Below are positions 1-64,000 of a stretch of DNA of 64,000 nucleotides, piece after piece. The notes beneath the pieces were generated by a model. It was given only the letters and a program-made list of their open reading frames with translations. It did no database searches and was not told the DNA's origin. How positions within the stretch are numbered: the stretch's first letter is position 1; every line of letters starts with the position of its first letter. This DNA comes from Candidatus Micrarchaeaceae archaeon (lineage in GTDB: Bacteria > Chloroflexota > Dormibacteria > Dormibacterales > Dormibacteraceae). The stretch is taken from positions 19,446 through 83,445 of the forward strand of contig DATLRQ010000163.1 of assembly GCA_035534555.1 (NCBI GenBank). Reading direction: 5' to 3'. The position numbers were made by a program, and so were the translations under genes.

Positions 1-8
1 GACGGGCT

Positions 9-476
9 GTGATCGAGATGGGTGGCAAGGGCTCGGTCGAAGTCCTGGAGGCGCTGGCAGCGCTGAGGCTGGCTGCCAAGCAGATCCATGACCACATGGA
101 GCGTTTTGCTGAAAGCCATGGCCTCTCGGACAGTCGCCTTCGGGTGCTGACACGGCTGTATCACAGCCCAAGCCGGCGGCAGCCGTTGGGGGTGCTTGCC
201 GAGGGCCTGAACGTGACGCCAAGAACGATGACCGACATCATCGATGTCCTGGAGCGGGATGGGTTGGTGAAGCGCGTTTCCGACCCTGCGGATCGCCGCT
301 CGGTGTTGGCCCAGATTACCGATGCGGGACTGGACCGCATTAACGCAATGCGCCGGCACGCTTTGGCGAAGCAAGCGGCCATTGCCAAGGGGTTCACCGC
401 CGACCAGGTGGTGCAGCTTCGCCACCTTTGCCTGCTGCTGGTCCGCAACCTGAACGCCGACGCTGAAGGGAGCTGA
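9..476 (+). CDS. MarR-family transcriptional regulator
   Basis: 155-aa ORF. Winged-HTH core LRVLTRLY...LNVTPRTMTDIIDVLERDGLVKRVSDPADRR is typical of MarR. Sits directly upstream of two efflux pumps. Confidence 0.85.
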   Translation: MIEMGGKGSVEVLEALAALRLAAKQIHDHMERFAESHGLSDSRLRVLTRLYHSPSRRQPLGVLAEGLNVTPRTMTDIIDVLERDGLVKRVSDPADRRSVLAQITDAGLDRINAMRRHALAKQAAIAKGFTADQVVQLRHLCLLLVRNLNADAEGS

Positions 477-482
477 ACCAGA

Positions 483-3400
483 GTGCATTTCGTGACCCGC
501 CTGTCACTTCGTCTTGGGGCCGTCGTGCTCCTCGCCGTTGTGCTGCTCTTCGGAGTCGGCATCTTCGCGGCGACACAGGTTCAGCAGGACCTCCTGCCAA
601 ACATCTCTGTGCCCGCGCTCATCGTCATCACGCCCGACCCGGGTGCTTCGCCGCAACTCGTCGACGGCCAGGTCACCGTCCCGGTGGTCAATGCGATGGA
701 GGGCGTCGCCGGCACGGACACGGTGCAGTCCACTTCGAGTCAGGGCGCTTCGCTCGTTATCGTTCTGTTCAAGGACGGCACCGACTTGAAGTCAGCCGAG
801 CAGGACGCCAACAGCGCCCTGGCGGGGATCCGATCTCTGCTGCCTCCGCAGGCTTCTTCGTCGACTGTCCAGACCTTCTCCACGAATAGCCTGCCGATTC
901 TCGAGTACGCGATCTCCGCTGACGAGCCACTCGGTGATCTAGCCGGTCAACTGCAGTCCATGGCCGTGCCCAAGCTAAGGGGACTGGCGGGGATCTCAGC
1001 GGTCGACTTGAGCGGAGCCCCAACCAACGAGGTGGACGTTACTCTTGATCCCGCCAAGCTGGCGGCCCATGGCGTGAGCGTCACCCAAGTCGCTTCAGCG
1101 TTGCAGCAGGCTAGCGTCGTGGAGTCGGTCGGCTCCTTGAAGCTGGGGACGGCAACAATTCCGCTCCAGGTCTCGGGGTCGCTGACCAGCCTCGACCAGA
1201 TCGGCAAGGTCACTGTGACCCCGCCTTTCAACCCCGCGGCAGGTGGCCGCCCGCCCGCGCCGATTGCGATCAACCAGCTAGGCACGGTTCAAGTCACCTC
1301 GGTGCCGGCCGACACGATCACGCGAACCAACGGCAAGCCGACCATCGGTCTGCAGATCATCGATGGCCCGGACAGCAACACAGTGACTGTCGCCAACGAG
1401 GTCTGGAATGCGCTTCCGGGGATCGAGTCGTCAGTCGGCCACGGCGTCCATTTCGAATCGATCCAGGATCAAGCGACGCCGATTACTCAGGCTATCGGCA
1501 ACATCCTTCGGGAAGGACTGCTGGGCGCGGTCTTCGCGGTCCTGGTCATATTCGTCTTCCTTCGCAGTGGGCGCGCCACACTTGTGGCCGCGATCTCGAT
1601 CCCACTCTCCCTGCTGGTGGCACTGATCGTGCTGTGGTGGCAAGGGATCACCCTCAACATCCTCACCCTTGGCGGGATGATGGTCGCCATCGGGCGCGTG
1701 GTCGACGACTCCATCGTGGTGCTGGAGAACATCAGCCGCCATGTCAGCGAAGGCGAGCGTCCTCTCGTCGCCGCCTACACAGGCGCTCGCGAGATCATCA
1801 CCGCGGTCTCAGCGTCCACGCTGACGACGGTGGCGGTTTTCCTGCCAATCATCTTCCTGACCGGTATCGCCGGCAGCTTCTTCCGGCCATTCGCCCTGAC
1901 TGTGGTGGTGGCGCTACTCGCCTCGCTGGTGGTGGCGGTTACCGTCGTACCGCTGCTGGCTTCAAGGCTGCTCCCGGCGGTTCGCGCCGAGGGAGTCGAG
2001 CGCCGCCTCCGTTGGAACTGGACGCAGCGTGTCTACGTGCCGGTGATCAAGTGGGCGACGAGCCATCGTTTGGTGACGCTCGGGGTGGCGGCGGTGTTCT
2101 TCATCGCTTCAATGGCACTCATCCCCCTTTTGCGAGTGAATCTGCTCGACCAATCCTCCAGCCCTACCTTCCCGGTCGCGATCTCGATGCCGGTGAACTC
2201 CACGCTGTCTGAGACAGACTCCGAGACGCAGAAGATCGAGGCGCTGATTGCCGGTGTGCCCGGGATCGCCGCTTACCAGGCGATCGTGGGCGGCCAAACC
2301 GATCCATTCGCGCCCCCGGGCACGGTCCCGGCCGACCCCAGCCAGGCGTCGGTGTTGGTACTCGTCCAGAGCGGGCAATACGACAGCGCGGTGGCAGGAG
2401 TAACCCGTGCTCTCAGCGCCTACCACGGGCCCGCCACACTCCTGGTGGGGCAGTCCCAAAGCAGCGCCAACGCCAGCAGCAGTCAGATGCAGGTCGACGT
2501 CCGCGCGGGCGACCCGGCCACCCTGCAGGCAGCCAGTGATCAGGTGTTCGCCGCCCTCTCGAAGGTGAAGGGCCTGGCCCAGCTCGCGTCGAACCTGGTG
2601 GTCTCCAAGCCGCAGTACCAGCTGGTCCCGACCGACAAGCTGGCCACCTCGGGCCTAAACATCGAGACCCTGGCCGCATTAGTCGCTCAATCGGTAAACG
2701 GCCAGGTGGCGACTCAGGCCAATTTGCCCCAGGGCACGATGATCGTCCGCGTCCAGCTACCGCCCGGAACCGCCGACACCGCAGCCGCTCTAGCTTCGCT
2801 GCCGGTCGCGACCGCCTTCGGGATAGTGCCTCTGTCCACGATCGCGACCATCCAGGAGGTGACTGGCCCGCAGACGGTGAATCGGGTCAACGGCGCGTTG
2901 GACGCGACCATCACCGGCACCATCACGGCCAACGACACGCGTGCGGTCCAGACGAGCGTCACGAATGCGCTCAACGGTGTCTCACTGCCGGCGGGCGCAT
3001 CGCTCTCGACCGGCGGCGTCTTTGCGCAACTCTCGACCGTGCTAACGCAATTTGCCCTTGCCCTGCTAGCGGCGATCGGGCTCGTCTACCTGATCATGGT
3101 TGCGACCTTCCGCTCGCTGTTGAAGCCATTGGTGCTGCTGGTGGCAATTCCGTTCGCGGCGACTGGGGCGATCATCGCGCTCGTCCTTACCAACACTTCG
3201 TTATCACTTCCCGGCCTGATCGGAATCCTGATGCTGACCGGCATCGTGGTCACCAACGCCATCGTCCTGCTCGACCTCATAGAGCAGTACCGCGACCGCG
3301 GCTTGAGCCTGCACGACGCCATCATCGAGGGCGGCCGGCACCGTCTGCGCCCGATCCTGATGACCGCCATTGCCACCATGCTGGCTTTGGTCCCGCTGGC

Positions 3401-3953
3401 GGTAATCGGCGGTGGTGGCGGGATCGGTGGCGCTTTCATCAGCCGCCCGCTAGCGATCGTCGTCATCGGCGGTCTGTTCACCAGCACGGTGCTGACCCTG
3501 GTTCTGGTCCCGGTCCTCTACTCGTTGGTGTCCCGCTTCGCCAGTCGCCGCTCCACCAGAGACCTGGATGAGATGCTGGACGCCGCCGAGGAGCGCAGGT
3601 TTAAACCGATTGGCGGACGCGGATCCGCACCTGTGGTTGCCACCAACTCCGGCGATGGGGTCGGCAGAACCTTCTCGGTCAGCGTCCTCCTAGAGCCCGA
3701 GCCCGGCCGGCCAGGAGATCGCACCGTGCTTCAACAGCTTGCCAGCAGCGGCTTATCGATCGCTCCTGTCACAGGCTCGGCCAAATTCACCATCACGATT
3801 GCCACGGTTGAGGCTGAATCCGAGGCTGACGCCAAAGACGTCGCTGTTTCCACAGTAAAAGGAATGCTTCCACGAGAAGGCTATGTCGTCTCGCATCCTG
3901 AAGTCCACGTTGAAGAAGGGCTAGTGGGAGCCACCACGGCGCAAACGGCTTGA
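483..3953 (+). CDS. RND-superfamily efflux permease (AcrB/HAE-like) with a ~130-aa soluble C-terminal tail
   Basis: 1156-aa ORF with GTG start 7 nt after marR. Two large periplasmic loops and about 12 TM segments. TM4-type motif GGMMVAIGRVVDDSIVVLENI. Confidence 0.85.
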   Translation: MHFVTRLSLRLGAVVLLAVVLLFGVGIFAATQVQQDLLPNISVPALIVITPDPGASPQLVDGQVTVPVVNAMEGVAGTDTVQSTSSQGASLVIVLFKDGTDLKSAEQDANSALAGIRSLLPPQASSSTVQTFSTNSLPILEYAISADEPLGDLAGQLQSMAVPKLRGLAGISAVDLSGAPTNEVDVTLDPAKLAAHGVSVTQVASALQQASVVESVGSLKLGTATIPLQVSGSLTSLDQIGKVTVTPPFNPAAGGRPPAPIAINQLGTVQVTSVPADTITRTNGKPTIGLQIIDGPDSNTVTVANEVWNALPGIESSVGHGVHFESIQDQATPITQAIGNILREGLLGAVFAVLVIFVFLRSGRATLVAAISIPLSLLVALIVLWWQGITLNILTLGGMMVAIGRVVDDSIVVLENISRHVSEGERPLVAAYTGAREIITAVSASTLTTVAVFLPIIFLTGIAGSFFRPFALTVVVALLASLVVAVTVVPLLASRLLPAVRAEGVERRLRWNWTQRVYVPVIKWATSHRLVTLGVAAVFFIASMALIPLLRVNLLDQSSSPTFPVAISMPVNSTLSETDSETQKIEALIAGVPGIAAYQAIVGGQTDPFAPPGTVPADPSQASVLVLVQSGQYDSAVAGVTRALSAYHGPATLLVGQSQSSANASSSQMQVDVRAGDPATLQAASDQVFAALSKVKGLAQLASNLVVSKPQYQLVPTDKLATSGLNIETLAALVAQSVNGQVATQANLPQGTMIVRVQLPPGTADTAAALASLPVATAFGIVPLSTIATIQEVTGPQTVNRVNGALDATITGTITANDTRAVQTSVTNALNGVSLPAGASLSTGGVFAQLSTVLTQFALALLAAIGLVYLIMVATFRSLLKPLVLLVAIPFAATGAIIALVLTNTSLSLPGLIGILMLTGIVVTNAIVLLDLIEQYRDRGLSLHDAIIEGGRHRLRPILMTAIATMLALVPLAVIGGGGGIGGAFISRPLAIVVIGGLFTSTVLTLVLVPVLYSLVSRFASRRSTRDLDEMLDAAEERRFKPIGGRGSAPVVATNSGDGVGRTFSVSVLLEPEPGRPGDRTVLQQLASSGLSIAPVTGSAKFTITIATVEAESEADAKDVAVSTVKGMLPREGYVVSHPEVHVEEGLVGATTAQTA

Positions 3954-3993
3954 GCCGATGATCTCGCTAGAAGGCTAGTAAAGGACTAAGAAG

Positions 3994-5721
3994 ATGGCTG
4001 CAATCGAGGAACGTCGTCCGCCGGCCGCACCGCAAGTCGTCACCGAGCCGGGCGCCGCGTCACCATCGCTGATGTCGCTTCCCCCACGGGCGAAATTGAC
4101 GATCCTGGGGGCAATCCTGCTGACGATGTTTCTGGCCTCGTTGGACCAGACCGTGGTTGGCACCGCCCTGCCGCGTATCGTCACCGATCTCAACGGGGCC
4201 AGCCTGTATGCCTGGGTGGTGAGCGCCTACTTGCTATCCTCAACAGTGACGGTTCCGATCTATGGAAAGTTCTCGGACGTCTTCGGTCGCAAACGAATGC
4301 TGATGATCGGTGTCTGCATCTTCCTCGCCGGTTCTTGGCTCTCGGGCGCCTCGCAGAACATGACCGAGTTGGTCGCGTTTCGGGCCGTGCAAGGCCTTGG
4401 CGCCGGAGCCCTGTTCCCGATCGTGATGGCCATGATCGGAGATCTCTACAGCCCTCGTGAGCGGGGCCGGTTCCAGGGCTTGTTCGGCGGCGTGTTCGCG
4501 CTGAGCTTCATCGTCGGGCCCTTCATCGGTGGCTGGATCACCGACAACATCAGCTGGCATTGGGTGTTCTACGTCAACGTGCCGTTTGGAATCGCGGCCC
4601 TGACGGTATTGGCAATCGTGCTACCAAGCGCCGGGCGCCGCAAGGCATCGCTCCGGGATCTCGACTATTTGGGAATCGTTTTCTTTACGGCCGGGGTGGT
4701 GCCGTTCATGCTCGGGCTCACCAACAAGGGGAACGTCACCAGCTCGGGACAGCTCGCGAGCTGGACCGACCTCAACGTGGGTGGGCTGATCGCCCTCGGA
4801 CTTGCCGTCTTGGTGGTGTTCTTGTTCATCGAGTCCAGGGCGAAGGAACCCATCCTCCCGCTCGACCTGTTCAAGCGCCGTGATTACTCGGTGAGCATGG
4901 CGGCGGTGTTCGTGTTCGGCGTCGCCATGTTCGCAGCGGTGATCTTCATGCCGCGCTTCTACCAGACGGTTCGCGGCATCAGCGCGACGGCTTCCGGTTA
5001 CTACATCTGGCCGCTGCTAGTCGGCCTGATGGGAGGGAGCATCGGCACTGGGCTGATGATCAGCCGACTGGGCCGTTACAAGTGGTTGATGACCGCCGGC
5101 GCGGTGGTGATGCTGGTGGGCGGCTTCTTGATGACGCACTTGACGGCGGGTGTTTCCGATTGGGTGCTCTGGTCGTGGATGCTCGTGCTTGGCCTCGGCA
5201 TCGGGCCGGCGATGGCCGGATACACGGTTGTGGTTCAGAACTCGGTTCCGACGGATCGCCTCGGTGTGGCCACCAGCACCCTCACATTCCTGCGGCAGAT
5301 CGGCGCCTCGGTGGGACTGGCCGCTGCCGGCACCATCTTCTCGTCCTCCTTCGCCGGCCGGCTGCCGACGAATCTTGCCGAACAGGGCGTGCCACCACCG
5401 CTGATCGGCCAGCTCGTGAAGCTGGCGGGTGCCCTACAGAACGTAGGCAACGGGCGGGCTTTGCTTGAGCAGGCGCTGCCTGGGCCACTGCAGGCGTTGA
5501 TTCCCAAGGTGATCGCCGGCGCCGACAATGCGTTGGCTCTGTCGATTGGTGATCTTTTCTGGATCACGCTCGTGGCCGGAGCGTTAGGGCTGATATGCAC
5601 CCTGATCCTTCGCGACCTGCCACTACGTACAGCCGCCGAACTGCGGTCTGGCGCGGCGACCTCGGAAGGCGATGGTCGCGTGCCTGTGATCGGTGCCGGC
5701 GTTTCTGAGCCTGCGTCCTAG
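3994..5721 (+). CDS. MFS transporter, DHA2 (EmrB/QacA-like, 14-TMS) drug:H+ antiporter family
   Basis: 575 aa. MFS motif A GKFSDVFGRKRM and motif C-like GPFIGGW, with many hydrophobic segments. Confidence 0.85.
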   Translation: MAAIEERRPPAAPQVVTEPGAASPSLMSLPPRAKLTILGAILLTMFLASLDQTVVGTALPRIVTDLNGASLYAWVVSAYLLSSTVTVPIYGKFSDVFGRKRMLMIGVCIFLAGSWLSGASQNMTELVAFRAVQGLGAGALFPIVMAMIGDLYSPRERGRFQGLFGGVFALSFIVGPFIGGWITDNISWHWVFYVNVPFGIAALTVLAIVLPSAGRRKASLRDLDYLGIVFFTAGVVPFMLGLTNKGNVTSSGQLASWTDLNVGGLIALGLAVLVVFLFIESRAKEPILPLDLFKRRDYSVSMAAVFVFGVAMFAAVIFMPRFYQTVRGISATASGYYIWPLLVGLMGGSIGTGLMISRLGRYKWLMTAGAVVMLVGGFLMTHLTAGVSDWVLWSWMLVLGLGIGPAMAGYTVVVQNSVPTDRLGVATSTLTFLRQIGASVGLAAAGTIFSSSFAGRLPTNLAEQGVPPPLIGQLVKLAGALQNVGNGRALLEQALPGPLQALIPKVIAGADNALALSIGDLFWITLVAGALGLICTLILRDLPLRTAAELRSGAATSEGDGRVPVIGAGVSEPAS

Positions 5722-6039
5722 CGATTAGGGAGACGCTGGTCAGCGGACGTGTTGTCGGCCTCGGCGCATGACGGTCGATGACTTGTCGCATGGTCCAAGT
5801 GAGCAATCACCCTATCTATCAGAACGTGTTGGCTTACGTCGTTATGTGGCGAGGTGCCCGATGCGTGGATATGGAACCACCTAATCAACCCATACCTAGC
5901 CCAAAGCAAGACGATAAGGGTTGCGATGATTTCTACCTGGTCGAGGGCAGGAGCTCCACATTTCTTACCAATTTCCGGAGTCCTGATAACCCGGCAGCCT
6001 GATGGCATTCGGGAGCCGAGACGCCTACTGTTGGCGCAA

Positions 6040-6477
6040 ATGTCGCGGCAGAAGGTGTGGGCTTTTTCGCTACGAGTGGCATCGGGACTGGCGGCTGTCC
6101 TGCTGACAGCTGCCGCCATCCTGTACACACCAATTGCCCTCAGCTCTCAGTCAACTGCCGGGATGGACCTGAGGACCCATCTGCTGCTGGTGGTCGTCGT
6201 CATCTCCGCTGCGGGGACCTGGATCATGACCATCAGGCCGAACCGGCGCGCATCGCGGTTCATTTCAAGCATCGCCGGGGGCTTCAACGGCATCTGGATC
6301 TTCAGTGGCATCGGGCTGCCCGTGGTTGTGGCCAGCCTCATCGCGATCTTCGTCGCAGCGATCGGCCTGCCTCGGCGTGTCGCCGCCGTGGTGGTTGCTT
6401 TGGCGCTGGTCGGCTTGGGTGTGGGACTGATCGTTGTGCGTCTAACGGAGCCGCCTGGAGAGCACATCTTCGGCTGA
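6040..6477 (+). CDS. hypothetical small integral membrane protein
   Basis: Internal ATG (MSRQKVW...) of ORF 5854..6477, followed by about 4 hydrophobic helices. No family recognised, and the start is uncertain. Confidence 0.45.
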   Translation: MSRQKVWAFSLRVASGLAAVLLTAAAILYTPIALSSQSTAGMDLRTHLLLVVVVISAAGTWIMTIRPNRRASRFISSIAGGFNGIWIFSGIGLPVVVASLIAIFVAAIGLPRRVAAVVVALALVGLGVGLIVVRLTEPPGEHIFG

Positions 6478-6531
6478 GGTGGAAGACGGGCGAACCGTTA
6501 CCGCGGCGGGTCGTGATCGTTAGGACCACAT

Positions 6532-7176
6532 ATGGTTGGTGACGTGGTGCCTGATCCGAGCGAATCCGAATCAGAGCCTGCCGCGCGTCCTGGTTGGCGC
6601 CGCCGACGAGCCTTAGGGCTGATAGCGGCTGCCGCGATCGTGACGGCGGCCGCGAGCGTGGCCTACCTGGATCCGCCGAGCACCTCATTGGTAGGAATCT
6701 TGACGGCGAGGCTCGGAACTCCAACCCCGCCCCACTACCAGCCGCCGGGAGGGCCTGCACCACTGGAACCCACGCCGACGAGCACTTCAACGCCGCGGAC
6801 AGGCGGCCTTGTGCGGCGCGGTGCGATTCGCGTCATGGTCGAAAGATTCGGAGGACTGAATGACCAGCCTCCGTTGAGCTTGATTGCCTCGGTCGCGGTA
6901 AGCGATCCCGCCGCGGTCAACCACATCCTCATGCAGCTAAACGACCTGCCTCCATTTCCGGGCGGGACTTTCTGTCCAATGGACGATGGCTCGTACTTTG
7001 CGCTGATCTTCACCTATGTGGACGGAACGAAGGTGAGCGTCAAGGTCGAAGCGAGGGGCTGTGGGGAGGTGTTCGTCGGGGACTCCGCGCAGCCGGTTGC
7101 CTGGACGGCGACTTCGCCGAATTTCGTCGCCACGCTGCAAGGACTGTTCGCTCCGGCATCGGGAGCCGGAGGATAA
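6532..7176 (+). CDS. hypothetical membrane-anchored or secreted protein
   Basis: 214 aa. N-terminal RRRR followed by a hydrophobic anchor (ALGLIAAAAIVTAAASVAYL), then a Pro/Thr linker and a globular C-terminal domain with 2 Cys. Confidence 0.5.
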   Translation: MVGDVVPDPSESESEPAARPGWRRRRALGLIAAAAIVTAAASVAYLDPPSTSLVGILTARLGTPTPPHYQPPGGPAPLEPTPTSTSTPRTGGLVRRGAIRVMVERFGGLNDQPPLSLIASVAVSDPAAVNHILMQLNDLPPFPGGTFCPMDDGSYFALIFTYVDGTKVSVKVEARGCGEVFVGDSAQPVAWTATSPNFVATLQGLFAPASGAGG

Positions 7177-7186
7177 CCGCCAGGCT

Positions 7187-8164
7187 TCAGGTTGGGGGTG
7201 GCAATGGGGTCTGGGTCAAGTCGAAGCAGTCCGCCATCCCGTCAGCCGCTGCGGTGCGTGGGTTCAAAGAGGGTAGGCCAAATGTGGTCTCGCAGAACTT
7301 GATCAGGCTGACATGCGAGTGGAGCGCCTTGGAGACGTAGCCTTGGCGCGCGTACGGGCTCAGCACCAGGCAACCAACACGCCCCCCATATCGGAACTGC
7401 GTACCATCCGTCCACTTCTCGACCTCCGTGGGTGTCACATGATCCCACCACCCGCCCCAGTCATCCCAGGTGATGAAGATCGCGACCTGCGGCCACAGAC
7501 CCGCGGCCACGACTGCGTTGACCTGGTCCACAGTCCACTGCATCCCATTGGTCACGTTGCCGTTGCCGGCAGCCCTTTCCGCCGCGGTATCTGCAGGGTG
7601 CTCGCTGTGAACGCCGTCGGAATAGAGCCATGAGACCGAAGGCAGCGTGCCCGCGGCGGCGTCCTTTGCGAATTGCTGCCAGGTCCGGTTCTTGCCGGCC
7701 GTGTACTTGATGAACTCGAAGGCGTAGCCGCCATAGTTGCCCCACGTGAGTCCCGTGGCGTCGAGCTGGGAGGGCAGGCTGGGCTGGTTGTAAAGAGGCG
7801 GTCCAGGCTTCACTCGGTAATTGGTGCTCGGGTTGTTGATCAGTGCCGTGTCGGCCATGATCAGCATCAGGTGGTTGGGCGTCGAAGGGCCGGCCACGTC
7901 GGTGAAGTAGTTGTCGCAGAGGCTGAATTCGCTCGCGTAGCTCCAGTAATGCGGAATGTCAGCCTGCTCGAACTGCACCCGGGGCGCGGTGGTGTCCCGG
8001 CTGAGCCAGGCCGCATGCCGGTGGTCAGGATCCTTCGGCGGCGGGTTTGGGCTCCGCGACATCGTGGCCCCATTGCCGCCAGGGAACGCTCCGAAGTAGT
8101 TGTCGTAGCCGTGGTTCTCCTTGACGATGATCACGACATGCTTGATCGGGCTCGTCGAGGCCAT
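7187..8164 (-). CDS. phosphoesterase-family protein (phospholipase C / AcpA acid phosphatase family)
   Basis: Motif HVVIIVKENHGYDNYFG near the N-terminus. The start is placed at the internal ATG (MASTSPIK), 2 nt after the upstream gene's stop. Confidence 0.8.
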   Translation of the reverse strand: MASTSPIKHVVIIVKENHGYDNYFGAFPGGNGATMSRSPNPPPKDPDHRHAAWLSRDTTAPRVQFEQADIPHYWSYASEFSLCDNYFTDVAGPSTPNHLMLIMADTALINNPSTNYRVKPGPPLYNQPSLPSQLDATGLTWGNYGGYAFEFIKYTAGKNRTWQQFAKDAAAGTLPSVSWLYSDGVHSEHPADTAAERAAGNGNVTNGMQWTVDQVNAVVAAGLWPQVAIFITWDDWGGWWDHVTPTEVEKWTDGTQFRYGGRVGCLVLSPYARQGYVSKALHSHVSLIKFCETTFGLPSLNPRTAAADGMADCFDLTQTPLPPPT

Positions 8165-8166
8165 CT

Positions 8167-8958
8167 TCAGATGCACCGTCCCGCGTGATTCGACCACTCC
8201 AGCTGGACCGTGTAATTGCCAAGCTTCTTGGTTTGCCACGCGCAGATGTCGCCAATCTCTCCGTTGGTATCGTCATACCAACCCTGACCTGGAATCGGGT
8301 CGGTGATCGCTTCGCACAGCTCGTGTGATGTCGTCGACGTCAATGCGTCGAGAGCCGTGAGCGAGCCGGTGCAGCCAGTGCAGTCGGGATACGGCATGAC
8401 TGCATAGAAGATCTGACCATTGATGTCGCTGTGATAACCGCAGAAGGTCGAGCACGAGCTGCTGCCGCCGAGGCTGACGGCAACCCCTGGCGGGGCGAAG
8501 ACGAAATACAGCGAGTTCGGCGTGGGCTGCGGTACGGCCGAGTTCGTCGAGATCTGCTGCTGTATCAGCTGCTGGATCGCGCTGTCGTCGACCGATGCAG
8601 CAAGCGCACCGGGGATCGGCATTGCGCCGAGACTGGCGCCGTGGCTGATGTTGCGACCGGCGACTCCGTATTCACCCAGCTGATCGATAAGAGGGCTGGT
8701 CACGACGTAGTCGAAGAACGCCGTGATCTGCTTAACGAGCCCCGCTTGCGGTTGGCCCTGCCAGCCGTCGCCCCAAAAGAAACTGAAGATCTGCACCGCG
8801 GTCAGCAGCGGGCCGCCGCGGTACGTGAGGCTCGGCGCAGCTGTCGGCGCGGGCGCGAGGCGGGCGTCGTCGCGCAAGGGAACAACCCGAATCGGATCGC
8901 GCGGAGTGCTGTGTGCGGCTCCCGAGGCGGATGGGCGTGTTGCCATTTGGACCTCCAT
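8167..8958 (-). CDS. conserved hypothetical protein, Cys-rich C-terminal half with an SHELCEAITDP motif
   Basis: 263-aa ORF with coherent codon usage, tightly packed upstream of the phosphoesterase gene. No family assignable by eye. Confidence 0.6.
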   Translation of the reverse strand: MEVQMATRPSASGAAHSTPRDPIRVVPLRDDARLAPAPTAAPSLTYRGGPLLTAVQIFSFFWGDGWQGQPQAGLVKQITAFFDYVVTSPLIDQLGEYGVAGRNISHGASLGAMPIPGALAASVDDSAIQQLIQQQISTNSAVPQPTPNSLYFVFAPPGVAVSLGGSSSCSTFCGYHSDINGQIFYAVMPYPDCTGCTGSLTALDALTSTTSHELCEAITDPIPGQGWYDDTNGEIGDICAWQTKKLGNYTVQLEWSNHAGRCI

Positions 8959-9041
8959 GGCACCTGGATGATTCGGTGCCCAAGTCCTCGATTAGGATGA
9001 GCACACCAAGCGCCTACAAACAGGGTACCGAGGATTGGTGA

Positions 9042-9890
9042 ATGACTGACCGGTCGGCGATAACTGCTCGCCACCTCAAGCTGCAGTCGGGCGAGGTCGC
9101 GTGTGAGATCTCGGGATCGGAAACGGGCCGGTTGGTGATCGGCATCCCTGGTCTTAGCGCGAACCTGCGCAGCTTCGACGTCATCTTCGACGCGCTCGAC
9201 GGCAGCCGGCATCGCAAGGTGGCCTTCGATCCTCGTGGGCGGGGCCACAGCGACCAGACCGGGCCTGGCACTTACGGGTGGCCATCCCACGCCAAGGACG
9301 TCATCGAGATCGCCGATCAACTCGGGGCCGAGACCTTCGACGTGATCGGTTGGTCGATGGGGGCCTGGATCGCCATGGTGGTCGCCCAGATGGCGCCGGA
9401 TCGCGTCCGCCGGGTCGTGCTCGTGGACGCTGCCGGTCTGCCCCAGGGGTCGATCAAGGTGCCCGTGTATGCGGGCCTTGACCGGCTGGCGGCCGTCTTC
9501 CCCTCCCGCGAAGCCTTCATGACGCTCGCCCGGAACCTGCCGCACTACCAGCCCTGGCCTCCCTGGGAACGGCTCTTCGACTACGAGCTGGTCGACGTGG
9601 AGGGAGGCGTGTCGTTTCGGACCCAGAAGGCGGCGCCCTGGGAGGACGAGCAGTACCGTCTCCAGCAGGATCCCTACGCGCTCTGGGCGGCGCTGACGAT
9701 GCCGGTCTTGCTGGTGCGTGCGGCGCAGGAGGTGCCGCCCAACTTCGGCTACCTGATCACCGAGGATGAGTACGCCCGGTTCCTACTCGAGGTCCCCACC
9801 GCCGAGGGGGTCGAGATCGAGGCCAACCACTACACGGTGGGGATGGCGCCGGCGGCGGCGCAGGCGATAGCCGGCTTCCTCGACCGGTAG
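9042..9890 (+). CDS. alpha/beta-fold hydrolase
   Basis: 282 aa with nucleophile elbow GWSMGAW and an HG-type oxyanion region (VIGIPGLSAN). Confidence 0.8.
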   Translation: MTDRSAITARHLKLQSGEVACEISGSETGRLVIGIPGLSANLRSFDVIFDALDGSRHRKVAFDPRGRGHSDQTGPGTYGWPSHAKDVIEIADQLGAETFDVIGWSMGAWIAMVVAQMAPDRVRRVVLVDAAGLPQGSIKVPVYAGLDRLAAVFPSREAFMTLARNLPHYQPWPPWERLFDYELVDVEGGVSFRTQKAAPWEDEQYRLQQDPYALWAALTMPVLLVRAAQEVPPNFGYLITEDEYARFLLEVPTAEGVEIEANHYTVGMAPAAAQAIAGFLDR

Positions 9891-9961
9891 CCCTCCGCCG
9901 GGCGCGACAACCGGCGGCTGGCCGCCGACCGTCATAAGATTCAGGCGCTGGTGGAAAAGCC

Positions 9962-10513
9962 GTGCACGTAGCCGATCTGGTCTTTGGAGTCTGCCTCCTG
10001 GCGGGGGGCGCTCTCCTGCTGCTCACCCTGGTCCTCGACGACATCTTCAGCGGCGTGCTTGGAGCCATCCATCTCGGCTTTGACGTCGCCGGTGTGTCGC
10101 CGGCGCCCATGCTGCTCGGATTCCTCGCCATGTTCGGCATCGGCGGCCTTTTTGGGCTCCATGGCCTTGGGGCAGGCGTCACGGTTTCGACGCTCACAGG
10201 CATCGTCGCCGGGTTGCTTGGCTCCGGCGTGGTATTCGGCGCCTTCAAGGTCCTCAAGCAGGCCGAGTCGTCGGACACGTTCAGGCTCGAGGAGATGATC
10301 GGCTCGACCGGGCGCGTCTCGGTCGGAATTCCCGCGAATCGCTTCGGCACCGTGCTGATCAGCTTCGCGGGTGGCTCGCACAACCTCACCGCCACCGCAG
10401 ATGCCGAGATCGCGCCAGGCCGCACGGTCAAAGTCGTGGGCGTGGCCGGCAGCAACATCGTTGTCGCCCCCCTCCCGCTCGTCACCAATGAAGGAGCACG
10501 TCCGGATGCCTAG
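9962..10513 (+). CDS. NfeD-like membrane protein (flotillin-associated)
   Basis: 183 aa with GTG start. Has an N-terminal multi-TM region and a C-terminal OB-like segment (GRVSVGIPANRFGTVLISFAGGSHNLTA...VKVVGV). Overlaps the flotillin start by 8 nt. Confidence 0.7.
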   Translation: MHVADLVFGVCLLAGGALLLLTLVLDDIFSGVLGAIHLGFDVAGVSPAPMLLGFLAMFGIGGLFGLHGLGAGVTVSTLTGIVAGLLGSGVVFGAFKVLKQAESSDTFRLEEMIGSTGRVSVGIPANRFGTVLISFAGGSHNLTATADAEIAPGRTVKVVGVAGSNIVVAPLPLVTNEGARPDA

Positions 10514-12419
10514 TTTTGTGACCTCAACACCGTTCCTCGCCGTCACCGGCGTGATCATCCTCATCCTGCTCATCGCGTTCGTCGCCAGCCGCTACAAGGT
10601 GGCGAGCGCAAACGAGGCGCTCATCGTCGCCGGCTCGCGCGGCGCCAAGGTGCGAGACGAGAGGGGCCAGGTCCTGTCCAGCCCCGGCGATCGGGGTGTC
10701 AAGGTGGTGGTCGGCGGCGGCACCTTCATCAGGCCCCTCCTCGACCGCGTCGGCAAGCTCAAGCTGACCGCCCGCCAGATCAACGTGCAGCTCGCCGACG
10801 CCGTGACGAGCCAGGGCATCAAGGTGCAGGTCCAGGGCGTGGCCACCTTCAAGATCGGGCGCGACGTCGAGTCGCTGCGGAATGCGGCCGAACGATTCCT
10901 CGACGCCAAGCCCGAGCAGGTCGACTCGATCGTCAAGAACGTGCTTGAGGGATCGCTCCGCTCGATCGTCGGCACGCTGACCATCGAAGAGCTGATTCGC
11001 GACCGCCAGAAGCTGCTCCAGCAGGTGCAGGATGCCGCCAAGGGCGACCTCGCCACCAGCGGCCTGCAGATCGACGCCTTCACGATCCAGAGCTTCTCGG
11101 ACGAGTCCAACTACATTGAGCTGCTCGGCCAGCAGAGCGTTTCGACTGTCACTCGAGACGCCCGAATGGTCAAAGCCACCACCGACCAGGAAGCGGCGGT
11201 CCGAGAGGCGGAGTCGCAGCAGATCAAGATCAACGCCGGCCGAGACGTCGCACTCCGCGAGGCTGAGACCAAGATGCAGGTCGCCGCCGCCCAGGCACGC
11301 GCCGACCAGGCGGGCCCGCTCGCCCAGGCCGAAGCCCAGCAGGAGGTGGTGCGCAAGCAGACCGAGCTGGCACAGCTGGAGGCCGACCGCAAAGAGAAGG
11401 AGCTGCTCTCCTCGACCGTCAAGCCCGCCGCCGCCCAGGCGCAGGCCGTCATCGCCAAGGCCGAAGGCGACAAGCGCGCGAAGATCGCATCCGCCGAAGC
11501 CGATGCCGAGACGACGCGGCTGGAAGGTGGCGCCGAGGCGCAGATCGTCCTGACCAAAGGTGAGGCCGAGGCGAAAGCGCTGGCCATGCGTGCCGACGCT
11601 TACAAGCAATTCAACGAGGCGGCCATCATCCAGACAGTGCTTGCTGCGCTGCCGGAGATCGTCCGCGCCGCGGCCGAGCCGATGGGGCACATCAATTCGC
11701 TGACAGTGATGAGCGCAGACGGCGCGTCCGACATCGTCAAGAACGCGACCCGGGCCATGATCGAATCGACGACGGCGATCAAGGGCCTGACGGGGCTCGA
11801 CGTTCCGAGCCTTATCGGCGGCGCGATGGGCCGTGGATTTGGCGAGCGTCTGCGCACGGGCGACGGCGATGGCGACAGTGCGTCGGGCAGCGCCGCGGAC
11901 CGGATCAGCGAGATCGCCGGCGAGGGCCTTGCCACTATCAAGGCCGCCCGAGCCGAAGCTGCGGCCAGGGCGGCAGAAGCCGCGGAGGAGGCCAAGACCG
12001 CGGCGCATGAGGCCGAGGTAAAGGCAGTTGTCGACAAGCAGAAGGCTGAGGACGAGGCGGCCAAGGCCCAGTCGGTCGCCGGCGCGCTGAAGACAGCGGG
12101 CGCGGCCAAGGTGGCGTCGGCTGCGGACAAGGTCACGAGCTCGCCGGCATGGGGAACCGTTTCCCAAATCAAGGCGGATGCGATGCAGGGCGTGGGCCCG
12201 GCCGCGGGCAACATCGAGCAGTGGGCGCAGTGGATGGCCGCGCAGCTGGCGCAGGTGCCACAGATCCAGGCTTATGGAGCGCTGCGGCTTGCCGACCTGG
12301 CCGAAAAAGGGCCCGCCCCGGCGCGGGCCGTCTGGCAGACGGCGCAGGCGGTGCTGGGGAAGGACTACGGGTCGATCACCGTCAGTGACCTGCTCGCTCG
12401 TTTTCGCCACCAAAGCTGA
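10506..12419 (+). CDS. flotillin / SPFH (band-7) domain protein with a long Ala/Glu/Lys-rich C-terminal tail
   Basis: Start is at the internal ATG (MPSFVTSTPFLAVTGVIILILL). TM anchor, SPFH domain and flotillin-type EA-rich coiled-coil repeats. Confidence 0.85.
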   Translation: MPSFVTSTPFLAVTGVIILILLIAFVASRYKVASANEALIVAGSRGAKVRDERGQVLSSPGDRGVKVVVGGGTFIRPLLDRVGKLKLTARQINVQLADAVTSQGIKVQVQGVATFKIGRDVESLRNAAERFLDAKPEQVDSIVKNVLEGSLRSIVGTLTIEELIRDRQKLLQQVQDAAKGDLATSGLQIDAFTIQSFSDESNYIELLGQQSVSTVTRDARMVKATTDQEAAVREAESQQIKINAGRDVALREAETKMQVAAAQARADQAGPLAQAEAQQEVVRKQTELAQLEADRKEKELLSSTVKPAAAQAQAVIAKAEGDKRAKIASAEADAETTRLEGGAEAQIVLTKGEAEAKALAMRADAYKQFNEAAIIQTVLAALPEIVRAAAEPMGHINSLTVMSADGASDIVKNATRAMIESTTAIKGLTGLDVPSLIGGAMGRGFGERLRTGDGDGDSASGSAADRISEIAGEGLATIKAARAEAAARAAEAAEEAKTAAHEAEVKAVVDKQKAEDEAAKAQSVAGALKTAGAAKVASAADKVTSSPAWGTVSQIKADAMQGVGPAAGNIEQWAQWMAAQLAQVPQIQAYGALRLADLAEKGPAPARAVWQTAQAVLGKDYGSITVSDLLARFRHQS

Positions 12420-12432
12420 AGCTGGCCATTAA

Positions 12433-12449
12433 AAGCGGGAAGCCCGCTT
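12433..12449 (+). terminator. candidate stem-loop terminator after the flotillin gene
   Basis: AAGCGGG-aag-CCCGCTT, a 7-bp stem 14 nt after the stop. There is no clear U-tract. Confidence 0.35.
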
Positions 12450-12573
12450 GCGCGAGCTTCCCAAGGCTGGGGTGGGGGCGTGGAGTCGAATTCAGTGGCC
12501 GAGTTACCGGCGGACGATATGGTAGCACGAAGGTTCGCCGTCCACAAGATATAGACACCTGGGGACAATTCAG

Positions 12574-13623
12574 TTGAAAACTCCAATCCCCATCGACATG
12601 GAGCCGATGCTCTCGGCCCCTTCCGAGAGTGGAATTCCCAAGGGTGAGCGGTGGGAGTACGAGCCCAAATGGGACGGGTTTCGCACGCTCGTCTACCGCG
12701 ACGGCGATGAGGTGACACTGATCAGCCGAGGCGCGCGGCCGATGACGCGCTACTTTCCAGAGGTGCTGCCGGCGTTCCGGTCGCTCGGCCCGAGCACGCT
12801 GGTCCTCGACGGGGAGCTCATCGTGGTCGGGAAGGGAGGGCTCGATTTCGGCGCCCTGCAGCAGCGGATCCATCCAGCCGACTCGCGCGTCCGGATGCTG
12901 AGCGCCGCGACCCCGGCCTGGTATGTCGCTTTCGATCTGCTGGCTGAGGGCGAGGAGGACCTGCGGGCGCTGCCGTTGGGAGACCGGCGCAAGCGGCTCG
13001 AAAAGGTGCTCAAAGGCGCAAAGCCGCCGATCTTCCTCACCCCTTACACGCGAGACCCCAAGACCGCCGAGAAATGGTTCGAGCAGTTCGAGGGCGCCGG
13101 CCTAGACGGCGTTATCGCGAAGTCGTGGGACGGCGCCTACGTTCCCGGCAAACGGAACTGGGTCAAGATCAAGCACCAGCGGACGGCTGACTGCGTGGTC
13201 ATCGGCTGGCGCAAATCAAACGACGGGCAGTCGCTGGGCTCTCTTCTGCTCGGCCTCTATGACCGCCAGGGCACGATGCATTACGTGGGGCACACGTCCT
13301 CCTTCAGCGCCGCAGAGAGAAAGGAGCTCATCGCAAAGCTCAAACCACTCACCACCGAGGCGCCGAAGGAATGGTCGGCGACGGACGGCCGTATGCCCGG
13401 CGGGCAGAGTCGATGGTCGCGCGGGAAGGAGGCGGAGTGGGTGACGGTGCGACCCGAGCTGGTAGCGGAGGTCGCCTATGACAAGCTCGAGGCGGGACAG
13501 CGCTTCCGGCACGCGACGCGATTCCTCAGGTGGCGCACCGACAAGGCGCCGCGGAAGTGCGGCTTCGACCAGATCGAATCAGCGGTTGAGTTCGACGTGC
13601 GTGGGATCTTCAGCAGCAAGTAG
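12574..13623 (+). CDS. ATP-dependent DNA ligase (LigC / LigD-ligase-domain type)
   Basis: 349 aa. Adenylation motif I EYEPKWDGFR, with downstream nucleotidyltransferase and OB-fold motifs (LDGELIV, DGVIAK, WVKIKH). Start could be TTG at 12574 or ATG at 12598. Confidence 0.85.
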   Translation: MKTPIPIDMEPMLSAPSESGIPKGERWEYEPKWDGFRTLVYRDGDEVTLISRGARPMTRYFPEVLPAFRSLGPSTLVLDGELIVVGKGGLDFGALQQRIHPADSRVRMLSAATPAWYVAFDLLAEGEEDLRALPLGDRRKRLEKVLKGAKPPIFLTPYTRDPKTAEKWFEQFEGAGLDGVIAKSWDGAYVPGKRNWVKIKHQRTADCVVIGWRKSNDGQSLGSLLLGLYDRQGTMHYVGHTSSFSAAERKELIAKLKPLTTEAPKEWSATDGRMPGGQSRWSRGKEAEWVTVRPELVAEVAYDKLEAGQRFRHATRFLRWRTDKAPRKCGFDQIESAVEFDVRGIFSSK

Positions 13624-14295
13624 CAGGGGGCGCGCGCCGGCTCCGCCCGGTCCGTAGTACTTCATCGCCGCGTGGCCGAGGCCGGTCACCGCCAGCCAGT
13701 CGAAGCCGGCGCCCGCGGCAACACCGATTCCCAGCGGCACCACGCGCGCTGCCACCTTCGCCGCTCCGGTGCTCGCAAAGCGAGCAAGGATGCGGCTGAT
13801 GATCCGGCCGCCACCATGGGACACAAGGATCGTGGGCAACCGGCGCACCGCGGCGAGGCCGATCCGCTCGCCACCTGCGACCAGGACATCCTCTCGGAGC
13901 TTCACGGCGCCACTCGTGATGCCGACCACCACGAGCGCTTCGAGGACTCGATCGTCGGAGCTGCTGAGCTCGTGGCCGTAGATGATCGCGATGGCCAGAA
14001 CGAGCTCGATCTCCTGCTCCAGCGCGTACAGCGCCTGGCTCGTGAGCGTTCCGACTGCCATCAATGTGCCGAGGCCAGGCGCAATCGAGACCGCGCCGCT
14101 GATGGCGCCTGTCGCGGCAACACGCCTGCGGGTGGAACGGATGAGCCGCCGCGCCAGTTGGTCACTTGTAAGGTGCGGATTGGCTTCCTGCAACAGCTGG
14201 ACCCGGGAGCGAATCGCAGGCTCGCGGCTGCTCACGGCTCGAGAGAGCGCGTTCAGGACCAAGCGCAGCTGTGGCGGCAGCTTGTCGAGGTCCAT
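13579..14295 (-). CDS. hypothetical Gly/Ala-rich protein (possibly EcsC-like)
   Basis: 238-aa ORF with coherent coding frame. Its 3' end overlaps the ligase 3' end by 45 nt (convergent). The family guess is weak. Confidence 0.45.
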   Translation of the reverse strand: MDLDKLPPQLRLVLNALSRAVSSREPAIRSRVQLLQEANPHLTSDQLARRLIRSTRRRVAATGAISGAVSIAPGLGTLMAVGTLTSQALYALEQEIELVLAIAIIYGHELSSSDDRVLEALVVVGITSGAVKLREDVLVAGGERIGLAAVRRLPTILVSHGGGRIISRILARFASTGAAKVAARVVPLGIGVAAGAGFDWLAVTGLGHAAMKYYGPGGAGARPLLLAAEDPTHVELNR

Positions 14296-14378
14296 CTGGG
14301 GACAGGTTACCCGGGCCGGCAGCTTTCTTCCCAGGTGCGATCCCCTCGCACGAATCGGGGGGCGATTTGAATACCTAC

Positions 14379-14395
14379 TTGCGACATTGTCGCAA
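14379..14395. promoter_or_regulatory. perfect 17-bp palindrome TTGCGACATTGTCGCAA; candidate metal-regulator operator (Nur/Fur-like box)
   Basis: Lies 20 nt upstream of the NiCoT start codon. Has the TTGCGA-N5-TCGCAA architecture. Confidence 0.5.
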
Positions 14396-14414
14396 TAAGG
14401 GTTAACCTCGGGGC

Positions 14415-15491
14415 ATGGCCTCTATGACTGCCCTACTGCGACAGTCATTCGATCGGGGAGAGCGGGGTCGCCTGGCTGCCTTCTTCGGCGGCGTTGGCCT
14501 GCTTCATGTCGCCGGTTGGGGCCTTTTGCTGTTCTACGGCGCCGGCCATCCCACGATCCTGGCGCTGGGGGGCCTTGCGTACACCTTCGGTCTGCGTCAT
14601 GCGTTCGACGCCGACCACATCGCGGCTATCGACAACACAACACGCAAGCTGCTCCAGGACGGTCGCAAGCCGGTTGGAGTCGGGTTCTTCTTCTCGCTGG
14701 GCCATTCCTCGGTGGTGTTCTTGATCGCGGTCGCGTTGGGCCTTGCGGTCAAGTGGATCGTCGAAGGCGTCTCCGGCAATGGGGGCGAGTTGAGGGTTGT
14801 CGGGGGCGTGGTCGCCGGCCTCGTCTCCGGCGGGTTCCTGGTGGCGATCGGATTCATGAACCTGGTGATCCTGCTGGACGTCGTTCGAGTCTATCGGCGC
14901 ATGAAGAGCGGGGACTACGACAGCGCATCGTTGGAGCACGAGCTCACCGCCGGCGGTTTCATGACCCGGATCTTCGGTCGCCTGTTCCGCGTCATCAAAC
15001 ACAGCTGGCAGATGTATCCGATCGGATTTCTGTTCGGACTTGGCTTCGACACCGCATCTGAGATAGCGCTGCTGGCGGTTTCGGCCGGCGCCGCCGCGAA
15101 TGGCATCCCGTTTGGGGCGGTGATCGCGTTGCCGCTGATCTTCGCGGCCGGCATGTCGCTGATGGACACCGCTGACGGTGCGTTCATGGCGAAGGCCTAT
15201 TCGTGGGCGTTCGCGAGCCCGGTCCGCAAGGTGTTTTACAACCTGACGATGACGAGCCTGTCCGTGTTTGTCGCGCTCTTCGTCGGCCTGGTCGAGCTCG
15301 TGCAGGTTCTCATCCACGCACTCAATTTGAAGGGCGGGGTTTTCAGCGCGATCGCGGGCTTCGACCTCATCGGCAGGGCCGGCTATGTCATCGTCGCCGC
15401 ATTCGTGCTGGCTTGGGCGGCGGCGTTCGTGATCTACAAGGCGCGCCGCATCGATGAGCGATGGGCAGCGCTGGTGGACGAGGTCGCCTAA
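14415..15491 (+). CDS. nickel/cobalt permease, NiCoT family (HoxN/HupN/NixA)
   Basis: 358 aa with the signature HAFDADHIAAIDNTTRK in TM2 and GLGFDTASEIALL later in the protein. Confidence 0.9.
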   Translation: MASMTALLRQSFDRGERGRLAAFFGGVGLLHVAGWGLLLFYGAGHPTILALGGLAYTFGLRHAFDADHIAAIDNTTRKLLQDGRKPVGVGFFFSLGHSSVVFLIAVALGLAVKWIVEGVSGNGGELRVVGGVVAGLVSGGFLVAIGFMNLVILLDVVRVYRRMKSGDYDSASLEHELTAGGFMTRIFGRLFRVIKHSWQMYPIGFLFGLGFDTASEIALLAVSAGAAANGIPFGAVIALPLIFAAGMSLMDTADGAFMAKAYSWAFASPVRKVFYNLTMTSLSVFVALFVGLVELVQVLIHALNLKGGVFSAIAGFDLIGRAGYVIVAAFVLAWAAAFVIYKARRIDERWAALVDEVA

Positions 15492-15583
15492 CCCGTAGGT
15501 CCGGATGGCGTGGCCGCCGAATACGGCGCCCGCTCCGAAACGTCGAGGTTCCTGCCGGACACCGGGCTTAGCCTATATCGGAC

Positions 15584-16894
15584 ATGGCGACAAAGATCCT
15601 GCGGGCGAGGGTGCGCGACATCCGCTTTCCGACGTCGCGGACGCTCGACGGGTCTGACGCCATGAGCGCCGATCCCGACTACTCCGCCGCCTATGTCGTC
15701 CTGGAAACTGACAGTCCCTCAGGGATCCAGGGGCACGGGCTCACGTTCACGACGGGGCGGGGCACCGAGCTGTGCGTCGCCGCGGCGGAGCTGCTTGCGG
15801 TCCAGGTGGTCGGCCGCACGATCGAGGACATCGCATCCGACATGTCGGGCTTCTGGCGCGGGTTGGTCGGTGACAGCCAGCTGAGGTGGCTCGGTCCTGA
15901 AAAAGGCGTTGTGCATCTCGCCACTGCGGCGCTCGTTAATGCCGTGTGGGATCTGTACGCGAAGGTCGAGGGCAAGCCGCTTTGGAAGCTGCTGTCCGAC
16001 ATGTCGCCTGAACAGCTCGTGGCGTGCGTGGACTTTCGCTACATCGATGATGTCCTTCCGCCCGACGAAGCGCTCGAGATATTGCGCCTGAACGTGGCCA
16101 CCCGACCGGCCCGCGAGGTGGAGATGCTTCGCGAAGGCTTCCCGGCGTACACGACTTCGGCGGGGCGGCTTGGGTACTCGAACGTGAAGATTCGTGCGCT
16201 TGCCGAGGCGGCAATGGCGGCGGGTTTCACACAGCTGAAGATGAAGGTTGGCGGCGACCCGGCTTCGGACCTGCGGCGGGCGCGAATACTGCGCAAGGCG
16301 ATCGGTCCGGACCGGCAGCTGATGGTCGATGCGAACCAGGTCTGGGGAGTCGACGAGGCAATCGAGGCAATGCGCCCGCTCGCCGAGGTGGACCCATGGT
16401 GGATCGAGGAGCCGACAAGCCCTGACGATATCCTCGGCCACCGCCGCATCCGCGAGGCGGTGTCGCCGATCGGCGTCGCGACCGGCGAGCACGTCCACAA
16501 CCGCGTGATGTGGAAGCAGTTCATGCAGGCCGGCGCCATCGATTTCTGTCAGATCGACAGCTGCCGGCTGGGCGGGGTCAACGAAGTAATCGCTGTCCTG
16601 TTGCTGGCCGCGAAGTTTGGCTTGCCGGTCTGCCCGCACGCGGGCGGCGTGGGACTCTGCGAGTACGTGCAGCACCTGGCGATGTTCGACTACATAGCGG
16701 TGGGCGGATCGCTCGACAACCGCACGTGCGAGTACGTCGACCATCTCCACGAACACTTCGTGAACCCGGTCAACGTCGTGCGCGGGCGCTACATGGCGCC
16801 TGCGGCGCCCGGATACAGCGCCGAGATGAAGGCGGAATCGCTCGAGGTCTATGAATACCCCGTTGGCGAGGCCTGGACCGAACCGGCTCGCTGA
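15584..16894 (+). CDS. L-fuconate dehydratase-like enolase-superfamily enzyme (mandelate racemase subgroup)
   Basis: 436 aa. N-terminus VRDIRFPTSRTLDGSDAMSADPDYSAAYVVLETD. Metal and catalytic motifs KMKVGGD, MVDANQVW, WIEEPTSPDD. Confidence 0.85.
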   Translation: MATKILRARVRDIRFPTSRTLDGSDAMSADPDYSAAYVVLETDSPSGIQGHGLTFTTGRGTELCVAAAELLAVQVVGRTIEDIASDMSGFWRGLVGDSQLRWLGPEKGVVHLATAALVNAVWDLYAKVEGKPLWKLLSDMSPEQLVACVDFRYIDDVLPPDEALEILRLNVATRPAREVEMLREGFPAYTTSAGRLGYSNVKIRALAEAAMAAGFTQLKMKVGGDPASDLRRARILRKAIGPDRQLMVDANQVWGVDEAIEAMRPLAEVDPWWIEEPTSPDDILGHRRIREAVSPIGVATGEHVHNRVMWKQFMQAGAIDFCQIDSCRLGGVNEVIAVLLLAAKFGLPVCPHAGGVGLCEYVQHLAMFDYIAVGGSLDNRTCEYVDHLHEHFVNPVNVVRGRYMAPAAPGYSAEMKAESLEVYEYPVGEAWTEPAR

Positions 16895-17665
16895 TCAGCT
16901 GTTGATATTGTCGCTGTCGTAGGTGACGCCATCGGTCGCCGTCGCCGGCAAGGCTTCGATCGCGGGGTCGTTGACGATGGCCTCGATCAGCGCCTGCGGT
17001 CCGCCGACGTAGGTGTATGGGAGGTCAATCTCTGAGGCCACGCACCAGGCTTGGTCGTCAGGCCACCAGAGGTTGGGGCCGTCCTCCCACCCCAGCGCTT
17101 TGGCCAGCGGTGCGTGAAACAAGAGATAGTCGCGATAGGGGAGCCGAACGCGCGGACCTTCTTTACCTGGCAGTCGCGGAGCCGACCAGCGCAGCTGAAG
17201 GCGCTTGAGCCCGATGCGCGCGCGCGCAAATGGCGGGCGGGCGGCCATCACTCGAATCACGCGGCCGGGATGGAGGTATCCATAACCCTCCCACAGGCAA
17301 AACCAGCACGAGCTCGACGTCGCAGTGAACTTCGATAGTAGAGCCGTGAGCGCTTCGGCCTGGACCTTCGAGAGGACGCCGAGCCGAGGTCCGTAGACCA
17401 GCGCTACCGGGTTGCCTGACTGGGGCGCAATAGCATGGAACTGCATCTCGGGATGGACTGTTTTGCCAGTCAGCGCAGCCACCTCAGACCACCGCACCTC
17501 GGCTTCGGATCGCCCCATGTAGTGGGCGGGATGGAAGATTCGCGCATAGGCGGCAAAGCCAGGTGGCACCACGGCGCCGACGTCCTGCGCAAACGGGTGG
17601 AGACTTTCACGTATCCAGTCCGCGGCGCGTACCTGGTCGCTGACCGCGAGCCTCTGCCACTGCAC
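16895..17665 (-). CDS. hypothetical protein
   Basis: The C-terminal ~256 codons of ORF 16895..18022 have normal composition, while the upstream part is Arg-rich and overlaps the VOC gene. Start is placed at GTG 17665 and is uncertain. Confidence 0.45.
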   Translation of the reverse strand: MQWQRLAVSDQVRAADWIRESLHPFAQDVGAVVPPGFAAYARIFHPAHYMGRSEAEVRWSEVAALTGKTVHPEMQFHAIAPQSGNPVALVYGPRLGVLSKVQAEALTALLSKFTATSSSCWFCLWEGYGYLHPGRVIRVMAARPPFARARIGLKRLQLRWSAPRLPGKEGPRVRLPYRDYLLFHAPLAKALGWEDGPNLWWPDDQAWCVASEIDLPYTYVGGPQALIEAIVNDPAIEALPATATDGVTYDSDNINS

Positions 17666-17706
17666 GAGCCAACTGTGGCACCTAACGGAAACGCCTTGCG
17701 GCTTAC

Positions 17707-18240
17707 TTAGGCCGGGTCGGCGCCTTCCTTGAACAGGCCTTCGAGGTCGAGCTGCCGGTTGGCGAACGTCAAATGGCCCTTCTCGTCGCGCGGCCACTGG
17801 TCCTCGGGTCGGTCCCAGGCGAGCTCGAGCCCGTTCCCATCCGGGTCGCTGAGATAGAGAGCCTCGTGGGTGCCGTGGTCGTTGTACCCGTCCAGCGGCC
17901 AGTTGGCGGCGGCGAGCCGGCGAAACGCGTCGCCCAGGGCGGCGCGGGTCGGATATTTGATGGCCACGTGGTAGAGGCCGGTGGTCCCGGGCGGTGGAGG
18001 GTTGCCGCCCTCCGACTCCCAAGTGTTGAAGCCGAGGTGGTGGTGGTACCCGCCGGCGGATAGGAACAGGGCTTGCGGCATCCGGAATATGACGTCGAAG
18101 CCGAGGATGCCCACGTAGAAGGCATGAACGCGATCGATGTCGGCGGTCTTCAGGTGGACGTGGCCGATGCTGACCCCAGCATCGATGGGCTTAGAGCTGC
18201 GCTCACGCGGTGTGACGTTCTGGACTACCTGGTTCTTCAT
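17707..18240 (-). CDS. VOC-family (glyoxalase / extradiol dioxygenase-like) protein
   Basis: 177 aa with HVHLKTADIDRVHAFYVGILGFDV and a second beta-alpha-beta-beta-beta module containing YHVAI. Confidence 0.8.
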   Translation of the reverse strand: MKNQVVQNVTPRERSSKPIDAGVSIGHVHLKTADIDRVHAFYVGILGFDVIFRMPQALFLSAGGYHHHLGFNTWESEGGNPPPPGTTGLYHVAIKYPTRAALGDAFRRLAAANWPLDGYNDHGTHEALYLSDPDGNGLELAWDRPEDQWPRDEKGHLTFANRQLDLEGLFKEGADPA

Positions 18241-18388
18241 CGCTCTCTCCTCATACCTCCGCCAGAGATACCCGAAACCAGAACCTTGGCGGATCCGAGT
18301 TTGTTCGGCAGTACCGAAGTGGGTTATACCCTCCGCCCTGCGGGCACCTCCCCGGCGAGCGGGAAGCGCGATTCTTCATGCTGGTGGC

Positions 18389-19084
18389 ATGGAACCGCCG
18401 CCTTCGAAGCTCAGCTGGTCGGCTGCCCGTGAGCCGACTCGGACCGCGATCGAGGGGGATCTCGTCAGGCTCGAGGTGCTCGACCCCGAGCGCCACGCCA
18501 CCTCCCTGTTCAAGTCCTCGCACGCGCCCGGCTCCGATGACCTGTGGCAGCACCTGCCCTACGGCCCATTTGCCGGCCGGGCCGAGTTCACCGCCTGGCT
18601 CGAGCAGCGCGCCGCGTCGACCGATCCGCTCTTCTACGCGGTGGTCGACCGGGAGTCGATGCGCGCCCTGGGGATGGCCAGCTACTTGCGGATCGAGCCG
18701 GAGCACGGAGTGATCGAGATCGGTCACATCTGGTTCGCACCCGAGCTCCAGCGCACGCGCAAAGCGACAGAGGCGATCTTCCTCCTCGCCAGGGCTGCAT
18801 TCGACGACTTGGGCTACCGCCGGCTCGAGTGGAAATGCGACTCGCTCAACCTGCCCTCGCGCCGAGCGGCTGATCGGTTCGGATTCACCTTCGAGGGAAT
18901 CTTTCGGCAGCACATGATCGTCAAGGGCCGCAACCGGGACACCGCCTGGTTCTCGATAACCGACGGCGAGTGGCCGCTGCGGAAAGCTGCGTTTGAGGCG
19001 TGGTTATCTCCAGGCAACTTCGAATCGGCGGGAAAGCAGCGCCGGCGCCTGGCGGAGATCAGGGGGTCGCTGGAGGCTCGCTGA
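18389..19084 (+). CDS. GNAT-family N-acetyltransferase (RimJ/RimL-like)
   Basis: Internal ATG (MEPPPSKL). Motifs IEIGHIWFAPELQRTRKATEA and LGYRRLEWKCDSLNLPSRRAADRFGFTFEG. Confidence 0.8.
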   Translation: MEPPPSKLSWSAAREPTRTAIEGDLVRLEVLDPERHATSLFKSSHAPGSDDLWQHLPYGPFAGRAEFTAWLEQRAASTDPLFYAVVDRESMRALGMASYLRIEPEHGVIEIGHIWFAPELQRTRKATEAIFLLARAAFDDLGYRRLEWKCDSLNLPSRRAADRFGFTFEGIFRQHMIVKGRNRDTAWFSITDGEWPLRKAAFEAWLSPGNFESAGKQRRRLAEIRGSLEAR

Positions 19085-19129
19085 GCCAGCCTCTATTCCT
19101 CACTTCCAGCCGGGCGGCAAGAAACAAAA

Positions 19130-19150
19130 GGGCCGGCGCGGTGCCGGCCC
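19130..19150. terminator. bidirectional stem-loop terminator between convergent GNAT and nrdJ genes
   Basis: GGGCCGGC-gcggt-GCCGGCCC, an 8-bp GC stem. It is flanked by an A-rich run upstream (a T-run on the minus strand) and ctccgtcttt downstream. Confidence 0.55.
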
Positions 19151-19166
19151 CTCCGTCTTTAACTGT

Positions 19167-22100
19167 CTAGCTGCAGCCGGTGGTGGCTCCGCAGTTCAGG
19201 CACTTGTAGCACGAGCCTGAGCGCACTGTGATCGCGCCGCAGTCCGGGCACGCCGGGGCGTCCGTGTTAACGAACGCGATTCGCTGCACTGTGCCGCCGC
19301 CGTTGGTCACCGGCGAGGCGATGACCTTCAGCTCGGTCGCCATCTGCGTCTCCTTGCCCGAAGGCACCGGCGCCGAGGGTGGGCTGGGTTCGGTGTGCGG
19401 CGCCGGCTCACGCCGGATGATGCCCACCTCGTCCTGCGCGTCGAGCGGCAGGAAGTGGCTCGCCATCCACCTGAAGATGTAGTCGACGATCGATTTCGCG
19501 ATCGGGATTTCTTTGTTCTTGGTGAAGCCGGAGGGCTCGAAACGCATGTGGCTGAACTTGTCGACCATGAACTTCACGGGCACCCCGAACTGGAGCGCGT
19601 ATGAGGTCTGGGTGGCGAACGCGTCCATCAGGCCCGAGATCGTCGAGCCCTCCTTGGCCATGGTCACGAACAGCTCGCCCGGGGTGCCGTCCTCGAAGAG
19701 GCCGACCGTCAGGTAGCCCTCGTGGCCCTGGATGTCGAACTTGTGGGTGACGGCCTTGCGCTCGTCGGGCAGCTTGCGCCGCATCGCGCGGTACTCGACC
19801 TCGACCGGCGCTTTCTTCTCCTTATCCATGGAGGTGGACAGGGGTTGCGAGCGCTTGCAGCCATCGCGATAGATCGCGATGCACTTGAGGCCGAGCTTCC
19901 AAGACTCGAAGTAGGTCTGCTCGATGTCTTCCACCGTGGCGTCTGTGGGGAGGTTCACGGTCTTGGACATCGAGCCTGAGATGAACGGCTGCACGCCGGC
20001 CATCATCCGCACGTGTCCCATCGGAGCGATCGAGCGCGTGCCGTTGACCGGCTTGAATGCGCAATCGAAGACCTTAAGGTGCTCCTCAGCCAGGTGTGGC
20101 GCGCCTTCGATGGTGTCGTTCTCGTCGATGTAGATGACGATCTCCTTCACCTGGTGCTCGTCGTAGCCGAGCTTGCGCAGCGCGGCAGGCACCGTCCCGT
20201 TCACGATCTTCAGCAGGCCGCCGCCGACGAGCTTCTTGTACTTGACCAACGCGAGGTCGGGCTCGATCCCGGTGGTATCACAATCCATCATCAGGCCGAT
20301 GGTGTTGTGGCTTACGAACCCGTTAGCGACATAGGTGACGTTTTCGGGGACCGAGAGGTCGTACGTGAGCTGCTCTTCGCCGAGCTCGGCCTTCTCGACC
20401 GAGTCGTAGAAGAAGCTGAGCATCTGCTTCAGCTCTACGCTGTCGGTCCGCTCGAGTAGCTCGGTGGCGGATCGCCGTGAGACAGCGCCATGACGCCGGA
20501 TCGACATCATTAGGACCTTTCGCAATCGGTCGTTATCCGGCGCGAGCTCGTCCACCATCGCCTGCGACAGTGGGATGTGGTCGTAGCGGGCAGCCTGTGC
20601 ATGATCAGCAGGTGCCACCAAAGCCTGCTTCCGGCCCGAAACAAACCCGACGGTCTGTCCGAAGAGCCCCGATACCGACTGGTTGAGCAACCGCAGAACG
20701 TACTTCGGCGAGTTTCCCCAGCTTCCATCCGGCCGGTCCACCTTGCGGGTGGTGACAAAGCCGAGGGCCAGTAGGATCGCCTGCACGTCGCGGCTGAACT
20801 GCTCGGTGACAGTTGTGAATGAAACGTAGCCGGACGAGACAGTGCCGTCAGCCTCGAACAATCCGCGCACAAACGAGCTGTAGACGGCCGGGTCGTTGGT
20901 GTGTAGCACGGCATCGGGGATGCGAGCCAGGTAACCCTTCCCATGGTGCTCGGCTGACGGTGGTCGCTTGGCGAATCCACAAGCCTCCCACCAGAGCACG
21001 AGCCGGACAGAGTTGAATGCCACTTCCGTGTAGCCCGTTTTCTCTGTGACTGCCGCCTTGAGGCCGAAGAGAGACTCGCCCAATTTGGTGAGGTGTTCGA
21101 CCACATCGCGGTCCGTGGCCGTGACGGAAAGGCGAATGCCCTTGGCGTGCAGCGAGCCATCGCCCATGAAGTAGCCGATGAACTCAGCCAGGTCGGATGT
21201 CATCCGCCGAGGTACGAACGTGCGGTGATCCGATGTCCAGTGAGCGACAGGGAGTGGGGGCAGCTGCACTTCGGTGGGTTCGCCCACCATGCCGCCGAGC
21301 ATCATCGGGACTCGGTCGCCGGCATGAATGTCGCTCAGACGACGCCAGCTCCACTGGCCATCGGAGTCAACAACCTTGATGCGATGAGTCGTCGTGCCTT
21401 GAATCCGGTAGCCGCGGGTCGTTTCAACGGTGACGACAGGCTCCGCGCCGTTTACGAAGAACTTGGTCGCCTTTCGTGGTCCTTGGTCGGTAGCTACTTC
21501 GGTGTTCAATGCCTGCCACTTGTCGCCATCCGGGTCGCCCAAACCGCTCAGCCTGACGAGGCCGCGATCGGTGAGAACCAACGAGTCGCCCACCAGACAA
21601 CCGGTCGGCGCGAGAACCGTGGCCTGCGCGTTGCGGTAGCCATGCGCACGGCCGAGCTTGACCGCGTTGTCCCACGTGTCGCGTGCCGAATCCACCACGT
21701 CCGCCAACTCTGGCGACGTGTTGAGCTGGTGCGCCGCCTGGCGATGCATCTCCATGACCCGCAGCATCGGCTCGCGGTTCTTGGCGAACTCGCTGAACGG
21801 TCCTTTGACCTGCGCCATGCGCGCGGACTGGGCGAATGCCTCACCGGTCATGATCGCTGTCACCGCGCCGGCGAAGCGCGAGCCTTCGGGGGAGTCGTAC
21901 GCGAGGCCCATCGACATGAGCAGCGCACCGAGGTTGGCGTAGCCGAGACCCAAGGGCCGAAGCGCCTCGGAGTTCTTGGCGATCGCGGGAGTGGGGTAGG
22001 AGGCGTTGGAAACGAGGATCTCCTGGCCCGTGAAGCAGATGTCGACGGCGCGCTTGAATCGGTCGACGTTGAACGTGCCGTCCTCCGACTGGAACTTCAT

Positions 22101-23273
22101 CAAGTTAAGAGATAACAAGTTGCATGCGGTGTCATCAAGAAAAACGAATTCACTACAAGGGTTAGTAGCATTTATTCTATCAGTGCTACTAACACAATTC
22201 CAGTCCTGAATGGTGGTATCAAATTGGAGTCCAGGGTCTCCGCAGATCCACGCCGCGTCGGCGATCTCGCGCCACAGCTTGCGGGCTTTAAAGGTGTCGA
22301 CGGTGCGGCCGCCGACGATGGCCTTGGTCTCCCAGTCCTTGTCCTTCTCGACCGCGTTCATGAACTCGTCGCTCACGCGCACCGAGTGATTGGCGTTCTG
22401 GAATTGGACCGAGTCGTACGCGCCGCCCGGCACGTTGAACCCAACGTTGTAGCCGGCTTCGATAAGCGCCCATGCCTTCTTCTCCTCTTCCGCCTTGCAG
22501 CGGATGAAGTCGAGGACGTCAGGGTGATCGGCGTTGAGGATGACCATCTTGGCCGCGCGCCGCGTGGTGCCGCCGGACTTGATCGAGCCCGCGAACGAGT
22601 CGTAGCCCTTCATGAAGGAGACGGGACCCGAGGCGGTGCCGCCGCCCGAGAGCTGCTCCTTCGACGACCGCAGCACCGAGAGGTTGGTGCCCGTGCCGCT
22701 GCCGAACTTGAACAGCATGCCTTCGGTCTTGACCAGGTCCAGGATCGACTCCATCGAGTCCTGCACCGAGTTGATGAAGCAGGCCGAGCCCTGCTGCGAG
22801 CGGCCGGGCACGCCGATGTTGAACCAGACCGGGCTGTTGAACGACGCCTGCTGGGTGACCAGGAGGAATCGGAGCTCCTCCGCCCAGTTCTCGGCATCCT
22901 CTTCGCCGGCGAAGTAGCCGCCCTCGCGGCCCCACTTCGCGAGCGTGTCGACGACCCGGTCGATGATCTGGCGGACGCTGGTCTCGCGCTCAGGGCTGTC
23001 GGCACTGCCGCGGAAGTACTTCTGTGCGACCACGTTGATCGCCAGCTGCGACCACGAGCGGGGGACCTCGACATCCTTTTGCTCGAAGATGACCTGGCCC
23101 TTCTCGCCGGTGATCCCCGCGGTGCGCCGCTCCCACTCGATCAGGTCGTAGGCGTGGCTGCCCGGAGGCGTGAAGAAACGCTCGAAGCGGAGCCCGGGCA
23201 CTTTCCCTGATTGTGCGCCCTTGTGGTTGCCGTTACGGCGGGCTGCGGCGAGGTCGGCTACATTCTTGGCCAT
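19167..23273 (-). CDS. nrdJ: class II (adenosylcobalamin-dependent) ribonucleotide reductase, intein-containing precursor
   Basis: 1368-aa ORF with the active-site region INATNPCSEFVFLDDTACNLLSLNLMKF. APTG/TIGLMMDCDTTGIEP is split by an intein. C-terminal Cys4 zinc finger CPDCG...CYKCLNCG. Confidence 0.95.
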   Translation of the reverse strand: MAKNVADLAAARRNGNHKGAQSGKVPGLRFERFFTPPGSHAYDLIEWERRTAGITGEKGQVIFEQKDVEVPRSWSQLAINVVAQKYFRGSADSPERETSVRQIIDRVVDTLAKWGREGGYFAGEEDAENWAEELRFLLVTQQASFNSPVWFNIGVPGRSQQGSACFINSVQDSMESILDLVKTEGMLFKFGSGTGTNLSVLRSSKEQLSGGGTASGPVSFMKGYDSFAGSIKSGGTTRRAAKMVILNADHPDVLDFIRCKAEEEKKAWALIEAGYNVGFNVPGGAYDSVQFQNANHSVRVSDEFMNAVEKDKDWETKAIVGGRTVDTFKARKLWREIADAAWICGDPGLQFDTTIQDWNCVSSTDRINATNPCSEFVFLDDTACNLLSLNLMKFQSEDGTFNVDRFKRAVDICFTGQEILVSNASYPTPAIAKNSEALRPLGLGYANLGALLMSMGLAYDSPEGSRFAGAVTAIMTGEAFAQSARMAQVKGPFSEFAKNREPMLRVMEMHRQAAHQLNTSPELADVVDSARDTWDNAVKLGRAHGYRNAQATVLAPTGCLVGDSLVLTDRGLVRLSGLGDPDGDKWQALNTEVATDQGPRKATKFFVNGAEPVVTVETTRGYRIQGTTTHRIKVVDSDGQWSWRRLSDIHAGDRVPMMLGGMVGEPTEVQLPPLPVAHWTSDHRTFVPRRMTSDLAEFIGYFMGDGSLHAKGIRLSVTATDRDVVEHLTKLGESLFGLKAAVTEKTGYTEVAFNSVRLVLWWEACGFAKRPPSAEHHGKGYLARIPDAVLHTNDPAVYSSFVRGLFEADGTVSSGYVSFTTVTEQFSRDVQAILLALGFVTTRKVDRPDGSWGNSPKYVLRLLNQSVSGLFGQTVGFVSGRKQALVAPADHAQAARYDHIPLSQAMVDELAPDNDRLRKVLMMSIRRHGAVSRRSATELLERTDSVELKQMLSFFYDSVEKAELGEEQLTYDLSVPENVTYVANGFVSHNTIGLMMDCDTTGIEPDLALVKYKKLVGGGLLKIVNGTVPAALRKLGYDEHQVKEIVIYIDENDTIEGAPHLAEEHLKVFDCAFKPVNGTRSIAPMGHVRMMAGVQPFISGSMSKTVNLPTDATVEDIEQTYFESWKLGLKCIAIYRDGCKRSQPLSTSMDKEKKAPVEVEYRAMRRKLPDERKAVTHKFDIQGHEGYLTVGLFEDGTPGELFVTMAKEGSTISGLMDAFATQTSYALQFGVPVKFMVDKFSHMRFEPSGFTKNKEIPIAKSIVDYIFRWMASHFLPLDAQDEVGIIRREPAPHTEPSPPSAPVPSGKETQMATELKVIASPVTNGGGTVQRIAFVNTDAPACPDCGAITVRSGSCYKCLNCGATTGCS
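20304..21599 (-). mobile_element. 432-aa intein with a LAGLIDADG homing-endonuclease domain inserted in nrdJ
   Basis: Starts at Cys1 (CLVGDSLVLTDRG). Block B is GTTTHRIKV. Two LAGLIDADG motifs (LAEFIGYFMGDGSL, FVRGLFEADGTV). Ends FVSHN, followed by +1 Thr. Confidence 0.9.
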
Positions 23274-23442
23274 TTTTAGCGAACGCCTCCTTAATTCATC
23301 CCCGATGCGGGTGCTTTCAAATCGTTTGCTGGATCGTCTGGTGCGACGTCTGCTGGGTCGTGGAATTCATGAGTTTGGGGATGCAAGAGGCCCCAGAGCA
23401 TGCCCGCCACTTATGCCCCAGGGCCTCGATGTAACGAACCGA

Positions 23443-23472
23443 ATATTACGCGCAGGCTTTTCAGCTTGTCAA
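23443..23472 (-). promoter_or_regulatory. candidate sigma-70-type promoter for nrdJ
   Basis: On the minus strand: TTGACA, an 18-nt spacer, then TAATAT. It lies ~165 nt upstream of the nrdJ ATG, and GGAGG sits ~11-15 nt before the ATG. Confidence 0.4.
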
Positions 23473-23605
23473 GCCCCAAAACACAAGATGTTTGGTGTCA
23501 CCTGGCCTCCGAGCCCCACATGTAGGTGGATTACCTGTGCATAACCCTGGTGACGGGAGGCGCACAGCTTGGGCATTGGCTGGGGAAAACCGGGCAAAAC
23601 TGGCT

Positions 23606-24649
23606 CTACGGGTTGGTATCGACTAAAGCGAGGCCCAGCTCCGAATACGTGGCCTGGCCGCGCCCGCCCGGCTCTGTGGAAATCTCCCCGTTGCCGGTGT
23701 CTGAGACCTGGACGCTCTGGGCCGAGGCCCGGATCCTGGCCGAGACCTGCTTGCCCTCCCCGTAGGCGTTCTGGAGCATGGTCACGGCCCGCTGGAGCTT
23801 GTTCTCGAGCACGCTCTCAAGGGTGTCCAGGTGCCGCTCAACGTCGATCAGGGCCGACTGCAGCTTCTCCATGTCCACGCTGCGGGCGAACTGCAGGTGC
23901 AGCTGGTAGAGGGTCAGGAGGTAGGGGAGGGCCATCGCGTAGCCGACCACCATCACGTGCCGCTGGTGGGCGCCGACGATGGCGCCGCGGCACACGTCGT
24001 AGGCCGCGTCCGGGATGACCGCCAGCACGAACGGGGAGGTCGTCGCCGGATCGATGTACTGGCTGACCTCGCGCACCCTTCGCTCCACCTCGCGCTCCAC
24101 CTGGGCGGTGAGCTGCGCCCGGCGTGGCGCGTCCAGTCCCGGCTCCGCCAGCTGCTCGAGAGCGTTGCTGGACACCCACTTCGAGTCGATGGGCAGGAGC
24201 TTGCCGCCGGGCAACCGGAGCGCCAGCTCGACCACCTTGCCACCCACCCAGACATTGCGCTGCAGCATCTCGGGCGGGAGCGCCTTGAGGGTCTCCTCGA
24301 GGATGTTCTCGCCCGCGGCGCCCCGGGTGGAGCTGCCGGCGATGACGCTCTCGAGACGCCTCAAGCTGGCTCGGGCCTCGTCCTCGACCGGCTGCCGGGC
24401 GGTGATGGCCGAACGCAGGCCCTCCACCACCGACTGCGTCTGCGTGAGCCGTTCCCGCAGCTCGGCCGCCTGGGACTCTTGCGTCTGGCCGCCCGACTCG
24501 AGGCGCATGCGCAGCTCCGCGACGTCGCGGACCTGCCCGTCGGCACGTCTGACCAGGCTCCAGACCAGCGCGGCGACGACGCCGATGGCAAGCAACACAC
24601 ATACAAGGAGGAGGGCGAACAAGAGTTCGAGCAGCGACATGTTGGGCAT
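23606..24649 (-). CDS. rmuC: DNA recombination protein RmuC
   Basis: N-terminal TM anchor, a long coiled coil, then the RmuC nuclease-like C-terminal region (LPGGKLLPIDSKW...VLAVIPDAAY). Start could be ATG 24649 or 24640. Confidence 0.8.
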   Translation of the reverse strand: MPNMSLLELLFALLLVCVLLAIGVVAALVWSLVRRADGQVRDVAELRMRLESGGQTQESQAAELRERLTQTQSVVEGLRSAITARQPVEDEARASLRRLESVIAGSSTRGAAGENILEETLKALPPEMLQRNVWVGGKVVELALRLPGGKLLPIDSKWVSSNALEQLAEPGLDAPRRAQLTAQVEREVERRVREVSQYIDPATTSPFVLAVIPDAAYDVCRGAIVGAHQRHVMVVGYAMALPYLLTLYQLHLQFARSVDMEKLQSALIDVERHLDTLESVLENKLQRAVTMLQNAYGEGKQVSARIRASAQSVQVSDTGNGEISTEPGGRGQATYSELGLALVDTNP

Positions 24650-24695
24650 TGTAGTCCGGGAAGTGGGTATAAACAAGCCTGTTAACCTGACTTGA

Positions 24696-25169
24696 ATGGC
24701 ACGCCCCGAACCGTTGACCGAGAACCAGCCGGCGCCTGACCGAATCCCGCTCGAAGAGGTCTACATGCGCATGGCCGAAGAGCTGGCGAAGCGGTCGACC
24801 TGCGCCCGCCTGCAGGTGGGCAGCGTCATCACCTCTGGCGACCTGACGCAGGTCCTGGGGATCGGCTACAACGGCAACGCCCGCGGCCTGCCGAACCGCT
24901 GCGACTCGACCCAGCCGGGCTCGTGTGGCTGCATCCACGGCGAGCTGAACAGCCTGGTCAAGGCCGGCGCCCAGCTGCCCGGCAAGCTGATGTTCGTCAC
25001 CGCTTCGCCGTGCGTCATGTGCGCCAAGTCGATCATCAACTGCAACGTGGCGCGGGTGTACTACCGCGACGCGTACCGCGATCCGGCCGGCCTCGACGTG
25101 CTTCGCCAGGGTGGGGTCGAGGTCGAGCGCTACGACCAGTGGCGCGACCGCTGGCGAGAGACGCGCTAA
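24696..25169 (+). CDS. dCMP (deoxycytidylate) deaminase, ComEB-type
   Basis: 157 aa with zinc motifs CIHGELN and PCVMCAKSII. Confidence 0.85.
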   Translation: MARPEPLTENQPAPDRIPLEEVYMRMAEELAKRSTCARLQVGSVITSGDLTQVLGIGYNGNARGLPNRCDSTQPGSCGCIHGELNSLVKAGAQLPGKLMFVTASPCVMCAKSIINCNVARVYYRDAYRDPAGLDVLRQGGVEVERYDQWRDRWRETR

Positions 25170-25939
25170 CGCACGATCTCCCAGCCGTTGTCGGTCTGGA
25201 CCATCCGGGGCTCGATGGTTGGGATGTTGCCGAGCTGACGGGCCCGGGAGAGGAGCTTCGCCGAATCCCGGTCGGAGGCCACTGACTCCAGCACGGCTCG
25301 CGTCGCATAAACCAGCGTCAGATCCCGGCTCGCCAGCGCCTCCGGCGGTTCGATCCACAGCCAATCCGTCACTTCTCCTGCCTGCGGGCTGATGACCTGG
25401 TTGGGAGGGAGCTGGGCGAGGAAGAAACGCGCGTCGTATCGCCGCCGAAGCTGGACCGGCGTGACCCACCGGGCGAACATAAGAAGGCGGTCGAACGCCG
25501 GCTCCAGGCCGAGCTCGCCCAGCGCCTCGCCGAACGACCTTCCGTTCTCGATCAGCCGCCGGACTTTCTCCGAGTCGGCCTCGCGAGCAAATCGCTTGCC
25601 GTGGCGCGCCAGCAGAATGCCGACCTCCTCGAACAGCTCTCGGACCGCCGCGGCGCGGATCTCGTCTCCTGATGCCTGGTCGTCTTCGCGCACAGTGCCG
25701 CCTGGAAACACGTAGGCGCCGGGGGCGAAGTCGGCGCCTCCGGGCCGGCGCATCAGCAACAGCTCCCACGGTTCTCGGCCCCGGACGAGCAGCACGGTGG
25801 CCGAGTGACGTGGGGTGACTGGCGGTCCGTCGTTAATAGCGGCGGGCGGCAGCACCTTACTAGGGTATCGAGAAGGCCGCAGGGGCCTGGCGCCTTGGCG
25901 CATTTCTGGAACCAAACGGGCCTTTTGCGCCGCCCGCAC
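25166..25939 (-). CDS. NUDIX hydrolase
   Basis: Nudix box GGTVREDDQASGDEIRAAAVRELFEEVGI. The start is uncertain, with alternative ATGs downstream. Confidence 0.8.
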   Translation of the reverse strand: MRAAQKARLVPEMRQGARPLRPSRYPSKVLPPAAINDGPPVTPRHSATVLLVRGREPWELLLMRRPGGADFAPGAYVFPGGTVREDDQASGDEIRAAAVRELFEEVGILLARHGKRFAREADSEKVRRLIENGRSFGEALGELGLEPAFDRLLMFARWVTPVQLRRRYDARFFLAQLPPNQVISPQAGEVTDWLWIEPPEALASRDLTLVYATRAVLESVASDRDSAKLLSRARQLGNIPTIEPRMVQTDNGWEIVR

Positions 25940-26011
25940 GTGAACGTTGGATCAACACGTGCGGAATGCCTGTCCACGCGCTGACCCTCGGGCGCAAATT
26001 ACGATTCGGAT

Positions 26012-26767
26012 GTGGACCTCGGGATCGCCGGCAAGGTGGCGCTGGTCACCGCCAGCACGCGTGGCATCGGGCTCGGCATTGCGAACGCGCTGGCGGCCGA
26101 GGGCGTGCGGGTGGCGGTCGTAGCGCGCACCGAGGCGGACGTCAAACGAACAGCCGCCGCGATCGGCGGCGCGGGCGTCGTCGCCGACCTGCTCACCGAA
26201 GAGGGCTGCCGCCGCGCCGTTGCGGAAGCCGAGCAATCGCTTGGACCCATCGACATCCTCATCAACAACCTGGGCGTGAGGGCGGGCAGCTCGTGGGCCG
26301 ACACCGGGCCCGGGGAGTTCGAGGCGGCGTTCGCCGGCAACGTCGGCGTCAGCGTGCGGATGACGCAGCTGGCCCTGCCCTCGATGTTGACGCGGGGCTG
26401 GGGGCGCGTGGTCGTCATCTCTTCGGTTTGGGGCCGAGAGTCGGGTGGCGCGCCCGCCTACAACGCGGCCAAGGCGGCGGAGATCAGCTTTGTGACCTCG
26501 CTGGCCCGGGAGGTGGCGGGTAAGGGCGTCACAGTCAACACGATCGCGCCCGGCTCGATCCTTTGGGAAGGCGGAGGTTGGCACCGGCGCCAGCAGGCCG
26601 ACCCCGACGCCATCGCCGATCTCGTCCGCCGAGAGATGCCGCTGGGAAGATTCGGCTCGGTCGAAGAGGTGGCCGGCGTCGTCGCGTTTGTTTGCTCGAA
26701 GCAGGCGAGCCTCGTCAACGGGGCGGCGATCGCCGTCGACGGCGCGCAGTCCCGCTCCAACATCTGA
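26012..26767 (+). CDS. SDR-family oxidoreductase (FabG-like)
   Basis: 251 aa with cofactor motif TASTRGIG, catalytic YNAAKAA and NNLG. Confidence 0.85.
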   Translation: MDLGIAGKVALVTASTRGIGLGIANALAAEGVRVAVVARTEADVKRTAAAIGGAGVVADLLTEEGCRRAVAEAEQSLGPIDILINNLGVRAGSSWADTGPGEFEAAFAGNVGVSVRMTQLALPSMLTRGWGRVVVISSVWGRESGGAPAYNAAKAAEISFVTSLAREVAGKGVTVNTIAPGSILWEGGGWHRRQQADPDAIADLVRREMPLGRFGSVEEVAGVVAFVCSKQASLVNGAAIAVDGAQSRSNI

Positions 26768-26787
26768 AACTCACAGGATTCGGACAC

Positions 26788-27120
26788 ATGCCGCTGGTGA
26801 CCGCGTTCAACCTGCGAGCTGACGATCCGCTGCCCGAGATCGAGGAGGCACTTCGGCAGGCGCTGAGCAGCATGCCCGAGCTCGGCATCAACGACTACGA
26901 GGTCGACCTCGTTCCAGTGCTCAAGCCAGATGGCTTTCACGGCACGGTGACCAGGATCAACGTCGAGCTCTGGGTGAAGCCGGTGCGGACCAAGGCCGCT
27001 CTCCAGGAGCTCGCCACTCGAGTCGCGAAGGCATTCCAGGCCGTCGCCGGCGACCAGAGAAAGGTGAAGGTCGTGATCAAGCCATACGACGTGGAATCAA
27101 GCGGCTGGGTTTCGCTCTGA
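26788..27120 (+). CDS. hypothetical small protein (tautomerase-like Met-Pro start)
   Basis: 110 aa from an internal ATG (MPLVTAFNL...). The upstream part of the ORF is an Arg-rich artefact. The family is a guess only. Confidence 0.4.
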   Translation: MPLVTAFNLRADDPLPEIEEALRQALSSMPELGINDYEVDLVPVLKPDGFHGTVTRINVELWVKPVRTKAALQELATRVAKAFQAVAGDQRKVKVVIKPYDVESSGWVSL

Positions 27121-27121
27121 G

Positions 27122-27526
27122 ATGGTGAGATTCAAGGGCGCGCTCACGCGACGGCGCGTGGTGGCGGAGGTCGCCGCCACGCTCGGCCTCAAGGGCATGC
27201 CGAAGATCAACGCCGTGATCGCCGGCACGCCCTACCGCGGCTCGCTGATGGCGAAGGGCGACGGCACGTACTGCCTGGGCGTGCTCAAGTCGATCCAGGA
27301 GGCCGCGCGCCTCGGTTCGGGAGACTCGATCACCGTCGACCTCGGTCTCGACACCGCACCAGGAACGGTCGAGCTTCCGCACAGCAAGCAGGCGATCGCC
27401 ACGTCGGAGGCGCTGTCCTTCACCAATAAGAACGAAATGGCCCGCTCCCTGGAAGCAGGCAGACGACCGCAGACTCGTGAGCGGAGGCTGGCCCAGGCGG
27501 TAGAGGCCCTGCGCAAAGCGCGCTAG
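27122..27526 (+). CDS. DUF1905 / YdeI-OmpD-associated family protein
   Basis: 134 aa. INAVIAGTPYRGSLMAKGDGTYCLGV...GDSITVDL is DUF1905-like, and the C-terminal RPQTRERRLAQAVEAL is YdeI-like. Confidence 0.55.
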   Translation: MVRFKGALTRRRVVAEVAATLGLKGMPKINAVIAGTPYRGSLMAKGDGTYCLGVLKSIQEAARLGSGDSITVDLGLDTAPGTVELPHSKQAIATSEALSFTNKNEMARSLEAGRRPQTRERRLAQAVEALRKAR

Positions 27527-27530
27527 GCGC

Positions 27531-29027
27531 TTACGGGCCGAAGAAGGAGGTCGGGACTCCCAGCTGGCTGGCGATCAGGACTGTGGTCGGGTACAGGCCG
27601 AGCGCCAGCGAGAGCACGCCTGACAGGACGATCGCCATCGTGCCGCTGACCGACGACTCCAGCTTGTCGGTGCGGGCCGTAGAGGACCACACAGGGATCA
27701 GGACGCGCACGTAGTAGTAGACCGACACCACGCTCATCAAAACGGCGAGCACCACGAGCCAGGTGTAGCCGGCGCTGACGCCCGCTGTGAACAGGAACAG
27801 CTTCCCGAAGAAGCCGACAAATGGCGGGAAGCCGGCGAGCGACAGCATGAACACGGTCATCAGGATCGCCAGCAGCGGGCTGCGGCGGTAGAGGCCGTCG
27901 AGGTCCGACAGCCGGTCGCGATCCCCCTCGGGGCCCGCCAGCATCGTCACCACCGCGAACGCGCCGAAGTTCATGAACATGTAGACGAACAAATAGAAGA
28001 GCACGGCGGCGAGCCCGTTCTGGCCCCCGGCGATCACCCCGATCAGCACGTACCCCGCCTGCGCGACACCTGAGTAGGCGAGCAGGCGCTTCAGGCTCGA
28101 CTGCACGATGGCCATGAGGTTGCCGACGATCATGCTGGTCGCCGCGACGAACGCGAGCAGGACCTGCCACTCGGGCGCGAGGTGGGGCAGGCCGCCGGCG
28201 AAGATCCGGATGATCATCGCAAAGCCCGCCGCCTTGGTGCCGACCGACATGAACGCGGTGACGGGGATCGGCGCGCCCTGATAAACGTCGGGCGTCCACA
28301 TGTGGAACGGTGCCGCCGAGATCTTGAACGCGAAGCCGACTCCCATCAGCACGATGCCGAGCAAGATCAGCGGGTTGTTGGACGTCGAAGCGTGGAGCGC
28401 TTGAGCGATGCCGGGGAGGAGCGTCGTCCCCGTCCCGCCGTAGATGAGCGCCATGCCGTAAAGGACGAATGCGCTCGCGAAGCCTCCGACGAGCAGGTAT
28501 TTCGCAGCCGACTCCTGCGAGCGAGTGTCGCCGCGGGCGTATCCGCACACGATGTACAGCGAGATCGACAGCAGCTCGAGGCCGAGGAAGGCGGTGACCA
28601 GTGATGTCGCCGACGCGAGGACCATCATCCCGATGATCGCGGCGAGGATGAGAACGTGGAACTCGCCCGCGACGAAGCGCCGGCGCTTCAGGTACGAGTG
28701 CGAAACCGCCAGGGTGAGGATGCCGAGGGCGGCAAACAGGATCTCGAAGAACAGGGCGAACTTGTCGCCGGTGGCGTAGCCGCGGTAAGCCGGCCCGCCG
28801 TTGCCGTAGGTCCAGCGGTAGGCGGAGGTGGCGAGTGACAGCACGTATCCCACAGCCGCGACCATCGCCACGGCGTCCCCGCGCCGGCTCTTGGGCAACG
28901 CGAGGTCGACCACGATCGCGAACAGCAGGAAGACGGTGAGAGCGACGATCGGCGCGATCTGGCTGAGGTCGGCGAGGGCCTGGCTCCAGGTGTAGGTGAT
29001 GTCGACCGTGACTGCCAGCGGGATCAT
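27531..29027 (-). CDS. nuoN: NADH-quinone oxidoreductase subunit N
   Basis: 498-aa polytopic antiporter-like subunit. It is the last gene of the nuo operon and overlaps nuoM by 4 nt. Confidence 0.9.
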   Translation of the reverse strand: MIPLAVTVDITYTWSQALADLSQIAPIVALTVFLLFAIVVDLALPKSRRGDAVAMVAAVGYVLSLATSAYRWTYGNGGPAYRGYATGDKFALFFEILFAALGILTLAVSHSYLKRRRFVAGEFHVLILAAIIGMMVLASATSLVTAFLGLELLSISLYIVCGYARGDTRSQESAAKYLLVGGFASAFVLYGMALIYGGTGTTLLPGIAQALHASTSNNPLILLGIVLMGVGFAFKISAAPFHMWTPDVYQGAPIPVTAFMSVGTKAAGFAMIIRIFAGGLPHLAPEWQVLLAFVAATSMIVGNLMAIVQSSLKRLLAYSGVAQAGYVLIGVIAGGQNGLAAVLFYLFVYMFMNFGAFAVVTMLAGPEGDRDRLSDLDGLYRRSPLLAILMTVFMLSLAGFPPFVGFFGKLFLFTAGVSAGYTWLVVLAVLMSVVSVYYYVRVLIPVWSSTARTDKLESSVSGTMAIVLSGVLSLALGLYPTTVLIASQLGVPTSFFGP

Positions 29028-30469
29028 CGCGCCAGGCCCGTCTGCCCAAGGGCCGACATGAGCTGCGTGAGCAGGTAGGGGTAGATCCCGAGCACGAACA
29101 TCAACAGCACCAGCGGCGACAGGAGAACGAGCTGCCCGGTATAGATGTCGTGCATCGGCCTGTTGTCGATGGGCTCACCCTGGAAGGTGCCCTGGAAGAA
29201 CCGCAGCATGTACACAGGGGCGAGCACCAGCCCGATGGCGCCCAATATGGCGAGCACCGGGGCGCGCTGCCAGGCGCCGAGCAGGGTCATGAACTCCCCG
29301 ACAAAGCTGTTCAGGCCTGGCAACCCGAGCGCGGCGAGGACGACGATCACCGAGACTCCGGCCATGACCGGCATGCGAGGCGCGAGCCCCGCCAGGGCTG
29401 AGCGATCGCGCGTGCCCGTGCGGTCGGCGATCCACGCGACGAGCAGGAAGAGGGCGGGAACGATGATCCCGTGGTTGACCATCTGGAGGACAGCGCCCTG
29501 CTGGCCCTGCACGTTGAACGCGAATATCCCCAGCACGATGAAGCCCATGTGGCTCACGCTCGAATAGGCGACCAGCATTTTCATGTCCCGCTGGGCGAGG
29601 GCCATCAGCGCGCCCCAGATGATCGCGGCGACGGCGAGCACCGGGATCACCCAACGCCAGTCCCACCACAGCACGGGGTGGGGGAACAGCGGGATCGCGA
29701 TGCGCAGGAAGCCATACGCCCCGGCCTTGCCCATCACGCCGGCGAAGGTGATCAGCATCGGCGTCGGCGCCGCCCGGTAGGCGTCGGGCAGCCAGCTGTG
29801 GAACGGGAACAGCGGGGTCTTGATCGCAAACGCCAGCGCGAACACGAAGAAGAGGCCGAACTGGATCGAGGCCGTCGGTGGGATGGTGGCCAGGGTCGCG
29901 AGGTCGAACGTTTTGGCGCCAGTGGCCACGTACTCGCCGATGACGCCGACGAGCATCAGCAACGAGCCCGCCAGGGTGTACAGCACGAACTTGGTCGCGG
30001 CCCTGCCCGGCTGATCCTCATCCTCGCCGAAGAGCCACAGGAGGAAGTAGGCGGGGATCAGCATCGCCTCCCAGAACACATAGAAGAGGACGAGGTCGAC
30101 GGCGAGGAACACGCCCGCCAGGCCGGCGCTCATCGCCAGGATCAGGCCGAGGAACCGGTTGGCGTTCTTCATCGTGACCGGCGTCGCTAGCACGGCGATG
30201 ACGGTCAGAAATGCGTTCAGGACGACCAGCCAGATGCTTATGCCGTCGACGCCGAGGTGGTAGAAGATCGAGAGCTGCGGGACCCAAGGCACGATCTCGG
30301 TGAACTGGTACTGGTGGGCTGAAGGGTCGAAGACCAGCGCCACGCCGGCTGCGATCCCCAGGGTGACGATCGCGGTGATCGCGCTCATCAGCTTGCTCAC
30401 GCGCGCGGGCATGAAGGCGACGAGTGCGCCGGCGATCAGGGGGAGCAGCCACAGGATCGTGAGGGTCAT
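29024..30469 (-). CDS. nuoM: NADH-quinone oxidoreductase subunit M
   Basis: 481-aa antiporter-like subunit (HSWLPDAY motif). Overlaps both neighbouring genes by 4 nt. Confidence 0.9.
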   Translation of the reverse strand: MTLTILWLLPLIAGALVAFMPARVSKLMSAITAIVTLGIAAGVALVFDPSAHQYQFTEIVPWVPQLSIFYHLGVDGISIWLVVLNAFLTVIAVLATPVTMKNANRFLGLILAMSAGLAGVFLAVDLVLFYVFWEAMLIPAYFLLWLFGEDEDQPGRAATKFVLYTLAGSLLMLVGVIGEYVATGAKTFDLATLATIPPTASIQFGLFFVFALAFAIKTPLFPFHSWLPDAYRAAPTPMLITFAGVMGKAGAYGFLRIAIPLFPHPVLWWDWRWVIPVLAVAAIIWGALMALAQRDMKMLVAYSSVSHMGFIVLGIFAFNVQGQQGAVLQMVNHGIIVPALFLLVAWIADRTGTRDRSALAGLAPRMPVMAGVSVIVVLAALGLPGLNSFVGEFMTLLGAWQRAPVLAILGAIGLVLAPVYMLRFFQGTFQGEPIDNRPMHDIYTGQLVLLSPLVLLMFVLGIYPYLLTQLMSALGQTGLAR

Positions 30470-32382
30470 GAGTTCGACTTCACAAGGATCAAGATCGCGG
30501 CGATGCAGGCGCCGGCCAGGAACACCAGGACGTAATTGCGGAAGTAGCCACTCTGCGTGAGGCTCAGGCTGCCCGCGCCGGCCTCGGTCACGTGACCGGT
30601 GCCGGCCACCACGCCATCGATCAGGGGTTGCTCGACGTGGGTGAATCCACCGTCAGCGATGGCGTCCATCGGGCGAACGAACGCGAAGTTGTAGGCCTCG
30701 TCGAAGTAGTACTTGCGTTCGAGCAGCCGCTGGAGTCGCGGGAAACGCGTGCTCCACGGTTTCCAGGTGCGTTCGACGTAGATGCGATACGCCGCGAGGA
30801 AGAGCAGGCCGGCCAGGGCCATGGTGATGAGGCTGAGGATCACGTCGGCGACGCCGCCCTCCCAGGGCTGCTTGCCGACCACGGTGTCCAGGAAGTCCGA
30901 GACCGCCTGAGGGCCGAAGCCGAGGGCGCGCGTCTGGATCAACCCGCCGATGGTGGCGAGCACGGCCAGCACCATGACCGGGATCAGCATCACCGAGGGC
31001 GCCTCGTGCGGGTGCTCGACCGGACGCTCTGGGGAAGGCTTGCCGGCGAAGGACATCCACCACATGCGGCCGGTGTAGAAGCCGGTGATCAGCGCGGTCA
31101 CGAAGCCGATGCCCCACACGACCAAGGAGACGGTGTTGTCGGGCTTGGAAAAAGCCGCGCCGAGGATCTGCTCCTTGGAGAAGAAGCCGACGAACGGGAT
31201 GATGCCCACGAGCGAGAGCGAGCCGATAAGGAACGACCAGGACGTGCGGGGAAGCTGGCGGAACAGGCCGCCGTACTTGCGCATGTCCTGCTCGTCGTGC
31301 ATCGAGTGGATGACGTTGCCCGCGGCCATGAAGAGCAGGGCCTTGAAGAAGGCATGGGACATGAGGTGGAAGAGGCCGGCGGAGTAGGCGCCGACGCCGA
31401 CCGCGAGGAACATGTAGCCGATCTGGCTCATCGTCGAGTAGGCGAGCACTCGCTTGATGTCGGTCTGAACGATCGCGATCGAGGCGGCGAACAGCGCGGT
31501 GACGGCGCCGATGATGGCAACCGAGGCGTGGGCGTAAGTCGCTATGTCGTAGATCGGGTGCATGCGGGCAACGAGGTAAACACCGGCCGTCACCATGGTC
31601 GCGGCGTGGATGAGAGCGCTTACCGGCGTCGGGCCCTCCATGGCATCGGGCAGCCAGGTATGGAGGGGGAGCTGAGCCGATTTGGCGATGGCGCCGACTA
31701 GCAGCAGGAAGGCGGCAAGCTCCAGCGTCGGCGAATCTCCGCCGATGCACGATTTGCCGTTGGCGCACGGCAAGGCGTTGAAGACTCCCGCATAAGTAAT
31801 CGCGTGGTAGGTCGTGAAAAGGACGAAGGCGCCCAGGATCATGCCGACGTCGCCGATCACGTTCATGACGAACGCTTTGCGCGCCGCCAGCACGGCGGAG
31901 CGCCTCTGGTACCAGAAGCCAATGAGAAAGTAAGAGCTGAGGCCCACCATCGCCCAGCCGACGATGAGGAATACGAAGTTCCCGGCCAGTACCAGCAGCA
32001 GCATCGAGAAGATGAACACGTCCATGTAGGTGAAGAAGCGGGCGAAGCTGGCGTCGTTCTCCGCCGCCATGTAGCCGACGGCGTAGGTGATGATCAGCGC
32101 GCCGACGCCTGTGATGACGAGGCACATGAAGATCGACAGGTTGTCGATCAGCAGGTTGAACGGAACGTCGAACGTCCCGCTCTTGATCCAGGTGAAGTAC
32201 GTCACGTCATCGGAAGCCTTGTTGATGAAGAGCACCAGGGTGACCACGAACGACGCCCACACCACGCCCGGGCCCACGATCTTGGTCCAGATGCGCGGCA
32301 GGCGCCAGCCGCGGCCCGCCAACAGAATTGCGCCCGCCGCAGGCAGAAGAAGGACCAGCAGCGCGAGCTGCCCGGTGTTCAT
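30466..32382 (-). CDS. nuoL: NADH-quinone oxidoreductase subunit L
   Basis: 638 aa with the LHTWLPDAMEGPTPVSALIHAATMV motif and a C-terminal lateral-helix region. Confidence 0.9.
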   Translation of the reverse strand: MNTGQLALLVLLLPAAGAILLAGRGWRLPRIWTKIVGPGVVWASFVVTLVLFINKASDDVTYFTWIKSGTFDVPFNLLIDNLSIFMCLVITGVGALIITYAVGYMAAENDASFARFFTYMDVFIFSMLLLVLAGNFVFLIVGWAMVGLSSYFLIGFWYQRRSAVLAARKAFVMNVIGDVGMILGAFVLFTTYHAITYAGVFNALPCANGKSCIGGDSPTLELAAFLLLVGAIAKSAQLPLHTWLPDAMEGPTPVSALIHAATMVTAGVYLVARMHPIYDIATYAHASVAIIGAVTALFAASIAIVQTDIKRVLAYSTMSQIGYMFLAVGVGAYSAGLFHLMSHAFFKALLFMAAGNVIHSMHDEQDMRKYGGLFRQLPRTSWSFLIGSLSLVGIIPFVGFFSKEQILGAAFSKPDNTVSLVVWGIGFVTALITGFYTGRMWWMSFAGKPSPERPVEHPHEAPSVMLIPVMVLAVLATIGGLIQTRALGFGPQAVSDFLDTVVGKQPWEGGVADVILSLITMALAGLLFLAAYRIYVERTWKPWSTRFPRLQRLLERKYYFDEAYNFAFVRPMDAIADGGFTHVEQPLIDGVVAGTGHVTEAGAGSLSLTQSGYFRNYVLVFLAGACIAAILILVKSNS

Positions 32383-32708
32383 CCTTTCAGCTCGCTGAGG
32401 TCGTCGATGTCCTCGGCGTCGCGCACCCTGAAGATCTCGACCAGGATCGCCAGGCCAACCACCGCCTCGGCGGCGGCAACCGTCATCACCATCAGTGCGA
32501 AGAGCTGGCCCTCAGGGTTCTGCAGCTGGCGCGAGAAGGTGATCAGCGTGAGGTTGACGGCGTTCAGCATCAGCTCGATGCAGATGAGGATCACCAGGGG
32601 GTTGCGCCTGACGAGCACTCCGATCGCCCCGAGCGTGAACAAAATGGCGCCCAGCAGCAGGAACCAGGACGAATCCAGCTGCGAGCCCCCGATCGACATC
32701 GTGCTCAC
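32379..32708 (-). CDS. nuoK: NADH-quinone oxidoreductase subunit K
   Basis: 109 aa with 3 TM segments and conserved position between nuoJ and nuoL. Confidence 0.9.
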   Translation of the reverse strand: MSTMSIGGSQLDSSWFLLLGAILFTLGAIGVLVRRNPLVILICIELMLNAVNLTLITFSRQLQNPEGQLFALMVMTVAAAEAVVGLAILVEIFRVRDAEDIDDLSELKG

Positions 32709-33208
32709 AGGTCTTCGATATTCCTTTTGCTCAAGTAGATGGCACCGATAGCAGCCACCAGCAGGAGCAAAGAGGTGAGCTCAAACGGGTACAGGTAGGT
32801 GGTGAACAGCTGGACGGCGATCCACTCCACCGTGCCGAAGACCTTCAAGTCGGTGAGTGTGGGCTGCCGGTACTGAACGCCCTGGAGCATCACCCAGACG
32901 AGAACGAGGAAGACGACCGCGAACAGCGCGGCCAGCCACGGCTGGAAACGCAGGCGACCGCGGCTCGGCTCTTTGGCCGGTCCCAGCAGCGCGATCACGA
33001 ACAGGAACAGCACCATCACCGCTCCCGCGTACACGATGATCTGGACGACGAACACGAACTGCGCGCTCAGCAGCAGGAACAGGATCGAAAGCGCCACCAT
33101 GACCACGACGAGGCTGAGCACGGAGCGGATCGGCTCGTGGAAGGCGATGACGCCAATGCCTCCCGCCACGGCGAGCGCGGCGGCGACAAAAAAGACGAGC
33201 AGCCCCAC
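32705..33208 (-). CDS. nuoJ: NADH-quinone oxidoreductase subunit J
   Basis: 167-aa membrane subunit at the expected operon position. Confidence 0.85.
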   Translation of the reverse strand: MGLLVFFVAAALAVAGGIGVIAFHEPIRSVLSLVVVMVALSILFLLLSAQFVFVVQIIVYAGAVMVLFLFVIALLGPAKEPSRGRLRFQPWLAALFAVVFLVLVWVMLQGVQYRQPTLTDLKVFGTVEWIAVQLFTTYLYPFELTSLLLLVAAIGAIYLSKRNIEDL

Positions 33209-33210
33209 CG

Positions 33211-33783
33211 CTAGGTCGCCTCTTCTTTCTTCTTGGCGTTGAGCCGTGCTTCCACGTCAGGCGGCAGCGGCTCCAGCAGCTTCTCCTTGGTGTAGATGAA
33301 CTTCTCGCGGCTGGTGTCCGACAGCTCGTACTCGGGGCCGAGCACGATCGCCTGCACCGGGCATGCCTCTTCGCAGTAGCCGCAGAAGATGCAGCGGAGC
33401 ATGTTGATCTCGTACGTCTTCGCGTAGCGCTCGCCGGGCGAAACGCGCTTCTCGTCGGTGTTCTCCGCGGCGATCACGAGGATGCAGCCGACGGGGCACG
33501 CCGCCGCGCACAGCTCGCAACCGATGCAGCGCTCGAGGCCGTTGTCGTACCGGCGCAGGTAATGGCGCCCGCGATAACGCTCCGACCGCGGCGTCTTCTC
33601 CTCCGGGTACATCGTGGTCACCACCGGCTTGAAGAACTCGGAGAGCGTGGTCTTCAGGCCGCCGGCCAGGGCGGCGACATCGCCGGCGACGCTCGGCTTC
33701 TCGCCTTGCGGTTTGGGCGGCACGCCCTCGCCCGCCCGCCGCAGCGGCGTCGGGTCGTGGTCGTGCCCGTTCTCTTCGGTCAA
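33211..33783 (-). CDS. nuoI: NADH-quinone oxidoreductase subunit I (2x[4Fe-4S])
   Basis: Two ferredoxin motifs, [12 protein letters not shown] and [12 protein letters not shown]. Confidence 0.9.
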
Positions 33784-33787
33784 ATCT

Positions 33788-34801
33788 CTACCCCTGAACT
33801 GCCACCACGACGATCCCGGTGACGATGATGTTCGCGATTGCCAGCGGCATGAGGAGCTTCCAGCCCAGGCGCATGAGCATGTCGTAGCGAAGGCGTGGCA
33901 AGGTGCCGCGGAGCCAAATGTAAAGGAAGAGGAAGAAGATCACCTTCAGCAGGAAGGCGAGTATCGGCGGGACGAACCACAGGTACCAACCGCCGAAGAA
34001 CAAGAGCGCTGCGAGCGCTGAGACAGTGATCATGTTCACGTACTCGGCGAGGTAGTACATCACGAACTTCAGGCCCGAATACTCGGTGAGGAAGCCGCCG
34101 ATCAGCTCCTGCTCTGCCTCCGGCAGGTCGAACGGCGCGCGGTTCGTTTCCGCGACGGCTGATATCAGATAGATGACGAAGCCGATGGGTGTCAGCAGGA
34201 TGAGTGGTATCGGTCCTGTGTAGGGCCCCCAATGCACTGTGAAGTCGACGATGTCGCGCAGCCGCAGCGAGCCGACGATCATGAAGGTCGGCACCAATGA
34301 AAGACCGAGAGCGACCTCGTAGCTGATCAGCTGCGCCGCCGACCGCAGGCCGCCGAGCAGCGAGTACTTGTTGTTGGACGAATACCCGCCGAGCAGGATC
34401 GCGTACACGTTCAGTGAGCTGAAGGCGAATATCAAAAGGACGCCGATGTTGACGTCGGCGATCCAGTACTGGACGTTGTACCAGAGGCCGATCGGGATCA
34501 CCGCCCACGACAGGAAAGCGGCCGCCACGGCGATGGCGGGGGCGGCGACGTACAGGATCTTGTCGGTCTTGGCCGGGACGAAGCTCTCCTTGAAAGCAAG
34601 CTTCACGCCGTCGGCCGCCAGCTGCATCAGGCCGAAAGGTCCGACGCGATTCGGTCCCGGCCGGCGCTGGATGCGGCCGAGCGCGACGCGCTCGAACCAG
34701 ACCGTATAGGCGGTGGCCGTCAGCACGACGAACAGCAGCAGCGCGATCGCAACCGTCACCACCACCCAGTGGCCGACCGGGTCGTTGTAGAAGCCCATCA
34801 A
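33788..34801 (-). CDS. nuoH: NADH-quinone oxidoreductase subunit H
   Basis: 337 aa with [21 protein letters not shown] and LRYDMLM motifs. Confidence 0.9.
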
Positions 34802-36672
34802 GGCCGGGCTGCTCCCATGAGCACTGGCACCGCCTCAGGCTCCGGGCTCGGCGGTTGCGCCAGCGCAGCCAGGGCCGGAAACGCGGTGGCCGCTTCGCGC
34901 TGGATCGGCGAGATGCCGACGTACTCGAACGGGAGCCCAAGACCCGCCGCGAGCTCGCACAGGACTTCCCACGATTCCTTCAGCGGGGCCTCAGCGTCGA
35001 CCGCCGGTCTTAGGAACTGCACGCGGCCCTCGAGGTTGGTGTAGCTACCCTGCCGTTCGGCAAAGCTGGTGGCCGGCAGCACCACCGACGCGTTCTGGTG
35101 CTCGGGCCTCGCCAGGTGATCCCATGCCGCGTGGAACTTGACACTGGCGGGAACGCCGGCGGTGGGCGGAGGGCCCCAGCTGAGCAGCGCCTCGACCCCC
35201 TCCAGCGAGTCCCATCCGGCCACGCCAAGCTCCAGCGCGCCTCGCTCGTTGGTGCCTAGATAGAGCGGCATCAGCTTGCCGCCGACCTTGCCCGCGAGCT
35301 CGGCGCAGGCGGCCACCAAGCCCGCGGTGTCCTCGCTCCCGCGACCATCGCCATAGAGGATCGCGACCGGGCCGCCGGGCTCACGGAGCCACTCGTGCTC
35401 CGCCAATTTGCCGACCTCGGTGGCGGCCTGTCCCGGCTGGTTGCGGATGTGGACCGTTTGCCGGTGGCGGTCGAAGTCGACAGCCTCGGGGTGGATGACG
35501 ATCAGCTTCGCCCCGCGCTTCGAGACCGCCTTCTTGACGCGAAGGTTGACGATGGGCACTTCGTTCTCGGTATCCGACGCGACGATGACAATGACGCGCG
35601 CGTCATCTATGTCCTTGATCGTCAGCGGCTCGCCGCTGGGTGCGGGCAGGGCGGTGCGGCCGTGCATCTTGACCTTGGCGCCGCGCAGCGGGCCATCGAG
35701 GAGCTTGCGGAAGAGGAAGGCCTCCTCGTTGGTCAGGTCCTGCGGCAGAGAGATGCCGAGCTTCGAGCCCTTGCCTTTGATCCCATCCGCCACCGTGTTG
35801 AGTGCCACCGCCCAGGTGGTCTTGGTTCCATGAACCGTCGGCACCCGCAACCGAGCTGGGTCGTTGACGTCGGTGTAGTCGAAGCGGCCGCGGTCGCAGA
35901 TCCAGCCCTCGTCGATGTCGTCGTTCTCGCGCGAGGTGACGCGCACCAGCTGGCCGCGGCGCTGCCACAGCGTGACGTTGCAGCCGACGGCGCACTTCGA
36001 GCAGACGCTCGGGGTGTGGTGCAGGTCCCACGGCCGTGATTCGAATCGCCAGACGCGCGAGGTGAGAGCGCCGACGGGGCACAGGTCGATGATGTTGCCG
36101 CTGAAGATCGACGTGAGCGGCTGGTCGAACTGGCTCGTGATCATCGAGTGCACGCCGCGCTCGGCTACGGTCAGCTCCTGCTCCCACGCCACTTCGTCGT
36201 AGTAGCGCGTGCAGCGATAGCAGAGCACGCAGCGCTCGCGGTCGAGCGCGATGTTCGGCGAGAGCGGGATGGGCTTCTTGAAATGCAGGCGCGGACCGTC
36301 GATGCGGCTCGTTGGATAGCCGTGGCGGAACGTGAAGTCCTGCAGCGGGCACTCGCCACCCTTGTCGCATACCGGACAGTCGAGCGGGTGGTTGACGAGC
36401 TCGAACTCGAGGATGTCAGCGCGCGCCTGCACCGCCATCGCGCTCTGTGTTTTCACGGCCATGCCGTCGGCCACCGGCCGGATGCAACCTGCCTGCGCGA
36501 CGGGCGGCCCGGGCGAGATTTCCACCATGCACATGCGGCACGCGCCGACCGGCTCCAGCTTGTGGTGGTAGCAGAAGACGGGGATCTCGATCCCCAACAG
36601 CTTCGCCGCCTCGACCACCAGCGTGCCATCGGGCACGGTGACGGCGCGGCCGTCGATCGTGAGGTTGACCAT
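34798..36672 (-). CDS. nuoG: NADH-quinone oxidoreductase subunit G
   Basis: Begins MVNLTIDGR and has VFCYHHKLEPVGACRMCMVEI and further Fe-S Cys clusters. The alternative start ATG 36687 overlaps nuoF. Confidence 0.9.
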   Translation of the reverse strand: MVNLTIDGRAVTVPDGTLVVEAAKLLGIEIPVFCYHHKLEPVGACRMCMVEISPGPPVAQAGCIRPVADGMAVKTQSAMAVQARADILEFELVNHPLDCPVCDKGGECPLQDFTFRHGYPTSRIDGPRLHFKKPIPLSPNIALDRERCVLCYRCTRYYDEVAWEQELTVAERGVHSMITSQFDQPLTSIFSGNIIDLCPVGALTSRVWRFESRPWDLHHTPSVCSKCAVGCNVTLWQRRGQLVRVTSRENDDIDEGWICDRGRFDYTDVNDPARLRVPTVHGTKTTWAVALNTVADGIKGKGSKLGISLPQDLTNEEAFLFRKLLDGPLRGAKVKMHGRTALPAPSGEPLTIKDIDDARVIVIVASDTENEVPIVNLRVKKAVSKRGAKLIVIHPEAVDFDRHRQTVHIRNQPGQAATEVGKLAEHEWLREPGGPVAILYGDGRGSEDTAGLVAACAELAGKVGGKLMPLYLGTNERGALELGVAGWDSLEGVEALLSWGPPPTAGVPASVKFHAAWDHLARPEHQNASVVLPATSFAERQGSYTNLEGRVQFLRPAVDAEAPLKESWEVLCELAAGLGLPFEYVGISPIQREAATAFPALAALAQPPSPEPEAVPVLMGAARP

Positions 36673-36679
36673 CTTCGCG

Positions 36680-37987
36680 TCAGGCATGCACCAAGGCCCC
36701 CTCGACCGAGCAGGTGTGGCGAAGGCAGTGCTCCTCGTACTCGTTGCGGAAGTGGCCCATCGTCGACTGGATGACCCAGCCGGCTGCATCGCCAAGCCCG
36801 CACAGGCAGCGGCCGCCTTGCAGCCCCTGCTGGACGCGATCGAGGAGCGCAAGCTCGATCTCCGAGCCCTCGTTGGCGAGGATGCGCTCGTACGTGCGCA
36901 CCGCCCAGTTGCTGCCGACACGGCAAGGCGTGCACTTGCCGCACGACTCGTGGGCGTAGAAGCGCAGCAGCCGGGCCGCCCCCTTGACGATGCAGTGCGA
37001 GTCGTCCATCACGATGATCCCGCCCGAGCCGCCCATCGTCCCCAGAGCCTTTAGGCCATCGAGGTCGGTCGAGGTGTCGAGCATCGAACCTGGGAGGACC
37101 TTCGCCGACGAGCCGCCCGGCCAGAAGACTTTGACCTTGCGCCCGGGAAAGGGGCCGCCCGCAAGCTCTTCGATGATGTGCCGGTAGGTGACGCCGATCT
37201 CGATCTCGTAGTTGCCCGGCTTCCGAACGTCCCCGCTCACCGTCACCATTCGAGTGCCCTTCGCCTTCTCGGTGCCGCGCTTGGCGTACTCGGCGCCGCC
37301 GTGGCGGATGATCCACGGCACGGTCGACAGCGTCTCCACGTTGTTGACGGCGGTCGGCTGCCCCCACGCGCCCTTGAGGGCGGGGAAGGGGGGGCGGGAC
37401 CGAGGCTGCGCACGCTTCCCCTCCAGGGATTCGAGCAGCGCCGTCTCCTCGCCGCAGATATACGCTCCGTGGCCGCGATAGAGCCGAATGTCCAGCGGGT
37501 AGTCGGATCCAAAGGGGTGATCGCCGAGGTAGCCCTTCGCGTGCGCCTCGGCGATGGCGTCGCGCACCATCTCGTACGGCACGTCGTACTCGCCGCGGAT
37601 GTAGATCCACGCCTGGTGGCCGCCGATGGCAAAGGTCGCGATCGCCGCGCCCTCGACGAGCGCATGCGGCGAGTTCTCCATCAAGTAGCGGTCCTTGGCG
37701 CTGCCCGGCTCGGACTCGTCGGCGTTGACGACTATGTATTTCGGCCCCGGGTGGTCCTTGGGCACAAACGACCACTTGGTCGCGGTCGGGAAGTCGGCGC
37801 CGCCGCGGCCGCGCAGCCCCGAGGCCTTGACCTCGTCGATGACTTGCGCAGCATTCATCCCGGTCACCACTTTGCGCAGGCCTTCGTAGCCGCCCAACTT
37901 CTCGTAGACGTCGAGCTTGTGCAGGTTGGCCTTGCCAAACCATTCGGTCAGCACGGGGCCGCCGACGGTGCCGCGCTGCTCAGCCAC
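36680..37987 (-). CDS. nuoF: NADH-quinone oxidoreductase subunit F
   Basis: 435 aa with the FMN/NADH motifs GLRGRGGADFPT and the N3 cluster ESCGKCTPCR. Confidence 0.92.
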   Translation of the reverse strand: MAEQRGTVGGPVLTEWFGKANLHKLDVYEKLGGYEGLRKVVTGMNAAQVIDEVKASGLRGRGGADFPTATKWSFVPKDHPGPKYIVVNADESEPGSAKDRYLMENSPHALVEGAAIATFAIGGHQAWIYIRGEYDVPYEMVRDAIAEAHAKGYLGDHPFGSDYPLDIRLYRGHGAYICGEETALLESLEGKRAQPRSRPPFPALKGAWGQPTAVNNVETLSTVPWIIRHGGAEYAKRGTEKAKGTRMVTVSGDVRKPGNYEIEIGVTYRHIIEELAGGPFPGRKVKVFWPGGSSAKVLPGSMLDTSTDLDGLKALGTMGGSGGIIVMDDSHCIVKGAARLLRFYAHESCGKCTPCRVGSNWAVRTYERILANEGSEIELALLDRVQQGLQGGRCLCGLGDAAGWVIQSTMGHFRNEYEEHCLRHTCSVEGALVHA

Positions 37988-38555
37988 TCGGCTTGGCCCT
38001 CCGCACCGGTTTCTTTCGGGGCGCGGGTTCTGGGGTCGCGTCAGAAGCGATCCGAACCCCGGTTTTGACGTGTGCCCTCACCAGGCGGCGGTCGTTGACC
38101 AGCGAGTCGATCTTCGCGCGCGTGAGGTCGGTCTGGTAGCGATGGTCGAGCCGCGCCACCGGCGCGTACTCGCACGCGCCCAGGCACTCGACCTCCTCGT
38201 ATGAGAAGAGCCCGTCCTGCGATACCTCCCCGGGCTCGCGAACGCCGATCGCGACCTTCAGGCGATCGACGATGTCCTCGGCGCCGCGCAGCGTGCAGCT
38301 CAAGTTCGTGCAGACGTAGAACCGGTGCTTGCCGACGGGATCGAGGTGAAAAAGCGTGTAGAAGGTGGCCACGCCTTCGACGTATCCGGGGTCGAGTTGC
38401 AGCGCGACCGCGACCTCGCTCATCGCCTCGGGCGTCAGGTGGCCCAGCTCCTCCTGAGCGAGGTCGAGCGCGGGCATCACCGCCGAGCGCGGCTGCGGGT
38501 ACTTCGCTGGCAGCGCCCGGATCTCTTCCAGCAAATGACTGGACAAGGCGCTCAC
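37980..38555 (-). CDS. nuoE: NADH-quinone oxidoreductase subunit E
   Basis: The GTG start overlaps the nuoD stop (GTGA). 2Fe-2S Cys pattern CTNLSC...CLGAC. Confidence 0.85.
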   Translation of the reverse strand: MSALSSHLLEEIRALPAKYPQPRSAVMPALDLAQEELGHLTPEAMSEVAVALQLDPGYVEGVATFYTLFHLDPVGKHRFYVCTNLSCTLRGAEDIVDRLKVAIGVREPGEVSQDGLFSYEEVECLGACEYAPVARLDHRYQTDLTRAKIDSLVNDRRLVRAHVKTGVRIASDATPEPAPRKKPVRRAKPSG

Positions 38556-39772
38556 CGGTCGACGTCTCCCAGCACCGCGTCGGCGGTGCCGATGATCGCG
38601 ATCATGTCGGCGACCATGTGGTTGAGGGCCATGCGCTCGAGGGCTTGCAGGTTGACGAAAGACGCGGAGCGAAACTTCACGCGTCGCGGCTTGTGGGTGC
38701 CGTCGCTGACGATGTAGCACCCGTTCTCGCCGCGCCCCGATTCCACCGCCACGTAAGCGTCGCCCGCCGGCACCGAGTAGCCCTCGGTGAACAGCTTGAA
38801 GTGGTGGATCACCGCCTCCATCGAGGTTTCGAGCTCCTCGCGCGGCGGCGGGAGCATCTTGCGGTCGTCGACGTTCACGGGTCCGTCAGGCAATCGATCC
38901 AGCGCCTGGCGCAGGATCTTCACCGACTCGCGCATCTCCTTCATCCGCACGAGGTAGCGCCCGTAGCAATCGCAATCGTTGGAGGTCGCGACTTCGAACT
39001 CGTAGTTCTCGTAGCCCGAGTAAGGCATCGCCTTGCGCAGGTCCCATGCGATGCCCGAGCCGCGGATCATCGGCCCGCTCGCGCCCAGCACCTTGGCGTC
39101 CTCGGGTGACAGGCGGCCGATCCCGATCGTGCGCGAGCGCCAGATCGGGTTCATCGTCAAAAGGTTCTCGTACTCGTCAACGTGAGCGGGCATGGATCCG
39201 ATGAACTTGTCGAGCAGCTCGAGGAATCGCGGCGTCGCGTCGGCGAACACGCCGCCCGGCCGGATGTAGGAGGTGTGCATCCGGAAGCCGGAGATCTCCT
39301 CGTTCATGTCCAGGATCGTGTCCCGCTCGCGGAAGCAGTACATGAGCATCGACATCGCGCCCAGCTCCAGCCCGCTCGTCCCCATCCACACGAGGTGAGA
39401 GGAGAGCCGGGTCAGCTCGGACATGATCACGCGCAGGACCTGGGCTCGCGGCGGCACTTCGACGCCCATCAGCTTTTCGACCGCCAGCGCGTAGGCGAGG
39501 TTGTTGATAGGAGGGGAGAGATAGTCGTGGCGGTCGGTCACCACCACGCCCTGCTGCCAGCGCAGCGCTTCCATCTGCTTCTCGATACCGGTGTGCAGGT
39601 AGCCGATCACCGGCTTGATCCGGCGGATCTGCTCGCCGTCCAGGTCGACGATGAGCCTCAGCACGCCGTGGGTCGAAGGGTGATGCGGGCCGAAGTTGAC
39701 GGTGAGGATCTCGCCGCCAAACGCGCCCGCCTGCCCCGTCTTGGTGATGGTCACGCCCTGGGCGACGCTCAT
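38552..39772 (-). CDS. nuoD: NADH-quinone oxidoreductase subunit D
   Basis: NFGPHHPSTHGVLRL motif. ATG 39772 overlaps the nuoC stop (ATGA). Confidence 0.92.
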   Translation of the reverse strand: MSVAQGVTITKTGQAGAFGGEILTVNFGPHHPSTHGVLRLIVDLDGEQIRRIKPVIGYLHTGIEKQMEALRWQQGVVVTDRHDYLSPPINNLAYALAVEKLMGVEVPPRAQVLRVIMSELTRLSSHLVWMGTSGLELGAMSMLMYCFRERDTILDMNEEISGFRMHTSYIRPGGVFADATPRFLELLDKFIGSMPAHVDEYENLLTMNPIWRSRTIGIGRLSPEDAKVLGASGPMIRGSGIAWDLRKAMPYSGYENYEFEVATSNDCDCYGRYLVRMKEMRESVKILRQALDRLPDGPVNVDDRKMLPPPREELETSMEAVIHHFKLFTEGYSVPAGDAYVAVESGRGENGCYIVSDGTHKPRRVKFRSASFVNLQALERMALNHMVADMIAIIGTADAVLGDVDR

Positions 39773-40257
39773 CAGGCCTCCTCCGGGGCGGTCTGCCACT
39801 TCTCATGCTCTGGCGAGAACTCGACCGTCTCGCCGCCCACCGGGTAATCGCGCCGAAGCGGGTGGCCGACCCAGTCGTCGGGCATGAGGATCCGGGTGAG
39901 GTCGGGGTGGTTGTTGAAGACGATGCCGAAGAGGTCGAAGGTCTCGCGCTCGTCCCAGTTGGCGGGTGGGAACAAGTCTTGGACCGAGTCGATCTTCGGA
40001 GGCTCGCCGTCGACGAAGGCGCGGACGCGCAGCTGCTCGCGCGAATCCAGGTTGCGCAGCTGGTAGACGATCTCGAACCGCGCCGGCCACTCACGCGAGG
40101 CGTCGGCGAGGTGGTCGACGCAGGTGAGGAACGTGAGCAGCCTGTAGCCCTCGGACCGCAAGCCGGCCAGCGCGTCGTGGACGCTCTCGGACGGCACGGT
40201 TATCCAGGCGTCCCCGGCGCTGACGCCGCGGTCGATGATCAGGGTGTCCGCGATCAC
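39772..40257 (-). CDS. nuoC: NADH-quinone oxidoreductase subunit C
   Basis: 161 aa with [18 protein letters not shown]. Confidence 0.88.
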
Positions 40258-40742
40258 TGGCGCGGCTTGATTCCCTGGGCCTTGATCCGCTCCTGCAGGA
40301 TCATCAGGGCGTTGAGCAGGTCCTCAGGACGTGGAGGGCAGCCGGGAATGTAAACGTCGACGGGCACGATCTTGTCCACGCCCTGGAGCAGCGCGTAGTT
40401 GTTGAACACACCGCCGGTCGACGCGCACGCGCCCATCGAGATGACCCACTTCGGCTCCGGCATCTGGTCGTAGACCGTGCGCAGCACGGGCGCCATCTTC
40501 TGGGAGACGCGGCCGGAGACGATCATCAGGTCTGACTGCCGAGGTGAGGCTCGAAAGGCCTCCGAGCCGAACCGCGCGATGTCGACGCCGGCGGTGGCGG
40601 TGGCGATCATCTCGATGGCGCAGCAGGCCAGGCCGAACTGAGCCGGCCACACCGAGTTGCCGCGTCCCCAACCGACGAGCTTGCCGAGCGTCGTCGTCAA
40701 CACGTTCTGGCCCATCGGGTCGAGCATCTCCTCTAGTCCCAA
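40254..40742 (-). CDS. nuoB: NADH-quinone oxidoreductase subunit B
   Basis: 162 aa with [17 protein letters not shown] and GCPPRPE (N2 cluster ligands). Confidence 0.92.
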
Positions 40743-41089
40743 TCGAGGCCCCCCTTACGCCAGATGTGAGCGAGCGCCACCAGCAGGATGCTCATGAAGA
40801 CCAGCATCTCGATGAGGCCGAACCATTTGAGCTGCCGCATGATCACCGCCCACGGGTAGAAGAAGACCGCCTCGACGTCGAAGATGATGAAGAGCATCGC
40901 GGTGAGGTAGAAGCGAACCGACAGGCGCTTATGGGCGGGGCTGTCGGTGACGATGCCGGATTCGTACGGAGCGAGCTTCGATTTGTACGGCTTGTTGGGG
41001 CCCAGCACAAAGCTGAGGGTGACCAATGCGCCGATCAAACCGAGAACTATCAGTACGAAGATCAGTAGCGGGACGTAGCTCTCGAGCAA
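40733..41089 (-). CDS. nuoA: NADH-quinone oxidoreductase subunit A
   Basis: 118 aa with 3 TM segments and a TTG start. It is the first gene of the operon. Confidence 0.88.
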
Positions 41090-41169
41090 ATTTCCGTAGC
41101 GGCCTCAGTCAAAGGGGGCTTTATGGAACGAGGATTAATTCTATTCGGGTGTTGAGAAACGCCGCTGAC

Positions 41170-42267
41170 TCAGGCGGTGAGGCCGGTGAGGTCCGACCAC
41201 GTGACGCCGTCCCACGCCCACGTGGTGGTCGGATCGGCGCTGCCGACTGGAAAGCCTCCGGCGAGCACGACCAACGAGCGAGCCGCGTCGTACGCCAGTC
41301 CGTATCCGTCCCTCGGTGGAGGCGCAGCCGCGGGAGCGAGGCGCGTCCACGTGGTGCCGTTCCAAGTCCACGTCTCCATCGTGGCGGCGGCTGTTGAGGT
41401 TGAACTGTGGATGGGAGCGACGAAGAGGATCACCTTGCGCGCGCTGTCGTACACCATCCCTTCAGGGAGGGGGGTACTGTCGGCAACGCCCGGCGGACTC
41501 TTCGCCGGATGCCGCTGCGTCCAGTTGCGGCCGTCCCACGTCCAGGTATCGGCCAAGCCACCAAAGCCGCCAAATAGAACTGCGTCGCCCCGCGCCGTGT
41601 CGAAAGCAAGCCTCGAATATTGGCGCGCCGGCGGGGACGTGGCCGGCGACTGCTGGGCCCAATCCGTGCCGTTCCACACCCAGGTGTCGTTCAGCTCGGT
41701 GCCGTCGAAGCCGCCGAACAGCAATATCAAATGACGGACCGGGTCGTAGGTCATCGCCGCGCCGGCACGTGGAGATGGGCTGTGATGAGGGCACACCGCG
41801 TGCCAGGCGCCGTCCCACAACCAGGTGTCGCCGCGATAGTCGCCGGTCTTGTCGCCGCCGAACATGACGACGACGTGATGCTCCGGATCATCCGCCAGTG
41901 CTGCGCCGGCGCGGGTGGTGGGCATCGTGGTCGATTCCGTTCGCGTCCACTGGCTGCCATCCCAGACCCAGGTGTCGTTGCTGATGGTGGCGCCGAGGCC
42001 GCCGAAGAGGAGGACCTGGGAGCGGGTCGAGTCGTACGCGAGGTTCGTCGCGCGCGGCCACAGCGGTGCGCTGATCAGGCTCGACGCGGACGGGCACGGG
42101 GTCGCGGTCGGCGACGGTGCGACGGACGGGGTGGGGGTCGGCGATGGCGAAGGCGTGGCGATGGCCGAGGGCGTCGGCGTCGGAATCGGCGAGGCCGCCG
42201 CGAGCGGTTGGTGGTTGCCGCAAGCGGCGCACAACAGAACCAGGCCGAGCAGCGCGAATCGGTTCAG
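41170..42267 (-). CDS. Kelch-repeat beta-propeller lipoprotein with a Pro/Thr/Ser-rich linker
   Basis: Lipoprotein signal NRFALLGLVLLCAAC|G followed by a PT-rich linker. At least six W-x-W-(D/N)G-x-x-W repeats. The start is problematic; see findings. Confidence 0.7.
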   Translation of the reverse strand: MNRFALLGLVLLCAACGNHQPLAAASPIPTPTPSAIATPSPSPTPTPSVAPSPTATPCPSASSLISAPLWPRATNLAYDSTRSQVLLFGGLGATISNDTWVWDGSQWTRTESTTMPTTRAGAALADDPEHHVVVMFGGDKTGDYRGDTWLWDGAWHAVCPHHSPSPRAGAAMTYDPVRHLILLFGGFDGTELNDTWVWNGTDWAQQSPATSPPARQYSRLAFDTARGDAVLFGGFGGLADTWTWDGRNWTQRHPAKSPPGVADSTPLPEGMVYDSARKVILFVAPIHSSTSTAAATMETWTWNGTTWTRLAPAAAPPPRDGYGLAYDAARSLVVLAGGFPVGSADPTTTWAWDGVTWSDLTGLTA

Positions 42268-42680
42268 CTGTTCTTGCGCTTGTGTTCGATCTGGACCCCG
42301 TGGCTCAAGGTCGCGTGGATGGGGCAGTAGCGATTGCAGGCGAGATCGATCGCTTTGTCCACCAGCTTCTTGTCGAAGTCTGCTGACCAGCCGGTGACGA
42401 AGGTGATGTCGATCTTGGTGAAGCGGCGTGGCCACTCTTGCTCCTGCTCACCCTCGACCTCGACCGCCAAGGATGCGAGCGGCTGCTTGAACTTCTTGAG
42501 GAGGAGCACGAGGTTGAGGCCGGTGCAGCCGCCGAGGGCGCCCAGCAGCATCTCGGTGGGCCGCATCCCGGCGTCGTCGCCAAAGACCGGCGGCTCGTCG
42601 ATGGCGGCGGTGTGGCCCGAGGCGGACTCGATATCGAATTTGACCTTGTGACCGCTCCAACGGGCGACTGCCTTGGCCAT
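42264..42680 (-). CDS. OsmC-family protein
   Basis: 138 aa from an internal ATG (MAKAVARW...). Motifs LLGALGGCTG and NRYCPIHATL carry the two conserved Cys. Confidence 0.8.
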   Translation of the reverse strand: MAKAVARWSGHKVKFDIESASGHTAAIDEPPVFGDDAGMRPTEMLLGALGGCTGLNLVLLLKKFKQPLASLAVEVEGEQEQEWPRRFTKIDITFVTGWSADFDKKLVDKAIDLACNRYCPIHATLSHGVQIEHKRKNS

Positions 42681-42714
42681 CGGTTCGAACGATAGCCGGT
42701 ATGTTGGCCCGCGG

Positions 42715-43473
42715 ATGAGCGAGGCGGCGGAACCCGAGACGGAGTTCGGCCTATCGGCGCGCTGGCGCGTGATCGGTGGGATCGGGGTGCTGATCGCGGT
42801 GATCGTGATCATGTGGCTGCTGGTCGAGCACGACGCATCGGGCGAGCTGCCGTCGGCGGACGGATCGATCGGCGCGGTCCTGAGGGACGACGGCTACCTC
42901 GTCGGGTTCGCGTTGATCTACATCGAGGAGTCCGGACCCCCGCTCTTCATCCCCGGCGACGCCTTCGTTTTATATGTGGGGCACCGGCTGCCGCACAACT
43001 TCCCAGTGCTGTTTGCGGCGTGGCTTGGCTTCACCCTCGCGGTCACGCTCGGCGCGACCAACCTGTACCTGGTGTCTCGCCGCTACGGCCGCCGCCTGCT
43101 CCAGCACCGCATCGCGCGAGTCCTCGAGCTGACACCGAGCCGCCTCGACCGCGCCGAAGCCTGGTTTGCGAGGTTCGGGCCGTGGACACTGGTCTTCGGC
43201 CGCCACATCCCGGGTTTTCGTGTTCCCCTCACCGTCGCCGCGGGCATCCTCAAGCTGCGCTATCGGGTGTTCGCGATCAGCGTCGCGGTCTCCAGCGCGG
43301 CCTGGGCCGCCGTATTTCTGCTGCTCGGCGTGCTGTTCGGGGACCGCCTCGAGCGCTCCATCCGTTCGAGCCCGCTGGTCTATGGCGGTGGTGCGGCGCT
43401 GATCATCGTGGCGATCGTCGGTGTGGGATTCCTGCGCTCGCGGCGAAACAGACCACTCGAAGAGCAGCCCTAA
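42715..43473 (+). CDS. DedA / VTT-domain membrane protein
   Basis: Motifs LFIPGDAFVLYVG, NLYLVSRRYGRRLL and FGRHIPGFRVPLTVAAG. Confidence 0.8.
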   Translation: MSEAAEPETEFGLSARWRVIGGIGVLIAVIVIMWLLVEHDASGELPSADGSIGAVLRDDGYLVGFALIYIEESGPPLFIPGDAFVLYVGHRLPHNFPVLFAAWLGFTLAVTLGATNLYLVSRRYGRRLLQHRIARVLELTPSRLDRAEAWFARFGPWTLVFGRHIPGFRVPLTVAAGILKLRYRVFAISVAVSSAAWAAVFLLLGVLFGDRLERSIRSSPLVYGGGAALIIVAIVGVGFLRSRRNRPLEEQP

Positions 43474-43482
43474 ACTCAGAGC

Positions 43483-44244
43483 GTGCCTGAAGACGTGCGT
43501 GCGCGCTTCGCCCCGGTGGCGGGGAATTATGCGAAGGCGGCGTTTCACACCTCGGTCGAGCGCCTGCGCGAGGTGCTCGAGCTGGCGCAGCCAGAGCCCA
43601 CCGACCTGGCCCTCGACGTCGCCACCGGCACTGGCAACACCGCGCTTGCGCTGGCGCCGTTGGTGCGCCGCGTCGTGGGCCTGGACCTGACGCCGGAGAT
43701 GCTGGCGCACGCTCGCCGGCTCACCGCTGAGCGCAGCATCGCCAACGCGGAGTGGGTGCTGGGCGACGCTTCCCGCTTGCCGTTTGCGGACGAATCCTTC
43801 GACCTGTACACGGTCCGGGCGGCGCCCCATCATTTCATTGACTTCGCCGGCTTTCTGAGCGAGTCGCTGCGTGTGCTCAAGCCGGGCGGTGGGGCAGCCT
43901 TCGTCGATTGCGCCCCGCCGCCGGCCGCGCGCGACGTTTTGCACGAAGTCGAGGTGCGTCGTGATCCTTCCCACGTTCGCTCCCTGACCGTGGCCGAGTG
44001 GACCGAGCGCCTGGAGCGGGCTGGCTTCGCGGTCGAGGTTGCCACCAGCCACGAGCTGGATTGGGACTTCGAGGACTGGATGGGCAACATGGCGGTTGCG
44101 CCGGCGCTGTCAGCGGACCTGGCAGGCGTGATCGAGTCGGCGCAAGGCGAGGCGCGCGGCGAGCTGCACCCGGAGCGCCGCGACGGCAAGCTGTGGCATG
44201 CGTACTGGCACTGCCTGATCCGCGTTCGAAAACCGCTGAGATGA
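43483..44244 (+). CDS. class I SAM-dependent methyltransferase
   Basis: Motif I LDVATGTGNTALALA and post-I/II motifs VVGLDLTPEML and LKPGG. Confidence 0.8.
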   Translation: MPEDVRARFAPVAGNYAKAAFHTSVERLREVLELAQPEPTDLALDVATGTGNTALALAPLVRRVVGLDLTPEMLAHARRLTAERSIANAEWVLGDASRLPFADESFDLYTVRAAPHHFIDFAGFLSESLRVLKPGGGAAFVDCAPPPAARDVLHEVEVRRDPSHVRSLTVAEWTERLERAGFAVEVATSHELDWDFEDWMGNMAVAPALSADLAGVIESAQGEARGELHPERRDGKLWHAYWHCLIRVRKPLR

Positions 44245-45059
44245 GCGGCGAGTTCGCCGATGGCGAGCTGGTCCTGCTCGTCGACAAGGTCGGTCGGAAG
44301 CACCGCGTGCGGCTCAAGGCCGGGGCGCGCCACTCGCTCCATTCGGGCGCCATCGAGCACGACGCGGTGATCGGGCGCCCCGAGGGCGTGGTCGTTACCA
44401 CCCAGCTGGGTGCGCGACTGCTGGCGGTGCGGCCGACCTTCGCCGAGCAGGTGACCGGGCGGGTGCGGCAGGCGCAGCCGATCTATCCGAAAGACCTCGG
44501 GGCGATCTTGATCAGCGCCGACCTGCACCCGGGGGCGAGGGTCCTGGAGGCGGGGACGGGGACCGGGGCGCTGACCCTGGCGGCGTGGCGGGCGGTGGGC
44601 CCGAGCGGGCTGGTCGTGACCTACGAGCAGCGGGAGGAGTTCCTCGAGGCGGCGACGCAGGCGATCACGGACACCTTGGGTGAGGTGCCGCCGAACTTGC
44701 TGCTCAAGCTGGGCGACATCTACCTGGGGGTGCCCGAGCGCGACATGGACCGCGTCCTGCTCGACCTGCCCGAGCCCTGGCAGGCGATCCCCGCGGTGTG
44801 CAGCGCGCTGCGCCCGGGCGGGATCGTGTTCGCCCACTGCCCGAACGTCAGCCAGGTGCAGCGCTTCTTCGAGGGCCTGCGCGAGGCGCGGGGCTTCGGG
44901 ATGCTGGAGGTGTACGAGCTGTTGCAGAGGGGTTGGACGGTGCGGGGGAGGAGCCTGCGGCCGTCCCACCGGATGGTCGCCCACAGCGGCTTTTTGTGCT
45001 TCGCCCGCCGCATCGCCGAAGGAGAGCTGTTCGAACCGGAGGGCGAGGGCTTCCGCTAG
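44241..45059 (+). CDS. trmI: tRNA (adenine-N1)-methyltransferase, TrmI/GCD14 family
   Basis: The ATG overlaps the upstream stop (ATGA). Motifs IYPKDLGAIL, VLEAGTGTGALT and DLPEPW. Confidence 0.8.
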   Translation: MSGEFADGELVLLVDKVGRKHRVRLKAGARHSLHSGAIEHDAVIGRPEGVVVTTQLGARLLAVRPTFAEQVTGRVRQAQPIYPKDLGAILISADLHPGARVLEAGTGTGALTLAAWRAVGPSGLVVTYEQREEFLEAATQAITDTLGEVPPNLLLKLGDIYLGVPERDMDRVLLDLPEPWQAIPAVCSALRPGGIVFAHCPNVSQVQRFFEGLREARGFGMLEVYELLQRGWTVRGRSLRPSHRMVAHSGFLCFARRIAEGELFEPEGEGFR

Positions 45060-45421
45060 CCAAACCTACTTCCGCCGGGAGTACTTCAGATGGCAGGCTG
45101 CCCCCGCGCAACCTTTGGGATCCCGCGCCTTCGGCGCGTGGAGGGCCGGGTGGTCCTGCTTGCCGTTGCCGCTGCGATCGTCCGGGCCGCAATCATGTTT
45201 GTACTTCCTGGCCCGGCCGAACTGCCCCCTCACGATCCCAGCAGCTGCGGCGGCGGCTCGCAAGATCGGAACTTTCGGCCGGGAGACGGCGTTCTAACTT
45301 AACTAGCACGAGGCGCCGCGTTTCACGACAGGTCATGACCACGCCCGCGCAATAGACGGACTCGCGATCGTCGCCGGCGCCTCACCAAGTGCGCCTCCGT
45401 ATACAGCTAGCATTGGCCGGT

Positions 45422-46429
45422 ATGGCAAATAAACCCGACGGATCGCGCGCGCCAGTCCATGTCACGGTCACCGGCGCTGCCGGCCAGATCGGCTACTCCC
45501 TCGTCTTCAGGATCGCCTCCGGTCAGCTCCTCGGCCCTGACCAGCCCATCGTCCTGCGCCTGCTCGAGATCGAGCCGGCGATGAAGGGACTCCACGGCGT
45601 CGCCATGGAGCTCGACGATTGCGCCTTCCCCCTGCTCACCGACATGGTCCTGACCAGCAACACCGAAGAGGCCTTCGACGGCGCTTCGTGGGCCCTGCTC
45701 GTCGGGTCGGTCCCGCGCAAGGCGGGGATGGAGCGGGGCGACCTCCTGTCCATCAACGGCGGCATCTTCGCGCCGCAGGGCAAGGCGATCCAGGCGAGGG
45801 CGGCTCGCGATGTTCGGATCCTGGTCGTCGGCAACCCGTGCAACACGAACTGCCTGATCGCGCGCTCCAACGCGCCTGACGTGCCGTCCGAGCGGTGGTT
45901 CGCGATGACCCGCCTGGACGAGAACCGGGCCAAAATGCAGCTGGCGAAGAAGGCCGGGGTCGCCGTCGCCACCGTCACCAACCTGGCGATCTGGGGCAAC
46001 CACTCGGCGACGCAGTACCCCGACGCCCGCAACTCGCGCATTGGTGGGCGTCATACCCTCGATGTGATCAAGGACCACGCCTGGCTCAAGGGCGATTTCA
46101 TCAGCACGGTTCAAAAGCGAGGCGCTGCGGTGATCGAGGCGCGGGGGCTGTCGTCGGCGGCGTCGGCGGCCAACGCGGTGATCGACTCCGTGAACAGCAT
46201 CCGAACCGCCACGCCTCATGGCGACTGGACGTCGCTGGCGGTGTGCAGCAAAGGGGAGTACGGGACGCCCGAGGGGCTGCAGTTCGGGTTCCCGATCGCC
46301 ACCGATGGCACGACGTGGAAGGTGGTCGACGGCCTCGAGCACGACGCGGACGCCAAGGAACGCATCCGGGTGACCACCGAAGAGCTGGTGCAAGAAAGGG
46401 ACCTGGTCAAGCAGCTAGTACCTAGCTGA
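45422..46429 (+). CDS. mdh: malate dehydrogenase (LDH/MDH superfamily, type-2 MDH)
   Basis: Motifs [21 protein letters not shown] and [12 protein letters not shown]. Confidence 0.9.
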
Positions 46430-46539
46430 GCACCGCTCCGGGGGTCCGGCTTAAAGGGCACCAACGCGCTATCGACGCGCCGCGCGTCGGCCAAAAGAGC
46501 GCGAACGGCGCGATCCGGCACCCCAACTATCCTGAGTAA

Positions 46540-48636
46540 GTGAGCGTCACGCTCGATCGCCACGTCTTTCCCTTCACTGCCATCGTCGGGCAGGAGTCGA
46601 TGAAGCTTGCCCTCATCCTCAACGCCATAGTGCCGACGATCGGCGGGGTGCTGATCCGCGGCGAGAAGGGCACCGGCAAATCGACCGCCGTCCGCGCCCT
46701 GGCCCGCCTCCTGCCCGAGCACCTGGTGGTCGAAGGCTGCCATTTCGGCTGCGACCCCGACGACACCGAGGCGCTCTGCGCCGAGTGCCGCCGTCGCCTC
46801 GCCGATGCCGGCGTCCTGCCCTCATACAAGCGCCGCATGCGGGTGGTCGAGCTGCCGATCAATTCCTCCGAGGACCGCGTCGTCGGCACCATCGACATCG
46901 AGGCGGCGCTGCGCGCGGGCGCCAAGCGCTTCGAGCCGGGCGTGCTGGCCGAGGCGAACCGCAACATCCTCTACGTCGACGAGGTCAACTTGCTGGACGA
47001 CCACCTGGTCGACGTGCTGCTTGACGCTGCGGCGTCGGGGATCAACGTGGTGGAGCGAGAGGGCGTCTCGTTCGCGCACCCGTCGCGCTTCATCCTGGTC
47101 GGCACGATGAACCCCGAGGAGGGCGAGCTGCGGCCACAGCTCCTCGACCGCTTCGGCCTGTGCGTCGACATCGAAGGCATCCGCGATCCGGACCAGCGCG
47201 TGCTCATCTCGGAACGCGACGCCGCGTTCAAGAAGGGCGAGCACGAGTTCGCCACCGAGTTCGCGGCCGCCGACCACAACCTGTCGAGAGCCCTCGCCGA
47301 AGCCATTGTCGCGGTCAAGAAGGTGCGCACCACGTCGGCCCAGGCGCGGCTCATCTCCTCGATCTGCGTCGAGGCCGAGGTGCTCGGCCACCGCGCCGAT
47401 GTCGTCATCGACCATGCCGCGCGAGCGCTCGGCGCCTACCGGCGTCACGCGACGCCGAATCGCGACGACATCTACGACGCCGCGGCGCTGGCGCTCGCCC
47501 ACCGCGCGCGCCAACCGGTTCGCCGCGACCAGGAGGAGACCACGTCGTCCGAGCAGGGCGACGAGCAGGAAGGCTCGAAGGAGCCGGAGTCGGAATCGGG
47601 CGAGCCGCAGTCCTCAGAAAGCGATGCCTCCTCAGAGTCGACCGCCGAGCAGACCTCCAGCGCGGCCGACTCGGGCCAGCAGGCCGCCGGCAGCGACCAG
47701 GGGATGACCACCGGTGGCGCGAGCGGCAGCGAGTCGGCGCCCGACGCGACCGAGCTGTTCAACCTGAAGCGCATCGATCTGCCACGGCAGCGACGGATCA
47801 GGAAGCAGGGCGGCAAGCGCTCCGCCAGCCAGACCGCCGACCGCCGCGGCCGCTACGTGCGCGCGCAGCCCAGGGCCAAGGTCAACGACCTCGCGATCGA
47901 TGCCACGGTGCGCGCCGCGGCGCCGATGCAGGTCGATCGAGGTCGCCTGCCCGGTGAGCGCTTGAAGATCGAGCGGGACGACCTGCGGCAGAAGGTTCGC
48001 GAGAGAAAGATCGGCAACCTGATCGTGTTCGTCGTCGACGCCTCGGCCTCGATGGACGCCGAGCAGCGGATGGCAGCGACCAAGGGCGCCATCCTATCGC
48101 TGCTCCAGGACGCTTACGTCCGCCGCGACCGTGTCGCCGTCGTGATCTTCAAGAACCGCACCGCCGAGGTGGTTTTGCGACCAACTTCCAGTGTCTCGCT
48201 GGCAAGGCGCCGCCTGGAGAAGCTGTCGGTCGGCGGCACCACGCCGCTGACGCATGGGCTGATGGCCGGGTACAAGGTGGTCAAGACCGAGCTGCTGCGA
48301 GATCCGACGATCAGGCCGCTCCTGGTGCTCATCAGTGACGGGCGCGGCAACATCTCGATGTTCAAGGAAGAGCCGCTGGTCGAGGCGCAGAAGATCGCGG
48401 CGATGATCGATGCGGAACACATCGACGCGCTGGTCATCGACTCAGCGCGCGACTACAGCCACCTGCCGTCTGTGCAGCACCTGGCGCGCGTCGCGCCGAT
48501 GTACCAGACCTATGCGATCAACGCGTGCGCCGACCTGGCGGAGCGGATGGGCGCTCGCTACTACGGCCTGTACGACCTGTCGCGCGACGAGATCGCATCG
48601 GCGGTGGAGCAGGAGCTGGGCCGGGGCGGGCGCTGA
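46540..48636 (+). CDS. ChlD/BchD-like chelatase subunit (AAA+ N-domain, acidic/Ser-rich linker, C-terminal vWA domain)
   Basis: 698 aa. Walker [10 protein letters not shown] and Walker [10 protein letters not shown]. Linker [31 protein letters not shown]. vWA/MIDAS motif [10 protein letters not shown]. Confidence 0.8.
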
Positions 48637-48907
48637 GGGCTCGTGACCGAATCGCACGTCGGTACGTTGAACCGGCAATGAGATGGGCGGTCGCAGCCGG
48701 GGCGGCGGTCGTGCTGATGAGCTGCACGAGCATCCCCGGTCGCCGGCTCGCCGCCTAGCGCATCTGCCCAGCCGGCCGCCACCAGCCCCAGCACTCGTCC
48801 GGTTACCGCACCCCTCATCCTCCCAAGCCCGCCGCTTGTATGGACCGCACGATCCGAACCATCCCCTTTGCTGATGGCGCGGCTCACCCCCCGGTAACAT
48901 CAGGCCG

Positions 48908-49939
48908 ATGGCGATAGACAGGTACTCCTACCCCTTCACGGCGATCGTCGGCCAGGAGCAGATGAAGCTGGCCCTGGTGCTGAACGCGATCAACCCGGCA
49001 ATCGGCGGCGTGCTGATTCGCGGCGAGAAGGGCACTGGCAAGTCCACGGCGGTGCGCGCGCTCGCCAAGCTGCTGCCCGAGCAGCAGGTCGTCGAGGGGT
49101 GCCATTTCGGGTGCCATCCTGACGACCCCGAGGACTTCTGCCTCGACTGCCGCGAGCGCGCGAAGGATGGCCCGCTTCCGGTCGCCACGCGCCGCATGCG
49201 CGTGGTCGAGCTGCCGATCAACGCGTCAGAGGACCGGGTGGTCGGGACCATCGACCTGGAGGCTGCGCTCAAGGAAGGTTCGCGCCGCTTCGAGCCCGGC
49301 GTGCTCGCCGAGGCCAACCGCAACATCCTCTACGTCGACGAGGTGAACCTGCTGGACGACCACATCGTGGACGTGCTGCTCGACGCGGCTGCCATGGGTA
49401 TCAACACCGTCGAGCGCGAGGGCGTGTCGGTCTCGCACCCTTCGCGATTCATCCTCATCGGCACGATGAACCCCGAGGAAGGGGAGCTGCGCCCGCAGCT
49501 GCTCGACCGTTTCGGGTTGTGCGTCGACGTCGAGGGCATTCGCGACCTCGACCAGCGTGTCTCCATCGTCGAGAAACGGGCGATGTGGGAAGACGACCCG
49601 ACGAAGTTCTACCAGCAGCACGCCGAATCGGAGCAGGACGTGCGCGCGCACATCGCCGAAGGGATCGCGACCTTTCCGGAGGTCGAGCTGCCGCGCGAGA
49701 TCCTTCGCCTCATCGCGCAGCTATCGATCGCGCTCGAGGTGGACGGTCACCGCTCCGACCTCGTTTGCGCGCGGGCCGCCCAGGCCAAGGCCGCTTATGA
49801 CGCCAAGGACAAGGTGGGGCCGGCCCAGGTCGGCGAGGTCGCGGAGATGGTGTTCGCACACCGCGTGCACTCGGTCCCGTTCGGCAAGGGAGGGCCGAAC
49901 CTGGCCGAGGTGATCACGAGGATGATCGGCCAGAGCTGA
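48908..49939 (+). CDS. ChlI/BchI-like AAA+ chelatase ATPase subunit
   Basis: 343 aa and a paralogue of the N-domain of the preceding gene ([37 protein letters not shown]). Confidence 0.85.
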
Positions 49940-49988
49940 TCGATCTCGCGTTAGGGGTTACCTCTGCGCGCAACTAGACTGATCCGAC

Positions 49989-50954
49989 ATGTCGTCGGCT
50001 GACCGTGAAACCGATCTTGAACCGCGTCGCGCCGCCGAGCTTTTAGGGCGAATCGAAGAGAACGTCCATCGCGTCATCGTCGGCAAGAAGCGTGTGGTGC
50101 GGCTGGCGGCCGCGGGGCTCGTCGCCGGTGGCCACGTTCTCCTCCAGGACTTGCCCGGCACCGGCAAGACACTTCTGGCACGCGCGCTGGCGACGTCGGT
50201 CGGCGGCGCCTTCCGGCGCATCCAGTGCACGCCTGACCTGCTGCCTTCGGACATCACGGGCTCGAGCGTTTTCAATCAGAAGGACCTGAGCTTCCAGTTC
50301 ATCCCCGGCCCCGTCTTCGCCAACATCGTCCTGGCGGACGAGGTCAACCGGGCGACGCCCCGCACGCAGTCGGCGCTGCTCGAGGCGATGGGGGAGGGCC
50401 AGGTCACGGTCGAAGGCGTGACACGCAGCCTCGAGCGCCCCTTCTTTGTGGTCGCCACGCAGAACCCGACCGAGTTCCATGGCACCTATCCGCTGCCCGA
50501 GTCGCAGCTCGACCGCTTCATCCTGGCCGCGGAGATGGGGCCGCCGACCGATGAGGAGGCGATGGAGGTGCTCGCCCGCCGCGAGCACGGCGACCCGATC
50601 GCCGACCTGCGTGCGGCGGTGAGCCTCGCCGAGGTGATCGAGCTGCAGGACGCGTGCCTCAAGGTGGTGGCCGCGCCCGCGATCAGGACCTACATCGTGT
50701 CGCTGCTGCACGCGATCCGCTCGCGACCAGAGGTGCTGCTGCCCGCGAGCATGCGCTCGGGCGTGTACCTGCAGCGCGCCGCGCAGGCGTGGGCGCTGTT
50801 CGAAGGCCGCGACTTCGTCCTGCCCGACGACATCAAGCTCCTCGCGCTGCCCGTGCTGTCACACCGGCTCGGCATGCGCGGCCGCTTCAAGGCGGCAGAC
50901 GTCGTCGAAGAGGTGGTCGCCTCGCTGCCACTCCCTCCGCTGAGGCAGCACTGA
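49989..50954 (+). CDS. MoxR-family AAA+ ATPase
   Basis: 321 aa with Walker A LPGTGKT, Walker [11 protein letters not shown] and the FFVVATQNP motif. Confidence 0.9.
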
Positions 50955-50986
50955 TCGGGGGGATCTCGTGGCGCTGCTTCGGCGCG

Positions 50987-52138
50987 TTGGCGGTGGCGGC
51001 CGCCGTCTTTTACTACGGCACGACCTCCGAGGTCGCGTGGCTGTTTCTCCTCGCGTACTGGATCGGCGCGCTCATCGTGGCGGCTTACGTCTACGCCCGA
51101 TGGAACTGGCGTGGGCTGAGGGCTGATCTTGGGCTGGGTGCCGCCAGGCCCGGGCCCGATTCGCCGCTCGAGGCGCTTCCCGAACAGCTCCTGCGAAGCG
51201 GGCCGCTGCCGGCTCCGCTTTTTGAGGGCGACCAGGCCGACATCGAGCTGAGGCTGACGACAACCGGCAGCTCGCGCGGTCCCGCCCGCCTGTCTGGCTC
51301 GGTCGGAGGGGTCGAGGTGAGCGCGGCGACCGGCGTGGTGCCGCGGGCCGGGTGGGTCGAGCACCGGCCGCTCGGGCGGCTCGGGCGCGGCGCCGTCCTG
51401 GCGAGCAACTGGGGGCTCGAATCCGGCGATCCACTGGGCTTCTTCCGATTCCGTCGCAAGGGGGCGGATGGGGAGGTCGGGCTCGTGCTGCCGCGCTTCG
51501 CATCGCTGAGCTCATCGCCGCAGGCCCGGGAGCTGGAGGCCAGCGTGGCAGCGCCGCGGTCGGGGTCGGGGACGGAGCTGTTCGGGGTTCGCGAGTACCG
51601 GCCGGGGGATCCGCTGCGACGCATCCACTGGAAGTCCAGCGCGCGGCTCGGGGAGCTGGTGGTGCGCGAGTACGAGCCGCCGGGGGTGCAGACGGTCGGC
51701 ATCTTTTGCGACCCGCACCCCCCGTCGCGCGAGGTCGCCGACCAGATCGCGCGCCTGGCGGCCTCGGAGACGTGGGATTGCATCCGGGGTGGGGGGCGGG
51801 TAGTGTTATGGGCGCCGGGCCTCGAGCCGAGCCAGCCGGGCGAGGCGCGCTCGCTGTGGGCGCTGCTGGAGTGGCTGGCGCGGTACCCAAGTCCAGCCGG
51901 CGGTGCGAATACCTCACCCCCTCCGATCTTGCCGGTCACCTCCGCGGCAAACGGGGAGGACTTTGCGCCAGCAGTCACGGATGCGGTGGGGATCACGGGC
52001 GGAGGCAGCGCCCCGTTGGTCGAGGCGCTGGAGACTGTGCGGCAGCGCGGGGGGCGCGTTCGGGCTTGGGTCGTCGGCGAGGCCCAGCTCGAAATTGATG
52101 CGCCGGTCACGCGCGTCGGGACGGCGTGGCCGCTTTGA
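50987..52138 (+). CDS. DUF58-domain protein (MoxR partner)
   Basis: Signature FGVREYRPGDPLRRIHWKSSAR with two N-terminal TM helices. The start is uncertain: TTG 50987, GTG 50993, or CTG 50951 overlapping the moxR stop. Confidence 0.75.
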   Translation: MAVAAAVFYYGTTSEVAWLFLLAYWIGALIVAAYVYARWNWRGLRADLGLGAARPGPDSPLEALPEQLLRSGPLPAPLFEGDQADIELRLTTTGSSRGPARLSGSVGGVEVSAATGVVPRAGWVEHRPLGRLGRGAVLASNWGLESGDPLGFFRFRRKGADGEVGLVLPRFASLSSSPQARELEASVAAPRSGSGTELFGVREYRPGDPLRRIHWKSSARLGELVVREYEPPGVQTVGIFCDPHPPSREVADQIARLAASETWDCIRGGGRVVLWAPGLEPSQPGEARSLWALLEWLARYPSPAGGANTSPPPILPVTSAANGEDFAPAVTDAVGITGGGSAPLVEALETVRQRGGRVRAWVVGEAQLEIDAPVTRVGTAWPL

Positions 52139-54147
52139 GATTGCCCAGGTTTCTACGGCTCCCGCCCTCGCCGGTCGAGAACTCGCTCCAGGCTCGCGCC
52201 TTCGTGTTCGCCGGCTTTGTCGTGGCCGTGGTGGCGATCGCGATCTATGGCCAGGACTACGTCGTCCCCGCCGCATGTGTGGTGGGGGCGGCGATCGGCC
52301 ACGTCGTCAGCTATCGCGGTCGCAACCAGCGGCGCCGCGTCGCGGGCCAGGTGCTGGTGGCGAGCCTCGTCATGGCCGCGCTCGCCTACTTCCTCGCCGA
52401 TTCGGTGCTCGCCATCTTCGGCGGCATCCTGCCGCAAGCCAACTTCGCCATCCTGCTGGTCGCGGTCACCAGCTTCGACCTCAAGACCCGCCGCAACTGC
52501 TACTCGAGCCTGTGGATCAGCCTCGCCATCCTCTACCTGGCCGCGGTGTTCGCCTGGGACTACCCCTTCGGCATCCTTGTCGCGCTCTGGGCGGTGTGCC
52601 TGGCCGGCTTTTGGATGAGCTCGCACCTGCGACGCATCGACGCCCGCCTCGGGGCGCCGGCACGCCCGCTGGCGCTGGCCCTGGCCGGCGCGTTGGCTCT
52701 CGGCGTGATCGCCTTCATCTTCATCCCCCAGCCGACCGCCCTGTCGCCGACGCCCCTGGTGATTTCGCTGCCCAGCTTCACGCAGTTCAACGGCGAGCTC
52801 GAGAATCCGGCCCTGCCACTCGTGCAGATCAGCGGCGACCCATCCGGCGCCACCAACAGCATCGACCTGCATTTCAGGGGCAGGCTCGGCGACGCGCCGG
52901 TCATGTACGTCCGCACGGGCGCGCCCGCCTACTGGCGTGGGCTGGTGTTCGACACCTACCAGAACGGGCAGTGGACGGCATCTCGGACCAACTTCACGAC
53001 CTTCCAGCCGTACATCCAGCCGCGGTTCCTGCCGCCCGCGCCGGCGAACAACCTCGGCACCTTTGCGCAGGTCTTCCGCGTCGTCAGGACGCTGCCCGGC
53101 GTGCTCAGCGCCGCGTATCCGATCCAGAGCCTGTACGCGCCGGTGACGTCGCTGCGACGTGACGCCTACGGCACTTTTCGCACGCCTGATGTCCTGCGCG
53201 CCGGCCAAACCTACTCCGTGGTGTCGTACCTGCCCAACCTTTCACCCCAAGCACTGGAGCCGGACAGCGCTTATCCCGGTGCCGTTCCCGCCCCAGAGAA
53301 CAACGCCGAATACCTGAACGCCGACGCGCTTTCGGCGCGCGCCGCGGCGCTCGCACAGGCAGCGGTCGAGGGCCACACCGGCAGTGAGTTCGACCAGGTG
53401 ATGGCGCTGACGACCTATCTGCAGCAGAACTTCCGCTACTCGCTGCAGCTCGGGCCGGTGCCGGCGGGCCGCGACCCCGTCGACTGGTTCCTGTTCGACG
53501 CCAAGATCGGCTACTGCGAGCAGTTCGCGACCGCCGAGACTCTGATGCTTCGCAGCCTTGGCATCCCGGCCCGGCTTGCGACCGGATACTCGACCGGCGA
53601 CTACAACTCAGTGCTCAACGAGTCGATAGTGCGCGAGCACGACGCGCACGCGTGGGTCGAGGTGTGGTTCGCCGGTCACGGCTGGGTGCCGGTCGACCCA
53701 TCACCTGGTTTCGCCGCCCTGCCGGCCACGAAGTTTCCGAACCGCTGGGCGGCTGCCGGCCTCGCGAGCCTCATCCCACACCTCTCGATCGGCGCCCCGC
53801 TCGCGGCCTTGGGCTCGCTGGGCGTGCTCGCCGTCATCCCACCGGCAATTGCCATCGCGCTGCTGGTGGTGCTGCTCTATGCATGGCTGCGCACGCGAAG
53901 GTGGGGCAGAGGGGAGCGGTCGGCGCCCGGAGAATCGGAGCTGTTGCGCCTGTACGAGCGGGTTCAGCGGCGATTGAAACGTCGCCGGGCGCCGCCGGAG
54001 ACGCCGCTCGAATACCAACACGCGGCGCGAGCCGGGCCGATGGAGCCGCTGCTCGAGGAGCTCACTGACGCGCTCAACGCGGGCGCTTATGCGGGCAGAT
54101 GGCCCGGATCAGAACGCGTGCGCGAACTGGAAACGCGGCTGCGCTGA
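52126..54147 (+). CDS. transglutaminase-like membrane protein (DUF3488 + TGase core)
   Basis: 673 aa with a multi-TM N-terminal region. The Cys-His-Asp core is GYCEQFA, HAWVEVW and VPVDPS. Confidence 0.85.
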   Translation: MAALRLPRFLRLPPSPVENSLQARAFVFAGFVVAVVAIAIYGQDYVVPAACVVGAAIGHVVSYRGRNQRRRVAGQVLVASLVMAALAYFLADSVLAIFGGILPQANFAILLVAVTSFDLKTRRNCYSSLWISLAILYLAAVFAWDYPFGILVALWAVCLAGFWMSSHLRRIDARLGAPARPLALALAGALALGVIAFIFIPQPTALSPTPLVISLPSFTQFNGELENPALPLVQISGDPSGATNSIDLHFRGRLGDAPVMYVRTGAPAYWRGLVFDTYQNGQWTASRTNFTTFQPYIQPRFLPPAPANNLGTFAQVFRVVRTLPGVLSAAYPIQSLYAPVTSLRRDAYGTFRTPDVLRAGQTYSVVSYLPNLSPQALEPDSAYPGAVPAPENNAEYLNADALSARAAALAQAAVEGHTGSEFDQVMALTTYLQQNFRYSLQLGPVPAGRDPVDWFLFDAKIGYCEQFATAETLMLRSLGIPARLATGYSTGDYNSVLNESIVREHDAHAWVEVWFAGHGWVPVDPSPGFAALPATKFPNRWAAAGLASLIPHLSIGAPLAALGSLGVLAVIPPAIAIALLVVLLYAWLRTRRWGRGERSAPGESELLRLYERVQRRLKRRRAPPETPLEYQHAARAGPMEPLLEELTDALNAGAYAGRWPGSERVRELETRLR

Positions 54148-54400
54148 GTCAGCCTATGCCGCGCCGAGATGCGGCCACGAGTCGAGGACGGTGGTCTCAG
54201 CGGATGTGCTGATGGTTCCGGTGACGAGGACTATGAGGACGCGGTTCATAAGGGTGGCGGTCGAAGTGTAGGTCGCTCGTCTCACCTGGAGAGTCCCGGA
54301 ATCAAAATCTTTGGATGCGCCGTACGCACCACATAACTCCGGTCATTACGCCGTATCGACGCGAGATCACTGGGCAGAATTACACAGCGCTCGGCGCGAT

Positions 54401-55912
54401 CTACCGCGGAGGACGTGGTTCGAGTCCACGGCGGCCCACCACTCCTGATATAACGCGAACCGGCGGCGCTGGCAGCCGATAGGTCGGAAAGATTTCACTC
54501 CGGGATTTGACTCTGATCTCGCTCACCAATTGCTGCATCAGCGCCTTGCGTTGCGAAGGCATGCCATTGTCCATCGCGTCGGCGATCGCGCCGATTACTG
54601 AGCGAAGGTCGCTGGCGGTCGGCGGCGTGATCGATATGTCGGCCAGTTCGTCCTGAAGCGTCTCCCGCTGCGTCCGCAGCTCGGCGAGACGCTGCTCCAA
54701 TTCCTCCATCCGGCCGGCCAACCGCCTGGCTGTAAGTGAGCCGGACTCGAAGGCGGCAAAGTAACGCTGCAGCGCTTGCTCGGCCTTGTCGATTTTCGCC
54801 TCAAGACTTCGCAGGTCCGATCGCATGCTTGGGAGCGCGGTATTCGCCTTCTTCCTGGCACCGGCGACTGCTCGGTCGATGAGGTCGCTGTCGGAATACG
54901 TCGTCTGCATGGAGGCTAGGACGGCACGTTCGAAGGCTTCCGCGGGAAGCCGGTCGGCTTGGCAGCCATGCGGGCCATAGCGATTGCGCGAGAAGCAGGT
55001 GTAGTACCGGTACGGTCCGCTGCGCCCATGAGCCACCGTACCCAGGAGGCGGTTCCCGCATTTGCCGCAGCGGACAACCCCGCTTAGCAAATAATCGCTG
55101 GTGTTGCTGCGGCGTTTCCACGCCGCATCATGCCGGGCAGCGAGCGTCGTCTGCGCGGCATCGAAGGCGTCCTGGCTGACGAGGGCGACGTGCGGAGCTT
55201 GATGCGATGCGCCGCGGAACTCAATCCGTCCGACGTGGACCGGATTGCGGAGGATGTCAAAGACGGTGACTGCGCTCCATGGTCGGCCGGCTCGTGTCTG
55301 ATGGCCATGGCTGTTCAGCCAGTTGGCAACAGCCCTGGTTCCCAATTTCTTGGTGACGTAGAGGTCGAAGATCGCTCGCACCGTCGCCACTTCACACTCG
55401 TCGGGTTCCAGCATCGCAACGGCTGGGTTATAGCGATAGCCGTATGGATTGGGGCCACCGAGCCATCCGCCCGCAGCTGCCTTGCGCTCCATGCCGGCGA
55501 TCACGCGGTCGACCAGAGTGGCGCGTTCGAACTCAGCAAAGACGCCAAGCATCTGGACCATCATTCGGCCCGCAGGCGTACCCGTGTCGAAGGGCTCCGT
55601 TGCCGAGCGGAAAACAGCATGTGAGTGGTCGAGCTCTTCGAGGATTTGTGCCAATCCACGCACCGAGCGCGATAGACGATCGACTCGATAGACGAGCAGA
55701 AGGTCGAAGCGTTCGGCGCGGGCGTCGGCGAGAGCGCGCTGTAGCTCGGGCCTCTCCAGGGTGCTGCCGGTCATCCGATCGGTGTAGCGGCGCGTGAGCT
55801 CCCAGCCGTCTTGACTAGCGATGTAGGCAGCAAGGCGTGTCTCCTGCGCCTCCAGCGAGTACGGCTGGTGCTCCTCGTCGGTCGATATGCGGGTGTAGGT
55901 GGCGACTCTCAC
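54401..55912 (-). CDS. large serine recombinase (integrase type)
   Basis: 503 aa with a GTG start. Resolvase catalytic domain VATYTRISTDEE...LLVYRVDRLSRS, a recombinase domain, a Zn-ribbon CGKCGNRL...YYTC and a coiled coil. The ORF tail runs into the tRNA-like fragment. Confidence 0.9.
   Translation of the reverse strand: MRVATYTRISTDEEHQPYSLEAQETRLAAYIASQDGWELTRRYTDRMTGSTLERPELQRALADARAERFDLLLVYRVDRLSRSVRGLAQILEELDHSHAVFRSATEPFDTGTPAGRMMVQMLGVFAEFERATLVDRVIAGMERKAAAGGWLGGPNPYGYRYNPAVAMLEPDECEVATVRAIFDLYVTKKLGTRAVANWLNSHGHQTRAGRPWSAVTVFDILRNPVHVGRIEFRGASHQAPHVALVSQDAFDAAQTTLAARHDAAWKRRSNTSDYLLSGVVRCGKCGNRLLGTVAHGRSGPYRYYTCFSRNRYGPHGCQADRLPAEAFERAVLASMQTTYSDSDLIDRAVAGARKKANTALPSMRSDLRSLEAKIDKAEQALQRYFAAFESGSLTARRLAGRMEELEQRLAELRTQRETLQDELADISITPPTASDLRSVIGAIADAMDNGMPSQRKALMQQLVSEIRVKSRSEIFPTYRLPAPPVRVISGVVGRRGLEPRPPR
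54414..54441 (+). other. tRNA 3'-end-like fragment (T-arm + acceptor 3' strand + CCA); no 5' half present
   Basis: CGTGG-TTCGAGT-CCACG-GCGGCCC-A-CCA. The matching 5' acceptor strand GGGCCGC is not found upstream. Confidence 0.5.
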
Positions 55913-56973
55913 TTCGACCTCTTCTCCTTCAAGGCATTGCGCTTCCTCGGCAGGCGCAGCGTCGCATAGCGATCGCTCCGATACTCCTCAACCCATTGCC
56001 GACTGCTGCGCCAGGTGCCATCGGCCGCTCGAATTGCCTTCAGCCGTGAACGTTGCGCGGCATTACGTAGAGCTAGAACAGACAGATCCTTTGTTGCCAA
56101 GGCGTCCAGCGGTACCAGCTTCGCAGGCCCTGCCACCGCAGGCAAGACGAAGCGACTGAGGTTGTCGAGGACCGCGCGCGCGATGATCTCGCCTAGCGGT
56201 CCTGGATCACCGCGGTCGGCACGATTCAAGGCTTCGAGGTAGCGATCTCGAAGACGCTTCTGAATGATCGCCGGCGGGTAACCAAGCCGGACCAACAGGA
56301 GGTTCATGAGCAAGCGGCCGACGCGGCCGTTGCCGTCGATAAAGGGGTGGATGCGTTCGAACGCGGCATGGCGCGCTGCGAGTGCCTCCGCGACGGGCGA
56401 CTCGCGAGGCAAGCTGGCGACGCCATCTACCCAGTCGCGAACCAGCGCCGGAACATCTGGGTGGCTCGGTGGCTTCATCCCGTGCTTGAAGGCGTGGATG
56501 TCATGCCGGCGCCAGTTGCCCGGACTCTCGTCTTCGGAGGCGTCTGGATGCGGAGCGACCTCCCAGACGGGGGTCAGTGCCAGTCGGTGAACCTGGCGGA
56601 CTTCGGTGAGCGTGAGCAATTTGCCGCTGGTCCATGGGCCAGAACTCAGTGCTTGGCTGTACACCCACTGAGCTGCGCCCGCGTAGCCGCTGACCTCCAG
56701 GTAGTCCTTGAGTTCCTTGCTGCCGACCGCCTTGCCTTCGCGGAGAAGTGCCTCAACTTCTCGCAGGACCAAGGTGTTGCCCTCCAGGGCGGTTGAGCTG
56801 TGGGCCTCGTGGTACCAGATGTCGGTCCATATGCCGTCGGCCTCGTCGGGGGACGGCAACCCGCCGAGGCGAGTTTTCAGCTCCTCGATCATGAAGGCGA
56901 GTCGTGCGTGCACCGCTTCCCGGCTGGGTCGGCCATGCGGAGCCGCGGAGGCAGTTCTTGTTAGGTTGCTCAT
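55909..56973 (-). CDS. Fic-family protein (class II, N-terminal inhibitory motif present)
   Basis: Fic motif HPFIDGNGRVGRLL and an inhibitory-helix-like STALEG. Its stop overlaps the recombinase start by 4 nt. Confidence 0.9.
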   Translation of the reverse strand: MSNLTRTASAAPHGRPSREAVHARLAFMIEELKTRLGGLPSPDEADGIWTDIWYHEAHSSTALEGNTLVLREVEALLREGKAVGSKELKDYLEVSGYAGAAQWVYSQALSSGPWTSGKLLTLTEVRQVHRLALTPVWEVAPHPDASEDESPGNWRRHDIHAFKHGMKPPSHPDVPALVRDWVDGVASLPRESPVAEALAARHAAFERIHPFIDGNGRVGRLLMNLLLVRLGYPPAIIQKRLRDRYLEALNRADRGDPGPLGEIIARAVLDNLSRFVLPAVAGPAKLVPLDALATKDLSVLALRNAAQRSRLKAIRAADGTWRSSRQWVEEYRSDRYATLRLPRKRNALKEKRSK

Positions 56974-57051
56974 GATGGGGGCTACTCAATTGTACAACTC
57001 AACCTAAGTAGGTTGCTATGCCATACCCCACCTAAATAATCAACGCAACCT
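56963..57051. promoter_or_regulatory. cluster of AGGTTGC / GCAACCT repeats around the Fic start; candidate operator array
   Basis: AGGTTGCT occurs at 56963-56970 and 57010-57017. The palindrome CAACCTAAGTAGGTTG lies at 57000-57015 and GCAACCT at 57045-57051. The stretch is locally AT-rich. Confidence 0.35.
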
Positions 57052-57387
57052 GTCTTGATCACGCAGCCTTGCTTTCATCTGGACGACGCTCGAAGGCGGG
57101 CGCGAGAAGATCAGCCAGCAGGTCGATGGCACGCTGCCACTGCTCCTCAGAGCAAACCTCGATGCGGGGCGGCGAGATACAGATCGCAGTGTCCTCGTCT
57201 ATCCCTATGACTCGCCTTCTGTTGAGAGCTCGCTTTAGATCGCTGGTACCAGGTCCGGAGACGAGAGGTTGAGCGCTTGCCCTCCGAACGTGTGTGCGGG
57301 GGTCCGAGTCGGACCCTCGGACGGTGAGGGGGCCGGAGTCAGGCCCCTTGTCGTTCCGAAGGGGATCGAGCGGGCGGAGCCGAGGGG

Positions 57388-57840
57388 TCACGCCCCCGCT
57401 CCTCCGCCAGAGCGCCATAGCCACCACTCAGGCTTGCCGATGCTCTCCTCGATCCGGCGCTGAGTCCGTGCCAGGCCGGGCATCGAGTCGAATGCGCGCC
57501 TGACCTTGTCCGCCCCGCCCAACCAGATCGCAGCCAACGGTCCCGCGGCGCCGACCTGGTCGCTGGTCGTCGTCCAGAAGCGGCAGCATTCCCTATCCGG
57601 ATTCGCGACCTCGCGAAGAAGGTGCCCGAGCTGCTCTTCCCGCTGCCGAGTCGGAACTACCCAGAGGATCTGGTTAGCGGAAGCGTGCGGTCGATCGACG
57701 AAGTAGCGGACGTAGGACTGGAGCTTGGCTCGAAGGCGTCGTGGCTGCTCGGTGCCGCGGTCCCACTCGAGTTGAAGGAGTAGTTCGCGGTCTTTCGTAA
57801 AAGCATCTACGAAGCCCCGCCACACCTCCCGCTCCGCCAT
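57388..57840 (-). pseudogene. 5'-truncated replication-relaxation (Replic_Relax) family gene fragment
   Basis: The 150-aa ORF carries the family's central LQLEWDRGTE motif and C-terminal half. It lacks the ~100-aa N-terminal wHTH portion. Confidence 0.5.
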
Positions 57841-57928
57841 TCACCCGCGGTGCCTACCGCAGGATGGGGCATGCCTGTAAGGCTCGAAGACCGACCGGTG
57901 AGGGGTGGCGATATGCGATGATGTGCAT

Positions 57929-58171
57929 ATGAGGCGCACCACGCTGATGCTTCCGGACGACCTGGCTCGCGTGGTTGAGGCCGAGCGCAGGCGCCGAGAT
58001 ATCTCCACCGCGGAATTGGTTAGGCTCGCGCTGCGCAGTTACCTGGGCCTGACCGGGAACCGGCCCCGGCGGGTACCGTTCGCAGCGCTGGGGCGAAGTG
58101 GACGCACCGACACGTCTGAGAAGGTCGAGGAGATTCTCGAGCGCGAGTGGGGGCGACGCCGCGACGATTAG
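57929..58171 (+). CDS. vapB: ribbon-helix-helix antitoxin (VapB-type)
   Basis: 80 aa. MRRTTLMLPDDLARVVEAERRRRDISTAELVRLALRSYL is an RHH fold signature. Lies directly upstream of the PIN gene. Confidence 0.75.
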   Translation: MRRTTLMLPDDLARVVEAERRRRDISTAELVRLALRSYLGLTGNRPRRVPFAALGRSGRTDTSEKVEEILEREWGRRRDD

Positions 58172-58621
58172 CCTGGCGATCGTCGATACCGGGCCCCTGT
58201 ACGCAGCGGTCGATGCGTCGGACGCCAATCACCAGCGGGCGCTGGCGGTGCTGCAGGATCGGTCGGTGCGTCTGTTGGTGCCGGCGCTGGTGGTCGCTGA
58301 AGCGACCTACCTGGTCGGAACCAGGCTTGGTCCGCCGGCCGAAGCCGGCTTCCTGCGAGGGCTTCGAGAGTTCGACGTGATGAGCCCGGCTGGCGAGGAC
58401 TGGTCACGCATGGCCGAACTGGTGGAACGGTACGGGGATTTCCCGCTCGGGGGAACCGACGCCTCGATTGTGGCGCTGGCCGAGCGCATCGGTACGGACG
58501 TCGTGGTCAGTTTTGACCGGCGTCACCTGGGAGTTGTGCGGTCGCGAGCGGGACAAGCCTTCAAGTTGATCCCCAGCTGACCATCGGAGTTGCACGCCAC
58601 GACAGAATTCGAAAAGTATCT
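58081..58621 (+). repeat. copy A (intact) of a ~0.5-kb direct repeat covering the vapB 3' end and vapC
   Basis: Aligns by eye with 62544-63034, for example GCAGCGGTCGATG.GTCGGACGCCAATCACCA and GGTACGGACGTCGTGGTCAGTTTTGACCGGCGTCAC. Confidence 0.8.
58173..58580 (+). CDS. vapC: PIN-domain toxin (VapC-type)
   Basis: Acidic PIN residues in IVDTGPL, VVAEATY, GGTDASIVALA and VSFDRRH. The start is uncertain: GTG 58098 would overlap vapB by 74 nt, whereas CTG 58173 follows the vapB stop directly. Confidence 0.75.
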   Translation: MAIVDTGPLYAAVDASDANHQRALAVLQDRSVRLLVPALVVAEATYLVGTRLGPPAEAGFLRGLREFDVMSPAGEDWSRMAELVERYGDFPLGGTDASIVALAERIGTDVVVSFDRRHLGVVRSRAGQAFKLIPS

Positions 58622-58691
58622 TCGCGGCGGCGGCTGCGGGCGGGCGGGTAATTCGAGACCACGGTCGGGCGGGCTGCACGCACGCCTGGGA

Positions 58692-60644
58692 TCACCACTG
58701 TCTGTCGGCTGAAAGCTTGAGCAGCCGCTTCATGGCGTCGGCCGCGGCAACCACTGCCGACGGCTCGGCACCTTGGTCGGCCGCAGCGGTTTCGCGCGTC
58801 CGGATGATGCCTGCTCGCCGAGCGATCAATGCGCCGAGAGCTGCGGCCAGGACCCCGGGCGGAAGCTGTGTCAGCTCGGGTTCGCCAGCAATGCGCTGCC
58901 ACGCCGCCAGGCAGCGGGCGACCAGAGGCAGGCCGAACTTGGGCAGGTCCACCTGCCACAGAAGCGCCCCGACCGGGTCGAGCGCTGCCCTCGGCGCGGG
59001 GGCACCTTCGTAGATTGCTTCTGCCGGCAGAATTGCCCATCGGGGAAGTCGTCCGTCCCAGGCGTCGAGCACGGGCAGGACTTCATCGACCGCAGGCCGG
59101 CCCGCATCCAGCCGCCATCGCAGCGTGAATGGGAAAGATCGCCGCCCAGCCACCACGCGCCCGGTCGTGGAGTGAAGCATGCCGGCGACCGGCTCAGCGG
59201 TCCGGAAGGTGCTCTCGGTCGGGAGCGCCCCGATCGGAATCCCGACCGCGCGTAAGGGCGCCTCGGCGCCATAGATGCGGTAGAGGGCCCGCAGCGGCGA
59301 GTGGACTCCTGCCCGTTTCCGCGGCCAGGAATCGCCCGCGGTGACAGCCTCCCAGAAGTCACCGCCGAGCTTGTCGCCTGTGCGAAGGATCCGGCGCCGC
59401 TGCTGCGCAAGTTCCTCCAAGTGTTTGGCGTGATCCACCGCCTCAGTCGGCGCAGCCTTGAGGGCGACATGATGGACAGCACGGGCCCGACCTGCCAGGG
59501 CGCCTGAAGACGCAATAGATGGGGCGGCAGGTTCAGGTTTCGGCGCCGGCTCCGACGCACGCGGTGGCGAGCCGGCCGGCTGAATGTCCTGCACTGGCCG
59601 GCCCATGCAGGCCCGGCACCCCAGCCGATCCTTGCCGGCGATCAGAGGCGTCGGCTCTCCGCACGCAGGGCAGCGAAGCGGCGCAAAGCTCGCCGTGGGG
59701 AGCCACCAGACCAGCTCAAGCGCATACCCGCGGTCGCCCCGCCGCACCGTTACCGGCATGTACATGGCGGGCGCCCAGATGAGGTGCAGCCGCACAGGCC
59801 GGATCTCGAAGCGGGCTTGGAACTTGTCTTCGATCTCGCGCAGGCGGCGGGCGCGCTCCGCCCTCGTCGCCTGGGCCTGCGCGTCAAACATAGCCTGGCG
59901 TTCAGGCTGCGCTCCTTGTCGCCGTTCCGCGATCGATTCCAGGGCCGCGGCATAGAAGGCCTCCACCAACGCCCGCTCGTCTAGCAGGAGAGCAGCCGAA
60001 TGCTTGCCCAGGGTTTCGAGTCGTACGGCTGCGCGCTCCTCCAGGCGCGCGCTGGCCGCGAGCAGCGCGACATCAAAGCTGGGCTCAAGGGCAGGGTGCC
60101 CGGGCTTGCCGTCAAGACGGGGAGAAGTCCGCAGCCGACGCTCGAGGTCCGCTGGCAGTGGCAGCCCAGTACGCGCGTCGACCCATAGCTCCTCGAGTTC
60201 GTGGAAGTGGTCGTTGAGGCGATACGTGACCTGGACACCCACGCGCAACACCGGCACGTACCTGGGCACGGCTTCTCCGGAGGCGTCCAGGCGCCCGTGG
60301 TCGACTCCGATCTGATCGCGGGCGGCTGCCACCAGGCTGCCGGTCGCCGGCGCGGCCTTGGCCGACCAGGCCAGCCAGAGCGTGCCCGCGTCGCCCTGCG
60401 CCAGTACCGCGGCGGCGGCGGAGTCGAGTAGCGGATGTCCCGAGATCATGAGCTGAGCGCCGTCGTCGCGGGCCACGTCGGGGTCGGCTGTGATGGCGAT
60501 CTCCTCCGGGACGCCGAACCTCTCCTGCAGCGTACGCGGCAATAACATGAGCACCTTGTCGCCGCCGTCCTCGAGCAGGGCGCCCTCCTGCTCGGCGTAG
60601 CGCATCCAGAACGTTATCGCCGCCTCGCGAACGCGGGAGGTCAT
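58692..60644 (-). CDS. hypothetical 650-aa protein with a central zinc ribbon (CPACG-x14-CRAC); partner of the SNF2 ATPase
   Basis: Coherent long ORF whose ATG overlaps the SNF2 stop (ATGA at 60641-60644). No family motif recognised by eye. Confidence 0.7.
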   Translation of the reverse strand: MTSRVREAAITFWMRYAEQEGALLEDGGDKVLMLLPRTLQERFGVPEEIAITADPDVARDDGAQLMISGHPLLDSAAAAVLAQGDAGTLWLAWSAKAAPATGSLVAAARDQIGVDHGRLDASGEAVPRYVPVLRVGVQVTYRLNDHFHELEELWVDARTGLPLPADLERRLRTSPRLDGKPGHPALEPSFDVALLAASARLEERAAVRLETLGKHSAALLLDERALVEAFYAAALESIAERRQGAQPERQAMFDAQAQATRAERARRLREIEDKFQARFEIRPVRLHLIWAPAMYMPVTVRRGDRGYALELVWWLPTASFAPLRCPACGEPTPLIAGKDRLGCRACMGRPVQDIQPAGSPPRASEPAPKPEPAAPSIASSGALAGRARAVHHVALKAAPTEAVDHAKHLEELAQQRRRILRTGDKLGGDFWEAVTAGDSWPRKRAGVHSPLRALYRIYGAEAPLRAVGIPIGALPTESTFRTAEPVAGMLHSTTGRVVAGRRSFPFTLRWRLDAGRPAVDEVLPVLDAWDGRLPRWAILPAEAIYEGAPAPRAALDPVGALLWQVDLPKFGLPLVARCLAAWQRIAGEPELTQLPPGVLAAALGALIARRAGIIRTRETAAADQGAEPSAVVAAADAMKRLLKLSADRQW

Positions 60645-62389
60645 CGGGCTTCCGTTGCCTCGCCGACCAGCGCATCTGTCTGGGCTCGGCTCTCGAGGTA
60701 GCCCTCTCGGGCGCGAGCAAGATCGTCCCCAAGCACCTCGAGGCGTCTGGCGAACTCGTCGTCGTGGGCGCTCTCGATGTGCGCCATGAAGACGGAGTGC
60801 TCGAAGTCGAACTCGTCGTCGATCCGCCCCAGTATCATGTCCAGCTCTCCCACCACCAGCTCAAAGAGGTTGATCCGCGCCTCCAGGACGTGCAGGATCC
60901 GCTCCTCGATGGTGCCCATGGAGACGAGGTTGTAGAGCTGGACCACGTGCTCCTGACCGATGCGGTGAATGCGGCCGAGTCGCTGTTCGATCCGCATCGG
61001 GTTCCAGGGCAGGTCGTAGTTGACCATGACGTGGCAGAACTGGAGGTTTCGTCCTTCTCCGCCCGCGTCGCTGCTGAACAGCACCGGCAGCTCGGCTTCG
61101 AAATCCCGGATCGCCGCCTCCTTTTGCTGGCGGCTCAGGCTGCCGTGGTAGACCGCATGGGGAAGTCCTTGTTGGGCTGCGAGATTGGAAAGGAAGTCGA
61201 GGGTTTGCCGGAACGCGGTGAACACGATCACTTTCTCGCCGGCCGCCAGATGCCGGCTGAGCAGGCCACCCAGGGCCCGTGCCTTCTCGGTCATCGTCAC
61301 AGCAGCCGCCTTCGTGGCCAACTCCTTCCAGCCCACAGTTTCCAGTGCGGTAGCAAGCGCCTGCGGGCTCGAGCCCGCCATTCGCTGCACCCCACGGAGG
61401 GCGAGCCTCTCCGCCGGCAGTGCCGCCCGGCCCCAAGCCCTTACCTGCTCAGATGTAAGCCGGTAGAGCTCCGCCTCCGCAGCGCCGGGTGCCACTCGAA
61501 AGCTCTCCGCCAGCCGGCGGGGCAGCATCATTGCAAGCTCGCTCCGCCGGTGCCGGATCATCACCTCCCGCACCCGGGCCTGGAGCGCCATCAAGTTGCT
61601 GACCGGCTCGACCCCGTGCAGCGAGCGGTGGCGCTTGTGGAACTCCTGTGGCGACCCCAGGTGGCCTGGGCGGATCAAGCTGACGAGTTGGAACAGGTCC
61701 TCCAGCCGGTTCTCCACAGGAGTGGCGGTAAGCAAGAGCAGATAGCGGGTGCGCAGTTCGCGCACCAAAGTCGCCGCCGCGCTGCGCGGATTCTTCAGGT
61801 GGTGCGCCTCGTCAACGATGACGAGGTCCCAGGCTCCGGCGGTGAGAGTCTCTCGGAGCGGAGACCGGCGCGCCGCGGCCAAGGATGCAACGACAACCGG
61901 ATTCTCGCCCGACCAGAACTCCGGCTCCCACGTTCCCCCCTTCAGCAGCAACGAGGGCAGAGCGAACTTGCGATCAAGCTCTTCCTGCCATTGCTCCAGC
62001 AGTCCGGTGGGGGCGAGGATCAAGGACTTCTCCGCAAGCCCGCGCAATCGAAGCTCACTCAGCACCAGGGCCGCCTCGATGGTCTTGCCAAGGCCAACCT
62101 CATCGGCCAGGATCGCCCGGCCGCGCATGTACCGGAGCGCGCGTTCCGCAGCTTGGAGCTGGTACCCAAAGGGTTCGAAGCGCAGCCTGGGCCGAGAGAT
62201 CAGGGTCTCGAAGCCCGGTCGTGCCCACACACCGAGCGCCTGGTCGACGAGGCTCGAGTCCTCTTCAGAAACCGGAACACCTTCTTGAAGGCGGAGCAGT
62301 AGGTTCTGGTAGCTCTTGGCCGCGCTGGGTGGCCCGCTCGATCCGGCTCCCCTGTCCACCACGTACCCGCTCGGTACCTCCTCGGTCAA
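60641..62389 (-). CDS. compact SNF2-family helicase/ATPase (RapA/HepA-like core only)
   Basis: 582 aa with a TTG start. Motifs ADEVGLGKT (I), DEAHHLKN (II), LLLTATPVENRLEDLF (III), GGEGRNLQ (V) and EQRLGRIHRIGQ (VI). Confidence 0.9.
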   Translation of the reverse strand: MTEEVPSGYVVDRGAGSSGPPSAAKSYQNLLLRLQEGVPVSEEDSSLVDQALGVWARPGFETLISRPRLRFEPFGYQLQAAERALRYMRGRAILADEVGLGKTIEAALVLSELRLRGLAEKSLILAPTGLLEQWQEELDRKFALPSLLLKGGTWEPEFWSGENPVVVASLAAARRSPLRETLTAGAWDLVIVDEAHHLKNPRSAAATLVRELRTRYLLLLTATPVENRLEDLFQLVSLIRPGHLGSPQEFHKRHRSLHGVEPVSNLMALQARVREVMIRHRRSELAMMLPRRLAESFRVAPGAAEAELYRLTSEQVRAWGRAALPAERLALRGVQRMAGSSPQALATALETVGWKELATKAAAVTMTEKARALGGLLSRHLAAGEKVIVFTAFRQTLDFLSNLAAQQGLPHAVYHGSLSRQQKEAAIRDFEAELPVLFSSDAGGEGRNLQFCHVMVNYDLPWNPMRIEQRLGRIHRIGQEHVVQLYNLVSMGTIEERILHVLEARINLFELVVGELDMILGRIDDEFDFEHSVFMAHIESAHDDEFARRLEVLGDDLARAREGYLESRAQTDALVGEATEAR

Positions 62390-62543
62390 ATGCAGGCCGC
62401 GGCCTCCATCAGATGGGGTTTGCCGCAGGCAGGCCGTCCGTCATGTTCGGCGCGAGTCTGGCTCTGCGGGCCCAAGAGAAGCGCGGCATGCGCAAACAAT
62501 TCTCACTGGTCTCCGTCTCCAATGGAGACCCTCGCCTTCCATG

Positions 62544-63034
62544 CACAGCGCTGGAGTGAAGCGGTCGTACCGCCAGGTCTGATAAGCGACCAGATTCTCG
62601 AACGCGAGGTGGGGGGCGGGGCCGCGACGAGCAGCCCGACCATCGCGATACCAGCTCCTGCATGCAGCGGTCGATGTGTCGGACGCCAATCACCAACGGT
62701 CGCTGGTAGTGCTGCAGGATCGGTCGGTGCGCCTGTTGGGCCGGCGCCGACGCGCTGGTGGTCACTGGAGCGACCTAGCTGGTCGGAACCGGTCTTGATT
62801 CGCCGGCCGAAGCAGGCTTCATACGATGGCTTCGAGAGTTCGACGTGGTGAGCCCGTCTGGCGAGGGACTGGTCACGCATGGCCGAACTGGAGGAACGGT
62901 GCGGGGACTTCCCGCTGGGGGGCCACCGATGCCTCGATCGTGGCGCTGCTCCAGCGCGTCGGTACGGACGTCGTGGTCAGTTTTGACCGGCGTCACAAGC
63001 CTTCAAGCTGATCATCAGAGTTCGAAAAGTATCT
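62544..63034 (+). pseudogene. decayed second copy of the vapB 3' end and vapC (copy B of the direct repeat)
   Basis: Homologous to 58081-58621 but carries a TAC-to-TAG nonsense change at 62776-62778, a 6-bp insertion, a ~28-bp deletion near the 3' end and frame breaks. The ORF track shows only fragments here. Confidence 0.7.
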
Positions 63035-63290
63035 ACGACACCCCGCTGGTTTTCGAAGGCAGGACTCTTGATCCCCTTCGCCACATCCTTGCATCCGCCT
63101 CGCGGGCCTTTCTGGCCCTCCTGCGAGGTCAGATCGAAGGGCGCATAGAGCCCGACTGCCAGGGGTCCGTCCTTCCAGGAGGGGTTCGAAACAACCCGCT
63201 GCAGAAGGTCGCTCGGATGGTAAAGGATCTACGAGCAAGCCGGAAGGGCGAGTTTACAAGGCGATCTGCGAGCCACGGATCATGAGGTCG

Positions 63291-63322
63291 CGGTTCGCGT
63301 TATATAAGCTTCGGCCCACCAC
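63291..63322. repeat. right att-like site (attR candidate)
   Basis: CGGTTCGCGTTATAT-aagctt-CGGCCCACCAC. The preceding GAGGTCGCGGTTCG resembles the tRNA T-arm sequence GAGGACGTGGTTCG at the left site. Confidence 0.5.
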
Positions 63323-63353
63323 GGTTCGCGCCCAAGAGTAGCCTCAATACGTT

Positions 63354-63998
63354 GTGAGACGGTTCCCCGCACTGCTCAATCGGGCGGTAACGATTGGCGG
63401 CGTGTTGTGGTCGGTCTCAATCGTCTTCTTTGTGAGTCAGGCGGTCGTGCAGGCGGCGTCCGTGAGTTCGTACAGCGTTGCGACCAATCTCATCAGCGAC
63501 CTCGGCAACACAGCGTGCGGACGAGAGATCTGCTCCCCATGGCACACCTTGATGAACGCGACTTTCGTCTTTGTCGGCTTGTGCCACGGCCTCGGCGCCA
63601 TCGCGACTCGACAATTGTGACCTCATATATCGGGCACCTTCGGCGTTGGCCTCTTCGCTGTGGCTGGGGTGGGCTTGATCGTGGCAGGCCTGGCGCCGGA
63701 GAATGTGAACGTTGAGGCTCACACTGCTGGGGCACTGATTGGCCGGTTCAGCCTCAACTTAGGCATGATTCTGCTGGGGTCAGTCATCGTGAACGTCCAG
63801 CGGTGGCTTGGAGTCATGGCGATGACGGCTGGATCTGTTGGCTTCATCGGCCTGGGCCTTTTTCTGAGTCAGGCGGGACCCGTCCCGCTCGGCGTAGCGG
63901 AGAGGATTGCAGACTATCCGGGCACTGTCATGGTCGTGGTGCTCGGGGTTTTCTTGCTCGTCGCGGTCCCACGGGGCGAAAGCACCCAGGCCACATAA
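63354..63998 (+). pseudogene. DUF998-family membrane protein interrupted by an in-frame TGA
   Basis: ORFs 63354..63620 and 63660..63998 are in the same frame and separated by TGA at 63618-63620. The joined product is a continuous multi-TM protein with ISDLGNTAC...CSPWHTLMN. Confidence 0.6.
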
Positions 63999-64000
63999 CA

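Follow-up and report, generated by a model that had tools for sequence, protein, structure and literature searches.

A two-gene cassette encoding a probable split form of a RapA-type SNF2 remodeller

Within the 64,000-nucleotide stretch of contig DATLRQ010000163.1 analysed here (the window), an SNF2 ATPase gene adjoins a gene for a 650-aa zinc-ribbon protein, and the locus raises the question of what kind of machine these two proteins might form and in what role it is carried. Both open reading frames of the original prediction were found on the minus strand at the coordinates it had given: gene 1, encoding the SNF2 ATPase (60641..62389; 582 aa from a TTG start), and gene 2, encoding the partner (58692..60644), in which a RapA-type accessory module precedes a zinc ribbon, a linker and two domains, one NTF2-like and the other TFIIB-like. 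Gene callers place the SNF2 start at a GTG at position 62362, nine codons downstream, and the protein is probably 573 aa long rather than 582 aa. The genes meet in an ATGA stop/start overlap on the minus strand (60641..60644), read as ...GCC CGA TGA overlapping ATG ACC TCC, and the junction is equally tight in related loci. The proposed co-translation of the two proteins was borne out as that of an obligate, translationally coupled pair: an SNF2 gene lies directly upstream of the partner gene in 92 of 93 loci, with an overlap that is usually 4 bp. In a relative at 24% identity (P0074), too, an upstream ORF overlaps the gene, and the tail of this ORF is similar to the SNF2 C-tail.

Gene 1 encodes lobes 1A/1B/2A/2B and a helical tail of ~100 aa only. 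Its Pfam matches were SNF2-rel_dom (3.4e-35) and Helicase_C (1.1e-24), with no others and with no Tudor N-domain found in its product. All of the SNF2 motifs quoted in the original prediction are present in the translation, among them (all on the minus strand) motif I, the Walker A sequence DEVGLGKT (aa 96-103; 62081..62104), motif II, DEAHH (aa 193-197; 61799..61813), and motif VI, QRLGRIHRIGQ (aa 469-479; 60953..60985). Residue conservation was counted over 72 paired SNF2 homologues, and the catalytic residues K102, E194 and R476 were invariant in 72/72, suggesting that the motor is active. Assignment of this ATPase to the RapA/BrxHII/DrmD branch is supported by its top PADLOC matches (BrxHI|BrxHII, 250 bits, and DrmD, 221 bits), by its NCBIfam matches, and by its nearest PDB sequences, SsoRad54 (4e-40) and RapA (4e-39); the motor is 31% identical to RapA 157-609 by BLASTP. 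The NCBIfam scores fall far under the equivalog cutoffs for DrmD (232 vs 610 and 224 vs 950), and the RapA score was 187 bits against a cutoff of 576.

The AF2 model of the full partner (pLDDT 88.7), in which a folded N-module (aa 1-347), a disordered linker (350-398) and a folded C-module (400-650) are evident, agrees with the four-part layout that had been proposed. The accompanying claim that none of these parts could be assigned to a known family was contradicted by structure-based comparison, in which the N-module corresponds to the post-motor domains of RapA and the C-terminus to a TFIIB-like cyclin/HTH repeat. When modelled by itself (pLDDT 94.2, pTM 0.77), the N-module matched only RapA chains in a Foldseek search of the PDB (E 1.8e-7 to 4.6e-7, probability 1.0, 303-310 columns), the next match having E>1, with low TM-scores of 0.31-0.35 (query-normalised) and an rmsd of ~11 Å upon superposition.

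The first part of this module (aa 1-115; 60300..60644, minus strand) is an alpha/beta domain whose RapA counterpart, ~716-830, lies where the Spacer region ends. BLASTP aligned partner residues 10-106 with RapA 716-816 at 32% identity over 103 aa (pairwise E=1e-5), and hhalign recovered the same register (E=0.002, probability 13.5%). With the RapA_C HMM, 63 of 213 family members outscored all 426 controls, always in an identical register and with scores of 11 bits or less; Pfam gave no PF12137 (RapA_C) match to the partner at E<=0.01. Motifs common to both proteins are T-x-D..VA, H70-P71 (RapA H781-P782) and G84-D85-x-G87 (RapA G794-D795-T-G797). The Spacer-end domain has been classed as REase-like and is catalytically degenerate in RapA/BrxHII (PMC12839542), and in the partner it probably serves as a surface docking onto the motor. 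The second part (aa 116-314; 59703..60299, minus strand) was modelled as an antiparallel sheet into which a long helical hairpin (H190-244/H247-274) is inserted between strands, matches the fold of the RapA C-terminal domain by Foldseek, and has invariant residues that include H116-G117, R134, R208, R241, E263, R266 and R267. That fold was recovered solely in RapA/BrxHII helicases (PMC12839542), whose published post-motor domain description agrees with the topology of the partner model. The proposed homology of the partner to the RapA accessory domains thus rests on predicted structure, with marginal support from sequence. As the SNF2 protein and the partner, when concatenated, are co-linear with full-length RapA, with the gene junction falling at RapA ~705-716, we consider the pair a RapA/BrxHII-type Swi2/Snf2 protein divided by gene fission, a motor very probably split into an ATPase and an accessory-domain protein.

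The remainder of the partner extends beyond RapA, which in the co-linearity comparison ends at the strand preceding the zinc ribbon. This ribbon, CPAC-x14-CRAC (aa 325-346; 59607..59672, minus strand), was confirmed where it had been predicted, with its four cysteines (325, 328, 343 and 346) invariant in 54-67 homologues. It had prompted an analogy with DrmB (DUF1998), in which the partner would be a zinc-ribbon sensor of nucleic acids and its SNF2 companion a counterpart of DrmD. In favour of this, the partner and DrmB each have a zinc-binding element of four cysteines, and the SNF2 falls on the DrmD branch. The analogy was contradicted: at E<=0.01 a Pfam scan assigned the partner to no family, DUF1998 included, no PADLOC model matched the partner, the fold search returned only RapA, and the ribbon follows a RapA-type C-terminal domain as a short appendage. 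We regard it as highly improbable.

After the ribbon comes a disordered Pro-rich linker (aa 348-399; 59448..59603, minus strand; pLDDT <50, 19% Pro), with a mean pairwise identity of 21%. The domain that follows (aa 400-525; 59070..59447, minus strand), modelled by AF2 as helices and a curved beta-sheet, is NTF2-like by fold, with weak Foldseek matches (E 0.5-1.7) and a mean pairwise identity of 35%. The C-terminal residues 557-650 (58695..58976, minus strand) resemble a single TFIIB-type cyclin repeat: Foldseek matched TFIIB/Brf2 in the PDB (probability ~1.0, E ~0.09-1, rmsd ~2.6-3.4 Å over 83-97 columns for most matches) and viral TFIIBs in BFVD, and a profile search of PDB sequences found TFIIB at E=0.07. 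The pattern RT..AAADxGA(D/E)..V..A...L within this region appears helix-turn-helix-like, and the predicted ligand of the region is DNA or a target protein. The C-module diverges faster than the N-module (35-37% vs 43-53% identity) and is missing from one sub-clade, as would be expected of a specificity or targeting module.

The TFIIB ribbon binds RNA polymerase (RNAP) near the RNA exit channel, and in TFIIB the order of elements is zinc ribbon, linker and cyclin repeat. The partner has its ribbon, linker and cyclin repeat in this order, with fold matches that agree, and the site at which RapA is reported to bind RNAP is likewise the RNA exit channel. Together with the RapA-related fold and sequence and the co-linear architecture, these observations would fit a pair that does the work of RapA, as a housekeeping-type RNAP recycling factor for HelD-type phyla, in which the zinc ribbon and TFIIB-like repeat replace the Tudor N-domain in docking to RNAP or DNA and the motor frees stalled or post-termination RNAP. 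However, the RapA flap-tip patch L216/V217/L220/I540/I541 is replaced by R-Q/E-D/E-D/R/A-R-T across the 72 homologues, the RapA salt-bridge residues R502, R524, E527 and R545 are unconserved among them, the Tudor N-domain is missing, and the RapA score is far from its cutoff. The dispensability of the C-module in one sub-clade, the literature assignment of RNAP recycling in Actinobacteria to HelD, and a sporadic distribution with near-identical copies in unrelated contexts, unlike that of a core transcription factor, also argue against this role, which we consider unlikely.

The partner family comprises 766 clusters at 50% identity, mostly in Actinomycetota, and a pattern-limited scan of 185,579 species genomes gave 119 matches, a sporadic distribution; hosts of the cassette belong to Actinomycetota, Chloroflexota and related phyla. 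In ~87 neighbourhoods, the only conserved genes were the two themselves, the next neighbour family occurring in 7 of ~87 loci, so that the pair's description as a stand-alone module held. This result bears on whether the pair could be a remnant or satellite of DISARM class 1, type 3 BREX or ARMADA that works only with partners encoded elsewhere, as might be suggested by the SNF2's best PADLOC/NCBIfam matches (BrxHII and DrmD) and by the reported abundance of ARMADA and related systems in Actinomycetota. Yet no methyltransferase, YprA/DrmA helicase, DUF1998, PLD nuclease or BrxC gene was conserved within +/-10 kb of these ~87 loci, the unit common to genomes is exactly two genes, and the DrmD scores are low; the fission and the ZnR/TFIIB-like additions are, furthermore, missing from the BrxHII domains listed in PMC12839542. 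A satellite of this kind is therefore quite improbable.

The neighbourhood survey agreed with the expectation that the pair sits on mobile or variable loci, for its contexts are variable and rich in TA and RM genes and it behaves as a mobile cassette. Locus pairs with SNF2 proteins at least 95% identical had a mean of 12% of flank families in common (flank genes being called with a simple GC3-based caller), and 6 of 12 had none. The DNA block common to genomes, ~3.84 kb, consists of both genes and the upstream region and ends at the partner stop codon. Neighbour genes across loci include PIN, Uma2, Phd, AbiEii, NYN, type I MTase and JetA, a Wadjet-like cluster adjoins the Streptomyces copy, and ordinary metabolic genes are frequent. 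The pair is thus a self-contained, uncharacterised two-gene cassette that moves horizontally between actinobacterial genomes.

In the window itself, Pfam confirmed the genes predicted nearby as those of a serine recombinase, Fic, RHH and PIN. The recombinase, which is large, and Fic occupy the same low-GC segment as the pair, as does a weak Replic_Relax relic. The intact and decayed VapBC copies said to bracket it were recovered as a ~500-bp, ~90%-identical direct repeat on the plus strand. Its left arm (58126..58624) holds the intact vapC, with PIN recognised by Pfam, and downstream sequence (79-93% identity in the repeat search), and its right arm (62587..63037) holds the decayed, frameshifted copy, seen as fragmented ORFs; indels between the arms are indicated by their spacing, which ranges from 4442 to 4470 nt. 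This setting, and transposases or recombinases near two other loci (L001 and L002), could indicate that the pair serves a mobile element, remodelling host nucleoid or transcription complexes for island integration, excision or maintenance, or acting as an anti-defence factor. Such service is improbable, since no recombinase or other MGE gene travels with the cassette, the pair is absent from sequenced phage and plasmid collections, and most contexts lack MGE hallmarks.

A gene-fission RapA/BrxHII-type remodeller spreading as an accessory cassette is, overall, the explanation that we favour and judge reasonably probable. We hypothesize, with similar moderate confidence, that the two proteins act as a heterodimeric remodeller. 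Gene 1 would supply a bare ATP-driven DNA-translocating motor, and gene 2, translated from the same mRNA by way of the ATGA overlap and hence expected in matched amounts, would provide in trans what RapA has in cis, namely an alpha/beta domain of degenerate REase-like type and a C-terminal domain that bears a coiled coil. Docking of the partner's N-terminal alpha/beta domain on the motor would rebuild a RapA-like enzyme, which the zinc ribbon, flexible linker, NTF2-like domain and TFIIB-like repeat might tether to a specific DNA site or DNA-bound complex; heterodimer formation and target tethering by the C-module are both conjectural steps of this model. ATP hydrolysis would then remodel or evict the tethered complex, as RapA does with post-termination RNA polymerase. 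As the pair is self-sufficient and its ~3.8-kb block has spread horizontally into variable regions rich in TA and restriction genes, an accessory, conflict-related role (defence-like or MGE-control) appears most likely, rather than a core housekeeping one. Defence in particular is plausible but tentative; no nuclease or other effector domain is recognisable in the pair.

Among known proteins, TFIIB/Brf has a cyclin repeat that superposes on the partner's C-terminal ~90 aa, and its ribbon-linker-cyclin order is echoed there. The partner differs in having only one repeat (E ~0.1), an NTF2-like domain in between and a ribbon joined to a RapA-type domain, and nothing indicates that the arrangement as a whole shares its ancestry with TFIIB. 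HelD, an ATPase that bears long helical arms and, in these same phyla, strips RNAP of nucleic acids (literature), may be a functional neighbour of the pair, but it is a single protein of unrelated SF1 fold, reported as the RNAP-recycling factor of Firmicutes and Actinobacteria rather than as a mobile cassette. The defence-associated RapA-like SNF2 helicases BrxHII (type 3 BREX), DrmD (DISARM class 1) and ArmA (ARMADA) belong to the same branch as the pair's SNF2, are common in Actinomycetota (literature), and likewise contain REase-like and C-terminal alpha+beta domains of the RapA type (PMC12839542). In contrast to the split, Tudor-less pair, each of them is one chain of ~900-1000 aa that has a Tudor domain at its N-terminus, and they always work alongside a PglX-like methyltransferase together with either BrxC or a YprA/DrmA helicase, whereas the pair has no conserved partner genes, bears the ZnR/NTF2/TFIIB-like additions and scores far under their equivalog cutoffs. 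The closest comparison is with RapA (HepA; NF003426; PF00176 + PF00271 + PF12137 RapA_C; PDB 6BOG, 8SPG, 7M8E), the RNA-polymerase-associated Swi2/Snf2 ATPase of E. coli, with which the pair has the same order past the N-domain: SNF2 lobes, helical region, alpha/beta domain, and a C-terminal sheet into which a long helical hairpin is inserted. Relative to RapA, the pair is divided into two genes, has lost the tandem Tudor N-domain and the flap-tip-helix-binding patch, has other residues in place of the salt-bridge ones, and carries as additions a further beta-hairpin, the zinc ribbon, the Pro-rich linker, and the NTF2-like and TFIIB-like parts. RapA is reported mainly from Proteobacteria, whereas the pair is a mobile, sporadic cassette found mainly in Actinomycetota.

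Both open reading frames of the original prediction were present on the minus strand, a 582-aa SNF2 ATPase gene (60641-62389) and a 650-aa partner gene (58692-60644), and the stop codon of the first was seen to overlap the start codon of the second as ATGA (60641-60644, minus strand). In public contigs, gene callers place the SNF2 start nine codons downstream, giving a protein of 573 aa. The context claimed for this pair also proved accurate: Pfam searches identified a large serine recombinase (54401-55912, minus strand), an overlapping Fic gene (55909-56973, minus strand) and an RHH/PIN (VapBC) pair, and a second, decayed VapBC copy was present, with the two genes bracketed by the intact and decayed copies. 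Around the pair lies a direct repeat of ~500 bp that is ~90% identical, with indels (58126-58624 and 62587-63037), and that contains vapC and about 40 nt downstream of it, intact in one copy and frameshifted in the other. Recombination between the two halves of the repeat would remove the cassette, and the layout could be a trace of its capture.

The 54-58 kb and 62-64 kb segments of the window were lower in GC than their surroundings. The Fic and serine recombinase genes, at the edge of a low-GC segment, overlap by 4 bp (GTGA) and look translationally coupled, as an unusual operon. A 150-aa ORF (57388-57840, minus strand) matched the C-terminal part of Replic_Relax below threshold (E=5.8e-4, 20.4 bits relative to a cutoff of 25.3); it may be what is left of a plasmid or ICE gene, and would then fit a mobile-element origin of the 54-58 kb segment. 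No tRNA gene was found in the window, and scans for sigma-70 promoters and intrinsic terminators, which are uninformative for this organism, were empty. NCBI labels an identical partner protein 'Candidatus Micrarchaeaceae archaeon' and a related contig 'Candidatus Micrarchaeia archaeon'. GC content along the contig is 62-71%, its genes include bacterial types (TgpA-like transglutaminase, VapBC, ParE/Phd and Fic), and the closest homologues of the partner come from Dormibacteria, Chloroflexota and Actinomycetota. An error of binning or taxonomy probably explains the archaeal label.

All of the SNF2 helicase motifs that had been quoted for the 582-aa protein were found in its translation, with core motifs I-VI intact. 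Pfam listed SNF2-rel_dom, Helicase_C, ResIII and DEAD for this protein and nothing else. The motor is predicted to be active because its catalytic residues K102, E194 and R476 were invariant in all 72 of the 72 paired homologues. Only ~75 residues precede the motor, the first ~25 of them unconserved, and the Pfam scan detected no Tudor N-domain in the protein. The SNF2 protein was 31% identical to residues 157-609 of RapA, the RNAP-associated Swi2/Snf2 ATPase of E. coli. Among defence and annotation models its best matches were to BrxHI|BrxHII (250 bits), DrmD (221-232 bits), DpdE and RapA (187 bits), all of them confined to the motor and far under the curated cutoffs: RapA model NF003426 scored 187.2 bits against a cutoff of 576 with only the motor covered, and DrmD models NF038317 and NF038318 scored 232.4 against 610 and 224.3 against 950, respectively. 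The PADLOC matches of the SNF2 protein corresponded to generic helicase-core regions of several systems.

The partner had no match in Pfam, PADLOC, NCBIfam or PHROGs, and comparison with PDB sequences, using either the single sequence or a family profile, returned only compositional helical matches and a weak match to TFIIB. A full-length AlphaFold2 model (54-sequence alignment, mean pLDDT 88.7) bore out the predicted four-part layout, with folded regions at residues 1-347 and 400-650 and a disordered Pro-rich linker at 350-398. The zinc ribbon CPAC-x14-CRAC was located at 59607-59672 as described, and its four cysteines were invariant across 54-67 homologues. When the full-length model was compared to the PDB with Foldseek, the 50 matches listed were TFIIB-like and NTF2-like ones at the C-terminus, and RapA was absent among them. 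With residues 1-350 (the N-module) modelled alone (pLDDT 94.2, pTM 0.77), the same search returned three E. coli RapA entries (E 1.8e-7 to 4.6e-7, probability 1.00, 303-310 columns), beyond which the next match had E > 1. The RapA match surfaced only when these residues were both modelled and searched alone, and a domain-by-domain fold search works better for two-module proteins with a disordered linker. As this query did not include the ATPase, the match falls on the non-motor domains of RapA. The Foldseek TM-scores between the N-module and RapA were low (0.31-0.35, rmsd ~11 Å), which probably reflects a differing arrangement of domains.

In the N-module model, an alpha/beta domain is followed by an antiparallel sheet, between whose strands a pair of long helices (190-244 and 247-274) is inserted. 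RapA terminates just after the strand following this helical hairpin, and the partner goes on with an extra beta-hairpin, then the zinc ribbon, linker and C-terminal module. By predicted fold, the Spacer (REase-like) and the C-terminal domain with its inserted hairpin are found on a separate polypeptide, the partner, and the SNF2 protein and partner residues 1-350 concatenate co-linearly with the whole of RapA, placing the gene boundary at ~RapA 705-716. All of these structural inferences derive from AlphaFold2 models. The partner had been considered unassignable to any known family, a view that no longer holds for a protein whose N-module is predicted to fold like RapA and whose C-module appears TFIIB-like.

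Sequence comparisons gave a register for this relationship. BLASTP aligned partner residues 10-106 with RapA 716-816 (32% identity, pairwise E = 1e-5), superimposing the family-invariant H70-P71 on RapA H781-P782 and G84-D85-x-G87 on RapA G794-D795-T-G797. A profile-profile comparison with an alignment of the RapA C-region followed the BLASTP register at E = 0.002, with a probability of only 13.5%. With an HMM built from RapA_C only, 63 of 213 family members outscored every one of 426 control sequences (reversed or shuffled), each time in the same register and never above 11 bits, and the partner did not reach Pfam PF12137 (RapA_C) at E<=0.01. The RapA sequence signal is thus weak but consistent, and the main support for the relationship comes from the predicted fold.

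The C-module of the partner, residues 400-650, comprised an NTF2-like region (400-523, Foldseek) and a region (~557-642) that superposed on one cyclin repeat of TFIIB/Brf in the Foldseek search of the PDB (probability ~1.0, E ~0.1, rmsd mostly ~2.6-3.4 Å). The resemblance to TFIIB was seen again in a viral structure library and in a PDB sequence-profile search (E = 0.07). Mean pairwise identity within the partner family was 43-53% in the N-module, 35-37% in the C-module and 21% in the linker. This Pro/Ala-rich linker ranged from about 50 to over 150 residues (seen at loci L065, L070 and L076), and long linkers split BLAST matches and make partners look like short forms. An apparently swapped C-terminal domain in family members P0011 and P0038 (BLAST coverage ~52%) was rejected, as the same C-module stood behind a longer linker, and contig ends or long linkers accounted for several partners that merely looked short. 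Supposed alternative C-terminal effectors in members of odd length were out-of-frame Gly/Arg-rich translations or truncated fusions. Genuine short partners, ending just past the zinc ribbon, were found at L005, in P0053, P0055 and others, and in clusters of ~350-380 aa; the C-module is dispensable in one sub-clade.

A word-indexed search with the partner returned 74 clusters, none informatively named, and an exhaustive profile search returned 766 representatives (50% identity, E ≤ 1e-3), with 267 at E ≤ 1e-30. SNF2 of this clade lay directly upstream of the partner in 92 of 93 loci, the exception starting at a contig edge. The two were separate genes in the window and in 92/92 informative loci, and a fused SNF2-partner form was not found among the best 150 of the 766 representatives. 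At locus L090 only the C-terminal part of the partner was matched, with the SNF2 match 1,425 nt upstream of it, and in a relative of 24% identity the preceding ORF overlaps by 4 bp and has a tail resembling the SNF2 C-terminus. SNF2 was the better conserved of the two proteins (55-72% identity vs 32-58% for the partner). At least 119 of 185,579 species genomes carried the family, a lower bound because the scan used one peptide pattern. The carriers were mainly Actinomycetota (Mycobacterium, including M. ostraviense and M. innocens, Streptomyces, Frankia, Cellulomonas, Solirubrobacterales, Acidimicrobiales and Nitriliruptoraceae), and also Chloroflexota, Acidobacteria and Dormibacterota-like MAGs.

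We clustered the neighbour genes within ±10 kb of the pair, calling flank genes with a simple GC3-based caller. Only the two genes themselves were conserved; the next neighbour family occurred in 7 of ~87 loci, which ruled out a conserved third gene or larger system among these loci. The most recurrent neighbour domains (PIN, Uma2, Phd, AbiEii, NYN, type I methyltransferase and JetA) were each found in <10% of loci and were mixed with ordinary metabolic genes. Loci whose SNF2 proteins were ≥95% identical had a mean of 12% of flank families in common, and 6 of 12 such pairs had none; DNA homology between these copies formed a block of about 3.84 kb with sharp limits, beginning about 110-250 nt upstream of the SNF2 gene and ending at the partner stop codon. 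Alignments of the cassette boundaries showed neither terminal inverted repeats nor att-like sites, and tblastn found no match to the partner in phage and plasmid collections. Because the flanks differ, the two-gene block is shared and no third gene is conserved, the pair is a self-contained cassette that is relocated or exchanged, and is not fixed in a core context. The proposal of a stand-alone two-gene module on variable loci was thereby well supported.

Upstream of the pair, mycobacterial copies (L038, L043, L047, L049, L050, L040, L075 and L077) carry the element GAATCGCATCCGCCTCATTCGTCACA in nearly invariant form, and behind it come a GT-rich stretch and a ribosome-binding site, GGGAGG. 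This element is ~110 nt upstream of the SNF2 start (for example L038:8170-8330), forms the 5' limit of the common cassette where contexts differ, and could be a promoter, an operator or the remnant of a recombination site. At the 3' border, homology between differing contexts stops within a few bases of the TAG. A small hairpin, TGGTGG-TAGCCCGGGACA-CCACCA (L038:11885-11910 and equivalents), holds the mycobacterial partner stop codon in its loop, and translated boundary alignment showed several mycobacterial copies directly downstream of the 3' end of an apparent VapC-like gene. In Streptomyces phaeolivaceus (L001; CP045096, 6099061-6121160), the copy, at 6107403-6111160, is flanked on one side by a serine recombinase/DDE transposase region and on the other by a DUF2397-DUF2398-SbcC-type cluster. 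This cluster looks Wadjet-like, since a surveyed DUF2397 neighbour protein matches PADLOC JetA models, and the setting looks like a defence island.

These observations suggest how the pair might act. The N-terminal alpha/beta domain, the partner segment most similar to RapA, would dock on the motor and rebuild a RapA-like enzyme, with translational coupling favouring matched amounts of motor and partner. The C-module, which evolves faster, is dispensable and is attached by a flexible linker, would direct this enzyme to particular DNA or to a complex bound to DNA, and ATP-driven translocation would then remodel or evict that complex in a RapA-like manner. RapA itself opens the RNAP clamp to release post-termination complexes; the target here need not be RNAP, because the RapA docking residues have been lost. 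Cassette behaviour and neighbourhoods favour an accessory, conflict-related role, and the presence of no effector domain, together with no PADLOC-DB v2.0.0 model matched by the pair as a system, argues for caution. We put forward a defence role as a hypothesis. The way in which nearly identical copies occupy unrelated, TA-rich contexts and share exactly two genes makes the pair a reasonable candidate for phage and plasmid challenge in actinobacterial hosts whose defence systems are under-explored. A more specific proposal, which we consider unlikely, is an undescribed, self-sufficient and nuclease-free two-protein system for immunity or control of mobile genetic elements, in which the TFIIB-like zinc ribbon/cyclin module guides the split motor to strip transcription or replication complexes off invading DNA. 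If true, it would represent defence by eviction of polymerases or nucleoproteins and not by cleavage or abortive infection, and would offer a natural two-piece RapA with experimentally separable motor and regulatory domains.

The analysis provides a predicted fold and evolutionary origin for ~766 clusters (50% identity) that lacked informative annotation in the databases searched, from Mycobacterium, Streptomyces, Frankia, many uncultured Actinomycetota, Chloroflexota and Dormibacterota-like bacteria. RapA and HelD have been reported as mutually exclusive (Proteobacteria vs Firmicutes/Actinobacteria), which a mobile RapA-like module across Actinomycetota would qualify.

In comparing the pair with known systems, we found no PADLOC-DB v2.0.0 model that matched the partner and no described or candidate system that was complete, and the literature searched contained no description of a SNF2 and zinc-ribbon pair, a split RapA, or a ZnR/NTF2/TFIIB-like extension. 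TFIIB has an N-terminal zinc ribbon and two cyclin repeats that bind TBP and DNA, whereas the partner has one cyclin-like repeat; it resembles TFIIB-like proteins but is not shown by this to be one of them. An analogy to DrmB (DUF1998) had also been raised and was not upheld, as the partner contained zero Pfam or PADLOC families and the N-module fold search led to RapA only. RapA-like helicases of DISARM, BREX and ARMADA always occur with a PglX-like methyltransferase plus a BrxC ATPase or YprA-like helicase (PMC12839542 among sources). DrmA (YprA-like), DrmB (DUF1998) and DrmMI were absent around the pair in the window, and neither these nor PglX-like, BrxC or YprA-like proteins recurred as neighbours in the ~87 loci; the pair is not part of DISARM, BREX or ARMADA.

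RapA is a single polypeptide of ~970 aa, in contrast to the two overlapping genes seen here. It binds core RNAP, which stimulates its ATPase, and its tandem Tudor-like N-domain, which the SNF2 protein does not have, exerts auto-inhibition on the ATPase and grips the beta' zinc-binding domain. RapA contacts the flap-tip helix of RNAP through a hydrophobic patch (L216/V217/L220/L229/I540/I541) and forms salt bridges to the alpha and beta subunits (R502/R524/E527/R545; PMC8501970). In the 72 homologues the patch positions were replaced (L216 by R/Q, V217 by E/D, L220 by E/D, L229 by I/V/L, I540 by R in 72/72 and I541 by A/R/T), and the salt-bridge positions were not conserved. Because the Tudor N-domain, flap-tip patch and salt-bridge residues are missing, the pair was ruled out as a RapA orthologue. 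BrxHII, DrmD and ArmA, the RapA-like helicases of type 3 BREX, DISARM and ARMADA, belong to the same branch as this SNF2 protein, but are unsplit and reside within multi-gene systems; BrxHII and ArmA combine Tudor, motor, inactive REase and C-terminal alpha+beta domains in one protein, whereas here these domains are split and the Tudor is missing. The predicted folds make it very probable that the pair is a gene-fission variant of a RapA/BrxHII-type Swi2/Snf2 protein. The RapA/BrxHII architecture would then exist as a natural two-gene fission, and the split pair would be a tractable system for studying the function of the post-motor domains in RapA, BrxHII, DrmD and ArmA.
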